DNA from: Takakia lepidozioides
Taxonomy: Eukaryota > Plantae > Bryophyta
Length of the DNA: 64,000 bases
Direction of reading: 5' to 3'
Assembly (NCBI GenBank): GCA_030704615.1
Contig: CM060734.1
Location: forward strand, 54,870,001-54,934,000
Below the pieces are notes generated by a model. It was not told where the DNA came from, did not search any database, and saw only the letters and a list, made by a program, of their open reading frames with translations. The position numbers were made by a program, and so were the translations under genes. Shown one piece after another: positions 1-64,000 of the stretch (position 1 is its first letter; each line of letters begins with the position of its first letter).

Positions 1-327
1 CGTGCACGAGCGGGAACTGCCGGTCAAGACGACGAGCGATGCCCTGTCCCAGTTTCTTGCCTCCGGGATGACGGCTATCAATTTATTCGCGGGGGGAACA
101 CCACGCACGTTATGCTGGTACGCACTGCCACACCCTCACGTAACCATCGTTCGTCGTGGAAATACATTCCAAGACATAGAATAAAATAACCAAAAACATA
201 AACAAAATACAAAATAATTCGAGGGTTGATGGAGGACGTCGTTGTTGGTTGCAGAAATTGCAATTTACATGACGTGTCACAAGATTCGGCGGCTCGGTCA
301 TTTGGACAGGTTTTCCCAGTGGCTGGC

Positions 328-894
328 CTATCCGTTGACATGCAGGAGGGATCTCCGGCATCGGAAACGGGGACCGTGCAGGCTGAGGTCATCCAGTCGA
401 CTGATAAGCCGGTCCCGTTGAAACGCGGCACCGCATTTCGAACGTGCTAGGGAGGGTATGAGTATCTTACGAGTTGAGGTCCGCCATGGCATTCTTGAGC
501 AGGGGGAGTCTGCCGCCTTCACCTTCAGGATGACACACTCCACCATGTAATGCCAGCCAATGTGCTTGGCATGGTTCTGCTTGATGTACTCCCACCAGGC
601 GAGAAGTCGGTGATTCCCGTCCCACACAAAGAACATTTTACCAGACATATGGCCGAAGTCTGGATCACCCTTCAGCGTCGCCTCGAATTCGTCGTTGCGA
701 GTGTGCCAGTGGGTATCCCACGTTGACAATTCATCGGCAGTGGGGTCCACGAGTTTCGCCGTCCTCATTCTCAATGGAAACGTAAAACGCTGCCGATCCC
801 AGACGGTACCCTTCTCGAAATGCGAACTTGAGCTTATCCACATCTCCGGGAAGGGCCTGCCTGACGATGGGAAGGGAACAGTGCGCGTCCACAC
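328..894 (-). pseudogene. ParB/Sulfiredoxin-like domain ORF fragment, probably TE-borne
   Basis: Translation contains KMFFVWDGNHRLLAWWEYI, matching the hhhDGxHRh core of ParB/Srx folds. No clear start, and a probable frameshift near 490. Confidence 0.5.
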
Positions 895-2905
895 CTAGAT
901 CGATTTAACGTGGTAAACATTCAACGTCCCGGTTGCCACCGTTCGGCAAAGAAAAAAGGGAAACCGAGTTTTAGAAATCCGAGACCGTTCGTCTTGCTGG
1001 ACGTTCGAAGAAACTAGGCGGTTCTAGTTACACATCAGTATTGGTGGGAAATGTCTTGTGCAAGGACCGGCGCTTCTCGTTACGATCCCGGTGCTAGCAC
1101 AGGGTTTGTATCCAGATCCATACAGTTTTTTTCTTCTTTCTTTACAATTTTTTTCCCATTCTTCTTTCTCTAGAGCATAAACAAGGGGAGGTTTCCGTGC
1201 CCCACAGCATGGGGACATCACACTTTGTATAATCCACTTTGTATGTTTATAGTCAACCAAACTGAGGAATCGAGTCAGTATTTTCAATATTGAAAATGGA
1301 TGCGTACAGTTTTTTTTTTTTTTCGCTCTGCCGCACGACGTGTTTCACGCGCGTTCATTGTTTGCATAGTCATTGCACAATGTATTAGTGCGCGTTTCAT
1401 AGAAGGACGACGTGAGTTGGTTGCACACAAACGGAAAAATAAAAATAGTAATAATAGTAATAAAATTCAGAGTTGCTGGCAAAATGTCGTGAATAACTCA
1501 ACTGTTCATCCGATACTCGCTATATCTATCAATATTTCCGTCGCCCCGCAGCACCCTGGGGCAAACACTGGCACTAAGTCCTCGGTCTCTTACTGCTTGT
1601 CCAGGCGATTGGCTCGATCGACGATCCACCCTCCTCTGCTGGGAGTTGATGAAATCCGTGTAGGGCTTCCGCCTATTATGACCCCAATCATCGTAAATCG
1701 ATCTGCATTCTGATAAACCCTGTCAAACACATCAACTCCGCCATTCAAATCACCCGGGCAGGGTGATGCAGCAAATTGGCGAACAAGCTGAACTCGTAGC
1801 CTCCCGCCATCGGCCTGTTCACATCGAACACCGGGGAATGTTGAACACACCATTTTGCCAACGCGCCACAAAAAATGGAAGCTATGTAGCAAATCGGATC
1901 GGCATGAGTGCGATGGCGGTGCTTGAACGCTTGATAGGCCATGTTGCAATGCTCGGGGGTGGTAACGGAACCATCGACCACAGGCCAATTGTAAGGCATA
2001 GAATTAAGAGTATCGCCCTCTCGCCATCTTCCCCTCCTTTGACAATGACACGCCCGGATACTGCCTTGAATCGATACAGGAATTGGAACCTCCTGTTGGG
2101 GCGCTTCTTTCCTCCCTAGTTGCTCAATCCATTCCTTGGTCGCAGTATCCCTGTAATCTTGTCCAATCCAGGTTAAAACATCCCACCCTGGAATCACTCT
2201 GTCGTCCGAATCCTGAAAAGATTTCTCGTCATTCCCCACAAACTCAGCATACTCCCAATTGCATGGGAAATCATAATGGTCAAACAATTGGTTTCTTGCT
2301 GTGACCATCCGAACACATGAAGGCCTCTCCAAGACAAGGTCCCGAGTCCAACCATCGACAAATATTTCACCCAATACCTTCCCTTCAACCACATGCGCAA
2401 ACGACTGGCAATGCTCGCCCGCATCCAGACATACGCTGCACCATGTAAATCCATTCCCCCGGGCTTCCTGGAACGCCGATGGGGCAACTATCCAGCATCC
2501 TCTGGAATGCTGCAACATCCAGTATTATTTCCTCCAACGGCCATAATTGGATCAAATATTCAGCAAATTTCTCGTTGGCTGGACGGATGAAGTCATTACG
2601 CACTTGCCTGTTCCAGAGAAGGTTGTCCTCCCGATGATTGACAAACATCTCCAGTCGATACTCCAACTGTTGATAATACAGGAAGCATCGACTAGCAGGA
2701 TCTCCTACTGTCAGCATGAAAAGATGGGGATGTTCTACCGTCAAATCTCCTCTCACCACCATCTCCACCACAAGGTTCTCCATCCCAAGGCGCACCAATT
2801 CTGGTCAACCCTCTTCCAAATCAATGGGTTTCCCCCCTCCATTGTAAATCGCCTTCATAATGTTGCTGTCGTAAACGTAACCTTGCTGAAGGTTATCTGC
2901 ATAAC

Positions 2906-3630
2906 TGTCACACACCTCAATTCGGTAAACTCCCCTTCAAGTCATAGTTACTCGCTTGGATGCGCGCGCCTGACTCCCAACCTGGCCGCCGGGCCAACTT
3001 GGAGTTTCGGCTGCTCACCGGGACATAACGGTCCCCTTCCGCTTCCCTCTAAACCCTCCACCTATTTGGGACTAGGAGAATTCCCTTTGGTAGATGGCAG
3101 TCCGGAATAGCTCCCCACTCTTTGGTCGCTTTCCGGCTCGCTCGCTTACTCACTAGTTTTTGGTCACCAACGGGCTTGCACCGTTCTCGGGGTTACTACT
3201 CCCTATATATACTTCTGTAGCTGTCCGCGGGGGTTTCATAACCAGCCATGCCATTTTATGGCGAACCACCACGAAAACCCTCGACTCCCGGTGGTGAGTC
3301 GCGGTGAGTCTTGGCCCACTCACCGCGGCCCCAATGGACCGTGATGAGTCCCAAGACTCCCCACGACTCCCGCCTCGAGGTCTCCACCCCCATGGTGAGT
3401 CCTATGCCACCCCCACTAAGTCCCACTAAGCTACCACCACCCCTTGTGGAGCCACCTCCACCGCAACCCGGTGTGCGGGGCTCCACCTAGTGAGCGCCTC
3501 CGCCTCCTTGAGTGCCTTGGGCACTCAAGGGTGCTTCAGCCCCCCATACCTATCGCTGCCGCTGCCCCCACCACAGGGGCAGCCCCTCATGTGTCCCGAC
3601 CCCCTGCCCTCAAGGCAAAGGGCCGCGACA
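2906..3630 (-). repeat. 3' LTR (725 bp)
   Basis: Direct repeat of 9159-9882. The only difference seen by eye is a 1-bp G-run indel near 3230/9483. Confidence 0.95.
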
Positions 3631-4538
3631 CACACCCCTACCAACAGGGAGTCGATGTCCTCATCGACTTGTCCATTTTGTAGAAACGAACATCCAAGTT
3701 GTGGCGTCCCACATCAAGGAGTTTGTTTCCGTACCATGGCGTCCCATGGCAAAGAACCAAACCCCACACTTGACTCCACTCTCCACTAGCTAGTTCGGCC
3801 GACTTCCTCCAAGTCCCGGCCAAGGGTGGAGCCTCTCCAGCTCCTCCCAGTGCACTCTTCTTGGCCTACTTCAAGGCCAAGGAACGATCCTCCCCGAGGA
3901 TCGAATCGCCTTACTGCAACAACATTGCTTGCGATCGCTCATGATGCCGCTTTTGGCATCACCTTGAGCAAGGGTTCACCTGGAACCCTCTTTGACTAGG
4001 AAGGTAACCTTGAACCAACCGTGCGCCCCAATCACTACAATTGGGTCCGCCTTGGAATGCTGGCCTGAGGTACGGGAACACGCCGAAGCCGCACTACGAC
4101 TTCGTCCCGAGGCTACACGATTATAGTACGTGAACGGAAGCACGTAGCTTCCGCGTTAGCCCGCACTACAAGGCAACCCCCTCGGTAGCGCAGTTATAGT
4201 ACGCGCACGCGCCAGGTGCGCACTAGCACTTGAACTCCCAAATAAGGCGCAAGTTTCCTTGCCCCTTGGATGGGAGTCACCCGATTTCGGCACTGCGCAA
4301 ACACACGATTAACCCAATTTACCTCTCCCACTTTTGTAAGCTAGCATGCAATTCTACACACCAGCCAACCACACCATGCATCACCATTCCAAACACAATA
4401 GGACGCACATTATTTGGAACCCATTTCCTTTATCACAATTTGTTTGTACAATACAAGTTTTTGCAATCGGATTCCTGAGCTAGCTAAACCGGGCTAAGCA
4501 TGCATTTCCTCCCCCACGCTCCAAGGTTGATGTCCCCA

Positions 4539-7500
4539 TCAACGCTTCTTCCGCTTTTGAGGTCGCCCTTCGAACGCTGCAACTGCCTCGGATGCGTTTC
4601 CCATTTCTGAGGCACGCACCCAAGATGCCTCCACAAGATGATAGCCCTTCCATTTGACGAGATACTCCGTTTCTCGGTTCTTGAACCTCCTCGACTTAAG
4701 TATTGCCTCCACCTCGTACTCGGGTTCATTTTCATGATCCAACAGCATAGGTGGCGGACGCAACACTTGCTGCCGATTCGGACGTGCTTCATCTTTGAAG
4801 TAAGGCTTCAAAAGGGAGACATGGAATACTGGGTGCACCTTGCTGTTTGCTGGCAGCTCCAATTCATACACATCCTCATTCAATAACCCTCCGAATGCGA
4901 AAGGGACCCGCATACGGAGGTACGAACTTCGGACTCATTTCCGGAGGTAGTCGAAAATTCTTGATGTTCAACCAGACCTCTGTGCCTGCCTCAAACTTCA
5001 CTTCCCTCCGCTTCCGATTCGCCTGCCTTTCATACCGTTTCCTAGCTTTGGCAATGTTGTACTTTGCGAGCTTCACAAACGCTCGCGTTCTTCCAGTACC
5101 GCCGCTACTCTCGTTGTCCGCTTCCCAACGTCCTGGGCGGCCCAACTTGTCGGCACCAGAGGTGCTTTTCCATAGACCAACACAAAAGGGGAAACTCCCG
5201 TCGCGGAGTGTTCTGTGTTATTATAACAGAACTCTGCCGCGTCTAAGTGTTCCATCCAGTCTGATTGGTCTGCCGACACGTAATTCCGCAAGAATTGCTT
5301 CACTACGGAATTCACTCTTTCCGTTTGGCCGTCCGTCGTAGGTCGGAAGGCGGTGCTCATCTTCAGCCTCGTCCCCATCTTCTTCCAAAGTGCTCTCCAG
5401 AATTTACTCGTAAACTTTGGATCGCGGTCCGAGACAATATCCTTCGGGACTCCATGATGCTTTAAGACGTGGGCGAAGTAAAGTCGCCCTGTCTCCTGCG
5501 CTTGCCGTCTCCTTGGTGGGGATGAAATGGGCCATTTTACTGAACCTATCTACCACCACCATGATTGCATCGAATCCTTTTGACAGCGGCAAAGCAGTCA
5601 TGAAATCCATCGAGACGCTTTCCCAAGTCCCCTCTGGAATCGGCAAGGGTTGTAACAGCCCCGCTTGCTTTTTATACTCGCTCCGGTTTTTGTTGGCATG
5701 TGGTGCATGTCTTAACATACTCCTCTGCCTCCTCCCTCAGTTTGGGCCAGAAATACTCTTTCTTCAAGAGTGCCGCAGTGCGCTTGGCTCCACCGTGGCC
5801 CGCAAGCGGGCTATCATGGCATTCTCTCAAGAGACTATCCCTGATCCCTCCCTTTGGCACATAGAGACGTTTTTGCTTATACCGGAGCAGTCCGTTTTGC
5901 AAGTGGAACTGCGATTTAACCCCCATTCTCAAGTTCTGCATCACGCTTTGCCAGCTCATCCTTCCGGCAAGCCTTCCGGATCTTCCTTTGGAGCGCCGTC
6001 TCGCCCTTATACACCAACAAGAGCTGCTGCTTTCTACTTAAAGCATCGGCTACCACATTGTCCCGTCCCGGTTTGTACTGGATATCCACGTCGAACACTG
6101 CCAAAGTATCTTGCCACCTAAGTTGTTTTGGGGACACTTGGGCTGCGTGGCAAAATACTTCACCGTGACATTGTCCGTGAACACCTTCACTGGGTTGGAA
6201 CCAACATAGTGGCGCCAGAGTTCAAGGCAATGTACCACCGCCTTCATCTCTTTTTCATGCGTCGGCCACCGTCGCTCCACTTCATTCAGTTTCTTACTTT
6301 CGTAAGCCACTGGACGTCCATCTTGCATAAGTACACCCCCAATTGCGAAGTCCGATGCATCTGTATGAATCTCAAACGGACGATCGAACTCCGGGATTTT
6401 TAAGACTGGAGCTTCCGTCATCCGCTGCTTCAATTCAGCAAAAGCTTGGCCACAAAATGTGTTCCATACCCAGACTTTGGATTTACACAGAAGGTCCGAC
6501 AGCGGCCCCCGCGATCTTGGCGAAATTTCTCACATACTTCCGGTAATAGGAGGCGAGTCCTAGGAAGGATCGCACTCCCGGGACCGAAGTCGGAGGCTCC
6601 CAGTCCAAGATCGCCCTCACCTTTCTGTCATCCATTTTGATCCCATCCTGTGTAATCACGTGCCCCAAGAACTCCACTTTTGTGACCCCGAATTCGCACT
6701 TTGAAGCTTTGGCATACAGCTTCCCTTCTCGCAATTTTTGGAACACCCTTTTGAGGTGCTCCAGGTGCTCCTCCTTTGTTTTCGAGTACACCAAGATGTC
6801 GTCGATGTACACGATCACAAAGTCATCCAACCACTCCTGGAAAAGGCTGTTCATTAGCGTGCTAAATGTCGCTGGTGCATTGGTGAGCCCAAAAGGCATC
6901 ACCAAGAACTCATATGAACCATACCTTGTCCTGCACGCGGTCTTCTCCTCATCTCCTTCCGCCACCCGAATTTGGTGATAGCCGGAGCGCAAGTCGATCC
7001 GGCTGAAATACTTCGCTCCTGCCAACCGATCGAAGAGGTCGTCGATCCTTGGCAAAGGGTACCGGTTTTTTATAGTCACCTTATTCAGAGCCCTGTAATC
7101 GACACACATCCGCAGCGTCCCATCCTTCTTGTCTGCAAATAGCACCGGGGCTCCGTAAGGTGACTTACTCGGTCGGATGTACCCCTTTGACATTAGATCT
7201 TTGAGCTGAGTCTTCAGCTCGACCAACTCTTTGTGGCTCAACCGGTAGGGCGCCTTGGCAGGCGGTTCCGATCCCGGTATCACCTCAATTTTGTGGTCAA
7301 CTCCTCTTCGCGGTGGCAAGCCGCTTGGTAAATCCTCCGGCATCACATCCTGGTATTTCTCCAAAATCCCCTTGATCCAATCTGGGCTCGGCTCCCCATC
7401 GCCTTCTCCTTTCACTTCTCTAATGTAAAGCAAAAACTGGGACTCGTTGTGTCTCCTCCACGGCCCACTCCTTTGCTGATAGAAGGTTTATTCGCCCTCC

Positions 7501-8084
7501 CACGGATTTGGGCGTTTCCGACACTCGTAAAACCTCGCCACCATTCCCACATGGCAGCGTGACTACTCTCTTGCGGCCATCAATGACCGCTCCGGATTTG
7601 CTCAAAAAGGTCATTCCCAAAATGAGATCCACTCCATCGATCTCGCAGATAGTGAAGTTCTCACGTCCCTCCCAACTCCCCAGTTGAAGAGGAACATCAA
7701 ACGCCAACCTGTCGCCAACTGAGGTTCTCCTTTGGCAGAGCGCACCTCAATAGAGGCCCCCACGTCACTTGTCGGGAGTCCCAACTTTCGCGCCGCCACC
7801 GGCGTCATGAAGGAGTGCGACGCTCCTGTGTCCACCAACAACGACACATTAGTTCCGGATATTATCCCATCCACGAACAATAACTGACTCCCTTTTCGTA
7901 AGGCGCCAGTTTCCTGATACAACTCACAAGAAAATTTGCCTACCTTGCAAGTCCTGGCGACCACCGCTTCCACCAAGCGACTGATGGTATCTTCCGACAG
8001 CTCCGTGGTCGCCCGAGTCATGTTCAATTGCCGGGCTTCGTGCACTTCTTGGCCATGTGCCCGGGCTCCCCGCAATTGAAACAC
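4539..8084 (-). pseudogene. pol: Pol (PR-RT-RNaseH-integrase-chromodomain), broken by many 1-bp frameshifts
   Basis: LVDTGASHSF (PR), YIDDILVY (RT), TDASDFAIG (RH), HDSPLAGH...CTTC and SMDF (INT), GPF...HPVFHVSLLKP, and chromodomain EYEVEAILKSR...YLVKWKGY. Split over about ten ORF pieces. Confidence 0.92.
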
Positions 8085-9103
8085 ACTCCATCAAAGGTCG
8101 CCTTCTGTCCGCCATAAGTCGCTCCACCCGCTTTTCCTTTCGAAGCACCGGGTGCCGCCTTGACGTGTGAAGGACCTCCCTTCGATTTCCACGTGCCATT
8201 TTCGCCGCGTGGCCTATCCCACTTCTTTTCCGGTCGGGAGGAGTCACCTTCCCGCCGGGTCTTCTTGTGGTTCAGCTCCGTACGGCCTTGTCTCTCACCC
8301 CTAGGGAAACCCGAGAAACATTCAGCTCTCTCAATTGCCTCGTTCAAAGTCTTGGGTGGCTTCTCCTCCAACTTCCGCCTAGCCCATGGGGCCAGTCCCG
8401 CCACAAAGTTGAAGACCATTTCTGGTTCTGCCATGTCCGCGACTTCGAGCAACAGCACATTGAAAGCCTGGACATACCCCCGAATGTCATCTGTTTGCTT
8501 CAAATTCCTCATCTTGTCCCGGGCAAGCCAGGATGCGTTGAGGGGCACAAACTGTCTCTTCATCAATTCCTTGAACTCACTCCAGTTCAAGGTTTCCGGG
8601 CTTGGGCCTCGGTCGTGAAGGCGTTTCTGCCACCATTGTTGAGCATAGCCCCTCAAATAGGTGGGAGCCACTTCCACCCGATCCTCGTCACTCAACTTGG
8701 CCGCCCGGAAGTACTGCTCTAGCTCCAGGAGCCAGGTGTTGAGTGCCTTCCGGTTTCGAACGCCCTCGAAGGTGCCGGGTTCCTTAGGCTTCACCTTAAA
8801 CTTTGCCTTGGTGGAAGTGGCATTAGCCGCCTTCAACACGTCTTTCAACGTCCCGCCAAACTGCGCCAACAACCCTTCCCAAAAGGCTGCCGGCATGGGA
8901 GGCATCTCTTGGTTTGTCGGAGCTCTCAAAGATTCCTCGGGCTCCGACTCCTCGGATTCCTCCCGCTCCTGAGCGGCCTCGTTTTCGGAAACATTAATCG
9001 CTTCCTCAAACGGCCGCCTCGGTGACACGTCGCCCCCATCGGGCTCACCGGGATCATCATCTTTTGGGCCGTTCCGCTTTCGCTTCGGCTTGCCCGACCC
9101 CAT
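8024..9103 (-). CDS. gag: Gag (retrotransposon capsid + CCHC zinc knuckle)
   Basis: Intact ORF from ATG 9103 (MGSGKPK). Contains KPKEPGTFEG...YLRGYAQQWW, LKQTDDIRGY and CFNCGEPGHMAKKC. Confidence 0.92.
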   Translation of the reverse strand: MGSGKPKRKRNGPKDDDPGEPDGGDVSPRRPFEEAINVSENEAAQEREESEESEPEESLRAPTNQEMPPMPAAFWEGLLAQFGGTLKDVLKAANATSTKAKFKVKPKEPGTFEGVRNRKALNTWLLELEQYFRAAKLSDEDRVEVAPTYLRGYAQQWWQKRLHDRGPSPETLNWSEFKELMKRQFVPLNASWLARDKMRNLKQTDDIRGYVQAFNVLLLEVADMAEPEMVFNFVAGLAPWARRKLEEKPPKTLNEAIERAECFSGFPRGERQGRTELNHKKTRREGDSSRPEKKWDRPRGENGTWKSKGGPSHVKAAPGASKGKAGGATYGGQKATFDGVCFNCGEPGHMAKKCTKPGN

Positions 9104-9144
9104 GATGAGGCCAATCCCAAGGACGATCGCGTACTGAACTCTAA

Positions 9145-9156
9145 GCTCTGATACCA
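9145..9156 (-). promoter_or_regulatory. Primer binding site, tRNA-iMet
   Basis: Minus strand reads TGGTATCAGAGC, 2 nt after the 5' LTR. Confidence 0.93.
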
Positions 9157-9158
9157 AG

Positions 9159-9882
9159 TGTCACACACCTCAATTCGGTAAACTCCCCTTCAAGTCATAG
9201 TTACTCGCTTGGATGCGCGCGCCTGACTCCCAACCTGGCCGCCGGGCCAACTTGGAGTTTCGGCTGCTCACCGGGACATAACGGTCCCCTTCCGCTTCCC
9301 TCTAAACCCTCCACCTATTTGGGACTAGGAGAATTCCCTTTGGTAGATGGCAGTCCGGAATAGCTCCCCACTCTTTGGTCGCTTTCCGGCTCGCTCGCTT
9401 ACTCACTAGTTTTTGGTCACCAACGGGCTTGCACCGTTCTCGGGGTTACTACTCCCTATATATACTTCTGTAGCTGTCCGCGGGGTTTCATAACCAGCCA
9501 TGCCATTTTATGGCGAACCACCACGAAAACCCTCGACTCCCGGTGGTGAGTCGCGGTGAGTCTTGGCCCACTCACCGCGGCCCCAATGGACCGTGATGAG
9601 TCCCAAGACTCCCCACGACTCCCGCCTCGAGGTCTCCACCCCCATGGTGAGTCCTATGCCACCCCCACTAAGTCCCACTAAGCTACCACCACCCCTTGTG
9701 GAGCCACCTCCACCGCAACCCGGTGTGCGGGGCTCCACCTAGTGAGCGCCTCCGCCTCCTTGAGTGCCTTGGGCACTCAAGGGTGCTTCAGCCCCCCATA
9801 CCTATCGCTGCCGCTGCCCCCACCACAGGGGCAGCCCCTCATGTGTCCCGACCCCCTGCCCTCAAGGCAAAGGGCCGCGACA
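9159..9882 (-). repeat. 5' LTR (724 bp)
   Basis: Direct repeat of 2906-3630, adjacent to the PBS. Confidence 0.95.
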
Positions 9883-10439
9883 ATAACACATCTCGGACCA
9901 ATGGACAATAACATGTTGCCATGGATTCGCAGTCATTTACTACGGTCTTATCAATGACTATGATTAGGCGTCCTCGTTGCCACGTCAACAGAGAGCTCCA
10001 CGACTGGCAGATACGACTCTATGGCGCTTACGACTCATTTGTCACAACTGACTGGGTTTATCTGACTGGGCAGTCATGCAGTCATAAAAGGCTGATACGA
10101 CTGGAAAATAGCAGACGTAAAAGCCGGATTTTCTACTAGTGAAAGGAGACCCTCGATGGAAGGAGCTCCAGACGAAATGTACGTGAAATTACAGGCGGAA
10201 TTCGAGCAGTATCGGAACATTCAAGCAGAGGAATATGAGCAGTTGGAGATTACTGCCAGTGTCGAGTTGGACGAGTTGAGGAGAGCGCCACCTACCGAGA
10301 CTGAACTGTTCCAACCAGTCCGACTCGTGAGTCCCCATTTTGACCGTGGGTAGCTTCAGAGCACAAGTACTGTTTCGAACATGAGACAAGACAAGACCTG
10401 ATGGGTTGTCTTGCTACAAATGACTAGGGCTCCAGAAGG

Positions 10440-11800
10440 GGTAATCAACTCTCTGAAATCCATTCTTGTACATCCTCATGTTTGCTGTACCCTATGTCTA
10501 GGTTCCCTTCTTTGCCGATTTGTTCTAGCTTCCCAGGTTTTTGGTCTTCTTTTAACAAAATGTTATGTTCACACAACTGGGCTGGTTTGATATGAATGCG
10601 TCTGGGGTGGAAGCAAGTGCATTGCATGTGGAGCGCTTGGAATTCAGCGACCACCATAGCTTTGATGTGAAGGTCTCATATCTGGCTTGAACCAAAGTTC
10701 TCTTGTTAGTGCACATACCGTGCTCAATTGTTTGTTACATGTCTCCAATATCTTCCTACTCCAATAGGTGTATACTGTGTTTGGTGGTTATGGCTGGTTG
10801 CGGTAAAGGTTGGAATCCTAGCGTTATACCCAATTCTGGGAAGGGCAGGGCTGAAAGCAGGCATTGGTTTGTCATTGTCCGGATATAAAAATGCTTGTAT
10901 CACCAAGCTATTTGCTACTAGGTCACTCACAATTGCATAGGTAATGCTATTGACACAGGTCTGGTTGATCATTAGCATCTTATATGGAGGTCCCTGCATT
11001 CAATCAGTTGAGTTCAGGTTGAAGAGAGGCATTGTTTACAGGGGTTGATTAGAGAAGGTTAAGTGTTGCAGGGAGGTATCAATGACGCCTTGGGGTCTAA
11101 GACAGGGGATGACTAGAGCGAGCATGTGTATGATACAGTCCATGAAAAGCTTTCAGCAAAGTCCGCAAAGGCCTTCAAAGCGAACATTGACGACGACTAT
11201 GTGTGAACATGTAGGCCCTGCTGCAATCTATGCAATTTTTGACAGATTTTTTTCATGCTTTGGTTGAACAAGCAAAGTGGAAGTTGGGTTTGGGCAGCAA
11301 TCAGTTTTGCTGCTGGTTGCCATTGAAATGATTTCAGGCCCTTTGGTTTTCTCCATTCAAGATGCCTGTTGTGCAGGTCCAAGTTTTTGTGGAAGGGCCG
11401 AGAAAACTTGTAGTAGATGGCATGAAGACAATTCGAACAAATCGAAGGGAAACCAACCTCGAGCTGTGGATGAATTGGTTATGATCGAACACCGCATCGC
11501 TGATCCCTGGTCAAAAATTTATCAATCCTAATTGAAATCAATGGAACTTAGTAAAAGGGTGTTGGCGAAGACCATGGCAGGCAGGCTTATAACCCTGGCT
11601 CTCTTCAAGTCACGCGGGCAGGTGTATCCGGGTGGTAGACAGGCCAAGGAGCAAGTGGACTTGAGAGCACTTTCAAGTCTATCGACCAGGACAGATGGCA
11701 GGTAGGAGTAATTACATAGACTGGCCTGCAGAAGCAGCTAAGCTTCAGCATGAGAGGGTGGTGGACACAGCTATAGGACGTCATGCACACACAACTGCTG
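10440..11800 (-). mobile_element. Highly degraded LINE remnant (ORF1-like)
   Basis: Minus-strand fragments such as RGWFPFDLF and VRFEGLCGLC resemble LINE ORF1 (DUF4283/zinc-knuckle) motifs. Many stops. Confidence 0.35.
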
Positions 11801-13165
11801 CACCCTGGAGCCCTTAGGGATGTCATGTGTGAATTGAGAAATACCCCATTCAATATATTATATGTAACCGCCAATGGCACATATATCGCCAATTTTAGGA
11901 CACCCTAACCGTCCTATTCATAACCGTCTAAATTTGAAGAATTTTGTAAAATAGATAACCGATGGATATACTAAAATAAAAAATTTACTCTTATATATAA
12001 CCAATGGAGTGTGTCCATCCCAAAAATATTGAAGTAACCTTAACCGCCGGATATGGAAAATTCTTATAACCGGCCAACACTGGTGCAAACCCTCTCCGCG
12101 ATGATGCACAACCGTGGGTTTTGATACTCACGTTGAAAAGAGATTTGGGGTTTAGAATCAGGGGCGTCGGAATCTTTGTTAGTGTTGGTGGTATATGCTT
12201 CCAAAGGAATAGGATTCTCGCACTGAACAGTTTCGGAAGTCGAGGGAGGGGAGCAGCTGGCTTAGCAGCGTTCACTTGCGGCAACCCTCTTCGAATGGGG
12301 TTGGCGATGGAACCCAGACCGATCTTTAGTGTTTTTGACATGTTACTGCAGAAATCAAACAATCGGAATGCGGGAAACTTTGGATTGAATATTTTCAAAA
12401 CCAGTGAAATGGTGGGACAAAGCCAAGCAGGAAGGTGCATATTACAGCAGAAAGAAGCATAAAAAATTTCTGTCCTTCTCGTTTAATGTGCTAAATCCTT
12501 CAGTACCATCGCTCATGATCCCGTTATTGTATTGCGAAATGTGTCGAGAGTGACAGAGGTACCCGTCACGATATGCCTCCGACGGGGATGGAGTGTGGAC
12601 TCAGATCAATCTCAGAGGACCAGGTTTCACGCGGAAGAGTACCCACGAGACACTGTGGGTTGATAGCTACAAGAAACCTGCGTGGTTAGATGGTTAATTG
12701 GAGAATCTGGAAGCAGCTAGGGAAAAGTTCACGGCGAGCACTTGTGGAGGGGGATCGTCGGGGTTCTCCCAGTAGGATGTTCCTCCTCTTTGTACACATA
12801 AAGACCTTCCAGACTTGGATCTTGTCAGTTGCATTATGATAAGGTGTTATGCTAAGTAGCGCCGTTATAATGTTCAGAGATTTTGCGTTTAAACCTTTGT
12901 CAGTGACGTTTGAAACACAATTGTTTTTGGTAGTCCATGTCTAAATGGACTGTACTGGTATTTGCAGCTGCTCTCCAAGTAAAGATGTGGCAAGGAGCGA
13001 GGCATCATCAAGAGATAGAATTTCTAACTTCTAAGTCGCAGTTTTGAGAAGTTTTATTGTAAAGTTTTGGAAGAATGAGTGTTGAGGCATGGAAGTTTGC
13101 AGGTTTGAATCAGGCACAGTTGTTTAAATCAGACACCTCCACCATGAACACTGGTTTCAAAGGAC

Positions 13166-15219
13166 GTGGGAGTCATCGAGAATTTCTCTGGCAATTGTGG
13201 AGATGTGAGGGCTTTATGTAAGGCAGGACATCTGAAGGCCTCACTGCATTTATTAAACCAACAAGGCATTTTGGGGGGAGATTCCAATATGTATCTCAGT
13301 CTCTTGCAAGAGTGTATTGACCTGAAATGCCTAGCAGCAGGAAAGCAGGTGCACACCCACATTGTCCAAAGTGGATTGAAGCCAAACTTATGCTTACTCA
13401 ACACCCTTGTCAACATGTATGCCAAGTGTGGAAGTGTGGAGGATGCACGCCAAGTGTTTGACAAAATGCCTTCACGAACTTTGTTCACATGGACTATAAT
13501 GATAGCAGGATATGCCAAGCAGGGGTGTGGTAGGGAGGCTTTCAAGATCTATGAGCAAATGCAGCAGGAAGGGGTGACTCCCAACAAGGTGACGTTCACT
13601 TGCATCCTTAATGCATGTGCCAGCCTAGGAGCCCTGGGAAAGGCCAAAGCAATCCATGCAGACATTGTCAAAGCGGGAATTGTGCCAGATATCATTTTGG
13701 ATAATACCCTTGTTGTCATATATGCCAAATGCGGGAGTATGAAGGATGCACATCAATTGTTCAGCAATATGGGCAAACGAGATGTTTTCTCATGGAATGC
13801 CATGATCGGAGGATATGCTCAGCATGGGTTTGGTAGGGAGGCTGTCCACATTTATAAGCAAATGCTCCATGAAGGGGTTGTGCCCAACAAGGTTACTTTC
13901 ACTTGCATTCTCAGTGCTTGTACCAGCATCGGAGCCCTAGAAGTAGGCAAAGAGGTTCATGCTGACATCATGAAAGCCGGAATTGTGCCAGATATAATTA
14001 TGGAGAATGCCCTCCTTGCCATGTATGCCAAGTGTGGGAGTTTAAAGACTGCGTGGCAAGTCTTTGAAAGTATGGCTCAACGAGATGTGATCTCATGGAA
14101 CACAATTATCAAGGGGTATGCTCAGCATGGGCACAGTACAGAGGCTTTGGAGATATACAAGCACATGATACGTGAACAGGTGATGCCTGACAAGGTCACA
14201 TTCACTTCTATTGTCAATGTGTGTGGTACCTTGACAGCCCTGGACAAAGGCAAAGAAGTGCATGCTGACATCATCAGAGCTGGAATCGTGGGAGATATCC
14301 TTCTAGAGAATACCCTCATTGCCATGTATATGAAATGTGGGAGCATGAAGGATGCACGCCGAGTTTTTGACAGTATGGCTCAACGAGATGTGGTCTCATG
14401 GAGTGCCATGATTGCAGGATGTGATCTGTGTGGGAGTAGTTGGGAGGCTTTCCAGATCTATGAACACATGATACGGGAAAGGGTGCCGCCTAACAAGGTC
14501 ACATTCACTTGTATCCTCAGTGCATGTGCCAGCTTAGGAGTGCTGGAAGTGGGCAAACAGATCCACGCAGACATCATGAAAGCTGCAATTCCACAAGATA
14601 TCCATCTGGATACTGCCCTTGTTGCCATGTATACCAAATGTGGCAGCTTAGAGGATGCATGTCAAGTATTCAGCAATATGGCTGAACGAAATGTGGTCTC
14701 ATGGAACGCAATGATGACAGCATATGGTCAGCATGGGCGTGCCAGAGAGGCCCTCCTACTATTTGAACAAATGCAACAGGAAGGCTTAGAGCCTACTGGT
14801 GTCACCTTTACATGTCTCCTATCTGCATGTAGCCATATGGGCCTAGTGGACGAAGGCTGTCACTACTTTGATTCCATGAGTGAAGATCATGGGCTCATTC
14901 CTACAATGGAGCATTTTGGCTGCATAGTCGATCTTCTTGGCCGTGCAGGGCGACTGAAGGAGGCCGAGAACTTCATTAACAGCATGCCGATTGAACCAGA
15001 TGCTTCAGTGTCGGGAGCCTTGCTTGGTGCCTGCAGAATTCATGGATTTGTAGAGCTAGCAGAACGTACTGCAAACTGCCTTTCAAGTGGGATCCATCCA
15101 ATGCTCAAACTTATGGGCTGCCAACCAACATCTGTGCTCCGCCTGGCAGGTGCAATGATAAAGCAAATGTGAAGAGAATGATGGAGGATGAAGTTATCAG
15201 TTTACCTTATCCCAGGTGA
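13166..15219 (+). CDS. PLS-class pentatricopeptide repeat protein with E domain (RNA-editing-factor type), probably lesioned
   Basis: Repeated P-L-S triplets (SWNAMIGGYAQHG, PNKVTFTCILSAC, NTLIAMYMKCGSMKDA), L2/S2 HFGCIVDLLGRAGRLKEA and E1 GALLGACRIHG. E2 continues in another frame (DPSNAQTYGLPTNICAPPGRCNDKANVKRMMED, stop 15219). No DYW motif seen. Confidence 0.88.
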
Positions 15220-16814
15220 ATCCTTAATCCAATTCCACACCACCTCAAGCAAGGTCCAGAACCCATTTGGTGAGATTCATGTGGGCTATGCATGCATGCA
15301 TGGCGTATGCATATGAACACAGGATGGTACAGAAGAGATTGAATTGCTGTAAGAAAATGTATGCGATGAACAACCCTTAAATGTCTAACCTCTGAATTCA
15401 GCAGAAGAGGATCGGCAACTGCTGCAACAAGCTTAATTGAGCATCTCCTTCCTCTCTGCATCCTGTCAGAACCTGGACACTTCCCACCCAGTGTTAATAG
15501 GTTGATGAATTTTCCCCAGATATCCGGTTGTGCAAGGGCATTTTTCCTATATGCAGCCAGGTAGATCACACACTGAAACCTCCATCTTAGGCCTGTGTGG
15601 ATTTTAGCTGAGGATCGCCAGAGCCCTTATCATAGGGTCGCTATTTAAAAGGAATAGAGGTGCTGGTAATGCTTTAACAGGCGAATCTTGTTTGCACAGT
15701 TTGAAGGAATAGCATGCCAGTTTGAGAATCACCCTTAAAGTATGATGAGGTCCTCTCGCACTCCATGTATGCTGCATCCGATATCTTTGGGATCCCATCG
15801 ATCTTTGAGCCCTGGGGCCTCACACTACATCATTTGCTGTCTACCTTTGAGTCAGTTTTGTGTAGATTACCAAGTTATGCATTCAAGTGTCACTTTTCTG
15901 CAATGAATATAGGATCTATTTCTTTGATTTCTGACTAGAATATATTGCCCTGTCCTGGAGTGACGCTATTGGTCTGAGGGAAGTGGCTTTTCTGCTTGAC
16001 TTCCTCACCATCAGCATGAAGTTTTGTGTACATAGAAGAGTTGGCAAGTCATCAAGAGCAGTGCACCACAGTGATTCTTCATGTGGGGTTCATCGTTTGC
16101 ATGATTGTAGCCTTTTCATTGGATTTGTAAAGCCTGACATCAAAGGCCTAATGGTCCGCACTTGCGGCATGATGGCCCCACCACCTCACATGCTTGCCTT
16201 AAACTTAAACTTGTTACGCTGGTTACAGGCGGTAACCCGCGATCCTCACAAGATTTGATAACCTGGCTGCGCATGGATGAGCTGACACTCTCGATGTTTC
16301 GAAAACCGGTTATGTCCCGTACCCGCCCCGCCGCATGGGGTAACCCACGGCCTCGTGCCGGTTACGTATGGTAAATGGTCCTAATAATGCGCAGTTCTCA
16401 ACAATGTTCCCAATATTGCGCACCTGTTTGCACAGTTTGGATGAATGTTATACGTTATCATCCAGAACATTCCATCCATATTCTACCTGTCACTTCCATG
16501 CATTCTTCCATGCACTTCATGCTTCTTGCTTCCCGCCTCTGCTCCCCACAGCTTAGATCGACCATTGCCATGGCGTGAACTCCATCGATCTGGCAGAGCA
16601 ATTACATACAAGGTCGCCATCATATCTTCATAAAAATAGTTGCCATCACATTTTCCACAAAATATCCATGAAACAAGTCAATGCGGTTATGGAATCTGTC
16701 TCATAGTCAAAATCGTGAACCTTACATCTACAACAATGGAGCGACAATGAGGATGTGCAGCCACGAATGGTCAACTGGAAACAACAGCGGCAACATCACA
16801 AATGATAGAACAAG

Positions 16815-16960
16815 GCACTGCTAATGAAGGCACCTTCTTCAACACATTTCAGCCTGTTTTTCCCTGTTATTAGAGTCGTCCCTAAATTTTCATGTTGAAT
16901 TCTGCAAGTTAGCTCGTTGGTGTAAGAGGGCCGGATTTCAAGCTCCAAATTACCTATGAT
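16815..16960 (+). repeat. Dispersed fragment homologous to the OSB PDF-motif repeat at about 58.3-59.4 kb
   Basis: CACTGCTAATGAAG...TTCTGCAAGTTAGCT matches 58889-58986. It is followed by AGAGGGCCGGATTTCAAGCTCCAAATT (RGPDFKLQI). Confidence 0.65.
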
Positions 16961-17687
16961 GGAAGGATTTCTGTCGTTGAATGCCACCGCAACATATTTA
17001 CTGACGTTAGCCTCTAGCTCCCAAACGGGTCATGGCAGCAGGGTCAGAAAATGAATATTGCCGACCACACAGCCGGCATTGGCATTGTCCTCTTCTTCTC
17101 TGCATCTGTTTATTGTTCTAAGGTAGACTCCCGCCCGCAATTTAGATTTTGTCTAGTGCTGACTGTAGCTAGGCCCTTTTCTTGCTGTAGCGGCTTGGCT
17201 GTCAGCCCCATGGATATAACAGAAATCAAGGCCAAATGATAGCATGATGTTTTTTTGTGCCCAGGTTCCGTGCATTGCAGTAGTGGAGAATATGTGCTCC
17301 ATCAAAGCGAGAGCTCCTATTCTGTCAGTTACCAACGCAATTCCATTAGTGACGAAGGTCAACGAAGGTGAACAAGAACATTTCAATCTGCCCAACGAAC
17401 CTGCCCGGAAAAAATAAATTTTAGAGTTTGAAATTGAATAAAAGATCACATTCCAAAAAGCGAAAAGCACCTTATACAAGGACAAAAGAGCTACCTTCGT
17501 TCAACTTAGGTCCAACAAATATATATATTTTTCACCAGCATCATTGGACGTTTCCGTAGCATACGATAATCCAAGCTAGGGATCAAAATGGCTAAAAAAC
17601 ATGCAGAATTCTTCCACGTTAGAAGTCCATATCTCACGTTGGTTTTTTTTTTTTTTTTTTTTTTTTCCTCCGTTCCCAACATCCATT

Positions 17688-17860
17688 TATTTCGTTTTTA
17701 CCTTTATGTTCTCCCGCTCAGCCTCCACCTTCGACAGCCAAAGGTGCATGTCAGTACAATGTTTTTTTTTTTTCCGACATTCATTTTTTTCGTTTTTACC
17801 TTTATGTTCTCTCGCTCAGCCTCCGCCTTCGGCAGCCAAAGGTGGCATGTCAGTACAATC
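17688..17860. repeat. Local duplication, about 70-bp unit at about 99-bp period
   Basis: TTTCGTTTTTACCTTTATGTTCTC...CATGTCAGTACAAT occurs twice. Confidence 0.75.
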
Positions 17861-17969
17861 TCGTGTCATTTTTCATTATTGTTTCTCACAAATCCAAGCA
17901 TACAATTACGGGCAGCTCGAGAAAAATATTATATTGCCATGTGGCCGCCGTTTGCGCATCCACGTCACA

Positions 17970-18412
17970 CTGATGGCTGATAGCTGATAGAATAGCAAAC
18001 CCCCTTCAAAGCTGATGGGAAGCACTACTACATTTTGGCCAGGGCTCAGGTTCCAAGGTATGTGCATCACTGTATCACTCAATGTGAGTCAAAGCAAATC
18101 TTTACAAACAAATGCACAAGAATGTGGGCTATGCACTGCACCTTCATGTTTTAGTGTGGGTGTATCATGATGGCTGATGACTGATGGCTGATAGCTGATA
18201 GAATAGCAAGCCCCCTTCAAAGCTGATGGGAAGCGCTACTACATTTTGGCCAGGGCTCCGGTTCCAAGGTATGTGCATCACTGTATCACTCAATTTGAGT
18301 CAAAGCAGATCTTTACCAACAAATGCACAAGAATGTGGGCTATGCACTGCACCTTCATGTTTTCACATGCACCGCCATCCTCCAATGGCTTTAGTGTGGG
18401 TGTATCATGATG
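17970..18412. repeat. Tandem duplication, about 211-bp unit
   Basis: CTGATGGCTGATAGCTGATAGAATAGCAA...GTGTATCATGATG at 17970 and 18181. Confidence 0.85.
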
Positions 18413-19028
18413 AAACCTTTTGAAACCATCCATATCTTAAACCCTTCCCATTTTGACTACCATGTTAATCTCATAAGTGGTATGTCCTAAATATTTAGAC
18501 CTTGCCTTTTGAACCTGTGTAGTTTTCTGAAAAATGTTCCTTGAATGGGACAAGATTTATGACTGACCACCTCCTCGTATTTACTTTTGGCTTTCTTGGT
18601 GTGAGAAGTGTGTATTTTCATTGCCTTGGCTAACTTTGCTATCCACAAGAAATCCAGGAGGTCTAGTTTCTCAACTTGCCATTGGCTTTAAGGATCTTCC
18701 CCATGCAATGATAGTCCAGTGCTACTCTCCCTGTAAGTTTCTGCAGTGTACTGCCTGCAAAGAGGGAAATAGGTGGGTGCAGCTCTTCCAGTGATGTCAT
18801 CATTGACAAGGTTGCTGGATGTTGACAATGTTCAGTCCATAACGAGTGCCCCCAGTGGTAACGTATTCTATATAAGACCCAGCCTTTACAGTGTGATCTG
18901 ATGTTTCATGGTTGTTGTGCGTGTCATTGGTGCAAAAGAGGTCTTGCTAGATTTAATGCTTCAATCATATGTCTAATAAGTCCCAATTGGCAGCTATAGC
19001 TTCTGTTTGCTTTTGTTTCCTGTTAAAG

Positions 19029-20616
19029 GGTACTGCTCGGGGCTGGGTTCTCTAGCCTCAGTGACAATACTATGCATGATTGGGTTTCTGATATGCACAC
19101 TGAATCAAAGACCACTCAAACTGTGCATGATAGTTTTCTTGCCAATGAATCTGATCGACAGACACTTATAATTAGGTGAGTTGGTTGTTTACACACTCGC
19201 TGCAGATTGGTACATTTCACCCTGTGGCCCCTTGAGGCGGAAGAGGATCCAAATCCAGCTCATTGCAGCAAGCTCTAGCTAAAAACTCAACTTGGAACTA
19301 GGAAGCAAGCTATAGAGAAGTGTTGAACTAGACAAGGTGGTTTGAACACGTGTTCTGGAGAAACGAATGGCACTGTTGTACATGAGGATAAAAGACTTAT
19401 CTTACGGAGACATGATGTGATGGTTTTGTTTTCATGATATATCTTGTGCTTGTTTTTGTATCTTTATCTGACACTCACCTCTCGACCCAATTCATGCTCA
19501 CCCATTTCCATCTTAAGGCAAACTGTCGAATGCCTGCTCTTCAGATATTATAATTTGCACAGTCCATTTATTTTTTGAGGATTTACCGAGTTTCTTCCGA
19601 CAGCAATTTCTGCTCCTGAAACCTAAGTTTTTTGTGGGAATGAGTACTTCTGTGTTGAAGTTTGCATGTGTGGAACAAGATGAGGATCTGGATGAGCTGA
19701 GTGCTAGCGTGGAGCACTTGGGTGGTGTTGGACTCACCATTCACGAGGAGTTGTCTGGACAGGTGGTTTCTCACCATTGCCCACTCGGTTGTTTGATTGG
19801 GTTGTCAACCTAGTAGACAATCATAACACATTGGACTCTCAAACTCACGTAGTTATGGGTCTCTCTCTCTCTCTTCCATCCGTCCTCTCCCCTGACTAGC
19901 AGAGTAGGATATTGTCTCCATGTGATATGGTCATGGTTGTCTCTCTTGTTTGTGAAATGGGAGCTGATTGGGCCTACTTGTGATCCACTCACAGACTCCC
20001 CCCCTTCCTTAGCTCGTTCGTCTCTGTTGTTAAGACACGGGATAAAAGGTTGTTTCCTTTGGTTGGTTGTGTATTCCACACTACTGTGCGTTGGGGGTCC
20101 CATGAGTGGTATAAAAAATCTTTTTTCTAATGGTCAAAACTATCGGTCATGGCATGTCATTCACAACTTGGATGAGGCAAAAACAATAGGTGGACCAATC
20201 TGTTTGGGATGCAATGGTGTTGGCAGGAGAGAATTATTGATGACTTGGCTCATGACATGAACAACACATCTACTAGTCTTGAGTTTGTTCATGTAGGTCA
20301 TCTGTCACAGTACCCTCCCTTCCTATCCAAGACAATCAAAGAGTTCAGTCTAACTAGTGAGTAAGCGTTTCGTTTGTGTACATGACGGTGTGTGTCAGAG
20401 GAAGATTTCTTTGAAAGACTGGTTTGCATACATGTTATGCATTAAGCATTGCCACTCATCTTGAGGTAACAGGAAAATGGAATGTCTTTGTGGGTTGGTG
20501 CGAAGAAAAGGTTGGCTATCGTGATGAAGAAGGCTGGATGGAAGGGACAAGTGACGATGATTGTCTTTCTGGTTGTCTTATTGATTATTCTCACCTTCCT
20601 TGTTGTTTCTGTTTAA
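19029..20616 (+). CDS. SYP61: Syntaxin-6/SYP61-like Qc-SNARE, 3' exons (about 19029-19175, 19672-19762, 20227-20292, 20506-20616); possibly a pseudogene
   Basis: Spliced translation HDSFLANESDRQTLII / EQDEDLDELSASVEHLGGVGLTIHEELSGQ / ERIIDDLAHDMNNTSTSLEFVH / KRLAIVMKKAGWKGQVTMIVFLVVLLIILTFLVVSV* gives a SNARE motif plus C-terminal TM. The 5' exons were not resolved, and the acceptor before 19672 is not AG. Confidence 0.82.
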
Positions 20617-21314
20617 GCCGTTTCATGCGCAAAAGTAAGGTTGTATGAGAGTCTTCACATTGCAAATGAAGTCATTGTGAAAACAGTAGCATTTGTTCCA
20701 AAAAGTGGATTTTGAGGGGGTTTGATTATGTCTCCAAACCTGAGCTGTGAATTGGATGAACAACCTGAGCTGAACAACATGAACTGGATATTCTTGGGAT
20801 CTGCTTACACTTTCAACTTCTTTCCAAAAATAAGATTTAAGGCATAATGAGATAGGCGTATCTGCGGTGCTCCCTTGTTTCTCCTGTCATCTATAGAGAG
20901 AGTGCAGCCATTGACTGTCCTGCAATTTTAGTTGTGACTTTTACCATGAGGGTATAGTCCCTTGTGGAGCCAAGTGTGGGGTTTGAACCCACTAGTGCCA
21001 ACTGGAGAAAGAGCCAGAGAGGTTGACATTGTCCTTTGTTTTATAAATTACAAATACTTATTGGCCTTTGGATGTTTGGTTCCAAGTAAGAAAATGTGTT
21101 CGGTCCTAACATTGCGCATTTGATTGTGCGCGCAATCAAGTGCACAATATTAGGGACATTTCTACGTTTACAGAGATCCCATACCCATTGCATGAAAACC
21201 TGATGGGTTATTCTCAATTTTATAGATTTAACATAATGAAAAATATTTATGGGTTGCCAACTGTAGAAAAAAAAGACCCGTGTAAAAGAAAAATTTGAAA
21301 TTCCATTAGGTTAA

Positions 21315-23804
21315 CCCCTAATGGACGAGGCGACCCGTTTCGGGTCGCGTCAGTGTGGCTACAGAATTCATCCAGGATGTAACTTCGTCGGATGACCTCG
21401 GATGAATTTTTTTTTTGAACGAACGTTGTGCGCCTTGATGTCATGCATCTGCCTGTCTTTATGGCACCCTAAAATAATAAATTCCCTGCCGTCAGTGATT
21501 TTCTTAGTGTGCAGGGGTACCCAAAATTGGGTGGTTCAGAGCTTTCCAGCACCTTTGACCTGGTGACGTGGCAGGCTAAAGGGGTGAGGGGGCGATAAAA
21601 AATCGATGGGTTTACGCATGGGGCTGCATGTCCGCCCGTGCGGTCACACCCAGGCACCCAAAATAATGATGATGACGAGCCCGGCAGGTGGCGAGAGCGG
21701 CGGGGTATCTTCCCGCAACATCGCGGGAAACACGGATAGAAGAAGCGTTGTCCTCCCTCCAATGTGCAGCACGTTTGTCGAATCGAAGCGTAGATAGCAT
21801 CTATGCTAATTTGCAAGCATGACACTGTGCGTGATGTATTCACGTCGAAGTACCCTAGATTCGCCACATGGGGTGATGTGGATGCCATGTTTGAGCACTG
21901 TGTGCATACAATTTCCGATACCAATAAGAGCATAAACTGGGATTTGGAAGTAGAGGATGAGTGGGACAGCAGACCGAGGATGTCATCCAACATACATGAG
22001 GATAAACGGACGTGGATACCACGGAATAATCCAGCGTCATAGGTAACAGATGGTACGGTGTGCACAATGTGCCTAAACCCTTACGGACCGGAGGGAGGCT
22101 ATATGCTTGGTTCATGTGACCATTTGTTCCACCCTGCATGTCTCATATCGGCAGCCATGCGAGCCAGCCAATGCCCTGACTGTCGTGGACCAATCCATCG
22201 ACGTTTCTACGAGTTGTTTGGGTTGCAAGATAATATGCCCACGGGATACGAATACAACCGGTACAACATGCCATTAAATGTATTGCCTTACAATTTTTTA
22301 AATTGGCAGCACTGGGGGAGACCGTAGGTGTGTTGGTTAGTTTGTAGTGTCTTAGAAATGTTATAACGTGGAGGTCTTAGGTTCAAGTATGCATTGCATG
22401 ATATATGTACAACAATGAACATATCGCCATTAGACAGAACCGGAGTCAATGGTCAACGCCAGAGTTAATGGTCAACAAGTTTTTGAAATTCAAATTTCAA
22501 ATTCAAATTTTCCCGCCTAAATTCAAATGTACCCCCTTAAATTGTGACGTCCGGGCGTCACACTTTGCGACCCCCGGACAGCATTCTAACCAATCTACAT
22601 GCATAGATTTCTATTTGGGCCAATTTCTACTTGAATCCAAATTCTGGGGAACTCATGCCTGAGCCGGCAGAGGATTCCGGCCCAAAAAATCGGGCTACGT
22701 CATCGATTTATGGGGAATTGACGGGCACCCAAAACCCAGCACCCGGCGAACGCGAAGGCATGCCCTTCTTTTCATCATGCGAACCTATAAGTAACGAACT
22801 GCCCAACTGCCAACCGTCTGAGCTCTCTTCCAATGTCACTACTGCCTGCGATATGCATGAATTTGTACACGTTATATGCATATCCCTATCGCTTCAAAGC
22901 TTGTTCTGAATGTTATCTTCTGTTGTCTGCAGAGACAAATGTCTCTCTCACAAAAAGAACACTCCCGGGTGAAGCTAGTTGTTGATCTCACCCCCGTTTA
23001 TTTGTATGTAGAGGTCCAAGACAAATGACAAAAGATACTGAAAACCCTAGCTCTCTCTCGTAAATGAATATGGACTAAACAGTGCTTGGCCTGAAATTCA
23101 CTGCAAATAGCTGGTTTATGATTTGTCTGCATGACCATGCAGGACAAGTGGTGCCTCTGTTGGATATTGTCACTAATTTGATAGTTACTACTGTGATCAA
23201 AATTTCCAAATTTCCAGGGGACGACAACACATGTGGAGTTACATAGTAGAAGCTGCAATGGTAACAACGCCTGGGATGGAGAAGTTGTGTGTATACTGGA
23301 CTATCCAGCTCTCAGGTCAGATGAAATGGCTGCTCAGTTGAAGGGCTATTACTGGAAGCATATGGCTGAAGTGACATCAGCAAAATTTGGACACATTTGA
23401 GGCAGATTTGGGGTCAATTGTAATGGAGACCGTTTTTGACCCACCAATTTTCCCATACAAAGCAACCCTCATGTGGAATTTGGTTTTGGAATTTTGGCCC
23501 AAGGTGCTCTACATGCCACGCAATTAGAATCTGGGTATGTTGTATCAATGAAAAATCATTTTGCCAGGCCAATTGCTTGGTCAAACCATTTTTTCACTCC
23601 AAAACTAGAGCACAGTAAATATTTACAGCTTGCATTTTTGTTGTAATTTTTGTAATGACACGGTGAAATCACTTGGATTAGGTAGGACTACTTTCATACG
23701 GTTCATCCCCCTGGATGCTTGTCAAATGTGAGATATGCCCTCAAACATGAGGGCATGTTCCGTTTTGGAATGGGCCCACCAAAAACAAGCTCGTCCATTA
23801 GGGG
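21315..23804. mobile_element. Non-autonomous piggyBac-like (TTAA-specific) DNA transposon, 2490 bp
   Basis: TTAA|CCCCTAATGGACGAG ... CTCGTCCATTAGGGG|TTAA: a perfect 15-bp TIR starting CCC, with TTAA on both sides. Confidence 0.75.
21803..22327 (+). pseudogene. RING-H2 zinc-finger ORF inside the TTAA element (one in-frame TAG at 22040-22042)
   Basis: CTMC-x12-CDHLFHPAC-x10-CPDC fits C3H2C3. ORFs 21803-22042 and 22058-22327 are in the same frame. Confidence 0.75.
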
Positions 23805-25085
23805 TTAAGCAAAATGTGACAGGTGCATGCTGAAAGTGAGCATTATTAGGACCATTTACCATAGTCCAAAGTATTCCTCTTGTTTTCCAGGCGAAATACT
23901 TAACGCCGTTGAGTCAGGCCCCGTCACTGCCCGCAGACCACTGTGCTCGGTATGTACGCTGCTGCTTCCAGGATTCGGGCGAGCCCTTGGTGCTGGCAGG
24001 CGCTTCAGGATGGCGACTTCGTCGAAGTGCACCACAGCAGACAGCTTTGACAGAGGAGCGCAGTACATGCTTTTCTCCATCACACCACACTCTCGAACAT
24101 GGATTCAAGCTGCTTGTACGCGGTGCATTCCTAGTATCGACTCTCTCCCGGCGCTATCGTGCATCTGTGCAAGCTTTGGTCTGTCGTGAAGAGTTTGCAG
24201 ATGATACAGGAGCAGCAGGGAGTTACTCGGCCGACATTCTTGAGAGGCCTCCAGTCCTCTGATCTGTACAGCGTAAGGTGAAAGCGATGCAGCTGGAATT
24301 AACCTGTCTACTCGAGCTTGGTGTTTTCGTGTTTTGTTGAGCATGCGATGGTTGCATTAATCCAAGCATCATAGCGGTCCAATCCAATCCCGTCCTGCTT
24401 TTACGAGTCTTTGCTTCTATAGCTCCACGAGTGGTTCATCATAAAGTACTTTCAGGTCTGCAGGCAGCTGGTGGCCGTGGACATCGCGCGGATCCTCTTG
24501 CCGTGTGCTCCTGCTGTAGGCCAACAGCACCCGGCATCTGCTGTGCTTACGCAATCTGCATGGTTTGAGGTAGGACAATTCTGCCCCGGGGTAGCCCCTT
24601 ACTCAAGTCTATTTGTTTTAGCCTGCACACTTCACCCTCCATACTCTACGTTGCTGCCGCAAAATGATAATTTTCTTCCAGGGCCTGTTTTCTTCAGTAA
24701 TACATCATGGCGACAATGGCTAAGATGTCACTCTCGGACCGATCATCCCTGGTAAAGTTGCAATTGGAATTAAGGCTGTCTGTATGGAAGGAAAGGACCA
24801 AACGGACTGATTGTGCTATTAAATGCTTCCGAAAGCCAAATCTTCACGTGTGCCTACCGAGCTAATATTGCTTAGAGTGCTGTCACCATCAATGGACATA
24901 TCCTGAGGGCCTACACGCAAGCCCAACAGAGTTCAGTATGGCATGGAGAACTAGAGAATTCGGACACGTGTACGTGGGTTTTTGATCTGTCCCACTCAGC
25001 CTGCGGAATCGGTCTCTTTGTCAAACTGATGGGCAATTTCTCCAGTTTCTGCAGAGTTCTATTGTACGACGTCTTCCTTGTCGAA

Positions 25086-27373
25086 ATGGTGATTGAGGCA
25101 TCTAGACTCCTTCCAGTACCCCATGTGGTTGCCTTCCCCTTTCCAGCGGTAAGCCACATGAACCTCTGCGTGCAATTATCGAAGATCTTGGCTAGCTATG
25201 GCGTCACTGTCACCTTTGTGACCACGACCCCACATCTCTCCGGCGTGAAGCGAGCACTGACTGATGACAAGGGATTTGAATTCAGCCATAATTTGCATTT
25301 GGTAGCTCTTGAGCTGTCTGCGGAATATGCAACTGTAAACAGTTCAAGCATTCAAGACCTGAGGAGGGCATTTGACTCACCCACAATGAAAGGATCCTTT
25401 GAAGAACTCATAAGATCACTGATGAACTCTCCCCCCGCTACCCTCGTAGGTCCTCCTGTATGCATCATCTCCGACATGTTCATGAATTGGACTCAGGTAT
25501 GATTGCATTGCAGTACAAGAGAGCTTTGATTCAGTGTTTCATTTGTAAGTTCCGCCTGTCCATTTATGTTTGACATTGGTTACAACAATCTAGAAATCTT
25601 GTACATGCCACTCTGTATTATAATGATTAAGCTTGAGTTGCGAAGATTACCATATTAAAGTGGGATCATTGAGGCCTTCCATTCACTCACCAAAAGTATG
25701 CTGGTGATCTAGTGAGCTAGCCTGAGAAAGATGTACAAAATTTCTGCTAGATAGTTTTTGACTCTTTCCATAAGCTTACACCTCACGAGTGACGCAACTT
25801 GAATGGCAGGTTACAGCTACCAAGTATTCAATTCCAAGATATTGTCTGGCAAATTCACCGCATTTTATTTCCCTGCTATACCACTTGCGCTCTTTCATTG
25901 CACAAGGTCGGATTCCTGTGACGGATGACCAGGCTCCATATGTCATCCCGGGGTTTCCTCCCATCAAACCTCACGACATGCCTCCACCCATGCGCTCACA
26001 AAATGTCACACGCATTGTTGCTGCGAACAGGTTGTGGGAAGCTGCTGGGGTGCTTGTGGATGGTGTTTATGAAATGGAATCAGCCGTTATGGAAGGGCTT
26101 CGAGATGTACTTTGTAGTGGCTCGAAGATGAGTAAGGTCAGTATTTCGACTTTGTACAGGAATGTTACATGGCAGAGTTGGAACTGACTTAGACTAGGAT
26201 ACTCTCACACTTGACTTCTGCAAAGCGAAGAGCGACCATGGAGAGAAAAATTCAAGGGGTTACTGACCAACAATGTGACAGACTCAAGAGAGAGATGTGC
26301 GAGAGAGAAGATATTGCTAGGTGAGAGAGCACGTCGGTCACCTTTGGATTAAGCCAAAGAAGAATTATGCATCTGCTCCACTGACTACAATACTAAATCT
26401 TAGCTTAGTTCAGTAAAGATTTGATGACAAGCTCTCAGCTATTTAGACCTTGGGTCTAGCGATTTGAATAGCTGAAGTGAAGGGTATCTTTGTGACCTTG
26501 TTGAATCATGGAAGCTGGAAGTCAATTCGTGACAAACATGTTAGTTGCATCCTTACAGCTCCAGCGATTATGAAAGCTTTATACATACTGGATATTATTT
26601 ACATGAAATTGGACTGTTGTTTGCAGGTGCCTAGGGTCTTTACTGTGGGACCCACAGTACTAGGTGGCACCAAGGAAAACAGGTTGAACAACCAACCGCA
26701 AGTGAGTTCAGACAAGCATGAGTGCATAGACTGGTTGAACACACAGCCAACCTCATCCGTTCTGTATATGTCCTTTGGAAGCATAGCTTCTCTCTCTGCC
26801 ACACAGATTCATGAACTTGCTCTCGGGCTTGAGATGAGTGGGCAGAATTTCCTTTGGGTACTCAGAGTTCCACAAGGTAGTGAAGTTGACCCAGTGCCCC
26901 ACATCTCTGCCTTCCTCCCTGAAAGTTTCATGGAGAGGACTAAGAAGCAAGGAATAGTGTTCTGTGCGTGGGCACCACAGTTGCAGATCCTTGCCCATCC
27001 CGCAGTTGGAGGTTTCCTGACCCACTGTGGGTGGAATTCCACAGTGGAGAGCATTTGCATGGCCGTGCCCATGATAGCTTGGCCGATCGAAGCTGAGCAA
27101 CACATGAACAAAATGCTTGTGGTCGATGTAATAAAAGTTGCTGTTGGAGTCCTCGAGGGATCTGATGGAGTGGTTGGCAAAGAGGAGGTAGAGAGGGCCG
27201 CGAGGCTTCTGATGGGAGATGAGAGGGGAGAGATGTTGAGGAAAAATGTGAAGGATCTGAGTGTTATAGCACGAAATGCTGTAGCGCCCGGCGGCTCTTC
27301 CAACAAGAACTTGGCTTCTTTTGTAGAAGAACTTCGGTCTTTAGCCAAGTTTGCTGAACATTCCAGACAGTGA
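25086..27373 (+). CDS. Family-1 UDP-glycosyltransferase copy 1 (exons 25086-25496, 25810-26136, 26627-27373; 494 aa)
   Basis: PHVVAFPFPAVSH (catalytic His), CIISDMF (Asp), WLNTQPTSSVLYMSFGS and PSPG box WAPQLQILAHPAVGGFLTHCGWNSTVES...WPIEAEQ. GT-AG introns keep the frame. Confidence 0.93.
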
Positions 27374-27861
27374 CTGACCCAAGAGAGACTGTGACTGACC
27401 CAAGTGCAGTTTATTGTGTCGCGGGATTATTCTAAAGGAGTATAATTTAATATGACAATGGACTCGCATGGTTTTTGTGAGAGTCTACTTGGGATCTGTT
27501 GAGAATGCATCAGATCCAGAAAGAAGTGAAGAACATGGTTTCTTTGTCTTCCAAGAAAGAAGTGCCAAGTTCCAAGAAAATCTCAAGGACATGGAAACAA
27601 GTAATAAAAGAAGCAGCTGTTGCTTTGAGCAAACGAATCCCTGATGGCCAGATAAAAATAACAAAGCAAACTCCATTTTCTGCTGAGGGGTATCCTACAC
27701 AAGTGGAAAGATCCCAAATAATGTGTAAGGGCTGCCCAAAAATATTTAAAAAAATAAAAATAAAAAATCGCATCTCTGTCAGAGCTTGCCCACCTTTGAA
27801 GACACATAATGTGACGACTCCCATTGTCCGTAAAACTGGAGAAATTGTCGTGAACAAAGGC

Positions 27862-28005
27862 TCTTGGAGGTGTCAAGGCTATAGCCCTTGCACGGCACTC
27901 TGAGAACAGGACGGGACGGGTAGCTCAGTGGTAGAGCACCCCACAGGAATGGGGGAGGTCCTAGGTCAATCCCTAGCCCGACCACACGCCACTGGTTTTC
28001 CAACA
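27862..28005. mobile_element. Miniature solo LTR containing a tRNA-like sequence
   Basis: TCTTGG...CCAACA termini, 5-bp TSD AAGGC, empty site at 30283-30287, internal cloverleaf at 27914-27984. Confidence 0.75.
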
Positions 28006-28246
28006 AAGGCACCTCATGAGATGCAAGAAGTTGTAATCGATAGCGGTGAATCGTGCTGGGTTTGACACTGCAAACGAAGGGCATGCATTGTACTGAATGT
28101 GCCCTACAGTGTGATTCTCTGGGATCTGCCATATTGGACACCGGTCCCAATATGGATGTGGCTTGATTTTATTGCAAGCGTGTGAGCTGACGGGTACGGC
28201 CCGCGAGGTACAGACGGGGACCTGCTCCGGCAGCCTCGTGGGCGAG

Positions 28247-28285
28247 CTGGACGCCCCATGTCAAATCATCCCCACCCCTCCGCCC
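28247..28285 (+). repeat. About 40-bp stub of the Mutator-like element left TIR
   Basis: CTGGACGCCCCATGTCAAATCATCCCCACCCCTCCGCCC is identical to 37197 onward and is fused directly to UGT intron-1 sequence. Confidence 0.85.
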
Positions 28286-29845
28286 TATTAAAGTGGGATC
28301 ATTGAGGCCTTCCATTCACTCACCAAAAGTATGCTGGTGATCTAGTAAGCTAGCCTGAGAAAGATGTACAAAATTTCTGCTGGATACTTTTGTACTCGTT
28401 CCATAAGCTTACACCTCACGAGTGACACAACTTGAATGGCAGGTTACAAGCTACCAAGTATTCAATTCCAAGATATTGTCTGGCAAATTCACCGCATTTT
28501 ACTTCCCTGGTATACCACTTGCGCTCTTTCATTGCACAAGGTCGGTTTCCTGTGACGGTTGACCAGGCTCCATTTGTCATCCCGGGGTTTCCTCCCATCA
28601 AACCTCACGACATGCCTCAACGTATGCACTCACAAGATGCCAAGCCATACATTGTTGCTGCGAACAGATTGTGGGAAGCTGCTGGGGTGCTTGTGGATGG
28701 TGTTTATGAAATGGAATCAGCCGTTATGGAAGGGCTTCGAGATGTACTTTGTAGTGGCTCGAAGATGAGTAAGGTCAGTATTTCGACTTTGTACAGGAAT
28801 GTTACAGGGCAGAGTTGGAACTGTCTTAGACTAGGATACCCTCACACTTGACTTCTGCAAAGCGAAGAGAGACCATGGACAGAAAAATTCAAGGGGTTAC
28901 TGACCAACAATGTGACAGACTCAAGAGAGAGATGTGCGAGAGAGAAGATATTGCTAGGTGAGAGAGCACGTCGGTCACCTTTGGATTAAGCCAAAGAAGA
29001 ATTATGCATCTGCTCCACTGACTACAATACTAAATCTTAGCTTAGTTCAGTAATAACTTAGATATCTTAGCGTAACACTTGACTTCTGCAATAGTATTGA
29101 AAATAATACATGTATCTGGAAGAGCGACCATGGAGAGAAAAATTCAAGGGGTTACTGACCAACAATGTGACAGACTCAAGAGAGAGATGTGCGAGAGAGA
29201 AGATATTGCTAGGTATCTTTGTTGCCTTGTTGAATCATGGCTGCTGGAAGCAAAACGGTATGTATCTCTGCCACACAGATTCATGAACTTTTTCTCGGGC
29301 TTGAGATGAGTGGGCAGAGTTTCCTTTGGGTACTTAGAGTTCCACAAGGTAGTGAAGTTGACCCAGTGCCCCACATCTCTGCCTTCCTCCCTGAAAGTTT
29401 CATGGAGAGGACTAAGAAGCAGGGAATAGTGTTCTGTGCGTGGGCACCACAGTTGCAGATCCTTGCCCATCCCGCAGTTGGAGGTTTCCTGACCCACTGT
29501 GGGTGGAATTCCACAGTGGAGAGCATTTGCATGGCCGTGCCCATGATAGCTTGGCCGATCGAAGCTGAGCAACACATGAACAAAATGCTTGTGGTCGAAG
29601 TAATAAAAGTTGCTGTTGGAGTCCTCGAGGGATCTGATGGAGTGGTTGGCAAAGAGGAGGTAGAGAGGGCCGCGAGGCTTCTGATGGGAGATGAGAGAGG
29701 AATGACGTTGAGGAAAAATGTGAAGGATTTGAGTGTTATAGCACGAAATGCTGTAGCGCCCGGCGGCTCTTCCAACAAGAACTTGGCTTCCTTTGTAGAG
29801 GAACTCCAATCTTTAGTCAAGCTTGCTGGACATTCGAGACAGTGA
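28286..29845 (+). pseudogene. Orphan 3' half of a UGT (part of intron 1, frameshifted exon 2, 5'-truncated exon 3)
   Basis: Starts mid-intron (TATTAAAGTGGG). Extra A in GTTACAAGCTACC, duplicated intron-2 piece at about 29075-29213, PSPG box retained. Confidence 0.88.
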
Positions 29846-31539
29846 CTGACCCAAGTGTAGTTTATTGTGTCGCACATGTGATTATTTTTTAGGCTTATCC
29901 AGAATTGGATTGCGCCAAAGGAGTATAATATAATACGACAACGGAATCGCGTGGTTTTTGTGACCGCCTACTTGGGATCTGTTGAGAATGCATCAGATCC
30001 AGAAAGAAGTGAAGAACATGGTTTCTTTGTCTTCCAAGAAAGAAGTGCCAAGTTCCAAGAAAATCTCAAGGAAATGGAAACAACTAACAAAAAGAAGTAG
30101 CTGTTGCTTTCAGCAAAAAAATCCCTAATGGCCAGATAAAAATAACAAAGCAAACTCCATTTTCTGCTGAGGGGCATCCTACAAGTGGAAAGATCGCAAC
30201 GCTGTCAGAACTTGTCCACCTTTGAAGACACATAATGTGACGATTCCAGTTGTCCGTAAAACTGGAGGACTCGTCATGAACGAAGGCACCTGATGAGATG
30301 CAAGAGTTGTAATTGATAGCGGCGAGTCGTGCTCGGTTTGACACTGCAAACGAAGGGCAGGCATTGTACTGATGTGCCTTGCAGTGTGATTCTCTGATTG
30401 TAATCTCCCATATTGGACACAGGGTTGTGGATACAAACGTAGTGCGCTCATCCCCGCTTTCTCAACATGTGCTGCTGCATTACTGCTTCAGTTGGGAAAT
30501 GCATGTAGACACTCGAGAGCTTTGACATGGTGCAGTGGAGATGATGATCGAACACCTGTTGAAGACTGCACTGGCGTCATTTTCGAATCATCTGACGAAG
30601 GGGTGAGTTAGATTGGGTACCATCAGTATCATGCGCAGAGTCCATAATGTTCCAGGTAGAGCCCACTGAATTCATGCTGCGCAAAACCCCATCATCCGGT
30701 CCATAAACCGATTTTAGAGCAGACTCGCTGACGTGGCGCGTTTCTCAAAGGCACTCGGTACAGACCCGGCGCCCGATTTGAGGAGGGGTGCTACGACCTA
30801 CTAGATTTTAACTACCTACCGAGCCGCGTAGGTCCTGGCTCCCTGCTATATTCGGTGGTGGTAGGTGCGTACAAGGGTAAACTGACTGGCTCGCTGCCCT
30901 AAAAACCGGTTATGTCCGGTAGCGCTCGAGAGGAACCCCTGCTATCGGATATAGCAGGTCATGACACCGAGCCGCGTCACTGCCCCGGCCTCTCAGTCGT
31001 GAGGCCTCAGATGTTGATGTGATATGAGCAGAGCTTGCGGGGGCATGGGGTGAACGCGGTAGCCTGTAGGGATGCGCGCCCTCGACGAAGAGGACAAAGG
31101 GGATGACAGTTGAGCAACCGTCTGGTCTGATTAGGGGATGTGGGAGGATGAATATCGTGAATATCATTTATTCATCCTTTCTATTCATTTATTTATTTGG
31201 AAAGGGGCCGTGAGAAACTCTTAAATCAGAAATACATAGAACATTTGATTTCCTAAGCATATCATCCATGAGTGATCAAAAGAAGCTATTGGGGGAAGTG
31301 ATGCTGGGAAAATGTGCCGTAGAAAGAAAGAGTTCTGTGGGGAGGGGTTCACCAACTTGGTCTCATTATTTTGGGACCCGCGGTGTGGGAGATATGGAAT
31401 TTCGAGTACTTTTGGTCACTGGAAATTCGTGAAGAATAGCAAAGTGGGCTTTCTTGGAACAATGATTGGATATATTACTACTCAATAAATGCATGAAAAA
31501 ACATAAATTAGTTTTTGAAATATATGATTGTAGTATTAT

Positions 31540-33176
31540 CCCTTAATCTCCCAACCGAGACCGGTCGCTTGCTGTGGGAGATTCATCGCAACATCCGCAG
31601 ATGCTCTGAGATGGGGATGACGTCTGAAGACAAATCGAGCTTTCCATCAGAGGAAGCCTCTCCTCGAAAAAAAAATTAAAAAAAAAAATAATGTGGCATG
31701 GGCGAATTTCTGTCCGTCAGCGCTCCCAAAACGGGTTGCTTTTCTTGAGTTGATTGGACAGGTGGCAGCACTAAATCGGCTGCAGTCCCAATTTAGGGTG
31801 AAGCTGCATGCAACAATTTTAGGGTGGCGGGTGGCGACACGTTTGCCTGTGCACGGTTATACATGAGAGGGTGAGTTGGGTGAAGTGAGCATGGGGTGGC
31901 ACAAGATGGGACGTGGCCCCCAAGAACAAAATATTCTGCCTAAAGTCCAATTATTGGTCCAAAGACAATATTGCACTTACTGCCAAAAAATTTCCCAAGA
32001 CTTTACTAAATTGCTCAAATGCTTTCACGTTGTGGGGCATTGGCATGGCACCCACACATCCACCGTCCAGTTTATTTCAAAAAGTTGGGAAACATTGCAC
32101 CTCCTTTGGAGGCTACTGTCACCATTCAATTTTTTACTTTTTATATCCCCACCTACACCCATACAAAACAGCCCATAAAAAAAATGCTCATTTGGCCCTA
32201 AAATTTGGCAAGGAGATAGTGATTGCATGAAAATTACAAAAAAACCACAATTTGTTTTGGTCAAACCATAATTTTGTAGGATGTGTGGGAGCTGACACAT
32301 AATTTCTTCTTATTTCTGTGGTGGCCGTATTGGAGGTGTGATGCATAACCAAGCTAGGTACAATGTTGTATGGTTGAAACTTATGGATGAAAAGTTGTAA
32401 GTTATGGGCAGTTAAGTCTTTGAGGTACCAAAAATGGTCAAAATGTTGAAAACGGGCTTGGGAGATTAACCCCTAAAGCCCATCCCCTAGTAAAACTTCG
32501 ATCTGTAGCTCAATTTCCCGTCTTGAATTTGAGAATTGTTTTTAATTTTTTTTTCATAGATGAACCGATATGTTTAGTATAAATCTTGAATTTTTCAAAT
32601 GTCTCATAAAAAGTGAAATATTATGATTTTCTTAAGCTTAGTATCTTCAAAAATTCCACTGCCAAAAGATTTTGTTTGTATTTATTGTGCCGTTAAAAAG
32701 CAGAATTCATCGGGGTGCATTCCACATGGCGGAATGCACCCCATCAGCTCCCTCGAGTGCATTTCGAAATGCAGAATGCACCGGTTGTTAGATTTTCTTT
32801 AAAAACAAATAGGCAGTTCTTTACACAGGGTAATGCCCCTCGTGTCAAAATTTATGAAAATTTCACCTTGGGTGGCAATCACAATGAAAAACACTTTAGT
32901 ATATTTAAAATTCAGAAAACGTGTTTAAGTTGAAAAATTCGATAGAAAAACTATGCTGAAGAACAAATTGGCTCTTGACCCATTGAATTGGTAATTTCTA
33001 TAAAAGATTCAATAATTGGAATTTTGATGAATCATAAAATGGAATAGAGACTAGACTTGATTATCTTTATTTTGTTAGTTCAACTCAAATGCAAAAAAAG
33101 ATTGTTTTCAAAGTGAAAACTAAGTTTGACCAGAGAGAAGCCACTCTAGGCCTCTTGGGAGTTTAGGAATTAAGGG
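31540..33176. mobile_element. Possible second, older piggyBac-like non-autonomous element
   Basis: TTAT|CCCTTAAT ... ATTAAGGG|TTAA, with a non-coding AT-rich interior. Only 8 bp of the TIR match perfectly. Confidence 0.35.
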
Positions 33177-34054
33177 TTAATACATCAGATCGCGCTCATT
33201 TTGTTCATGTTTACATATTTTTAAGCATTTCATTGTACCACACATTCTTTGTAACTAAACAAACATCCAACTTCATTTTAGTATATTGAATTCTTCCCAC
33301 ATTGGCCTTGACATAGGATTGCACTTGGACTTACATGACACTCGACACTGGGCCAACGGCTCATGCTATCGTGCTTCGGTCTGTCGTGAAGAGTGTGCAG
33401 ATACAGGAGCAGCAGGGAGTTACTCGGCCGACATTCTTGAGAGGCCTCCAGTACTGTGATCTGCACAGCACCATGTGTCTCGTGTAGGTGAAAGTGATGC
33501 AGCTGGAATTAACCTATCTACTCGAAGCTTGGTGTTTTCGTGTTTGGCTGAGCATGCGATGGTTGCCTTAATCCAAGCATCATAGCGGTCCAATCCCGTC
33601 CTTCTTTTACAAGTCTTTGCTTCCATAGCTCCACGAGTGGCTCATCATAAAGTACTTTTAGGTCTGCAGGCAGCTGGTGGCAGTGGACATCGCGCGGAGA
33701 TCCTCTTGCCTCGTGCTCCTGCTGTAGGCCAACAGCACCCGGCAGAAATTGCCCATCAGTTTGACAAAGAGACCGATTACTCAGGCCTGAGTGGGACAGA
33801 TCAAAAACCCACGTACATGTGTCCCATTTCTCTAGTTTTCCAGCCCATACTGAATTCCGTCGGGCTTGTCTGTAGGCCGTCTGGCTATATCCATTGCTGG
33901 TGACATTAGCACTTGAAGCAATATTAGAGGTGGGCACATGTGAAGACTTGGCTTTCGGAAGCATTTAAAAGCATATCATTCACTCCATTTGGTGCTTTCC
34001 TTCTATTTCTCCAGTTTCTGCAGAGTTCTGTTCTACGACGTCTTCCTTGTCGAA

Positions 34055-36342
34055 ATGGTGATTGAGGCATCTAGACTCCTTCCAGTACCCCATGTGGTTG
34101 CCTTCCCCTTTCCAGCGGTAAGCCACATGAACCTCTGCGTGCAATTATCGAAGATCTTGGCTAGCTATGGCGTCACCGTCACCTTTGTGACCACCACCCC
34201 ACATCTCTCCAGCGTCAAGCGAGCACTGACTGATGACAAGGGATTTGGATTCAGCCATAATTTGCATTTGGTAGCTCTTGAGCTGTCTGCGGAATATGCA
34301 ACTGTAAACAGTTCAAGCATTCAAGACCTGAGGAGGGCATTTGCATCACCCATCATAAAAGGATCCTTTGAAGAACTCATAAGTTCACTGATGAACTCTC
34401 CCCCCGCTACCCTCGTGAGTCCTCCTGTATGCATCATCTCCGACATGTTCATGGATTGGACTCAGGTATGATTGCATTGCAGTACAAGAGAGCTTTGATT
34501 CAGTGTTTCATTTGTAAGTTCCGCCTGTCCATTTATGTTTGACATTGGTTACAACAATCTAGAAAACTTGTACATGCCACTCTGTATTATAATGATTAAG
34601 CTTGAGTTGCGAAGATTACCATATTAAAGTGGGATCATTGAGGCCTTCCATTCACTCACCAAAAGTATGCTGGTGATCTAGTGAGCTAGCCTGAGAAAGA
34701 TGTACAAAATTTCTGCTAGATAGTTTTTGACTCTTTCCATAAGCTTACACCTCACGAGTGACACAACTTGAATGGCAGGTTACAGCTACCAAGTATTCAA
34801 TTCCAAGATATTGTCTGGCAAATTCACCGCATTTTATTTCCCTGCTATACCACTTGCGCTCTTTCATTTCACAAGGTCGGATTCCTGTGACGGATGACCA
34901 GGCTCCATATGTCATCCCGGGGTTTCCTCCCATCAAACCTCACGACATGCCTCCACCCATGCGCTCACAAAATGTCACACGCATTGTTGCTGCGAACAGG
35001 TTGTGGGAAGCTGCTGGGGTGCTTGTGGATGGTGTTTATGAAATGGAATCAGCCGTTATGGAAGGGCTTCGAGATGTACTTTGTAGTGGCTCGAAGATGA
35101 GTAAGGTCAGTATTTCGACTTTGTACAGGAATGTTACATGGCAGAGTTGGAACTGACTTAGACTAGGATACTCTCACACTTGACTTCTGCAAAGCGAAGA
35201 GCGACCATGGAGAGAAAAATTCAAGGGGTTACTGACCAACAATGTGACAGACTCAAGAGAGAGATGTGCGAGAGAGAAGATATTGCTAGGTGAGAGAGCA
35301 CGTCGGTCACCTTTGGATTAAGCCAAAGAAGAATTATGCATCTGCTCCACTGACTACAATACTAAATCTTAGCTTAGTTCAGTAAAGATTTGATGACAAG
35401 CTCTCAGCTATTTAGACCTTGGGTCTAGCGATTTGAATAGCTGAAGTGAAGGGTATCTTTGTGACCTTGTTGAATCATGGAAGCTGGAAGTCAATTCGTG
35501 ACAAACATGTTAGTTGCATCCTTACAGCTCCAGCGATTATGAAAGCTTTATACATACTGGATATTATTTACATGAAATTGGACTGTTGTTTGCAGGTGCC
35601 TAGGGTCTTTACTGTGGGACCCACAGTACTAGGTGGCACCAAGGAAAACAGGTTGAACAACCAACCGCAAGTGAGTTCAGACAAGCATGAGTGCATAGAC
35701 TGGTTGAACACACAGCCAACCTCATCCGTTCTGTATATCTCCTTTGGAAGCATAGCTTCTCTCTCTGCCACACAGATTCATGAACTTGCTCTCGGGCTTG
35801 AGATGAGTGGGCAGAATTTCCTTTGGGTACTCAGAGTTCCACAAGGTAGTGAAGTTGACCCAGTGCCCCACATCTCTGCCTTCCTCCCTGAAAGTTTCAT
35901 GGAGAGGACTAAGAAGCAGGGAATAGTGTTCTGTGCGTGGGCACCACAGTTGCAGATCCTTGCCCATCCCGCAGTTGGAGGTTTCCTGACCCACTGTGGG
36001 TGGAATTCCACAGTGGAGAGCATTTGCATGGCCGTGCCCATGATAGCTTGGCCGATCGAAGCTGAGCAACACATGAACAAAATGCTTGTGGTCGATGTAA
36101 TAAAAGTTGCTGTTGGAGTCCTCGAGGGATCTGATGGAGTGGTTGGCAAAGAGGAGGTAGAGAGGGCCGCGAGGCTTCTGATGGGAGATGAGAGGGGAGA
36201 GATGTTGAGGAAAAATGTGAAGGATCTGAGTGTTATAGCACGAAATGCTGTAGCGCCCGGCGGCTCTTCCAACAAGAACTTGGCTTCTTTTGTAGAAGAA
36301 CTTCGGTCTTTAGCCAAGTTTGCTGAACATTCCAGACAGTGA
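34055..36342 (+). CDS. Family-1 UDP-glycosyltransferase copy 3 (exons 34055-34465, 34779-35105, 35596-36342; 494 aa)
   Basis: Same structure as copy 1 at offset 8969, intact frame, PSPG box present. Confidence 0.93.
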
Positions 36343-36830
36343 CTGACCCAAGAGAGACTGTGACTGACCCAAGTGCAGTTTATTGTGTCGCGGGATTATT
36401 CTAAAGGAGTATAATTTAATATGACAATGGACTCGGATGGTTTTTGTGACAGTCTACTTGGGATCTGTTGAGAATGCATCAGATCCAGAAAGAAGTGAAG
36501 AACATGGTTTCTTTGTCTTCCAAGAAAGAAGTGCCAAGTTCCAAGAAAATCTCAAGGACATGGAAACAAGTAATAAAAGAAGCAGCTGTTGCTTTGAGCA
36601 AAAGAATCCCTGATGGCCAGATAAAAATAACAAAGCAAACTCCATTTTCTGCTGAGGGGTATCCTACACAAGTGGAAAGATCCCAAATAATGTGTAAGGG
36701 CTCCCCAAAAATATTTAAAAAAATAAAAATAAAAAATCGCATCGCTGTGAGAGCTTGCCCACCTTTGAAGACACATAATGTGACGACTCCCATTGTCCGT
36801 AAAACTGGAGAACTTGTCGTGAATGAAGGC

Positions 36831-36969
36831 TCTTGGAGGTGTCAAGGCTATAGCCCTTGCACGGCACTTTGAGAACAGGACGGGTAGCTCAGTGGTAGAG
36901 CACCCCACAGGAATGGGGGAGGTCCTAGGTCAATCCCTAGCCCGACCACACGCCACTGGTTTTCCAACA
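36831..36969. mobile_element. Miniature solo LTR containing a tRNA-like sequence (paralogous copy)
   Basis: TSD AAGGC (36826-36830, 36970-36974), cloverleaf at 36878-36948. Confidence 0.75.
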
Positions 36970-38928
36970 AAGGCACCTCATGAGATGCAAGAAGTTGTAA
37001 TCGATAGCGGTGAATCGTGCTGGGATTGACACTGCAAACGAAGGGCATGCATTGTACTGAATGTGCCCTACAGTGTGATTCTCTGGGATCTGCCATATTG
37101 GACACCGGTCCCAATATGGATGTGGCTTGATTTTATTGCAAGCGTGTGAGCTGACGGGTACGGCCCGGGACCTGCTCCGGCAGCCTCGTCGGCGAGCTGG
37201 ACGCCCCATGTCAAATCATCCCCACCCCTCCGCCCGTTGCCCCGCCCCCGCCCGCCCGCTGCTCCCCGCGCCCCCCCTACCCCCACGCCCGCCCGCCCGC
37301 CCGGCCAGGACCCCTGACCCCCGCCCCACCGCTGGCCGCGCGGCGCCCATCTCCCACCCCCCATCTCCAGCCACGTGGCGGCCCCCGCTGTGGATCCCAA
37401 GATCCCCCTTCCAATGCCGGAGTGATCCCCCACCCCCATCTGCAGCCACGTGGCGCTACCCCGAACCGTCGATCCCCTCCCCATCCATCCAACCTCAATT
37501 GAATGGATGACGGCCGGTTGAAGGTCCCATGACGCGCCCATCGCCACGTGGCGCTCCCGCCGCCGTCGATCCCCGCCTCCCATCCACGGCGCGCTCCCCG
37601 AGACGTCGCCGCTCCCCCCGACGCGCCTTGATCCCCCAACCCCAATCGCCCGCCACGTGCGGCTCCCCCGGACCGTCGATCCCCTGCGCATCCATTGGAC
37701 CTCACAAATAGTGGATGTTGTGTGTCATCCGCCCCTCATCCCCCCGCCGTCGATCCCCTCTTCCCATCGACGGCCCGATCTCCCGACACGTCGCCGGCCC
37801 CCCCCCTCCGTTGATCCCCGTCCAATGCGGTGACTGATCCCCCTCCACCCATCGGACGGCACGTGGCGCGCCCCCCGCCGCCGATCCCCTCTTCCCATCC
37901 ACGGCACGATCCCCCGACACGTCGCCGCTCCCCCCCGACCTGGCTTGATCCCCACTCCGGACCCGCAATGATCCCCCACCCCTAATCACCCGCCATGTGC
38001 TGCTCCCCCGAACCGTCGATCCCCTGCTCATCCATCCAACCTCAAAACAATGGATGTTCTGGGTCATCCGTCCCTCATCCCCCCGCCATCCTCCCGCGCA
38101 GTGGATGGACGACGGCCGGATGAAGGCCCCATGGCACGCCCACCGCCACGTGGCGCTCCCCCCGCCGTCGATCCCCTCATCCCATCGGAGGCGCGATCCC
38201 CCGGGCCATCGCCGGCCCCCCCCCCCTCGTTTGATCCCCCGTCCAATTTGGTCACTGGGTCCCCTCCAGCCATCGGCCACCACGTGGTGCTCCCCTGAAC
38301 CGAGGATCCCCTGCGCATCCATCCAACCTCAAAACTGGGTCATCCGCGGTCCCCCAGCATTCGATCCCCTCCTCCCATCCAGGTGGTGATCCCCCGGGCC
38401 GCTCCCCCCCGCCTCGGTTGATGCCCCGTCCAAACCTGGAATTGATCCCCCTCTCTTCTTCTACCACCACGTGGCGGTCTCCGTAGCCGTCGATCCCCTC
38501 GTCCCATCCAAGACCCGATCCCCCGAGCCACTGCTCCCCCCGCCTCTGGTTGATCCCCCGCCGCCGCCATGCCACGTGTCTTCCCACCCTTGACCCCCCC
38601 GCGCGTCAATGGCGGAACAGGTGATCGTTCCCCCCATGGCGGTCCCCTCTCCGTTGATCCCCCATCCTTCCGCCCCCCCCCCCCCCGGGAGCGATCCCCC
38701 TTCCACGTGTCAAATGTCAGGGTTGTTTGCACGTGGCTATCATTTTGTTCATCTATGTCGTCCTCCCCCATCCAATGGTCATGCACGTCCCCCGCCATTT
38801 TGGTCTGTCACATGAATGGTGTGGATGTATTGAAATTTAGGGTTTCCGGCTGCTCGCAAATTTGATGCTCTTTGCGCGTGTAGTTTGCTGCTGTGTACTG
38901 TTTCTGCAGGACGTGTGTGGTCTGCGGA

Positions 38929-41900
38929 TGTGTACTGTTCCTGCAGGGGTGCCGGGCATCATGACTGGATCTTCGGAGTTGCGCACGTCATTCCTTCTAT
39001 CACAGCTGCGTGACACGTTGCAAATCCCCCCGGATGGTTCCTTCAACCACAGGTCGCTTATATGGACTCCAACTATTTCAAGTGAAGGTGGACATCGTGT
39101 ATATACGGATGTTGCGGTCATTCCTTGGAGCAGGATCGACAATTTTGTGAGAGGGGAGGAAGAAAGGGCAGAGGCGCCCACTCACTTCAACAGAACGGTG
39201 CCTAAAAAGGGAAAGCATGAGGAGGGCGAGCTCTTAGCTCCAAGGGCCAATAGTTGATTTGTTGTGATAAAGTCCGCCTTCACCTTTGTGGTTTCTGGAT
39301 GGTCTCTATGTGTTCTTTGTAATGACATGCTACTTGTTTGCATTGTTTGCTCTTATAATGTGTCAAAATGCTATGCTCTCTTGCTCCGAGTATTCCACTC
39401 CGCCGACATAGTTCTCATCATTGTTCAGGTTCCATTGTTCTTATGGACCTGAGGACAAGCGCACAAATGTAATACCTGTCAATAAACATTCTTTGAAGAG
39501 AAGGAACGGCAGGAGAGGGTGTGTGCTGGATGCTTCATCGCCTTCTTACAACAACCACAAAGGGCCGAGACGGAAGAAAGTCGTTCAGGGAGAGTCCATC
39601 AAGAGGGGTTGCCTCTGTCAGTTTAGGATTGGACGATGCTACCTGGATCCTTCTCTTGCTGTCATAAATACTACAACAAAAACCATGTTGATGGATGTGA
39701 CAAGGTCTGCCATGGCCACATTGACCCGACTTCAAGTAACACCCGTTTCGCGCACACACCTCACCTTAGTGAAGAGGTTAAGATGTGGATAACGGATAGC
39801 ATACGTGCTGGGTTGTCGCCTGCTGAAATCATGGCCCCAACATGAACAACAGGTATTTGATAGCAAGGTCAATGGAGAGAAGTGGTGTCGTGATGATGTT
39901 GTGCTTGAGCATGACATTAGAAACATCATGGACAAGCTGGCATGTGAGACTTTCAAGCGACATAAGGACGAGGGGACCAGTCTGAAGATGTGGAAGGAGG
40001 CCCAGCCCGACCTCAAATTTGCCATTGGCATTCAAGCAGAATTTCAGAAAAAAACAATGCTCCGAATGGGTGACAAACGTATTGTCTCTTGTGATGCGAC
40101 CTTCGGAACAAATGAACACAAGGTGTGTGGAATCGACGGCGTGGACTCCTGGGAGCATGAGAGCATAGCATCTTTCACTGTGAAGGGGATCAGTGGGGAG
40201 CAGGGGATCAGTAGGGAGCAGGGGATCAGTGGAGAGCAGGGGCACAAGGGGACCATAGCCTTATCCGATATGCAGGGGATCACGACATTGGGTCATCACC
40301 AGTGACCTATTAATCCCCCTATCGGATTCGACACCACGGCTGCCTCAGCCCATTAGGGGACTAGACACATAGGCCAAACTCCATTATATATACTGCTCTG
40401 TATATGTTGGGACCATTTTGGGACCATGACGTGTACTTGTGTGATTCGTAGTGAGGGGTGCGCAGGCGGGAGGGACGACAGCTTAGCAAATGCATGCCTT
40501 GGGGGGTTATAGAGAGGAATGATGGAGGGATGGTCTCCTTCCAGGGGATCATGGCATAGCCCACAGGGGGGATCACATAATACTAAAATGAGAACAGAAG
40601 GGGTTGCAGGGTTCGGGGTTCACCTCCTGTGATTTCTTGTCATTAATTTCAGTAAAATGTTTTGCCTATTTTCCAAACAAAAGTACTTACATTGCACATT
40701 TTTGTCTTTGTGTGCAGTATGCCATGTATACTCTTATGGTCTTCGACATTTGGCTGAACGGCATCCATGTTGCATACATAATATCTTCAAGAAACAATGC
40801 CAACGATTTGTTAAGTTGGATGTTGGCTCTTCGTCAAAGTCTCTAGGCCGATCAGCCGGATTGGCATCCCAACGCATTCATTGTGGACGATGCCGATGCT
40901 GAGATTAACGCCATTCGGTTTGTTCTCAATCCCTCCTCCCTACCAATGAACTTCCATTGCCTTGGCTACTTCTACATGAGGGGAGCACTGAGAGTGGAAC
41001 AGTCAATATGTTTCCTGCCGGGGAATCCGTGTAGAGGGGACCAAGAGTGTAGGGTTGCATGGGGGATCAGTGAAAGGGGATCAATTATGGGATCAATGAT
41101 CAGGGGACAAGGGGAGGGTAGCAGGGGATCAGGAGCAGCAGATCTCACATCCGACAATGATCGAGGGTCCAGGAGTCAAAGGTTGCATGGGGGGATCAGT
41201 GGAAGGGGATCAATTATGGGATCAGTGATCAGGGACTTCGGACACTCAGGGTACCAGGGGATCAGGACCAGCACATGTTTGATCCGACAATGTGAATTTT
41301 ATCGGCCTTTCATTGGCCATAGGAGGGCTCATGTATTCCCCTTTCATTGCCTTCACCGGATCTGCATGAGGGGTTTCAGTCAAAGGGGATCAGGGGTTCA
41401 GTGAAAGGGGATCAGGGGATCACGAGCAGGGAGCACTTATCAGAGATTCATACTTGTATCTGATTTTGTGGTGGTCTTGTTGTGGTGTTGTAGTGGCCTT
41501 GCTAATGCCGTTTTGTGGATGGTTCAGGCATATGTTCCCAGGGGTGCCGGTTTTCCTGTGCCTTTGGCATGTTCGAAGGGCCTGGCTGAGAAATGCCATC
41601 GAGAAGATCAAGGATGCCCAATTAAGGGCCGATGTCTTGCAAGGTATGGGTGCAATCATGTACAATAAAGGTGGTCCCATTGGTGACTCTTCGCAGGCCT
41701 GGGCTGTGTTTAGATTGTATGAGTTACAAACAAAGTATCCCACAGCTAAATTGTTCTTCTTGTATATCCACAAATGGTGGATCCCGAAAGTGGACATGTG
41801 GGTTGTTGGAGCTCGAAATATCCCACATGTCGGACAAGATACGAATGCTGGAATTGAAGCATACCATGCGAACCTGAAGAGGCGCTTGTGCCAAACAAGA

Positions 41901-42788
41901 CAGAAAATGGACGGGCGTCGACTGGATTGGTTGGTCTACATCCTAACAGGTAGCCTCCTCACACATTACTGGTACATTTTGACCTTGAAAGCTGAAGGGT
42001 TCATTCGCAACTCTAGGATGGAACATTTTGTGCAGGTGTGGATGGCTGAGCAGATACCGGAATCCAACGTGGATTTGCCCGAGCACATGGGGATCCTGCG
42101 AAGGTAAAAAGCATGTCTTCTCCAGGCACTGTATATATGCAATCCAACATCCGAGTGGGCTTGTTGTGACTGCCCTAATGCCATGGAAGGGAACCTATGC
42201 AAGCACTAAGTGAAGGTGTTCAAGATGTTACGGCCATATGAACCAGAGGGTTTAATTGTCCGAACTTGTGGAACACGACTTGGGACACTCAATGGGGGCA
42301 TGGCCAAGCTGCTCGACCTTGATCGCCTGTCCACTACGGAGCCCCCGTGTGACACAGATCCCATGTGTCCCCCTGCACCAGACACGGTTCCGGCTGGCAA
42401 TGTCTTGGGGGAGCAGCAGCCCCACCATGAATCGCAAGCAACTGTCATGAAGGCCATCGCAGAGGATATGCTCGGTTTGGAAGTCTGTGTGAAAGGTAAC
42501 ATGGCTCTTCATAACCATCTTTTGAGTGACCTTCGTGTCACGAGAGGAAAGCTAGCGCAAATGGCCACACGCATGGCTGCGGGTCTTCTCCACCCACACC
42601 TTGTAAGAAGGTTTGAACGTGTTCAGGATGGATCAGGAATGAGTTTGAAGAGAAGAAAGGATTGGGTAGAGGTTTCTATGTCATGGAAATCAAGACGTCT
42701 TGGATCCAAAAGAGTCTCAGCAACCCCTCCATCTTCGTCTATTTTGCATGCACTTCGTCAAGTTGGGCGTCCCAGATTGAAGGGTTGA
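38929..42788 (+). pseudogene. MULE transposase with SWIM zinc finger, multi-exon, with stops and frameshifts
   Basis: IPWSRIDNFVRGE, CSYGPED, KRGCLCQF, NHVDGCDKVCHG, CDATFGTN, YTLMVFD, FIVDDADAEINAI, LCLWHVRRAW, DTNAGIEAYHANLK, and SWIM CDCPNAMEGNLCKH. Confidence 0.88.
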
Positions 42789-43587
42789 GAGCAAGCAGGT
42801 TTATGCTCTCGTGCTCCCATTCAGATTGCTGATTTCCCTGAGATTGCATTCTCAACGAAGCATTTGGTATCAAACAATTTCTCATTATTCAAAATGGCTG
42901 AAGCTATGTTCAGTGACGCATGTGTTCTGTGATTCATAATGGAATGAAGGAGATGTGGATGATCTTTATTGCAATTGAGTCTGTATGCATGCATTTGCAG
43001 TGATGTTCAAAACACAAATTACCGCCCACTTTTATGTTTAGCCTTTAAATTAACAGTCCTGAATTCCAATACTGAAAAACGGTTGCCACCAGTCTCTAGT
43101 GCGTTCCCTGCAACCTTTTTTGCATTGCAAGCACACTGCTCCCCTCCTCCCATCATCCCCCTCTTCGTGTAGTGCTTCGGCCTCTGCTCCCCTGGAATGG
43201 CAGAGGTTCCCTGATCCCCTTCATCTCCCTTCTCATCACAGCTGGCCCCCTCACACCGCTGCTTCCCGAGGTTGTGCTCAGCTCCCCGTGATCCCCTTCC
43301 CATTCACAGCTCCCCCTCACCCCCCCATCCCCTGCGGCTTCGCAATGGTCCCCTTCACCGTGCAATGCTCCCCCATGTATCACCCAAAGAGTTCGCTCAA
43401 CAAGGCAGTGCGGCTGTCATCCGGCGGGGCAATTATTGAAGCTAGCGCCTTGTGTTCAGTGGCCCATGATGTTTTGTGCGATTCACAGTGGTATGAGAGA
43501 CATTTGTGGTGACCTCGATGGGAACCATTTGGATTCATAGTGTATATAACATATGGGACACCGTATATGTGGTTTTGAAAGCCATTC

Positions 43588-44822
43588 TATGGATCAGAAA
43601 GAAACAAAGGATAAGGGGAAGGATAAGGAACGCATGAAGGGCAAGGGGGAGCAGACCGGAGAGGGGATCGGCAAGGGGAAGCAAAGACCCCTGAAGGATG
43701 AGGGCGAGCCGAAGCGTGCGCAAAAAATACGGGTGACAATGCGGGGGAGGGAGGAGAACCGTGCAGCTGAGGGGGAAAGTAAAGCTATCACCAGAATAGG
43801 GAAGAAACGGAAGGCGAAATCTGGTCGGCCAGAAGTCACTAAGTAAGTGGGCCAGGGCTTCCAACGACCAAGTGGGGACCAAATTCATGGTGAGTACATT
43901 CAATAGGGCTTACACGCATGATAGGGGGATGATATGGGTGCTTGAAAACACCCTTAACAGTTAATTGCCTACCTATCTGACTTCGTGAACTTGTGTACAA
44001 TGCAGAAACCAGAATAGACTGAGGGAAAAGCTCCCAGAGGACAAGGGCTGCCTTGTTTTCTTCAAAGGCACTCCACAGGAGTCCATTATGGGTTCATGGG
44101 ATTATCTACGGTTGTCAAAATTGTATGGGGAAGCGGAGGATGGAGGGGTGTTTTTGTATGCCAATATTTTGCAGCTATCCCTGGAGGAGAGTAATCGTTG
44201 CTGGTGGGCTATGATGGACACACTGATATGGACGGCTTTGGAGGCATCATCGAAGGACGACCTTCACAGGATTTCCAAAGGGCTTGTAAACGATCGGGTA
44301 ACTGAGAAGTGCCTAGGGAAGGATCCAGATAAGGTTCAGACACGGTTCATCCCCTTATGCTCTGGGTACGTCCCTCAATCCTCCTATTTTGCAGCTTTGA
44401 CTGACTTTGATTTGATTTGGAGAATGGAAAGCATTAGTGGTGTCTGGCCTCAAACACATGTGCGTTCTGCAGGGGCCATTGGAGTTTGATGGTTTTTGAT
44501 AAGTCCAAGTTTGTTCATCTGAATTCCATGACATCATTCAAATCCCATAGCCGACTTGCCTTCGCGTCTTCGCACTTTTAGAGCATACCTACACAAAGCC
44601 GAACCGGACTCGGTACTTTGGAATGAAATAATAGCATGGGAGTGGCTGGAACCTGAGGTGCCACAACAACCAAGCGGCTGGGAGTGTGGCTACTTTGTAA
44701 TGAATTTCATACAGAAATACTTGGAGACCAAAATCACAAAAAAAGGGGGGCAACTTTTACAGCAGATTGGTTTACATGTTAGTACGCAATATCAAAGCAG
44801 GATTTTTTTTGTGGATGGATAG
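43588..44822 (+). pseudogene. Ulp1/C48 SUMO-protease-like ORF of the MULE, with basic N-terminal exon
   Basis: VPQQPSGWECGYFVMNFI (Q...C catalytic motif), FIPLC, and a degraded KH*WCL His motif near 44430. Confidence 0.72.
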
Positions 44823-45377
44823 TGGATAATTGGGATGATGCAGATTTGCAGCGTAGACTGTCGCATGTGCATGCCTCGGATGCTGAGGATGTAGCTATTG
44901 TATCTCCATTCCCCACGAAAAAAAAATGAAGCTTGTCCTCCTCTTTGTAATCCCTTTGTGCCTTCTTTGGCGTCCACTGTGCTGTGAAGGGGATGAAGGG
45001 GTGAGGGGATCCTTGAGGTGGATCAGACAACCAGGGATGAGGGGGGTCAAGGGGGGGGGGGTGTCAGGGGGATCAGGGGATCAGGGGGCTCAGGTTCAGG
45101 GTGGGATCAGGGGATTGGGGGATCGGGGGGATCGGGGGGCTCAGGTTCAGGGCGGTCGGGGGATGAGGGAAAACAAGGATTGTATAAGGGGTTAGCGGAG
45201 ATCGGGGAAGCAGGGGAACGGATGGGGACAACAGGGGATCAGAGAACCAGGGGAACAGGCCGGGAGATGAGGGGATCATGGAGGGAATGTCGGGAGCTCG
45301 ACGGGGGTTAAGGGGATGAGGGGACCACGGGGTGAGGGGATGAGGGACGGCAGGTTTCGAATCGGGGGATCGGGGGA

Positions 45378-47784
45378 TTACTGGTGAAAAGTCGTGTGTG
45401 AAGGGGCAAGTTCTGAAAGGTCATGTCCGTGTTTTGCACTATGAAAGGTCACGTCCCTTGCATGGGTCACGTCCCTTGCAAGTGGTGCAAAAGCATGCAA
45501 CAAAAACTGAAAATAAACCCCAAAGCAAAATCTGAAATTTGCCCAACAATCCATGCCTTGCAGGTTCAATTGGCGTCCCGAAGTTTTTGTAACAACCCTA
45601 TGCCGTGTTCGATCTGCTATTGGGCTAGATGATGGTTTGCCGGAGGTCAAACCCATGTGCAGGGGGGTTGGAGCAGAAACCATAGGCGCAGGCACCATCA
45701 GACCTGTGGTGAATGTGGAGCTAGGGGTGACCCCCAATTCAATATTCCAAGGATCTGTGGAAGCGATGGGAGCAGTACCAGGGGGCTGGAGTAAGCGCTC
45801 TGCTGTGGGGGAGACTAGACTATCTGCGAGTGCGGATAACAACGGGATGGCCTGTGCATGATACGGGTGCACCTGGCAAAACTGACATGGGCGGAACAAA
45901 CCCCTCCGTTGCCAATTCGGTGTTCCCTGCCAATGACTGGCGTTGAGGGGTCACCAATGTTGAAATAACCTCAACCTGTGTCATCGGCAAAGAGGACTGG
46001 AAACAACTGCAAATCTGCTGGACTTGGTAGTTGGATCCACCATCCTTGGCACATCCTCCCTCTCCACGTGGGAAGTACACACAGACTCGGGATGAGTTGA
46101 AAGAGGTGATTGGACAAGGGCAGAGAGTGAAGGACCACAGAGAGACACAGCAGCCCGCGACAGAGCATATACATGGAGGGGAGCATGCATGACATCGGGA
46201 ACAACGTTGGGGGATGACACCTCGGGTGATGGAGCACTGAGGGGGGGACCAGAGGGAGTCACAGTAGCATGCGAGAGAGTAGACACATGTGGGGAAGAAG
46301 AGTGGAAGTCAGGGACAGACAAGGGGGGACCAGGATCACACACGGATGCATGCTTTGTAGGAGACAGATCTGGGGGAGCAGACAAAACCTCGGGAGTAGA
46401 GAGACAGCGAGGGCAACGGAATATTCCCTTGGGGAGTCTAAAAGAAGACTGTGAGGCAGAATAGTATGAGAGGGGATGGGATTGACATCAACTTCCGCAA
46501 TGGGTGTGTAAAAACCTTCCGTCGGAGATTCCACTTGAAAAGTCTCTGTATGAGGCGCTTGAAGGTCTTCAACCTGTGAGGGTGTTGGCGACGCCATCTG
46601 CGATGCATGGTGGGACAACTGCGATGAATTGAAGGCGTCCACGTCGATGTGGGAAAGGTGAGGGGCATATGGTGACACTCGTCGGTCGTATAGTTCATGT
46701 CTTCTCGCCAACAACACCTTGTTTGCTCGTAAGACCTCCTCCATGGCATTTTGAACTCCAACATCAGCTGCCTCAGCCTCACCTATCACAGAGACAAACG
46801 CTTGTATTTTAGCTTTGACCCCCGTGATCCCCTGATCCCCCGATCCCCGACTGTAAAGTCTGCTCCCCCATTTATCTATATTACAATTCTGATCTTCACA
46901 ATGACAGATTGTTGGAGAGGCAAAGCATGCACTTACTCAAAAGATGCACGTAGCGTCCCAGATCAATGTGCTCCCGCCTAAACAGTAGATCCTCCCAGGC
47001 CCACACTGCACGTCGTATCCCTTTGGCATCGTTGCCCTTGCACCACAAAACTTGGAAGTGGGCGGTTTCTGTTGCTGCAAATTCATGAAACGCTCGGGCA
47101 CGCACCATGCGAAGAAATGCTCGGCAGGAGTCGACGATCTGCATTTTGTCCTGCATTGTACCATATCTAAGCTGACCCTCTGCCAGGAGCACTTCTTTCA
47201 ACATGGTCTCCTGATTCTGAAAATTCCCAAACGTCCGCCAACCTCCATGCAAGAAGAGTCCAAATCCATGGTAGGGCAGTTTGTGAGCAGTCTGCGGTGC
47301 AAAAAGCATCATGATATGACTGGGGCAGATGCCGTGTCTTAAATTGGCCAAAGGATACAAGTGTGAAACAGGGGTCGAGGGTCCATGGTAGAAAAAACTT
47401 GGAGGGGAACAGGGACCGGAGGCAATCGGGCCGGACATTGACGTTTCAGCCAGGTGACAATGGCATCAGATTCTTCGGCAGTTCTTAGGAGAGGGAATCC
47501 AGGAAGCAGACGTCGAATGTCCTGCTCCTCCAGCAATAGTTCAACAATATCAAACTGGAGATCTACAGATGAGGGGGGAGCAGCAGTGCAAGGGGGACAT
47601 GACGTGGGGGGACCTGATATGGGGCGAGCAGACCTGTTTGCAGCAGAGGCGGGGTGGGGGCAAGGGTAGACGATGAAGGGGGAGCAGAGACGGGCATGAT
47701 GGGGGGAACAACATTCACCGGACAGGAGGGTGTTACAATAGGAGTACTCATCTTTCCCACAAGGTAGCTCTCAAAATCTTCCAA
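45378..47784 (-). pseudogene. Third MULE ORF on the opposite strand, unknown function
   Basis: Chain of minus-strand ORF pieces starting just inside the right TIR (MEDFESYLVGKMST..., LLEEQDIRRLLPGFPLL..., ETMLKEVLLAEGQLRYG...VWAWEDLLFRR), then Ser/Pro-rich segments. Confidence 0.5.
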
Positions 47785-50397
47785 TGTCCGCTTGCAAGTA
47801 AGAGGATCGTGAGGAATGCAAAGAGCGGTTGCAGCCCAAAGAGCATGCTACTCCGGAGTGGGGATCAAGCCAAGTCGGGGGAGCGGCGACGTGTTGGGGG
47901 ATTGCGCCGTGGATGGGAAGAGGGGATTGGCGGCGGGGGGAGCGCCACGTGCCGTCCGATGGGTGGAGGGGGATCAATCACCGCATTGGACGGGGATCAA
48001 CGGAGGGGGGGGGGGGGGGGGGGGCGACGTGTCGGGAGATCGGGCCGTCGATGGGAAGAGGGGATCGACGGCGGGGGGATGAGGGGCGGATGACACACAA
48101 CATCCACTGTTTGTGAGGTCCGATGGATGCGCAGGGGATCGACGGTCCGGGGGAGCCGCACGTGGCGGGCGATTGGGGTTGGGGATCACTCCCGGTCCGG
48201 AAGGGGGATCAAGGCGCGTCGGGGGGAGCGGCGACGTCTCGGGGGAGCGCGCCGTGGATGGGAGGAGGGGATCGACGGCGGCGGGAACGCCACGTGGCGA
48301 TGGGTGCGTCATGGGACCTTCAACCGGCCGTCGTCCATTCAATTGAGGTTGGATGGATGGGGAAGGGATCGACTGTTCAGGGTAGCGCCACGGGGCTGCA
48401 GATGGGGGTGGGGATCACTCCGGCACTGGAAGGGAGATCAACCCAGTGAGGGGATCCATAGCGGGGGCCGCCACGTGGCTGGAGATCGGGGGTGGGAGAT
48501 GGGCGTCGCGCGGCCAGCGGTGGGGCGGGGGTCAGGGGTCCCGGGCGGGCGGGCGGGCGGGCACGGGGGGGTCAGGGGGGCGCGGGGAGCAGCGGGCGGG
48601 CGGGGGCGGGGCAACAGGTGGAGGGGTGGGGATGATTTGACATGGGGCGTCCAGCATTATCGACTCTGCGCATGATACTGATGGTACCCAATCTAACTCA
48701 CCCCTTCGTCACATGATTCGAAAATGAAGCCAGTGCAGTCTTCAACATGTATTGGATCATCATCGCCACTACACCATGTCAAAGCTCTCGAGTGTGTACA
48801 GTAATGCAGCAACACATGTTGATGAAAGCGGGATGAGTGTACTACGTTTGTATTGTACCCAACAGTCGTCAATTGTTTACCCACAAACTGCCACTGGGCT
48901 ACTATAGTTACCGAAGAACGGACGGAAGTACTCCAGTGGCATACGCAGCGATGATTCGAACGATTTTCAGACTCTTCAGATGGCCATCTTTGTCCATTTT
49001 GTTCAACGAAGGAAGAATTGATGTCCAGCCCAGGAAGAGCCCACTGAATTCATGTTGCGCAAAACCCCATCCTCCAATCCATTTCCACGATTCTTTCTTA
49101 CAATGAGGCCTCATATGTTGATGTGACATAAGCAGAGCTTGCGGGGCATGGGGGCAGGATTGAACACGGTAGGGATGCGCGCCCCCCCCTGCGAGGCTTG
49201 TCACGAAGACGACGAAGACCAAGAGGACAAAGAGGATGACAGTTGAGCAACCGTCTGGTCTGATTAGGGGATGTGGGAGGATGAATATCGTGAATATCAT
49301 CTATTCATCCTTTCTATTCATTCAATTTCATTCACTTAGGGGCCGTGAGAAACTTTTAAATCAGAAATAATTGATTTCCTAAACATATCATCCATCAGTG
49401 CACCCGTCAGGGTACCTCTCATTCATCCAGTTTCATCCATGGGGTCATCTCTCTCGCCTATCGTGGCTTGAAGGGTAGCCATGCAAGTTGTGCGACGATG
49501 AGCGTCACAAAACAACCGAGCCAAGCCATATCCATATGCCCCCAGAAAGCTCTTGCAACTTCCCGAACAAGTCTTGCGCTTGCGAAATTCCCCCCAATCT
49601 GACTTCAAATGTTTGGTGAAGCCCATGAGGACCGATTACAACAACTGAGAGCAAGAACCTCACAGCCAGGAGCACCACAGACGTCTGCATTCATGACTGA
49701 TATATGTGAGTGATCAAAAGAAGAAATTCGGGGAAGTGATGCTGGGAAAATGCGGTGCAGAAAGAAATATTTTTAAGGCTGATCTTGATATGCCAACAAG
49801 TTGTCTGCATCAACTCTGTCAAAATTTAAACGCTATTGGACGTAATTCAGTTTTAGAAAAAAAAAAAAAAAAATGCAGTCGTATGTCTGTCGGTGTATGT
49901 CACGTCATCAATCGTGTTGTACGTGCATCTACAATTTGTTGTATTCGTTCCTCAAATTCATTGTTCATTTCTGAACACATCAAGTCACATTCAAATGAAC
50001 ATTCTCGACAATCAACCTCGTGTTAACATAATGTTGATTTCAGTTCTAGAAAATCAACCTCGTGTTAACACAAGGTTGATCTCTGCGGACGCCCTAAACC
50101 CTTAACCAATTTCACCTTCATATGGTGAAATCCCACAGTTATAGGCTCCACGGTTATAGGCCCACCATCTTTGTGGTGACATGGCACGACCTTGGGTGGG
50201 CTCACGCCACATCACCATTGTGTGAGCGGTAGCGTTGTTGGGAGGTATGTTACCATCTTTTGAATTGCATCGAGACATCAATCAAAGAAAGCTGATAATA
50301 CTGTATTATAGGTCTACAGTCTACACAAAGTATGTAGTCTAAGTATGTCTACAGTCTGCACCATGTTTTTTCATAACCGCAAAGACGCTTTAGGGAT

Positions 50398-51700
50398 TTA
50401 TTGGTGTTTGTCTAGAGAACGTCTATCAATGAAAAGTGGATGTGAATTGGGGGGAAAGAACTTCGTTAAAACAAACTCATCCTCCTTCGTGTTCATTACG
50501 CAACAGGACATTGTACTTTCTGAAATATCTTGTGCCCGTGGACAAAAACCATCCCCAAACCACCCATGATTTACCGAGATTTGGATGAGGGAGGAGACTT
50601 CTCGAAAAATAAAGTTGGCAAATCTGGGGCGTGGCTGTCGCCTACAGTTCCGCGGAAGCTGCCTTACGTCAGCCATGAAGACAACATATTCAGTCCGGAT
50701 CATACCTTATCAAAGTGTTAACCGGACTCTTTGTCTGGATGTGAAATCCGGCCCTCTTATGAATCTGGACCCACACTCTATCCCTGGTCCTTCAGCTATC
50801 CATGCCTGTGTAAAAACCATGAATACATCTTCAGCCTTGCTGCTAGCAACTGAAGCAGCTGACACTGACGGCGTGAAGTTCTTCGAGGAAACACCCCAAC
50901 CCTACCTACAGTAACATGTCAAAATCACTACAAAACCACCATAGATTCACCAACGAGCTTCTCCACATATGTTATCTGTTTTTGGATAATTCCTGCTACC
51001 ACATTGGCAATAACTCCAGGTTGGGCTTTAGGGCAATGTTCAAACTGACATCTAGTCCTCATTTAGTACAGTTCCAACTTTGACGAGGTCACCATAAACC
51101 AGTAAACAGATGCAAAGAGCAAAGGAGGATGTACAATTACCCGATGTCTAAGCATCGCAGCTCCATGCATGTAAGCCCCCAAGCATTTCTGATCCTCACA
51201 ACGGGAGTAGACCTAGAGGGGGTTGTGTCCAAAACTATATTGTTTGGTGCCCAAAGACTGTCCTTTGAAAATGAGGTTAGATATATATAAACTACCCTAG
51301 ACTTGTTTTCAATCTATGACAAGAGCAAGGACCCGATCTCATGATCTGCAAACCCTCTTCAGGAACATCAAGAACAGAGTTCATGCACGCCATGTTCACC
51401 AACTTCAAAAATCTCGAGGATGAGCCCCAAAGCCTTGGTCATGTTGAGGTCTATCTTTGGGGCCGCTCACACAACAGATTGATGCCTATGTGAAGGGCTT
51501 TGTTAAGGAAATCTGGAAAGCCCAACAATTGTTTATACCAAGGTTCCCCACTGTCATTGCCTTAATTGAACCTTGTTGCACTCTCTCTCCCCACCCCACA
51601 TAGAGAGTATCAAGGGGGGAAGGGAGGGGGCCCACCTACCCTCCACACTAGACTAAGATTTCTGGACTGGGCAAGAAGCTACATTCGACCAATAAACAGA
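50398..51700 (-). mobile_element. Degraded LINE ORF2 remnants, possibly interleaved with PPR debris near 50940-51170
   Basis: Fragments resembling the GDxxTxxFF region and the endonuclease SRLDR region. Many stops. Confidence 0.3.
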
Positions 51701-51739
51701 TGCAGAAAGATGTAGAAAGCCCTAAATATTGCTTATACT

Positions 51740-52600
51740 AAGGTAAGTCACGTCCTTGCCATTTTTCAGAGGTAACAGGCAGCTTGTACACGCATGCAAA
51801 CTCAAACAAACCTGATGTGGTTGTGTTGAGCACTGATGCCCCTTAATTCCTACATCACTTCCTCAGAGGGCTACAAAGCCTCCATGATCCCGCGGCCCTA
51901 TACTTATACACATGTATCCTGCGATCATAGTGCTCCACGACACCACATTTTGTTCAGCCATATTGTCAAACACCCCCTTTGCATTCTCCTTGCACCCACA
52001 GTTGGCATAAATATCCACGAGTGTATGATTCAGAATGAAATCTAATACAGTTCCAGTTTTGACAAAGTCACCATGGATTTTTTGCCCTTTCCGGGGCTGT
52101 TAGGCTTGCATACGCAAACGAGACCTGATGTGGTTGGGTTGAACACATCTTAATTCATGCATCTTGCTCGGAGGTCTCCAAAGCCTCCATCCCACGCCCC
52201 TGTTGTACATATCCTGCGATCATAGTGCTCTAGACACGACACCACATTTTTTTGTTGAGCCATAATATCGAACACCACTTTATAATGTCACCATGGACCT
52301 TATAATTGTCATTTTCTAGGGCTGCCAAGCTTGCACATGCAATGCGTATTGCAAACACAAAGAAACCTGATGTGGTCAATGGGCTAAACACACCTTAATT
52401 CATGCACCATTTGCTCAGAGGTCTTCAAGGACTCCATCCCGCTATACATATCCTGCAATCATGGGCTCCATGATCACACCACATTTCATTCAGCCATATT
52501 GTTGAACGCTCCCTTTGCATCCTTGATGCACCCACATTTGGCATCCATATCTTCCAGCAGGCTCGCACATGCACTACAAACTCAAACAAACGTAACTTCT
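51740..52600 (-). pseudogene. Decayed PLS-type PPR gene fragment
   Basis: The apparent 230-320 bp repeats translate on the minus strand as NVVSWSTMIAGY, AKCGCIKDAKGAFNNMAE and ACASLAALE. Confidence 0.75.
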
Positions 52601-52608
52601 ATCCGCCA

Positions 52609-53030
52609 TTAGAAATGCTCCTGTGGGCCGAAATTATCCGTTACGACTATGCAATTGTAACAAACATCTTGAAGTTGTTCCCTTGGTGGTTTCAGACATG
52701 CAGTCGATTCGGAAAAGACACGATTCCTTCTAGTGGTTCCAAAACTGGAGCCAATCTCAAGGAGCGAGGTAAGGTATGTAGGTGGGAGGAAGGGGATGGC
52801 TATCACCCTTGGCTTCCATAAAATCCCTTTCTTGTGCCCCCAGTCATGAATCCATGGAAACATGAAGACCTTTTCAGCTGAGTGGTTGGTGTTGAAGCGC
52901 AAGGCTTTGTCCGCTTCAAAGGGGAAGCTGAACAAATCGCTGTAAGGGGAAAACAGGTGATCAGAAACACACTTGAATTTCGCAAATAGAGTATAGAATG
53001 TGCGGGGGAAAGAGACAACAAGCGAAGAGG
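52609..53030 (-). mobile_element. LINE ORF1-like remnant
   Basis: FPFEADKALRF...VFMFPW...PFLPPTYLTSLLEIGSSFG resembles the DUF4283 region. Confidence 0.4.
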
Positions 53031-54365
53031 CAAGGCGAATTGGATGAACTGTAGACGGGAATGAACGCAAGTAAAGGAGGATGAACACGGATGAACAAAG
53101 CAAAGGATAAAGGTCTTGGTTCACTTCGTGGATCAGGATGGATGTAGTATGAACAGTCAGCATGAGGAGAATACATTCATCAAGTAAGACGTTGCTTGAG
53201 CGCCATACCACGATGGATGAGGACACTGGATGAACTACGCATGAACAGAATGGATGCACATCATTGATCTAATGTTGATCAACGACTTCTATCTATCTCA
53301 TCATTTTTTTTGTTTTTTTTTTAATGATCTTCTGTCTGCTCCCTTGTACCCTGCAGCAGTCTTTGGAAATCGCTTCTTCCCCAAGTCCCTACTTTCTAAT
53401 CACTGCCCCAGCATCTACTAATCAGCCGAGCCTTCCCTGGTCGTGCCTGCTGACTAAGCACTAAGTTATGGACATGTGGCCCTGATCCATGTATTGATAA
53501 TATCTTAAGAGCCCAAAACTTAATTACATGGGTACGCTTAGTCACGCGCCTTAGTGTCACAAGACGGCGATGGAGACAGAGGAGAAGAAATATGGATTAG
53601 ACTGAGTAGGTTAGTGAAGCGATTAGTGAGATGCTTGTATAGTGTACAGAACGTGTTGATACCAGACTGCCTTCGCAATAAGCTGTGTGATATAGAGGAG
53701 ATAGATTGGATTTTACGAGAAAAAACATGTACAAGTTGAAACCAATGATCAAGAGAGCAATGCTTTCTAGAACGTTTGCGCTGCAATAAGTGTAGAGAGA
53801 ACGGAAAGAGACAAGAAGAGGTTAACTGATCTGGATCGTAAGCAAAACCGATCTGTGCAGGCCCTGTAAATGACAGATCGAGATTATAGGTAGAGATGCA
53901 ACGATGCGTAGCATGTATTGAGGGACAGATTGCACAAGTAAACAGAGTAGCCAAGGGTCACTGCCATAAAAGATGCATGGAATGTGAGTTAAGTGATGAC
54001 CCGTGCACATGGTGAACCAAGCATAAGAGATAACGGAGTGCGGGTGCTGCAGGCAGGAGCCCTACGAGGGGTTGACATATCTTTTCTGAGCATTTGTCAT
54101 GCCACAAACGGAATGGTAACATGATGTTTAACAAATGAATGAGCAGTAGAATGGTCCAGTCTAGGTGTCATGATGTTTTCCTGCTTCCGCTGCGGCTCAT
54201 GTAGCATCGAAATTGGACTGACAGGTTGTCTGATCAAGAGGGAACAGATAGATTTACCCCGGGTGGTGAAACAAGGCCCCCATTTTTTGTATCAAAGCTG
54301 CTGATCGCGGCCATTTCAAGTTCAAACTGGCGCAAGAGAGAGCTGGCGATTTAGTAGCACAATGG

Positions 54366-54563
54366 ATGCACAGTTCTAACTATATAACTCAAGGGCCAGA
54401 CATAGGTGACTTGGTGTTACGTATAGAAAGCTTTGGTCGCATCTCACTTGCAGGTTTGAATCCGCTGTCTTTCTATTGTATGCCGGGAGATATAGCGATT
54501 CGTATTGTGGACACTGGTGGAGGAACATATGCTAAGGCATGGATACTATGCCATGATATATAG
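54366..54563 (+). CDS. Small beta-rich ORF a (paralogue of b and c); probably shortened by a premature TAG
   Basis: PDIGDLVLR...GDIAIRIVDTGGGTYAKAW. Read-through gives KHLGR, similar to DTIGR in ORF b. Confidence 0.55.
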   Translation: MHSSNYITQGPDIGDLVLRIESFGRISLAGLNPLSFYCMPGDIAIRIVDTGGGTYAKAWILCHDI

Positions 54564-54610
54564 AAACACTTGGGCAGATGAGGGATATGATGTTATAAAT
54601 CACACCAGTC

Positions 54611-54964
54611 ATGTCCGATCAGTCCATTTCGAACGACGAATCTGACATTAGGAATCAGCCAATAGAACATACACTGGATGATGCAGATCCCGAGCTAGCA
54701 GCACTGCACGGGCTTCCCGAACCAGGGGATGTCTTTGTGGATCTGAGGCCAACGGACAATAATAGATACAATTTATGGACAACGGGACAGATAGTAGAGT
54801 TCAAAGAAGGTGATGTGCTCATCCGCTTGGAGCACCAAGGATATAAGTCTAGGATGCTTGTATGGGAAATGATAGATACCATCGGTAGAGGTAGAGAGTG
54901 GTTAGTCACCAAACATGAGATCTTGTCATACAAGAACCCACTAAGGGGAGTAGTTAGACACTGA
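54611..54964 (+). CDS. Small beta-rich ORF b, SH3/Tudor-like candidate
   Basis: PEPGDVFVDL...WTTGQIVEFKEGDVLIRLEHQGYKSRMLVW; ATG-to-stop, 117 aa. Confidence 0.6.
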   Translation: MSDQSISNDESDIRNQPIEHTLDDADPELAALHGLPEPGDVFVDLRPTDNNRYNLWTTGQIVEFKEGDVLIRLEHQGYKSRMLVWEMIDTIGRGREWLVTKHEILSYKNPLRGVVRH

Positions 54965-54979
54965 TAACACTAGTGAAAC

Positions 54980-55288
54980 ATGCCAGGTGATCTGGATCAG
55001 ACATCATTGACTGATCATCTAGAAGTAGGAGATGTGTTGATTTCATATAGTTTAGATCCGTCGCCATATACTAACCCAAGACCAATGTTTTACCACCAAT
55101 CGTCAAGAGCGCATAATGGAGACCTCTGTGTACGAGTCATACATGTTGGAAACCGGGTAACAGTAGTATTATGGGTCAGAGCGGCATATGCTTGGGTAAT
55201 GGTTTCCGCCATGTCAAAAAGAGTAACAGTAAGCGGACGGGATGAAGCACTTCAGAACAAAGTATGGAGTCCAAGCACTAGAAATTAG
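54980..55288 (+). CDS. Small beta-rich ORF c (paralogue of a and b)
   Basis: LEVGDVLISY...GDLCVRVIHVGNRVTVVLW; ATG-to-stop, 102 aa. Confidence 0.6.
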   Translation: MPGDLDQTSLTDHLEVGDVLISYSLDPSPYTNPRPMFYHQSSRAHNGDLCVRVIHVGNRVTVVLWVRAAYAWVMVSAMSKRVTVSGRDEALQNKVWSPSTRN

Positions 55289-55360
55289 GACATGAAAGAG
55301 TAATTTAGAATAGAGTTGTTTTCAATTTCAAGAAAAACCGAAGAAAAGTGACGTAACAAA

Positions 55361-56180
55361 ATGGCTAGCCTGTCAGGGGTAGATGCACCCTATTATGGTA
55401 GGGAATCAGAGGATGTGGTTGATTGGATCGAGAAATTACAAATGGCGGGAGATGTAAGAGAGTTATCAGATGACAAGATATTTAAGGTGGCAAGGTTAAA
55501 CCTCAAAGGTAAAGCAGATGACTGGTATAGGCATCAAAACCCGAAATCAATAGATTGGGAGAATTTACAAGTGGCCATGTTGGCAAAGTTTGGGCATGTG
55601 GATATGGCGGATTTAAAGATGAAATTGGACGAAGTGACCAGGAACTAAAACGAAGGGTTCACGCTTACTTTGACCGACTTAATCGGTTGTTTGTCAAAGG
55701 GCAAATTCCTGAGTTAGAACAACATCGAAGGTTTATGGGGGGTCTTAGGCATGAGATAATGAAGTTGATGCTAGGAACCCGATTTCAGAGTGTCGATGAA
55801 GAAGTGGAAACAGCCATGGATGTGGAGAGATGATTATCCAAGATTGGAGAAACACCCTTCGAACCTTTGGACGGGGAAGACGTAGGAGAGGTTTTGGGAC
55901 TGGGCAGGTTGATCAGCGCCTACATGCTTTGAATCTAACACTAAGTAAGTATTTTGAAAAGAAGAGTGTATACACGGAAGGTTCTGGTAGTCAGACTCTA
56001 GTTCGGGGAATTCGGTTGTGTAACCTCTGCAAGCAGGAGGGTCATGTGGCTGCATACTGTCCAACACAGAAGACTCCAGTGAAATGTGCAAAATGCAATC
56101 ACTATGGTCACATGACATAAACTTGTGGAATCACATGTACCTTTTGCAAGGTTCTAGGGCACTTCGAACCAGACTATAGG
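55361..56180 (+). pseudogene. gag: Gag, frameshifted
   Basis: EDVVDWIEKL...LNLKGKADDWY, RFMGGLRHEI, CNLCKQEGHVAAYC, CAKCNHYGH, CTFCKVLGH. Confidence 0.82.
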
Positions 56181-56590
56181 TTGAAAAAGGAACAAGGTGC
56201 GAATGCATTACCTTCTAACAATCTGCTTGAGATTATGTGTGACGATAAAGATGCAGTCTTGGAACAGCTGAATCAGTTAATGGCACATCACGATATCAAA
56301 GAGATACGTCGACTTCCCAGGGTGCGAACACCGGTGGCAACCCCAAATCTCAAGGGAGGTCCTAATCTACAAGGCGAAGACATGGCTTCATCACAGAAAG
56401 AAGTGCCAAAGGAACAAACGTGGCCCTCGGGCCAATTCCTCTTCCCAAGAAGATCTGAGAAACACCCAGAATTTGAGACAAGAAGATCAAAAGTACTGAA
56501 TCATTTCTACAAAGGACGTATATCCATGTTACCAATGGAGGTCATCATGCACGTGCCAGGAGAGTTCGAAAAACTGAAGACGCGGAAAAC

Positions 56591-59500
56591 AGAAAAACGT
56601 GGAATAACCACTGGCCCTTTAACCACTACTGTCTTTTCCCACTCTATAAACCACTAGTAACCACTTGCCAGTGGTTAATCTCGATGAAATGTCATGGTGG
56701 CATCACAGACAGTGGTTGGAAATGGTTTCAACCACTTAGTAGTCCATGTGTAATAATTTGTTTTTATTTATTATTTATTATTTGGTAATATATTTTAATT
56801 AATTAATATAATATTCCACGTGGACGAGTGTAGTGGTACATTGTGAGTGGTTATAGACACCTCAGTGATGGGAAGTGGTTGAAACCACTTGCTACTCTAC
56901 GTGTAATAATTCAAAATTTATTTATGATTTATGATTTGGAAATCTATTTTAATTAATAAATATAATATTCCGCGTGGACACGGACAGCACACGTTGATCT
57001 TGAGTGGTTAAAGACACCTCATTGATTTGTACCACTTTGACAGTGGTGGAGAGTGGGTGGTGAAAGACACTACAGTAATTGGAACCACTATTCTAGTAGT
57101 CGCTCATGAGTGGTTGCCTACACAATAGTGATTGGTACCACTTTTGTGGTGATACATGAAAAACTTTAAGTGGTTTGTGCACCTGTGACAGACTTTGAAA
57201 AACAGACAAGTGTCCAGACCATTGTAGGATGATGCTATTGAACAAATGGTTCCAACAATAAACTTTATTCTGAATCTGAAACATATTTGTCACCCTCTGA
57301 ATCACTTTCCTCAACTGGAATAGCGGTTGGTTGTACAAATGGGCCACTTAAATGCAGGTAGCCAGTGGTACATAATGAGTGGTTAAAGACACCGCAGTGA
57401 TTGGTATCACTTGGACGGTGGTAGATTGTGAGTGGTTAAAGACACCTTAGTGACTGGTACCACTCTTGTGGTGATACATGAAAATGTTTAAGTGGTTTGT
57501 GCACATGTGGCAGACTTTAAAAAACATACAAGTGTCCAAATCATTGTAGGATGATGCTATTGAACCGATGGTTCCAAACAATCAATTTTATTCTGAATCT
57601 GAATCACAATATTCATTCTCTGAAGCACTTTCCTCAACAATGTTTGGTCATACAAAACTAGCTTGAAATATGGTAGCCAACATTTTCACAGATTCTCACC
57701 TCTTTGTCATGGTAGGCATGATGGTACATCCACAAGCTGTAGTGCCTTTGGATGAGAAGCAGTCCCCTCACAAAGTATACCGCTCGTTTTCTCAAGAGCA
57801 TACCATTTCTTTGCCTGCCAGAATGCTATGCTATCATTTTAACTCTGAAACAGAATCCACTTGTCATGTAGGGTTGGAATAGCCCTGCTTGAATTACCAT
57901 CACACACTTTCTTATGATGTGGGCGACAACATGAGATTACCATGATTAATTATTTTCATTAGCTATGTCAAGTCGCAATCTCAAGCTTAGAATGGAACCT
58001 CAAGGCTGGCTTGGTAGAGCAGGGACTATTCCCCTTTGGGTGCTTATTACTTGTATTCTTACCTCTGGGCTTGCAATTTTGTGCAACAAGCCTGATGGAC
58101 TGGAGAAGGCTTATGTAAGGCTGACAGCTAATTATGATGCACTGGATATGACAAACAAGATATGTATCATCTAGAATGGTTCTTCTTGTTTGGAACTGGG
58201 TTGGTTTGAGAGGTGTTTTGTAAGTTTTGTAGTTTGCAAAATGCTTTTCAATTTAATCCATAAACGTGTGTTAAAATGTTTGGCTTTAGTGAACAGTTAT
58301 GTTTTGATAGCTTTGATAGTTATGTGCTAATGACTGCTTTTGAAGACACCTTCTTCAATTTCACCCTGTTTTTCCCTCTTATCAGAATTGCCCCTAATTA
58401 TTCATGTCTGAATTCTGCAAGTTAGCTGGTCGAGTGAAGCTTTGATAGTTTGAGTGACTTTGACATGATACTGCCAATGTGACAATGGGAAAGTATCCAG
58501 AAACAGATAACAGAGACGAGGAGAAGCTGTGGAATGAATACTTTTATGACCCCAGTCAATGGTAGGACAATCGAGGCAAGAAGGTGAATGTTTGTTGGAT
58601 TATAGAGAGTAGCAGATGCAATTGAGCATACGAACTAGTGTGATAAGTTGACTTTAATGGTGTTTGCTAGAACAAATCTAGGCTGTCATCAGCTGCTAGC
58701 AACAAGGCAATGATGTATGCATGATTTGTGCAGAGGCATGGATAGTTGAAGGAGCAGGAATAGAGTGACATGGGTGCATATTCACCCAAGAGGGCCGAAC
58801 TTCAAGCTCCAAATTGACTATGTAGCTACAAGAAACCTGCATGGGTAGATGGTCAATTGGCAGCAACGGCACAATTTATAAAATCAGACACTGCTAATGA
58901 AGACATCTTCTTCAACACATTTCACCTTATTTTTCCTCTTATCAGAATCGGCCCTAAATTTCCATGTTAAATTCTGCAAGTTAGCTGGTTGAGTGAATCT
59001 AGTTTGGAGTGACTTTGACATGATACTGCCAACGTGACAATGTTCAGGAAAGTATCAAAAAACAAGTAACAGAGATGAGGAGAAGCTGTGGAATGAATAC
59101 TTTTCTGCCCCAGTCAATGATGGGACAACCGAGGCAAAAAGGTGAATGTCTGTTACATTTCATAGAGTAGTAGACGCAATTCAACATAGGAACTAGTGTG
59201 TTAAGCTGAGTTGGGTGTTTCTTACAATGAATCTAGGTTGTCATTGTCAGCTCCTAGCAGCAAGGCAAGGATGAATGCATGATTTGTGCAGGGGCATGGA
59301 TAGCTGAAGGAGCAGTGATAGAGTGTGGGTCCAGATTCATCCTAGTGGGCCAGATTTCAAGCACAAGATTTATCAATAGCTATAAGAAACCTCCATGGGT
59401 AGATGGTCTATTCCGTGGAACTCAATCCGCCACTGAAGTCTTGCATTATGAGGATCAGAACTGCTTGGCAGCTTACTTGCACGAGGCCTTGACCCTTAGA

Positions 59501-60243
59501 CAATCCCCAGAGCAGTAGTAGTTTTTGGGCTGTTTTTTTACTTTGTTTTTTTCATTTTGTCCCATAAGCTCTTTGAGCTTTCCGCAAATGTAATAAAGTA
59601 CCATTTTGTTTCATTTTCATATCATTTTGTTTCATGGCATGTTTTTCATCGTTTGTGCATTTCTAATGCATGATTAGTTCTCTTATATGGCATTGCATGC
59701 GTATGTATTAGTCGGCTCACTACAAACACCAAAACTTCAAAGTATAAACCACTATGAATGATTGTTCAAGTAATTTTGAGCAATTCATTTAAAGTAGTAA
59801 AGCATCTGGTTGCGCCGACTTCCGTAGTCGCAGTTGCCACTGTGCATGTAGCACTGCAAGTCATGTGGTCGACTACCGCGTGGCGACCCGAGCTTGTGGC
59901 CACGTGGCAGCAGTGTTGCTCGTCACGGCACCGCCACATCATCGTCCATGTGTCACTGCGGCTCACTGAGTCATTCCCCTCATGCGGAGGGAAAAGTCAA
60001 AGTCAGACACACGGGCGGCTGGCCTGGTTACGACACGTGGTTCTCCAACAATAATGGGAATTAAAGTTTCGCAGTCGTTCAAGCGTCTGCGGCCTTTACC
60101 ACTCCAATCATTGTATGTCCGATCCAACTTCCATGTCTGTTGTAACTAGTCGTTTACTACTTCAGTTGATCCCCGGTTTTTTGTTCATTACGACTCAAAA
60201 TGAGTCGTTTCCCCAGTTGTAAATGACATGATTCCTTCTAGTG
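56591..60243. mobile_element. Non-autonomous CACTA element with captured gene fragments
   Basis: Right terminus TTCTAGTG at 60243 (reverse complement CACTAGAA) with ACGACT/AGTCGT subterminal repeats. Dense ACCACT/AGTGGT repeats at 56.6-57.5 kb. No intact left CACTA seen. Confidence 0.6.
58505..59410 (+). pseudogene. Two tandem OSB-type PDF-motif units with intron
   Basis: DEEKLWNEYFYDPSQW*DNRGKK|intron|IHPSGPDFKHKI...KKPPWVDG matches the PDF motif of organellar ssDNA-binding proteins. Confidence 0.75.
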
Positions 60244-60265
60244 AACCTTCATAGGGGCCATCAAC

Positions 60266-62040
60266 GTGTATGAGCCTGTCCAAGACCAGATTTTGAGTGT
60301 GGACAATGAGGCAATCCACTTTGATTACAACACGGACAACGGCGTGCCCAAGATGGTCATCCTCATGCCTGAAAATGCCAGGATAGGGTCCTCAATCAAG
60401 CTGCCAACGCTTGACGATTCCTATATAGTAGTGGCAATCAAGGAGGAGGTCATCAATGTCATTTGCTTCCTATGTAATAGAGAAGGTCACTTAAAGGCAG
60501 ACTGCCCAAACACAAAAGTCAAGGCCACTTCTCCCAGCCTCCAGATTCCACTTTCCAATAGGATCAAATGCTCCAAGGGCTGGGAGCTACAGCAGCAGCA
60601 GGTGTAATTGGGTAGATCCCAGTTTTGGAAGAAATTTGCACCACAAAGAAGAGAAAGTGAGTTGGAGACCCCACCAAAGCAGCTCCTCCCACATGATCTG
60701 GCTTCTTTCCTGTAAGAATCATGGAGGCTTGGGCTTCATTCCCCTTCACAGAAGCAGAACTACATCAGCTTGATAGCACCAGCATGGCCATTGCCTTTTT
60801 GGAGCTCAACTCCTTCAAATCTAGGCCTCTCCCCGACTGGGAACGGGGCTCCTCCTATGCCAGGGACAAAGCTGCTGTCTGTGTCACGCCGCTGCTGTAC
60901 AACTTCATCGATGACTACACCAACTTTTTTCTCCCAAGCATCAAAGATGGTTTCCAGTCAGCTTGGGTATTGGAGGCGCTGGCCAATGACTATGGTCGTG
61001 GTAAATAAAGGGAGATCACCTTGGCTCTAACTCAATCCATTCTCAAGGATTTCTTCCCAAAGCTAAATCTCTCCTTGCTGCACATTATGGATATTGGTAT
61101 CATGGTTGAAAACAGTGACTCTCATGCAGATCTCGCAATTGTGTATGTTATGCTGTGAATACAAAGCTTTATTGCAAAATTTTGTATGGGGAGCTAACAA
61201 ATCAGGCCAAAAGGTCAGGCCACAGGTCTCCTGGAGACAGATCTGCCAGCCAAAAAAACTAGGAGGACTGGGGGTTCTGGACCCGGAAATCCAAATCACA
61301 GCCCTCCTCGGGAAGTGGCTGCCAAGATTCTTAGGCCCAGAAGGAGGCTGGTGGAAGTTTTTGGTGGTAGGAAATCTGATGACGGCAAGCCCCCTCAAGA
61401 CCTCTAAATGGCAACCCTCCATTCGCTGGATCACACATGGATTCAAGCACAAAATGGTGGGATCGTCCCTATGGAACGTCAACTGGAAAGCTTGGGTTGC
61501 ACTGAGACCATTTCTCTGTAAAAAAGAGCCAGAAACTTACGAGGAAACCCTCCGCCAACACCTATTTTTGAACACCAACGCGCCCACACCAACTGGAAAA
61601 TTGCTGGCAAAAAAATGCTCTGCCTGGGACAGCAGGGGCATCAGTGAACTAAAACACCTGTGGTCGCCTACAGGCTTCCTGCATATTAACACAATTAGCC
61701 CTATACTGGGGTCAATCAGAGCCAAGGTCGGGCTTCAGACGGTCATAAATTCTATACCTCAAACCTGGACCGTGTCTCTGCAGGCGGGACCAATTACCCC
61801 CTCCACGAACTTCTAGACATTCGGAGTCATAAGCAACAGACTCACCATCCTATTGGTGATTTTTGCCACAGACACCAACTTCTCAGGGTTCGCTTACCAT
61901 ATCAACCTCGAAACTCTAGTTCTGATCTTGGTTTCTCAATCCAAAACCCTCTTCCCTCATTTCAATCATACCCCGGTGAGAATATGCAACTGGTCATCTA
62001 AGTTCAAGGAGTTTGATCCCCAACCACCTCTTAGCGTACT
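60266..62040 (+). mobile_element. Internally deleted L1-type LINE remnant
   Basis: ORF1 knuckle CFLCNREGHLKADC. ORF2 C-terminal NFVWG...VSWRQICQPKKLGGLGVLD...ALLGKW. Confidence 0.78.
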
Positions 62041-64000
62041 TGTCATGTCCTGGGTTAATGCCTCCATATTTGTGTGGATCCTATCACGGACATAGCCCCG
62101 AGGAACTTATCAGGAGTAAATACTAGAAGTTACCAAGTTACCATGTTACCGGAAGTTACCATGATTTACCGTGATTTACCATGATCTACCATGATTAACC
62201 ATTATTTACCATAGGGGAAGCTTCTTAGGGAAGCTTCTTAGTAGCCAGTATATATAGGAGGCGAGACTGGGCACTCTTCAGTCTCACCAACACCAGTTCA
62301 AGCTACTCTTGTTTTCAGTTCCCAGTACCCTAGCCCAGTTTCCAGTATCTGGTACTCCAGTCCAGTTTCCAGCATTCCAGTATTCAAATCGTGTTCCAAT
62401 ATATTGTACCCTTGTTCATTGTTATAAAGATCGCTTTGATTCCTATTTACTCATCGTGCATACAGCCATGCCGACCTTGACTTCTTGCCTAGTCTTGTAC
62501 CTCTAGTATGATCTCTTGTTTGTGTTCAGTCATGTTCTCGTCCTTGACAGTTTGGCGAGACTAAAGTTTGTTCCTTAGTTAGTTAAGATAGAAGACACAT
62601 TTGCGGAAATGGTCGCCACATTGCAGAGTCTTCAGCTCCAGATGCAAGAACTTCGTGCCTCTACTGCCCAACTACAAACTGATTTGTCTCAAGATCTTGG
62701 CAACGCTCTAAACAATTTGTAACAACAAATTTCAGAGGTGAAGGAGTCGAACAATGGATCTTCAACCTTACGAGTCCCCACTACAACAAATCCTACTACA
62801 ACGGTTCTTCCAAATCTTCAACAGATTACAAGGGCACCAAAGATCAGCATGCCCGAAAAATTTGATGGGACGAGATCAAGATTTCGCGGTTTTGTTCAAC
62901 AAGTACGATTGTTCCTACGACTACATCCACAACACTACCCTGATGAAGGTATTCAAGTGGGATTTGTGGGCACCCTTCTATCCGGCACTGCCCTATCTTG
63001 GTTTGCACCGCTATTAGTGAAAATTCGCATTTACTATACAATTTTGAAGCGTTCATGTCCGAATTCACTGCAACGTTTGGAGAGAATGATAGAGAGAGAG
63101 TTACAGAGACCAAGATGCGAAATCTTCGACAAGGAGCACGTCCAGCTTCCGTTTATGCTGCCGAATTTCGACAACTTGCGTATGACCTCGACTGGAATGA
63201 GAAGAGTCTCATTAGTCAGTTTCGATGTGGCCTAAAAGATGATGTTAAAGATTTGTTGCTGACAATGTCAAATGTGAGTATACTGAGCGAATTCATCACC
63301 CAAGTCATTGCATGCGATAATTCGAAAGACGTCAAGAGAAGCGATCTGGATGGTCGACTACGCACCATGCCGCTGCTACTACGGCACCAAACACAACGAT
63401 CCATCAGACATCCGGTAATGATCCTATGCAGATTGATGCTGTCCGATTCAAGCCATTGATGCCACTAGAAAAACAAAGATGGCGCTCGAATGGATTATGC
63501 CTTTATTGCGGAGAAGATGATCACATAGCATTAAACTGCCCCAACAAGAGAAGATTCAAAGCTCGGGGAACAACTCAAGTATTTGATATGAGGAGGTCGG
63601 AAAACGAAGATGTCTAGTCACAGTAGGGACCATGCGGCTGGACACCCCAAATTCCTCACCAAAAAAAGGTCTATTTCTACCTCCAGACCATGTACCTTGT
63701 TTTACAGTTCCAGTAAAGATCAGGATGCAAAATCAAGATATCTCCATAGAATCACTTTAGGACTCGGGCGCTTCACCGGATTTTATTGACAAAGACTTTG
63801 CAAAGCAATACAATTTAACGCTCGTAAGAAAGAAATTCTCGGCCCCTGTTGAAGTCATCGATGGACGACCGTTAGCATCAGGAAATATTGACCATGAAAC
63901 TCAACCCCTTGAAGTGAAGCTTAAAAATCAAGCATCACATATTGTTTTCAATGTCATCCAGTCTCCAACAAATCCTGTGATCCTTGGACTTCCCTGGTTT
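62041..64000 (+). mobile_element. Tcn1-type Ty3/Gypsy element, 5' part (LTR 62041-62549, gag, protease)
   Basis: TGTCA...TGACA LTR with TATA at about 62248. Gag PEKFDGTRSRFRGF...LLSGTALSW, MQID, CLYCGEDDHIALNC. Protease DSGAS..FID near 63760. Self-priming-type PBS. Confidence 0.85.
62609..63626 (+). pseudogene. gag: Gag of the Tcn1-type element, with stops and frameshifts
   Basis: Pieces 62738-63235, 62998-63459 and 63426-63617 each carry consecutive gag motifs. Confidence 0.82.

Follow-up and report, generated by a model that had tools for sequence, protein, structure and literature searches.

What are three small ORFs doing between the LTR and the gag gene of a moss retrotransposon? LTR retrotransposons seldom carry extra genes, and where they do, these genes provide the best clues to the dealings between an element and its host. 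Examples are the env-like genes and, in DNA transposons, the anti-silencing factors. In a 64-kb stretch of the genome of Takakia lepidozioides (from here on, the window), the initial annotation had picked out three ATG-started ORFs, which we call a, b, and c. It had described them as packed one after another between LTR and gag, as sharing an identically spaced motif, and as old paralogs that could encode chromatin readers or decoys. Here, we look at how much of that reading holds, starting with the element itself and its relatives, and going from there to the origin, the folds, and the possible roles of the proteins. We consider it likely that the three ORFs are a pre-gag accessory cassette of a Ty3/gypsy lineage, made of two gene classes (A and B, represented by ORFs a and b), plus ORF c as a probable third unit.

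Anatomy of the element in the window

At positions 54088-56650, there is a dead and truncated copy of a Ty3/gypsy LTR retrotransposon, represented by its 5′ part. All the features described here are on the forward strand. The first feature is the 3′ terminal part of the 5′ LTR (54088-54286), which according to the depth table is the region's most repeated stretch among the contigs of the genome, and which abuts the primer binding site (PBS). The same arrangement is found in its analog L002, a complete relative introduced below, in which the end of an 811-bp LTR abuts the PBS directly. The PBS in the window (54287-54298, TTGTATCAAAGC) is a decayed tRNA-iMet site, with two positions different from the canonical TGGTATCAGAGC. 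A run of Ts followed by TGGTATCAGAGC is what we observe both in L002 and in about 50 related loci, and at position 54295, where the window copy has an A, 11/11 other contigs of the genome have the G that is the canonical PBS base. Because the PBS is upstream of the ORFs, the order of the element is LTR, PBS, a, b, c, and gag. There is no tRNA gene in the cassette region, and no 3′ LTR within the 64-kb window.

ORF a (54366-54563, 65 aa), ORF b (54611-54964, 117 aa), and ORF c (54980-55288, 102 aa) all have an ATG start. The spacers are 47 nt between a and b, 15 nt between b and c, and 72 nt between c and gag, and in all of this the ORF listing agrees with the initial annotation. One reading frame is common to b, c, and gag, while a is in another. 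The spacer between b and c (54965-54979), taken together with the stop of b, includes four stops in the shared frame (TGA TAA cac TAG TGA).

The gag gene (55361-56120), with a capsid and a CCHC zinc knuckle, has been broken by frameshifts, which leave three ORF pieces (55361-55648, 55555-55833, and 55830-56120). It has a Pfam match to Retrotrans_gag (E-value 1.8e-5) and a weak one to zf-CCHC, and its 56026-56168 segment has 71-77% nucleotide identity to Sphagnum loci. After gag, there is an ORF for the gag-protease linker (56181-56650), where a very high-copy repeat cuts the element off before the protease: the contig depth goes up more than 10-fold from position 56503, and the element ends near 56650. 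No protease, reverse transcriptase, or integrase of this element was found downstream of the cut-off in the 64-kb window.

Thus, the proposed placement of the cassette between LTR and gag stands, as the ORFs do lie between the PBS and gag, but the gag that follows them is not intact. What is left of this copy is a portion of the LTR, followed by the PBS, the cassette, and gag. Since the copy is dead, the fact that ORFs a, b, and c are intact in it says nothing about selection. Among the RNA runs, none covers the three ORFs clearly.

Two gene classes in Sphagnum retrotransposons

Word-index protein searches using ORF b and ORF c did not report any match. The bridge to the relatives was reached solely by an exhaustive phmmer search of ORF b against 1.84 billion representatives, which found the protein P0002 (pairwise BLASTP E-value 2e-10). 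Two other phmmer matches, a phage protein with a 24-residue look-alike (P0001) and a 2,676-aa repeat protein (P0003), are not relatives, and we treat them as chance. In a peat-metagenome contig (L001), P0002 is followed, after 157 nt, by a gag-protease ORF that is intact and has 751 aa. The full ORF of P0002 is P0004, which has 171 aa and consists of two units, the first one similar to ORF a, and the second one similar to ORF b.

A search using P0004 results in 301 proteins from Sphagnum jensenii, S. troendelagicum, S. balticum, or peat metagenomes, and these proteins split in two classes: class A, of about 109 aa, and class B, of about 133 aa (132-138). The database labels for the family are hypothetical or unnamed, except for two evidently automatic FrsA (DUF1100) labels. 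Using the class B alignment as query, we confirmed 407 related stretches in metagenome contigs.

The two classes relate back to the window one by one. ORF a compared to the class A profile using hhalign has an E-value of 1e-8, with a probability of 95.7% and 40% identity over 55 columns. ORF b compared to the class B profile has an E-value of 5.3e-8 over 78 columns, and it aligns from its own start codon onwards. Judged by these profile alignments, ORFs a and b are orthologs of two distinct classes of small protein-coding genes. The window copy also shares with the family a cassette in the sense orientation between PBS and gag, with a first cistron similar to A, and a second cistron similar to B.

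As an example of a complete relative, L002 (OZ019915.1:1802084-1822500, from S. troendelagicum) has 811-bp LTRs that are 99.1% identical, and the order LTR, iMet PBS, A, B (in the +1 frame), gag, PR, RT, RNase H, IN, and LTR, which is that of a Ty3/gypsy element. The one integrase ORF scanned, that of L002, has no Pfam match to a chromodomain. Another example of an A/B pair upstream of a Sphagnum gag is P0015/P0016. From sequence comparisons of this kind, we place classes A and B at the PBS-gag site in hundreds of Sphagnum Ty3/gypsy copies.

In order to describe the layout, we fetched 80 of the 407 related loci, and used the 58 in which both ORFs are intact. In all 58, B is in the +1 frame relative to A and has its own ATG, at a distance of 259-286 nt from the ATG of A. 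The stop of A is 32-104 nt past the ATG of B, mostly 71 nt, and that is the extent to which the two genes overlap. The start of gag is 40-155 nt past the stop of B, in a frame that varies.

The motif shared by the three ORFs

The motif GD-h-h-h-R-h-x3-G-x7-W proposed by the initial annotation has three matches in the six-frame translation of the 64 kb, and the three of them are in ORFs a, b, and c. A shorter version, GD-hhh-R-h, has four matches in the same translation, also all within these ORFs, when 0.4 are expected from shuffled sequences. ORF a by itself includes two GD hairpin motifs (GDLVLRIESFG and GDIAIRIVDTG). The shared GD motif is more than chance, and the observation that it is identically spaced in the three ORFs is correct.

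Whether the three units are also paralogs is a harder question. Pairwise BLASTP alignments are in register but weak (b/c E-value 0.001, a/c 0.006, and a/b 0.046), and the Smith-Waterman shuffle p-values are 0.002 for b/c, 0.004 for a/c, and 0.06 for a/b. The identity from unit to unit, separated by codon position, is highest at position 2 and random at position 3, which is the pattern expected for an old likeness at the protein level, and which is partly circular because the motif was picked at the protein level.

We also built HMMs using only Sphagnum sequences, and none from the window, and ran them against all 1,319 window ORFs of at least 30 aa. The three top-scoring ORFs for the class A HMM are a (E-value 3.7e-7), c (8e-3), and b (2.8e-2). 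For the class B HMM, ORF b is first with an E-value of 6.5e-7, and ORF c has an E-value of 0.28. The profile-profile comparison of class A to class B has an E-value of 0.06, and therefore paralogy is plausible, and in register, but it falls short of firm proof. The proposed paralogy of the three units then survives in part. The BLASTP and HMM alignments agree in register, but profile comparisons that are strong for a with A and for b with B become weak between A and B, and also between c and either class (7e-4 to 2e-3). We infer that all units share a beta-hairpin module characterized by GD, three hydrophobic residues, a turn G, and a final W, and that they are small all-beta domains.

Is ORF c a third unit?

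ORF c, a putative diverged third unit with a B-type layout, deserves a separate analysis. Using hhalign, ORF c matches class B with an E-value of 1.8e-3, and class A with an E-value of 7e-4, with probabilities of 15-26%. In the alignments to class B and to ORF b, both GD hairpins and the terminal W are in register. Other contigs of the same genome are informative here as well. The diverged contig or contigs with about 86% identity extend across b and into c, and three other contigs have an in-frame 3-nt deletion at position 54988, within ORF c. From these comparisons, we lean towards ORF c being a real, lineage-specific extra unit, most similar to a diverged duplicate of the B type.

A possible but less probable explanation is that only a and b are real genes, and that c is a leader ORF that appeared by chance, with a GD motif that is either coincidental or left over from an ancient duplication without function. 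Chance alone gives many ORFs of about 100 aa in the window, and the matches of ORF c are weak, as the hhalign probabilities and the class B HMM E-value show. Moreover, no homolog of ORF c was found: we identified no ortholog either by the protein searches or among the Sphagnum relatives, where no third unit was found, and where B is followed so closely by gag, at 40-155 nt from its stop, that there is no room for one. On the other hand, a chance ORF would have to come second out of 1,319 for an HMM of class A that includes no window sequence, would have to place its two hairpins and its W in register with class B and b, and would have to coexist with a diverged contig spanning b into c, and with an indel that respects the frame. 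We maintain the reading of ORF c as a probable extra unit. As for the cassette of three genes put forward by the initial annotation, it holds in that ORF c is weakly related to A and B in register (7e-4 to 8e-3), but not in that a third unit is seen in any relative.

Separate genes under purifying selection in Sphagnum

For selection, we have to look at the Sphagnum relatives. Their A genes have a dN/dS of 0.35 and their B genes one of 0.32, with values below 1 in 97% of the pairs. For the domain cores, pN/pS is 0.54 for A and 0.46 for B, while the same nucleotides analyzed out of frame have values of 0.91-1.27. The relatives are diverse, with a median amino-acid identity of 0.66-0.67, and a minimum of 0.43-0.52. 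The separate frames together with a dN/dS well below 1 argue for A and B being real selected cistrons. By these measures, A and B are, in Sphagnum, protein-coding genes that purifying selection holds as separate cistrons. The initial annotation had put a dN/dS near 1 as the outcome to contradict it; the relatives of a and b gave about 0.3-0.35.

Could a, b, and c instead be the fragments of one continuous multi-domain ORF that frameshifts and stops have split in a decayed copy? The copy is decayed indeed, with frameshifts in gag and changes in the PBS. ORFs b and c share a frame, and one or two of the genome's other contigs lack 4 nt at the stop of a. In addition, A and B appear as one ORF in a few relatives (P0004/L001, P0032, P0059, P0069, P0077, P0090, and P0103). 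However, these fusions are rare, and because they arise from different frame-switch points or deletions, they look independent and secondary. In contrast, the 58 intact loci without exception have B in a frame other than that of A and with an ATG of its own, ORF b matches class B from its own start codon, and between b and c, 15 nt include four in-frame stops, which takes more than one mutation. We find a single broken ORF improbable. The relatives have two ORFs, with the fused forms as rare exceptions, and the view of a and b as separate genes is confirmed.

The recurrence of the fusions hints that A and B work together. A complex prediction for class A with class B, which was run without use of alignments, has a score of 0.13, compared to a mark of 0.34, and speaks neither for nor against such a joint action.

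The window copy does not have the layout of the classes, in which B starts inside the end of A in the +1 frame. Here, 47 nt separate the stop of a from the ATG of b, with b in the -1/+2 frame relative to a. From the frames and the summary of contig variants, the 4-nt deletion that one or two other contigs have at the stop of a, at 54560-54564, would extend a so that a and b would overlap by 35 nt, with b in the +1 frame.

The relatives also have few ATGs in the cassette. Compared to trinucleotides of the same composition as controls, ATG is found 0.46-fold relative to expectation in the A segment, 0.61-fold in the B segment, and 1.30-fold in gag. Despite this depletion, 2-3 ATGs are still left per segment. 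Depletion of ATGs fits with ribosomes that scan through the cassette. In the window copy there is no depletion, with 8, 9, and 11 ATGs observed vs. 5.0, 6.7, and 8.0 expected. Since the window ORFs do not overlap and their ATGs are not depleted, the translation route proposed from the relatives may not apply to the window family.

Fold and domain searches

The AlphaFold model of ORF b, using the class B alignment, is all-beta with a mean pLDDT of 67.5, and with values of 77-85 over residues 61-100. The predicted strands are at residues 41-44, 54-58, 69-76, 79-90, and 94-106. The model of the A-B fusion (P0004), with a pLDDT of 42, is too poor for use. A Foldseek search of the ORF b model against PDB reports nothing above background (best E-value 0.25). 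The best hits using VIA-align (NimA, YcgR, and PilZ barrels, best Z 4.4) are also at background level, and an Atlas shape search reaches a TM of at most 0.46, mostly for PilZ proteins. A structure search of BFVD found no match, and a sequence-profile search of PDB found none above background. An ESM feature search results in a neighbor cluster in which 30% of the members have SH3_1, with a score of 0.86 that is below the 0.9 mark.

Pfam does not report anything significant for any of about 90 members scanned. Below threshold, class A members match the bacterial SH3 families SH3_3 (PF08239, 9/29 members) and SH3_4 (PF06347, 8/29 members). These matches have 15-20 residues and E-values of about 0.01, they cover profile positions 34-54, and their best scores are 14-16 bits vs. 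cut-offs of 27 and 24.1. The similarity is between the C-terminal W-V-K-x-x-N-G-x-x-G-W-V-S of class A and the last SH3b strands, and it does not extend to the window ORFs a, b, and c, which have no match. An SH3-like or split small barrel is possible.

The initial annotation had gone further, and it had interpreted ORF b as a barrel of the Royal family (Tudor/Agenet/chromo-barrel), such that the cassette proteins would be chromatin readers, or decoys of such readers. It is the case that the strands of b follow a pattern similar to that of small SH3-type barrels, and both the sub-threshold SH3_3 and SH3_4 matches of some class A members and the SH3_1 neighbor cluster go in the same direction. 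With no chromodomain found in the L002 integrase, tethering to chromatin in trans may be conceivable. But the Pfam scan, which included a, b, c, P0004, P0015, P0016, the 56-member alignment, and 29 class A members, has zero matches to Tudor, Agenet, chromo, PWWP, or MBT in about 90 members, even allowing E-values up to 10. And the medium-quality model of b has no Royal-family fold among its PDB, Atlas, and BFVD neighbors, of which the best are split barrels or PilZ (Z 4.0-4.4, TM 0.44-0.46). We regard Royal-family readers or decoys as quite improbable, and this part of the initial annotation finds no support in these searches.

We also considered whether the conserved G-W of class A could be an Argonaute hook (GW), and dropped the idea because the window ORFs have no G-W. 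As this is a protein family without a Pfam model or a solved relative, it is a concrete and testable target. For experimental study, Sphagnum elements with near-identical LTRs such as L002 are available.

Comparison with known systems

The window element and the Sphagnum A/B elements have in common the site between the iMet PBS and gag, a related gag, the similarity of a to A and of b to B, and the GD hairpin modules. They differ in that the Sphagnum elements have two cistrons overlapping in +1, and a B with a conserved acidic C-terminal tail, whereas in the window element, the cistrons are three and do not overlap, a has a shorter N-terminus, b lacks the acidic tail, and c is extra. The identity between the cassette proteins of the two is about 30-40%. 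The cassette has been kept across element families that far apart, it is present in hundreds of peat-moss copies, and in Sphagnum it has a fixed layout of overlapping frames and clear purifying selection. For the annotation of bryophyte genomes, this means that small ORFs in the leaders of retrotransposons deserve more than to be written off as noise.

Additional coding sequence upstream of gag has precedents. The Ogre elements of seed plants have ORF1, a single large ORF, upstream of gag. We liken the cassette to Ogre ORF1, and to the additional ORFs (aORFs) of plant LTR retrotransposons, by description only, as extra sense-strand coding sequence placed upstream of gag. The site between pol and the 3′ LTR is the most frequent for aORFs, and upstream ones receive a brief mention in a review that does not mention Ogre, mosses, or bryophytes (PMC7264820). 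In the literature searched, neither the A/B family nor a moss cassette with several cistrons before gag is described. Plant LTR retrotransposons are then already known to carry extra ORFs, and it is the A/B family that is apparently undescribed.

The arrangement of the cistrons can also be compared to that of some viruses. The Caulimoviridae are reverse-transcribing viruses related to Ty3/gypsy elements, and in two of their groups, the badnaviruses and the rice tungro bacilliform virus, a small ORF1 and ORF2 precede the polyprotein ORF3, and are translated by leaky scanning of the pregenomic RNA. The tight packing of small cistrons before a gag-like polyprotein on one RNA is the same. In the Sphagnum relatives, the cassette is depleted of ATGs. 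The proteins do not look alike. We found no sequence or fold likeness between the viral ORF1 or ORF2 and the cassette proteins, and the small viral proteins are described as largely helical, while the cassette proteins are predicted to be all-beta. The depletion of ATGs is partial in the Sphagnum relatives and absent in the window copy.

Proposed translation and function

As a tentative proposal for the likeliest mode of action, to which we give somewhat less than even chances, the cassette proteins would be made from the full-length RNA of the element, ahead of gag. The ribosomes would scan past the first cistrons, or re-start after them, or else undergo a +1 shift where A stops. The cassette proteins would act jointly as cofactors of the element's own cycle. 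Their roles might be in the association with the particle or with the RNA, in the manner of ORF1 and ORF2 of the badnaviruses and tungrovirus, or in countering the silencing by the host.

A more ambitious version, which we think unlikely in its entirety, is that bryophyte Ty3/gypsy elements carry an undescribed module that encodes a new family of small all-beta proteins, two or three to a module. The proteins would be made from the genomic RNA by use of overlapping frames, with either leaky scanning or, at the conserved CTT-GCG-TAG-A that ends A, a +1 shift. The module would provide a counter-defense or chromatin-tethering factor, and the number of its units would vary by lineage.

That the ORFs would be just cis-regulatory uORFs that throttle the translation of gag, with peptides that are irrelevant, is barely credible, because even if they sit in the leader of the gag mRNA, where any AUG must affect the scanning ribosomes, the purifying selection acts on amino acids in the coding frames only, the proteins have 65-138 aa, and the domain cores are conserved across families that are about 30% identical.

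Finally, we considered and rejected a conserved intron whose splicing would take out the cassette ahead of gag: the sequence before the ATG of gag is an acceptor-like CAG|G in some subfamilies, and it is CAAG or CGAA in others.

Overlap of the pre-gag ORFs and a possible frameshift

ORF a (54366-54563) and ORF b (54611-54964) are the orthologues of classes A and B, the two pre-gag gene classes of Sphagnum Ty3/gypsy elements. At window position 54385, all 13-14 other contigs of the same genome that were compared with the window have a C, and the window base is a private mutation. With the C, codon 7 of ORF a is ACA (T) in place of ATA (I), and ORF a then reads Y-T-T-Q-G, which is the Sphagnum class A consensus at the same spot. 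In addition, one or two other contigs lack 4 nt (1 + 3) at the ORF a stop codon (window 54560-54564). By our own reading of the frame, this loss would lengthen ORF a by about 27 codons and create a 35-nt overlap with the start of ORF b, whose ATG would then lie inside a, in the +1 frame. The 4-nt-deleted copies would then have the arrangement conserved in Sphagnum, where class A overlaps class B, also in the +1 frame.

The stop of class A can be compared across 54 distinct loci, drawn from the related metagenome loci (L005-L084) and the complete element in Sphagnum troendelagicum (L002). The most frequent stop context is CTT GCG TAG AGT, present in 26 of the 54, or in about 34 of the 54 when one-base variants are included. 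A +1 shift at this context would continue directly into T-L-R-R-V, a conserved stretch of class B. Within the A/B overlap, the tail in the A frame is somewhat constrained (pN/pS 0.73) and the head in the B frame is almost neutral (pN/pS 0.93). A programmed +1 frameshift at the end of class A is possible from these sequences, with a signal that is confounded by dual coding.

Intactness of the pre-gag ORFs and gag

After dereplication, L005-L084 comprise 71 loci, in which class A is intact in 33/60 and class B in 45/66. At equal length, gag is less often intact than the pre-gag ORFs: 16 of 62 loci keep its first 110 codons, and 8 of 53 its first 250 codons. The higher intactness of the pre-gag ORFs could reflect a selection bias of the search, the stop-prone W, R, and Q codons in gag, or the amplification of gag-defective copies.

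A contig that bridges the cassette

One 418-nt contig from sequencing run X5, which is RNA only according to a guessed label, joins window 54329-54450 to 56265-56560 (54450 to 56265) with ~84-86% identity to the window, leaving out most of ORF a, all of ORFs b and c (54980-55288), and gag. Because both sides have "cag" in common, the junction can be placed, in our own reading, as an intron at 54454-56267 with GT..AG ends. The contig may derive from a related copy whose transcript was spliced, or may represent a deletion derivative.

Downstream repeats and retroelement fragments

A very high-copy repeat, covered by contigs at 10- to 40-fold the depth of the retroelement, occupies window 56503-57600 and appears to truncate the retroelement ahead of the protease. 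It contains AT-rich blocks and recurring CCACT/AGTGG motifs, and includes a pair of 215-nt direct repeats, at 57041-57255 and 57363-57577, that are 81% identical. Farther downstream are three unrelated, putative retroelement fragments: a further CCHC-containing ORF (60266-60607), a 240-aa ORF (61094-61816) similar on visual inspection to the C-terminal end of a non-LTR reverse transcriptase, and a further gag-like ORF pair (62738-63459).
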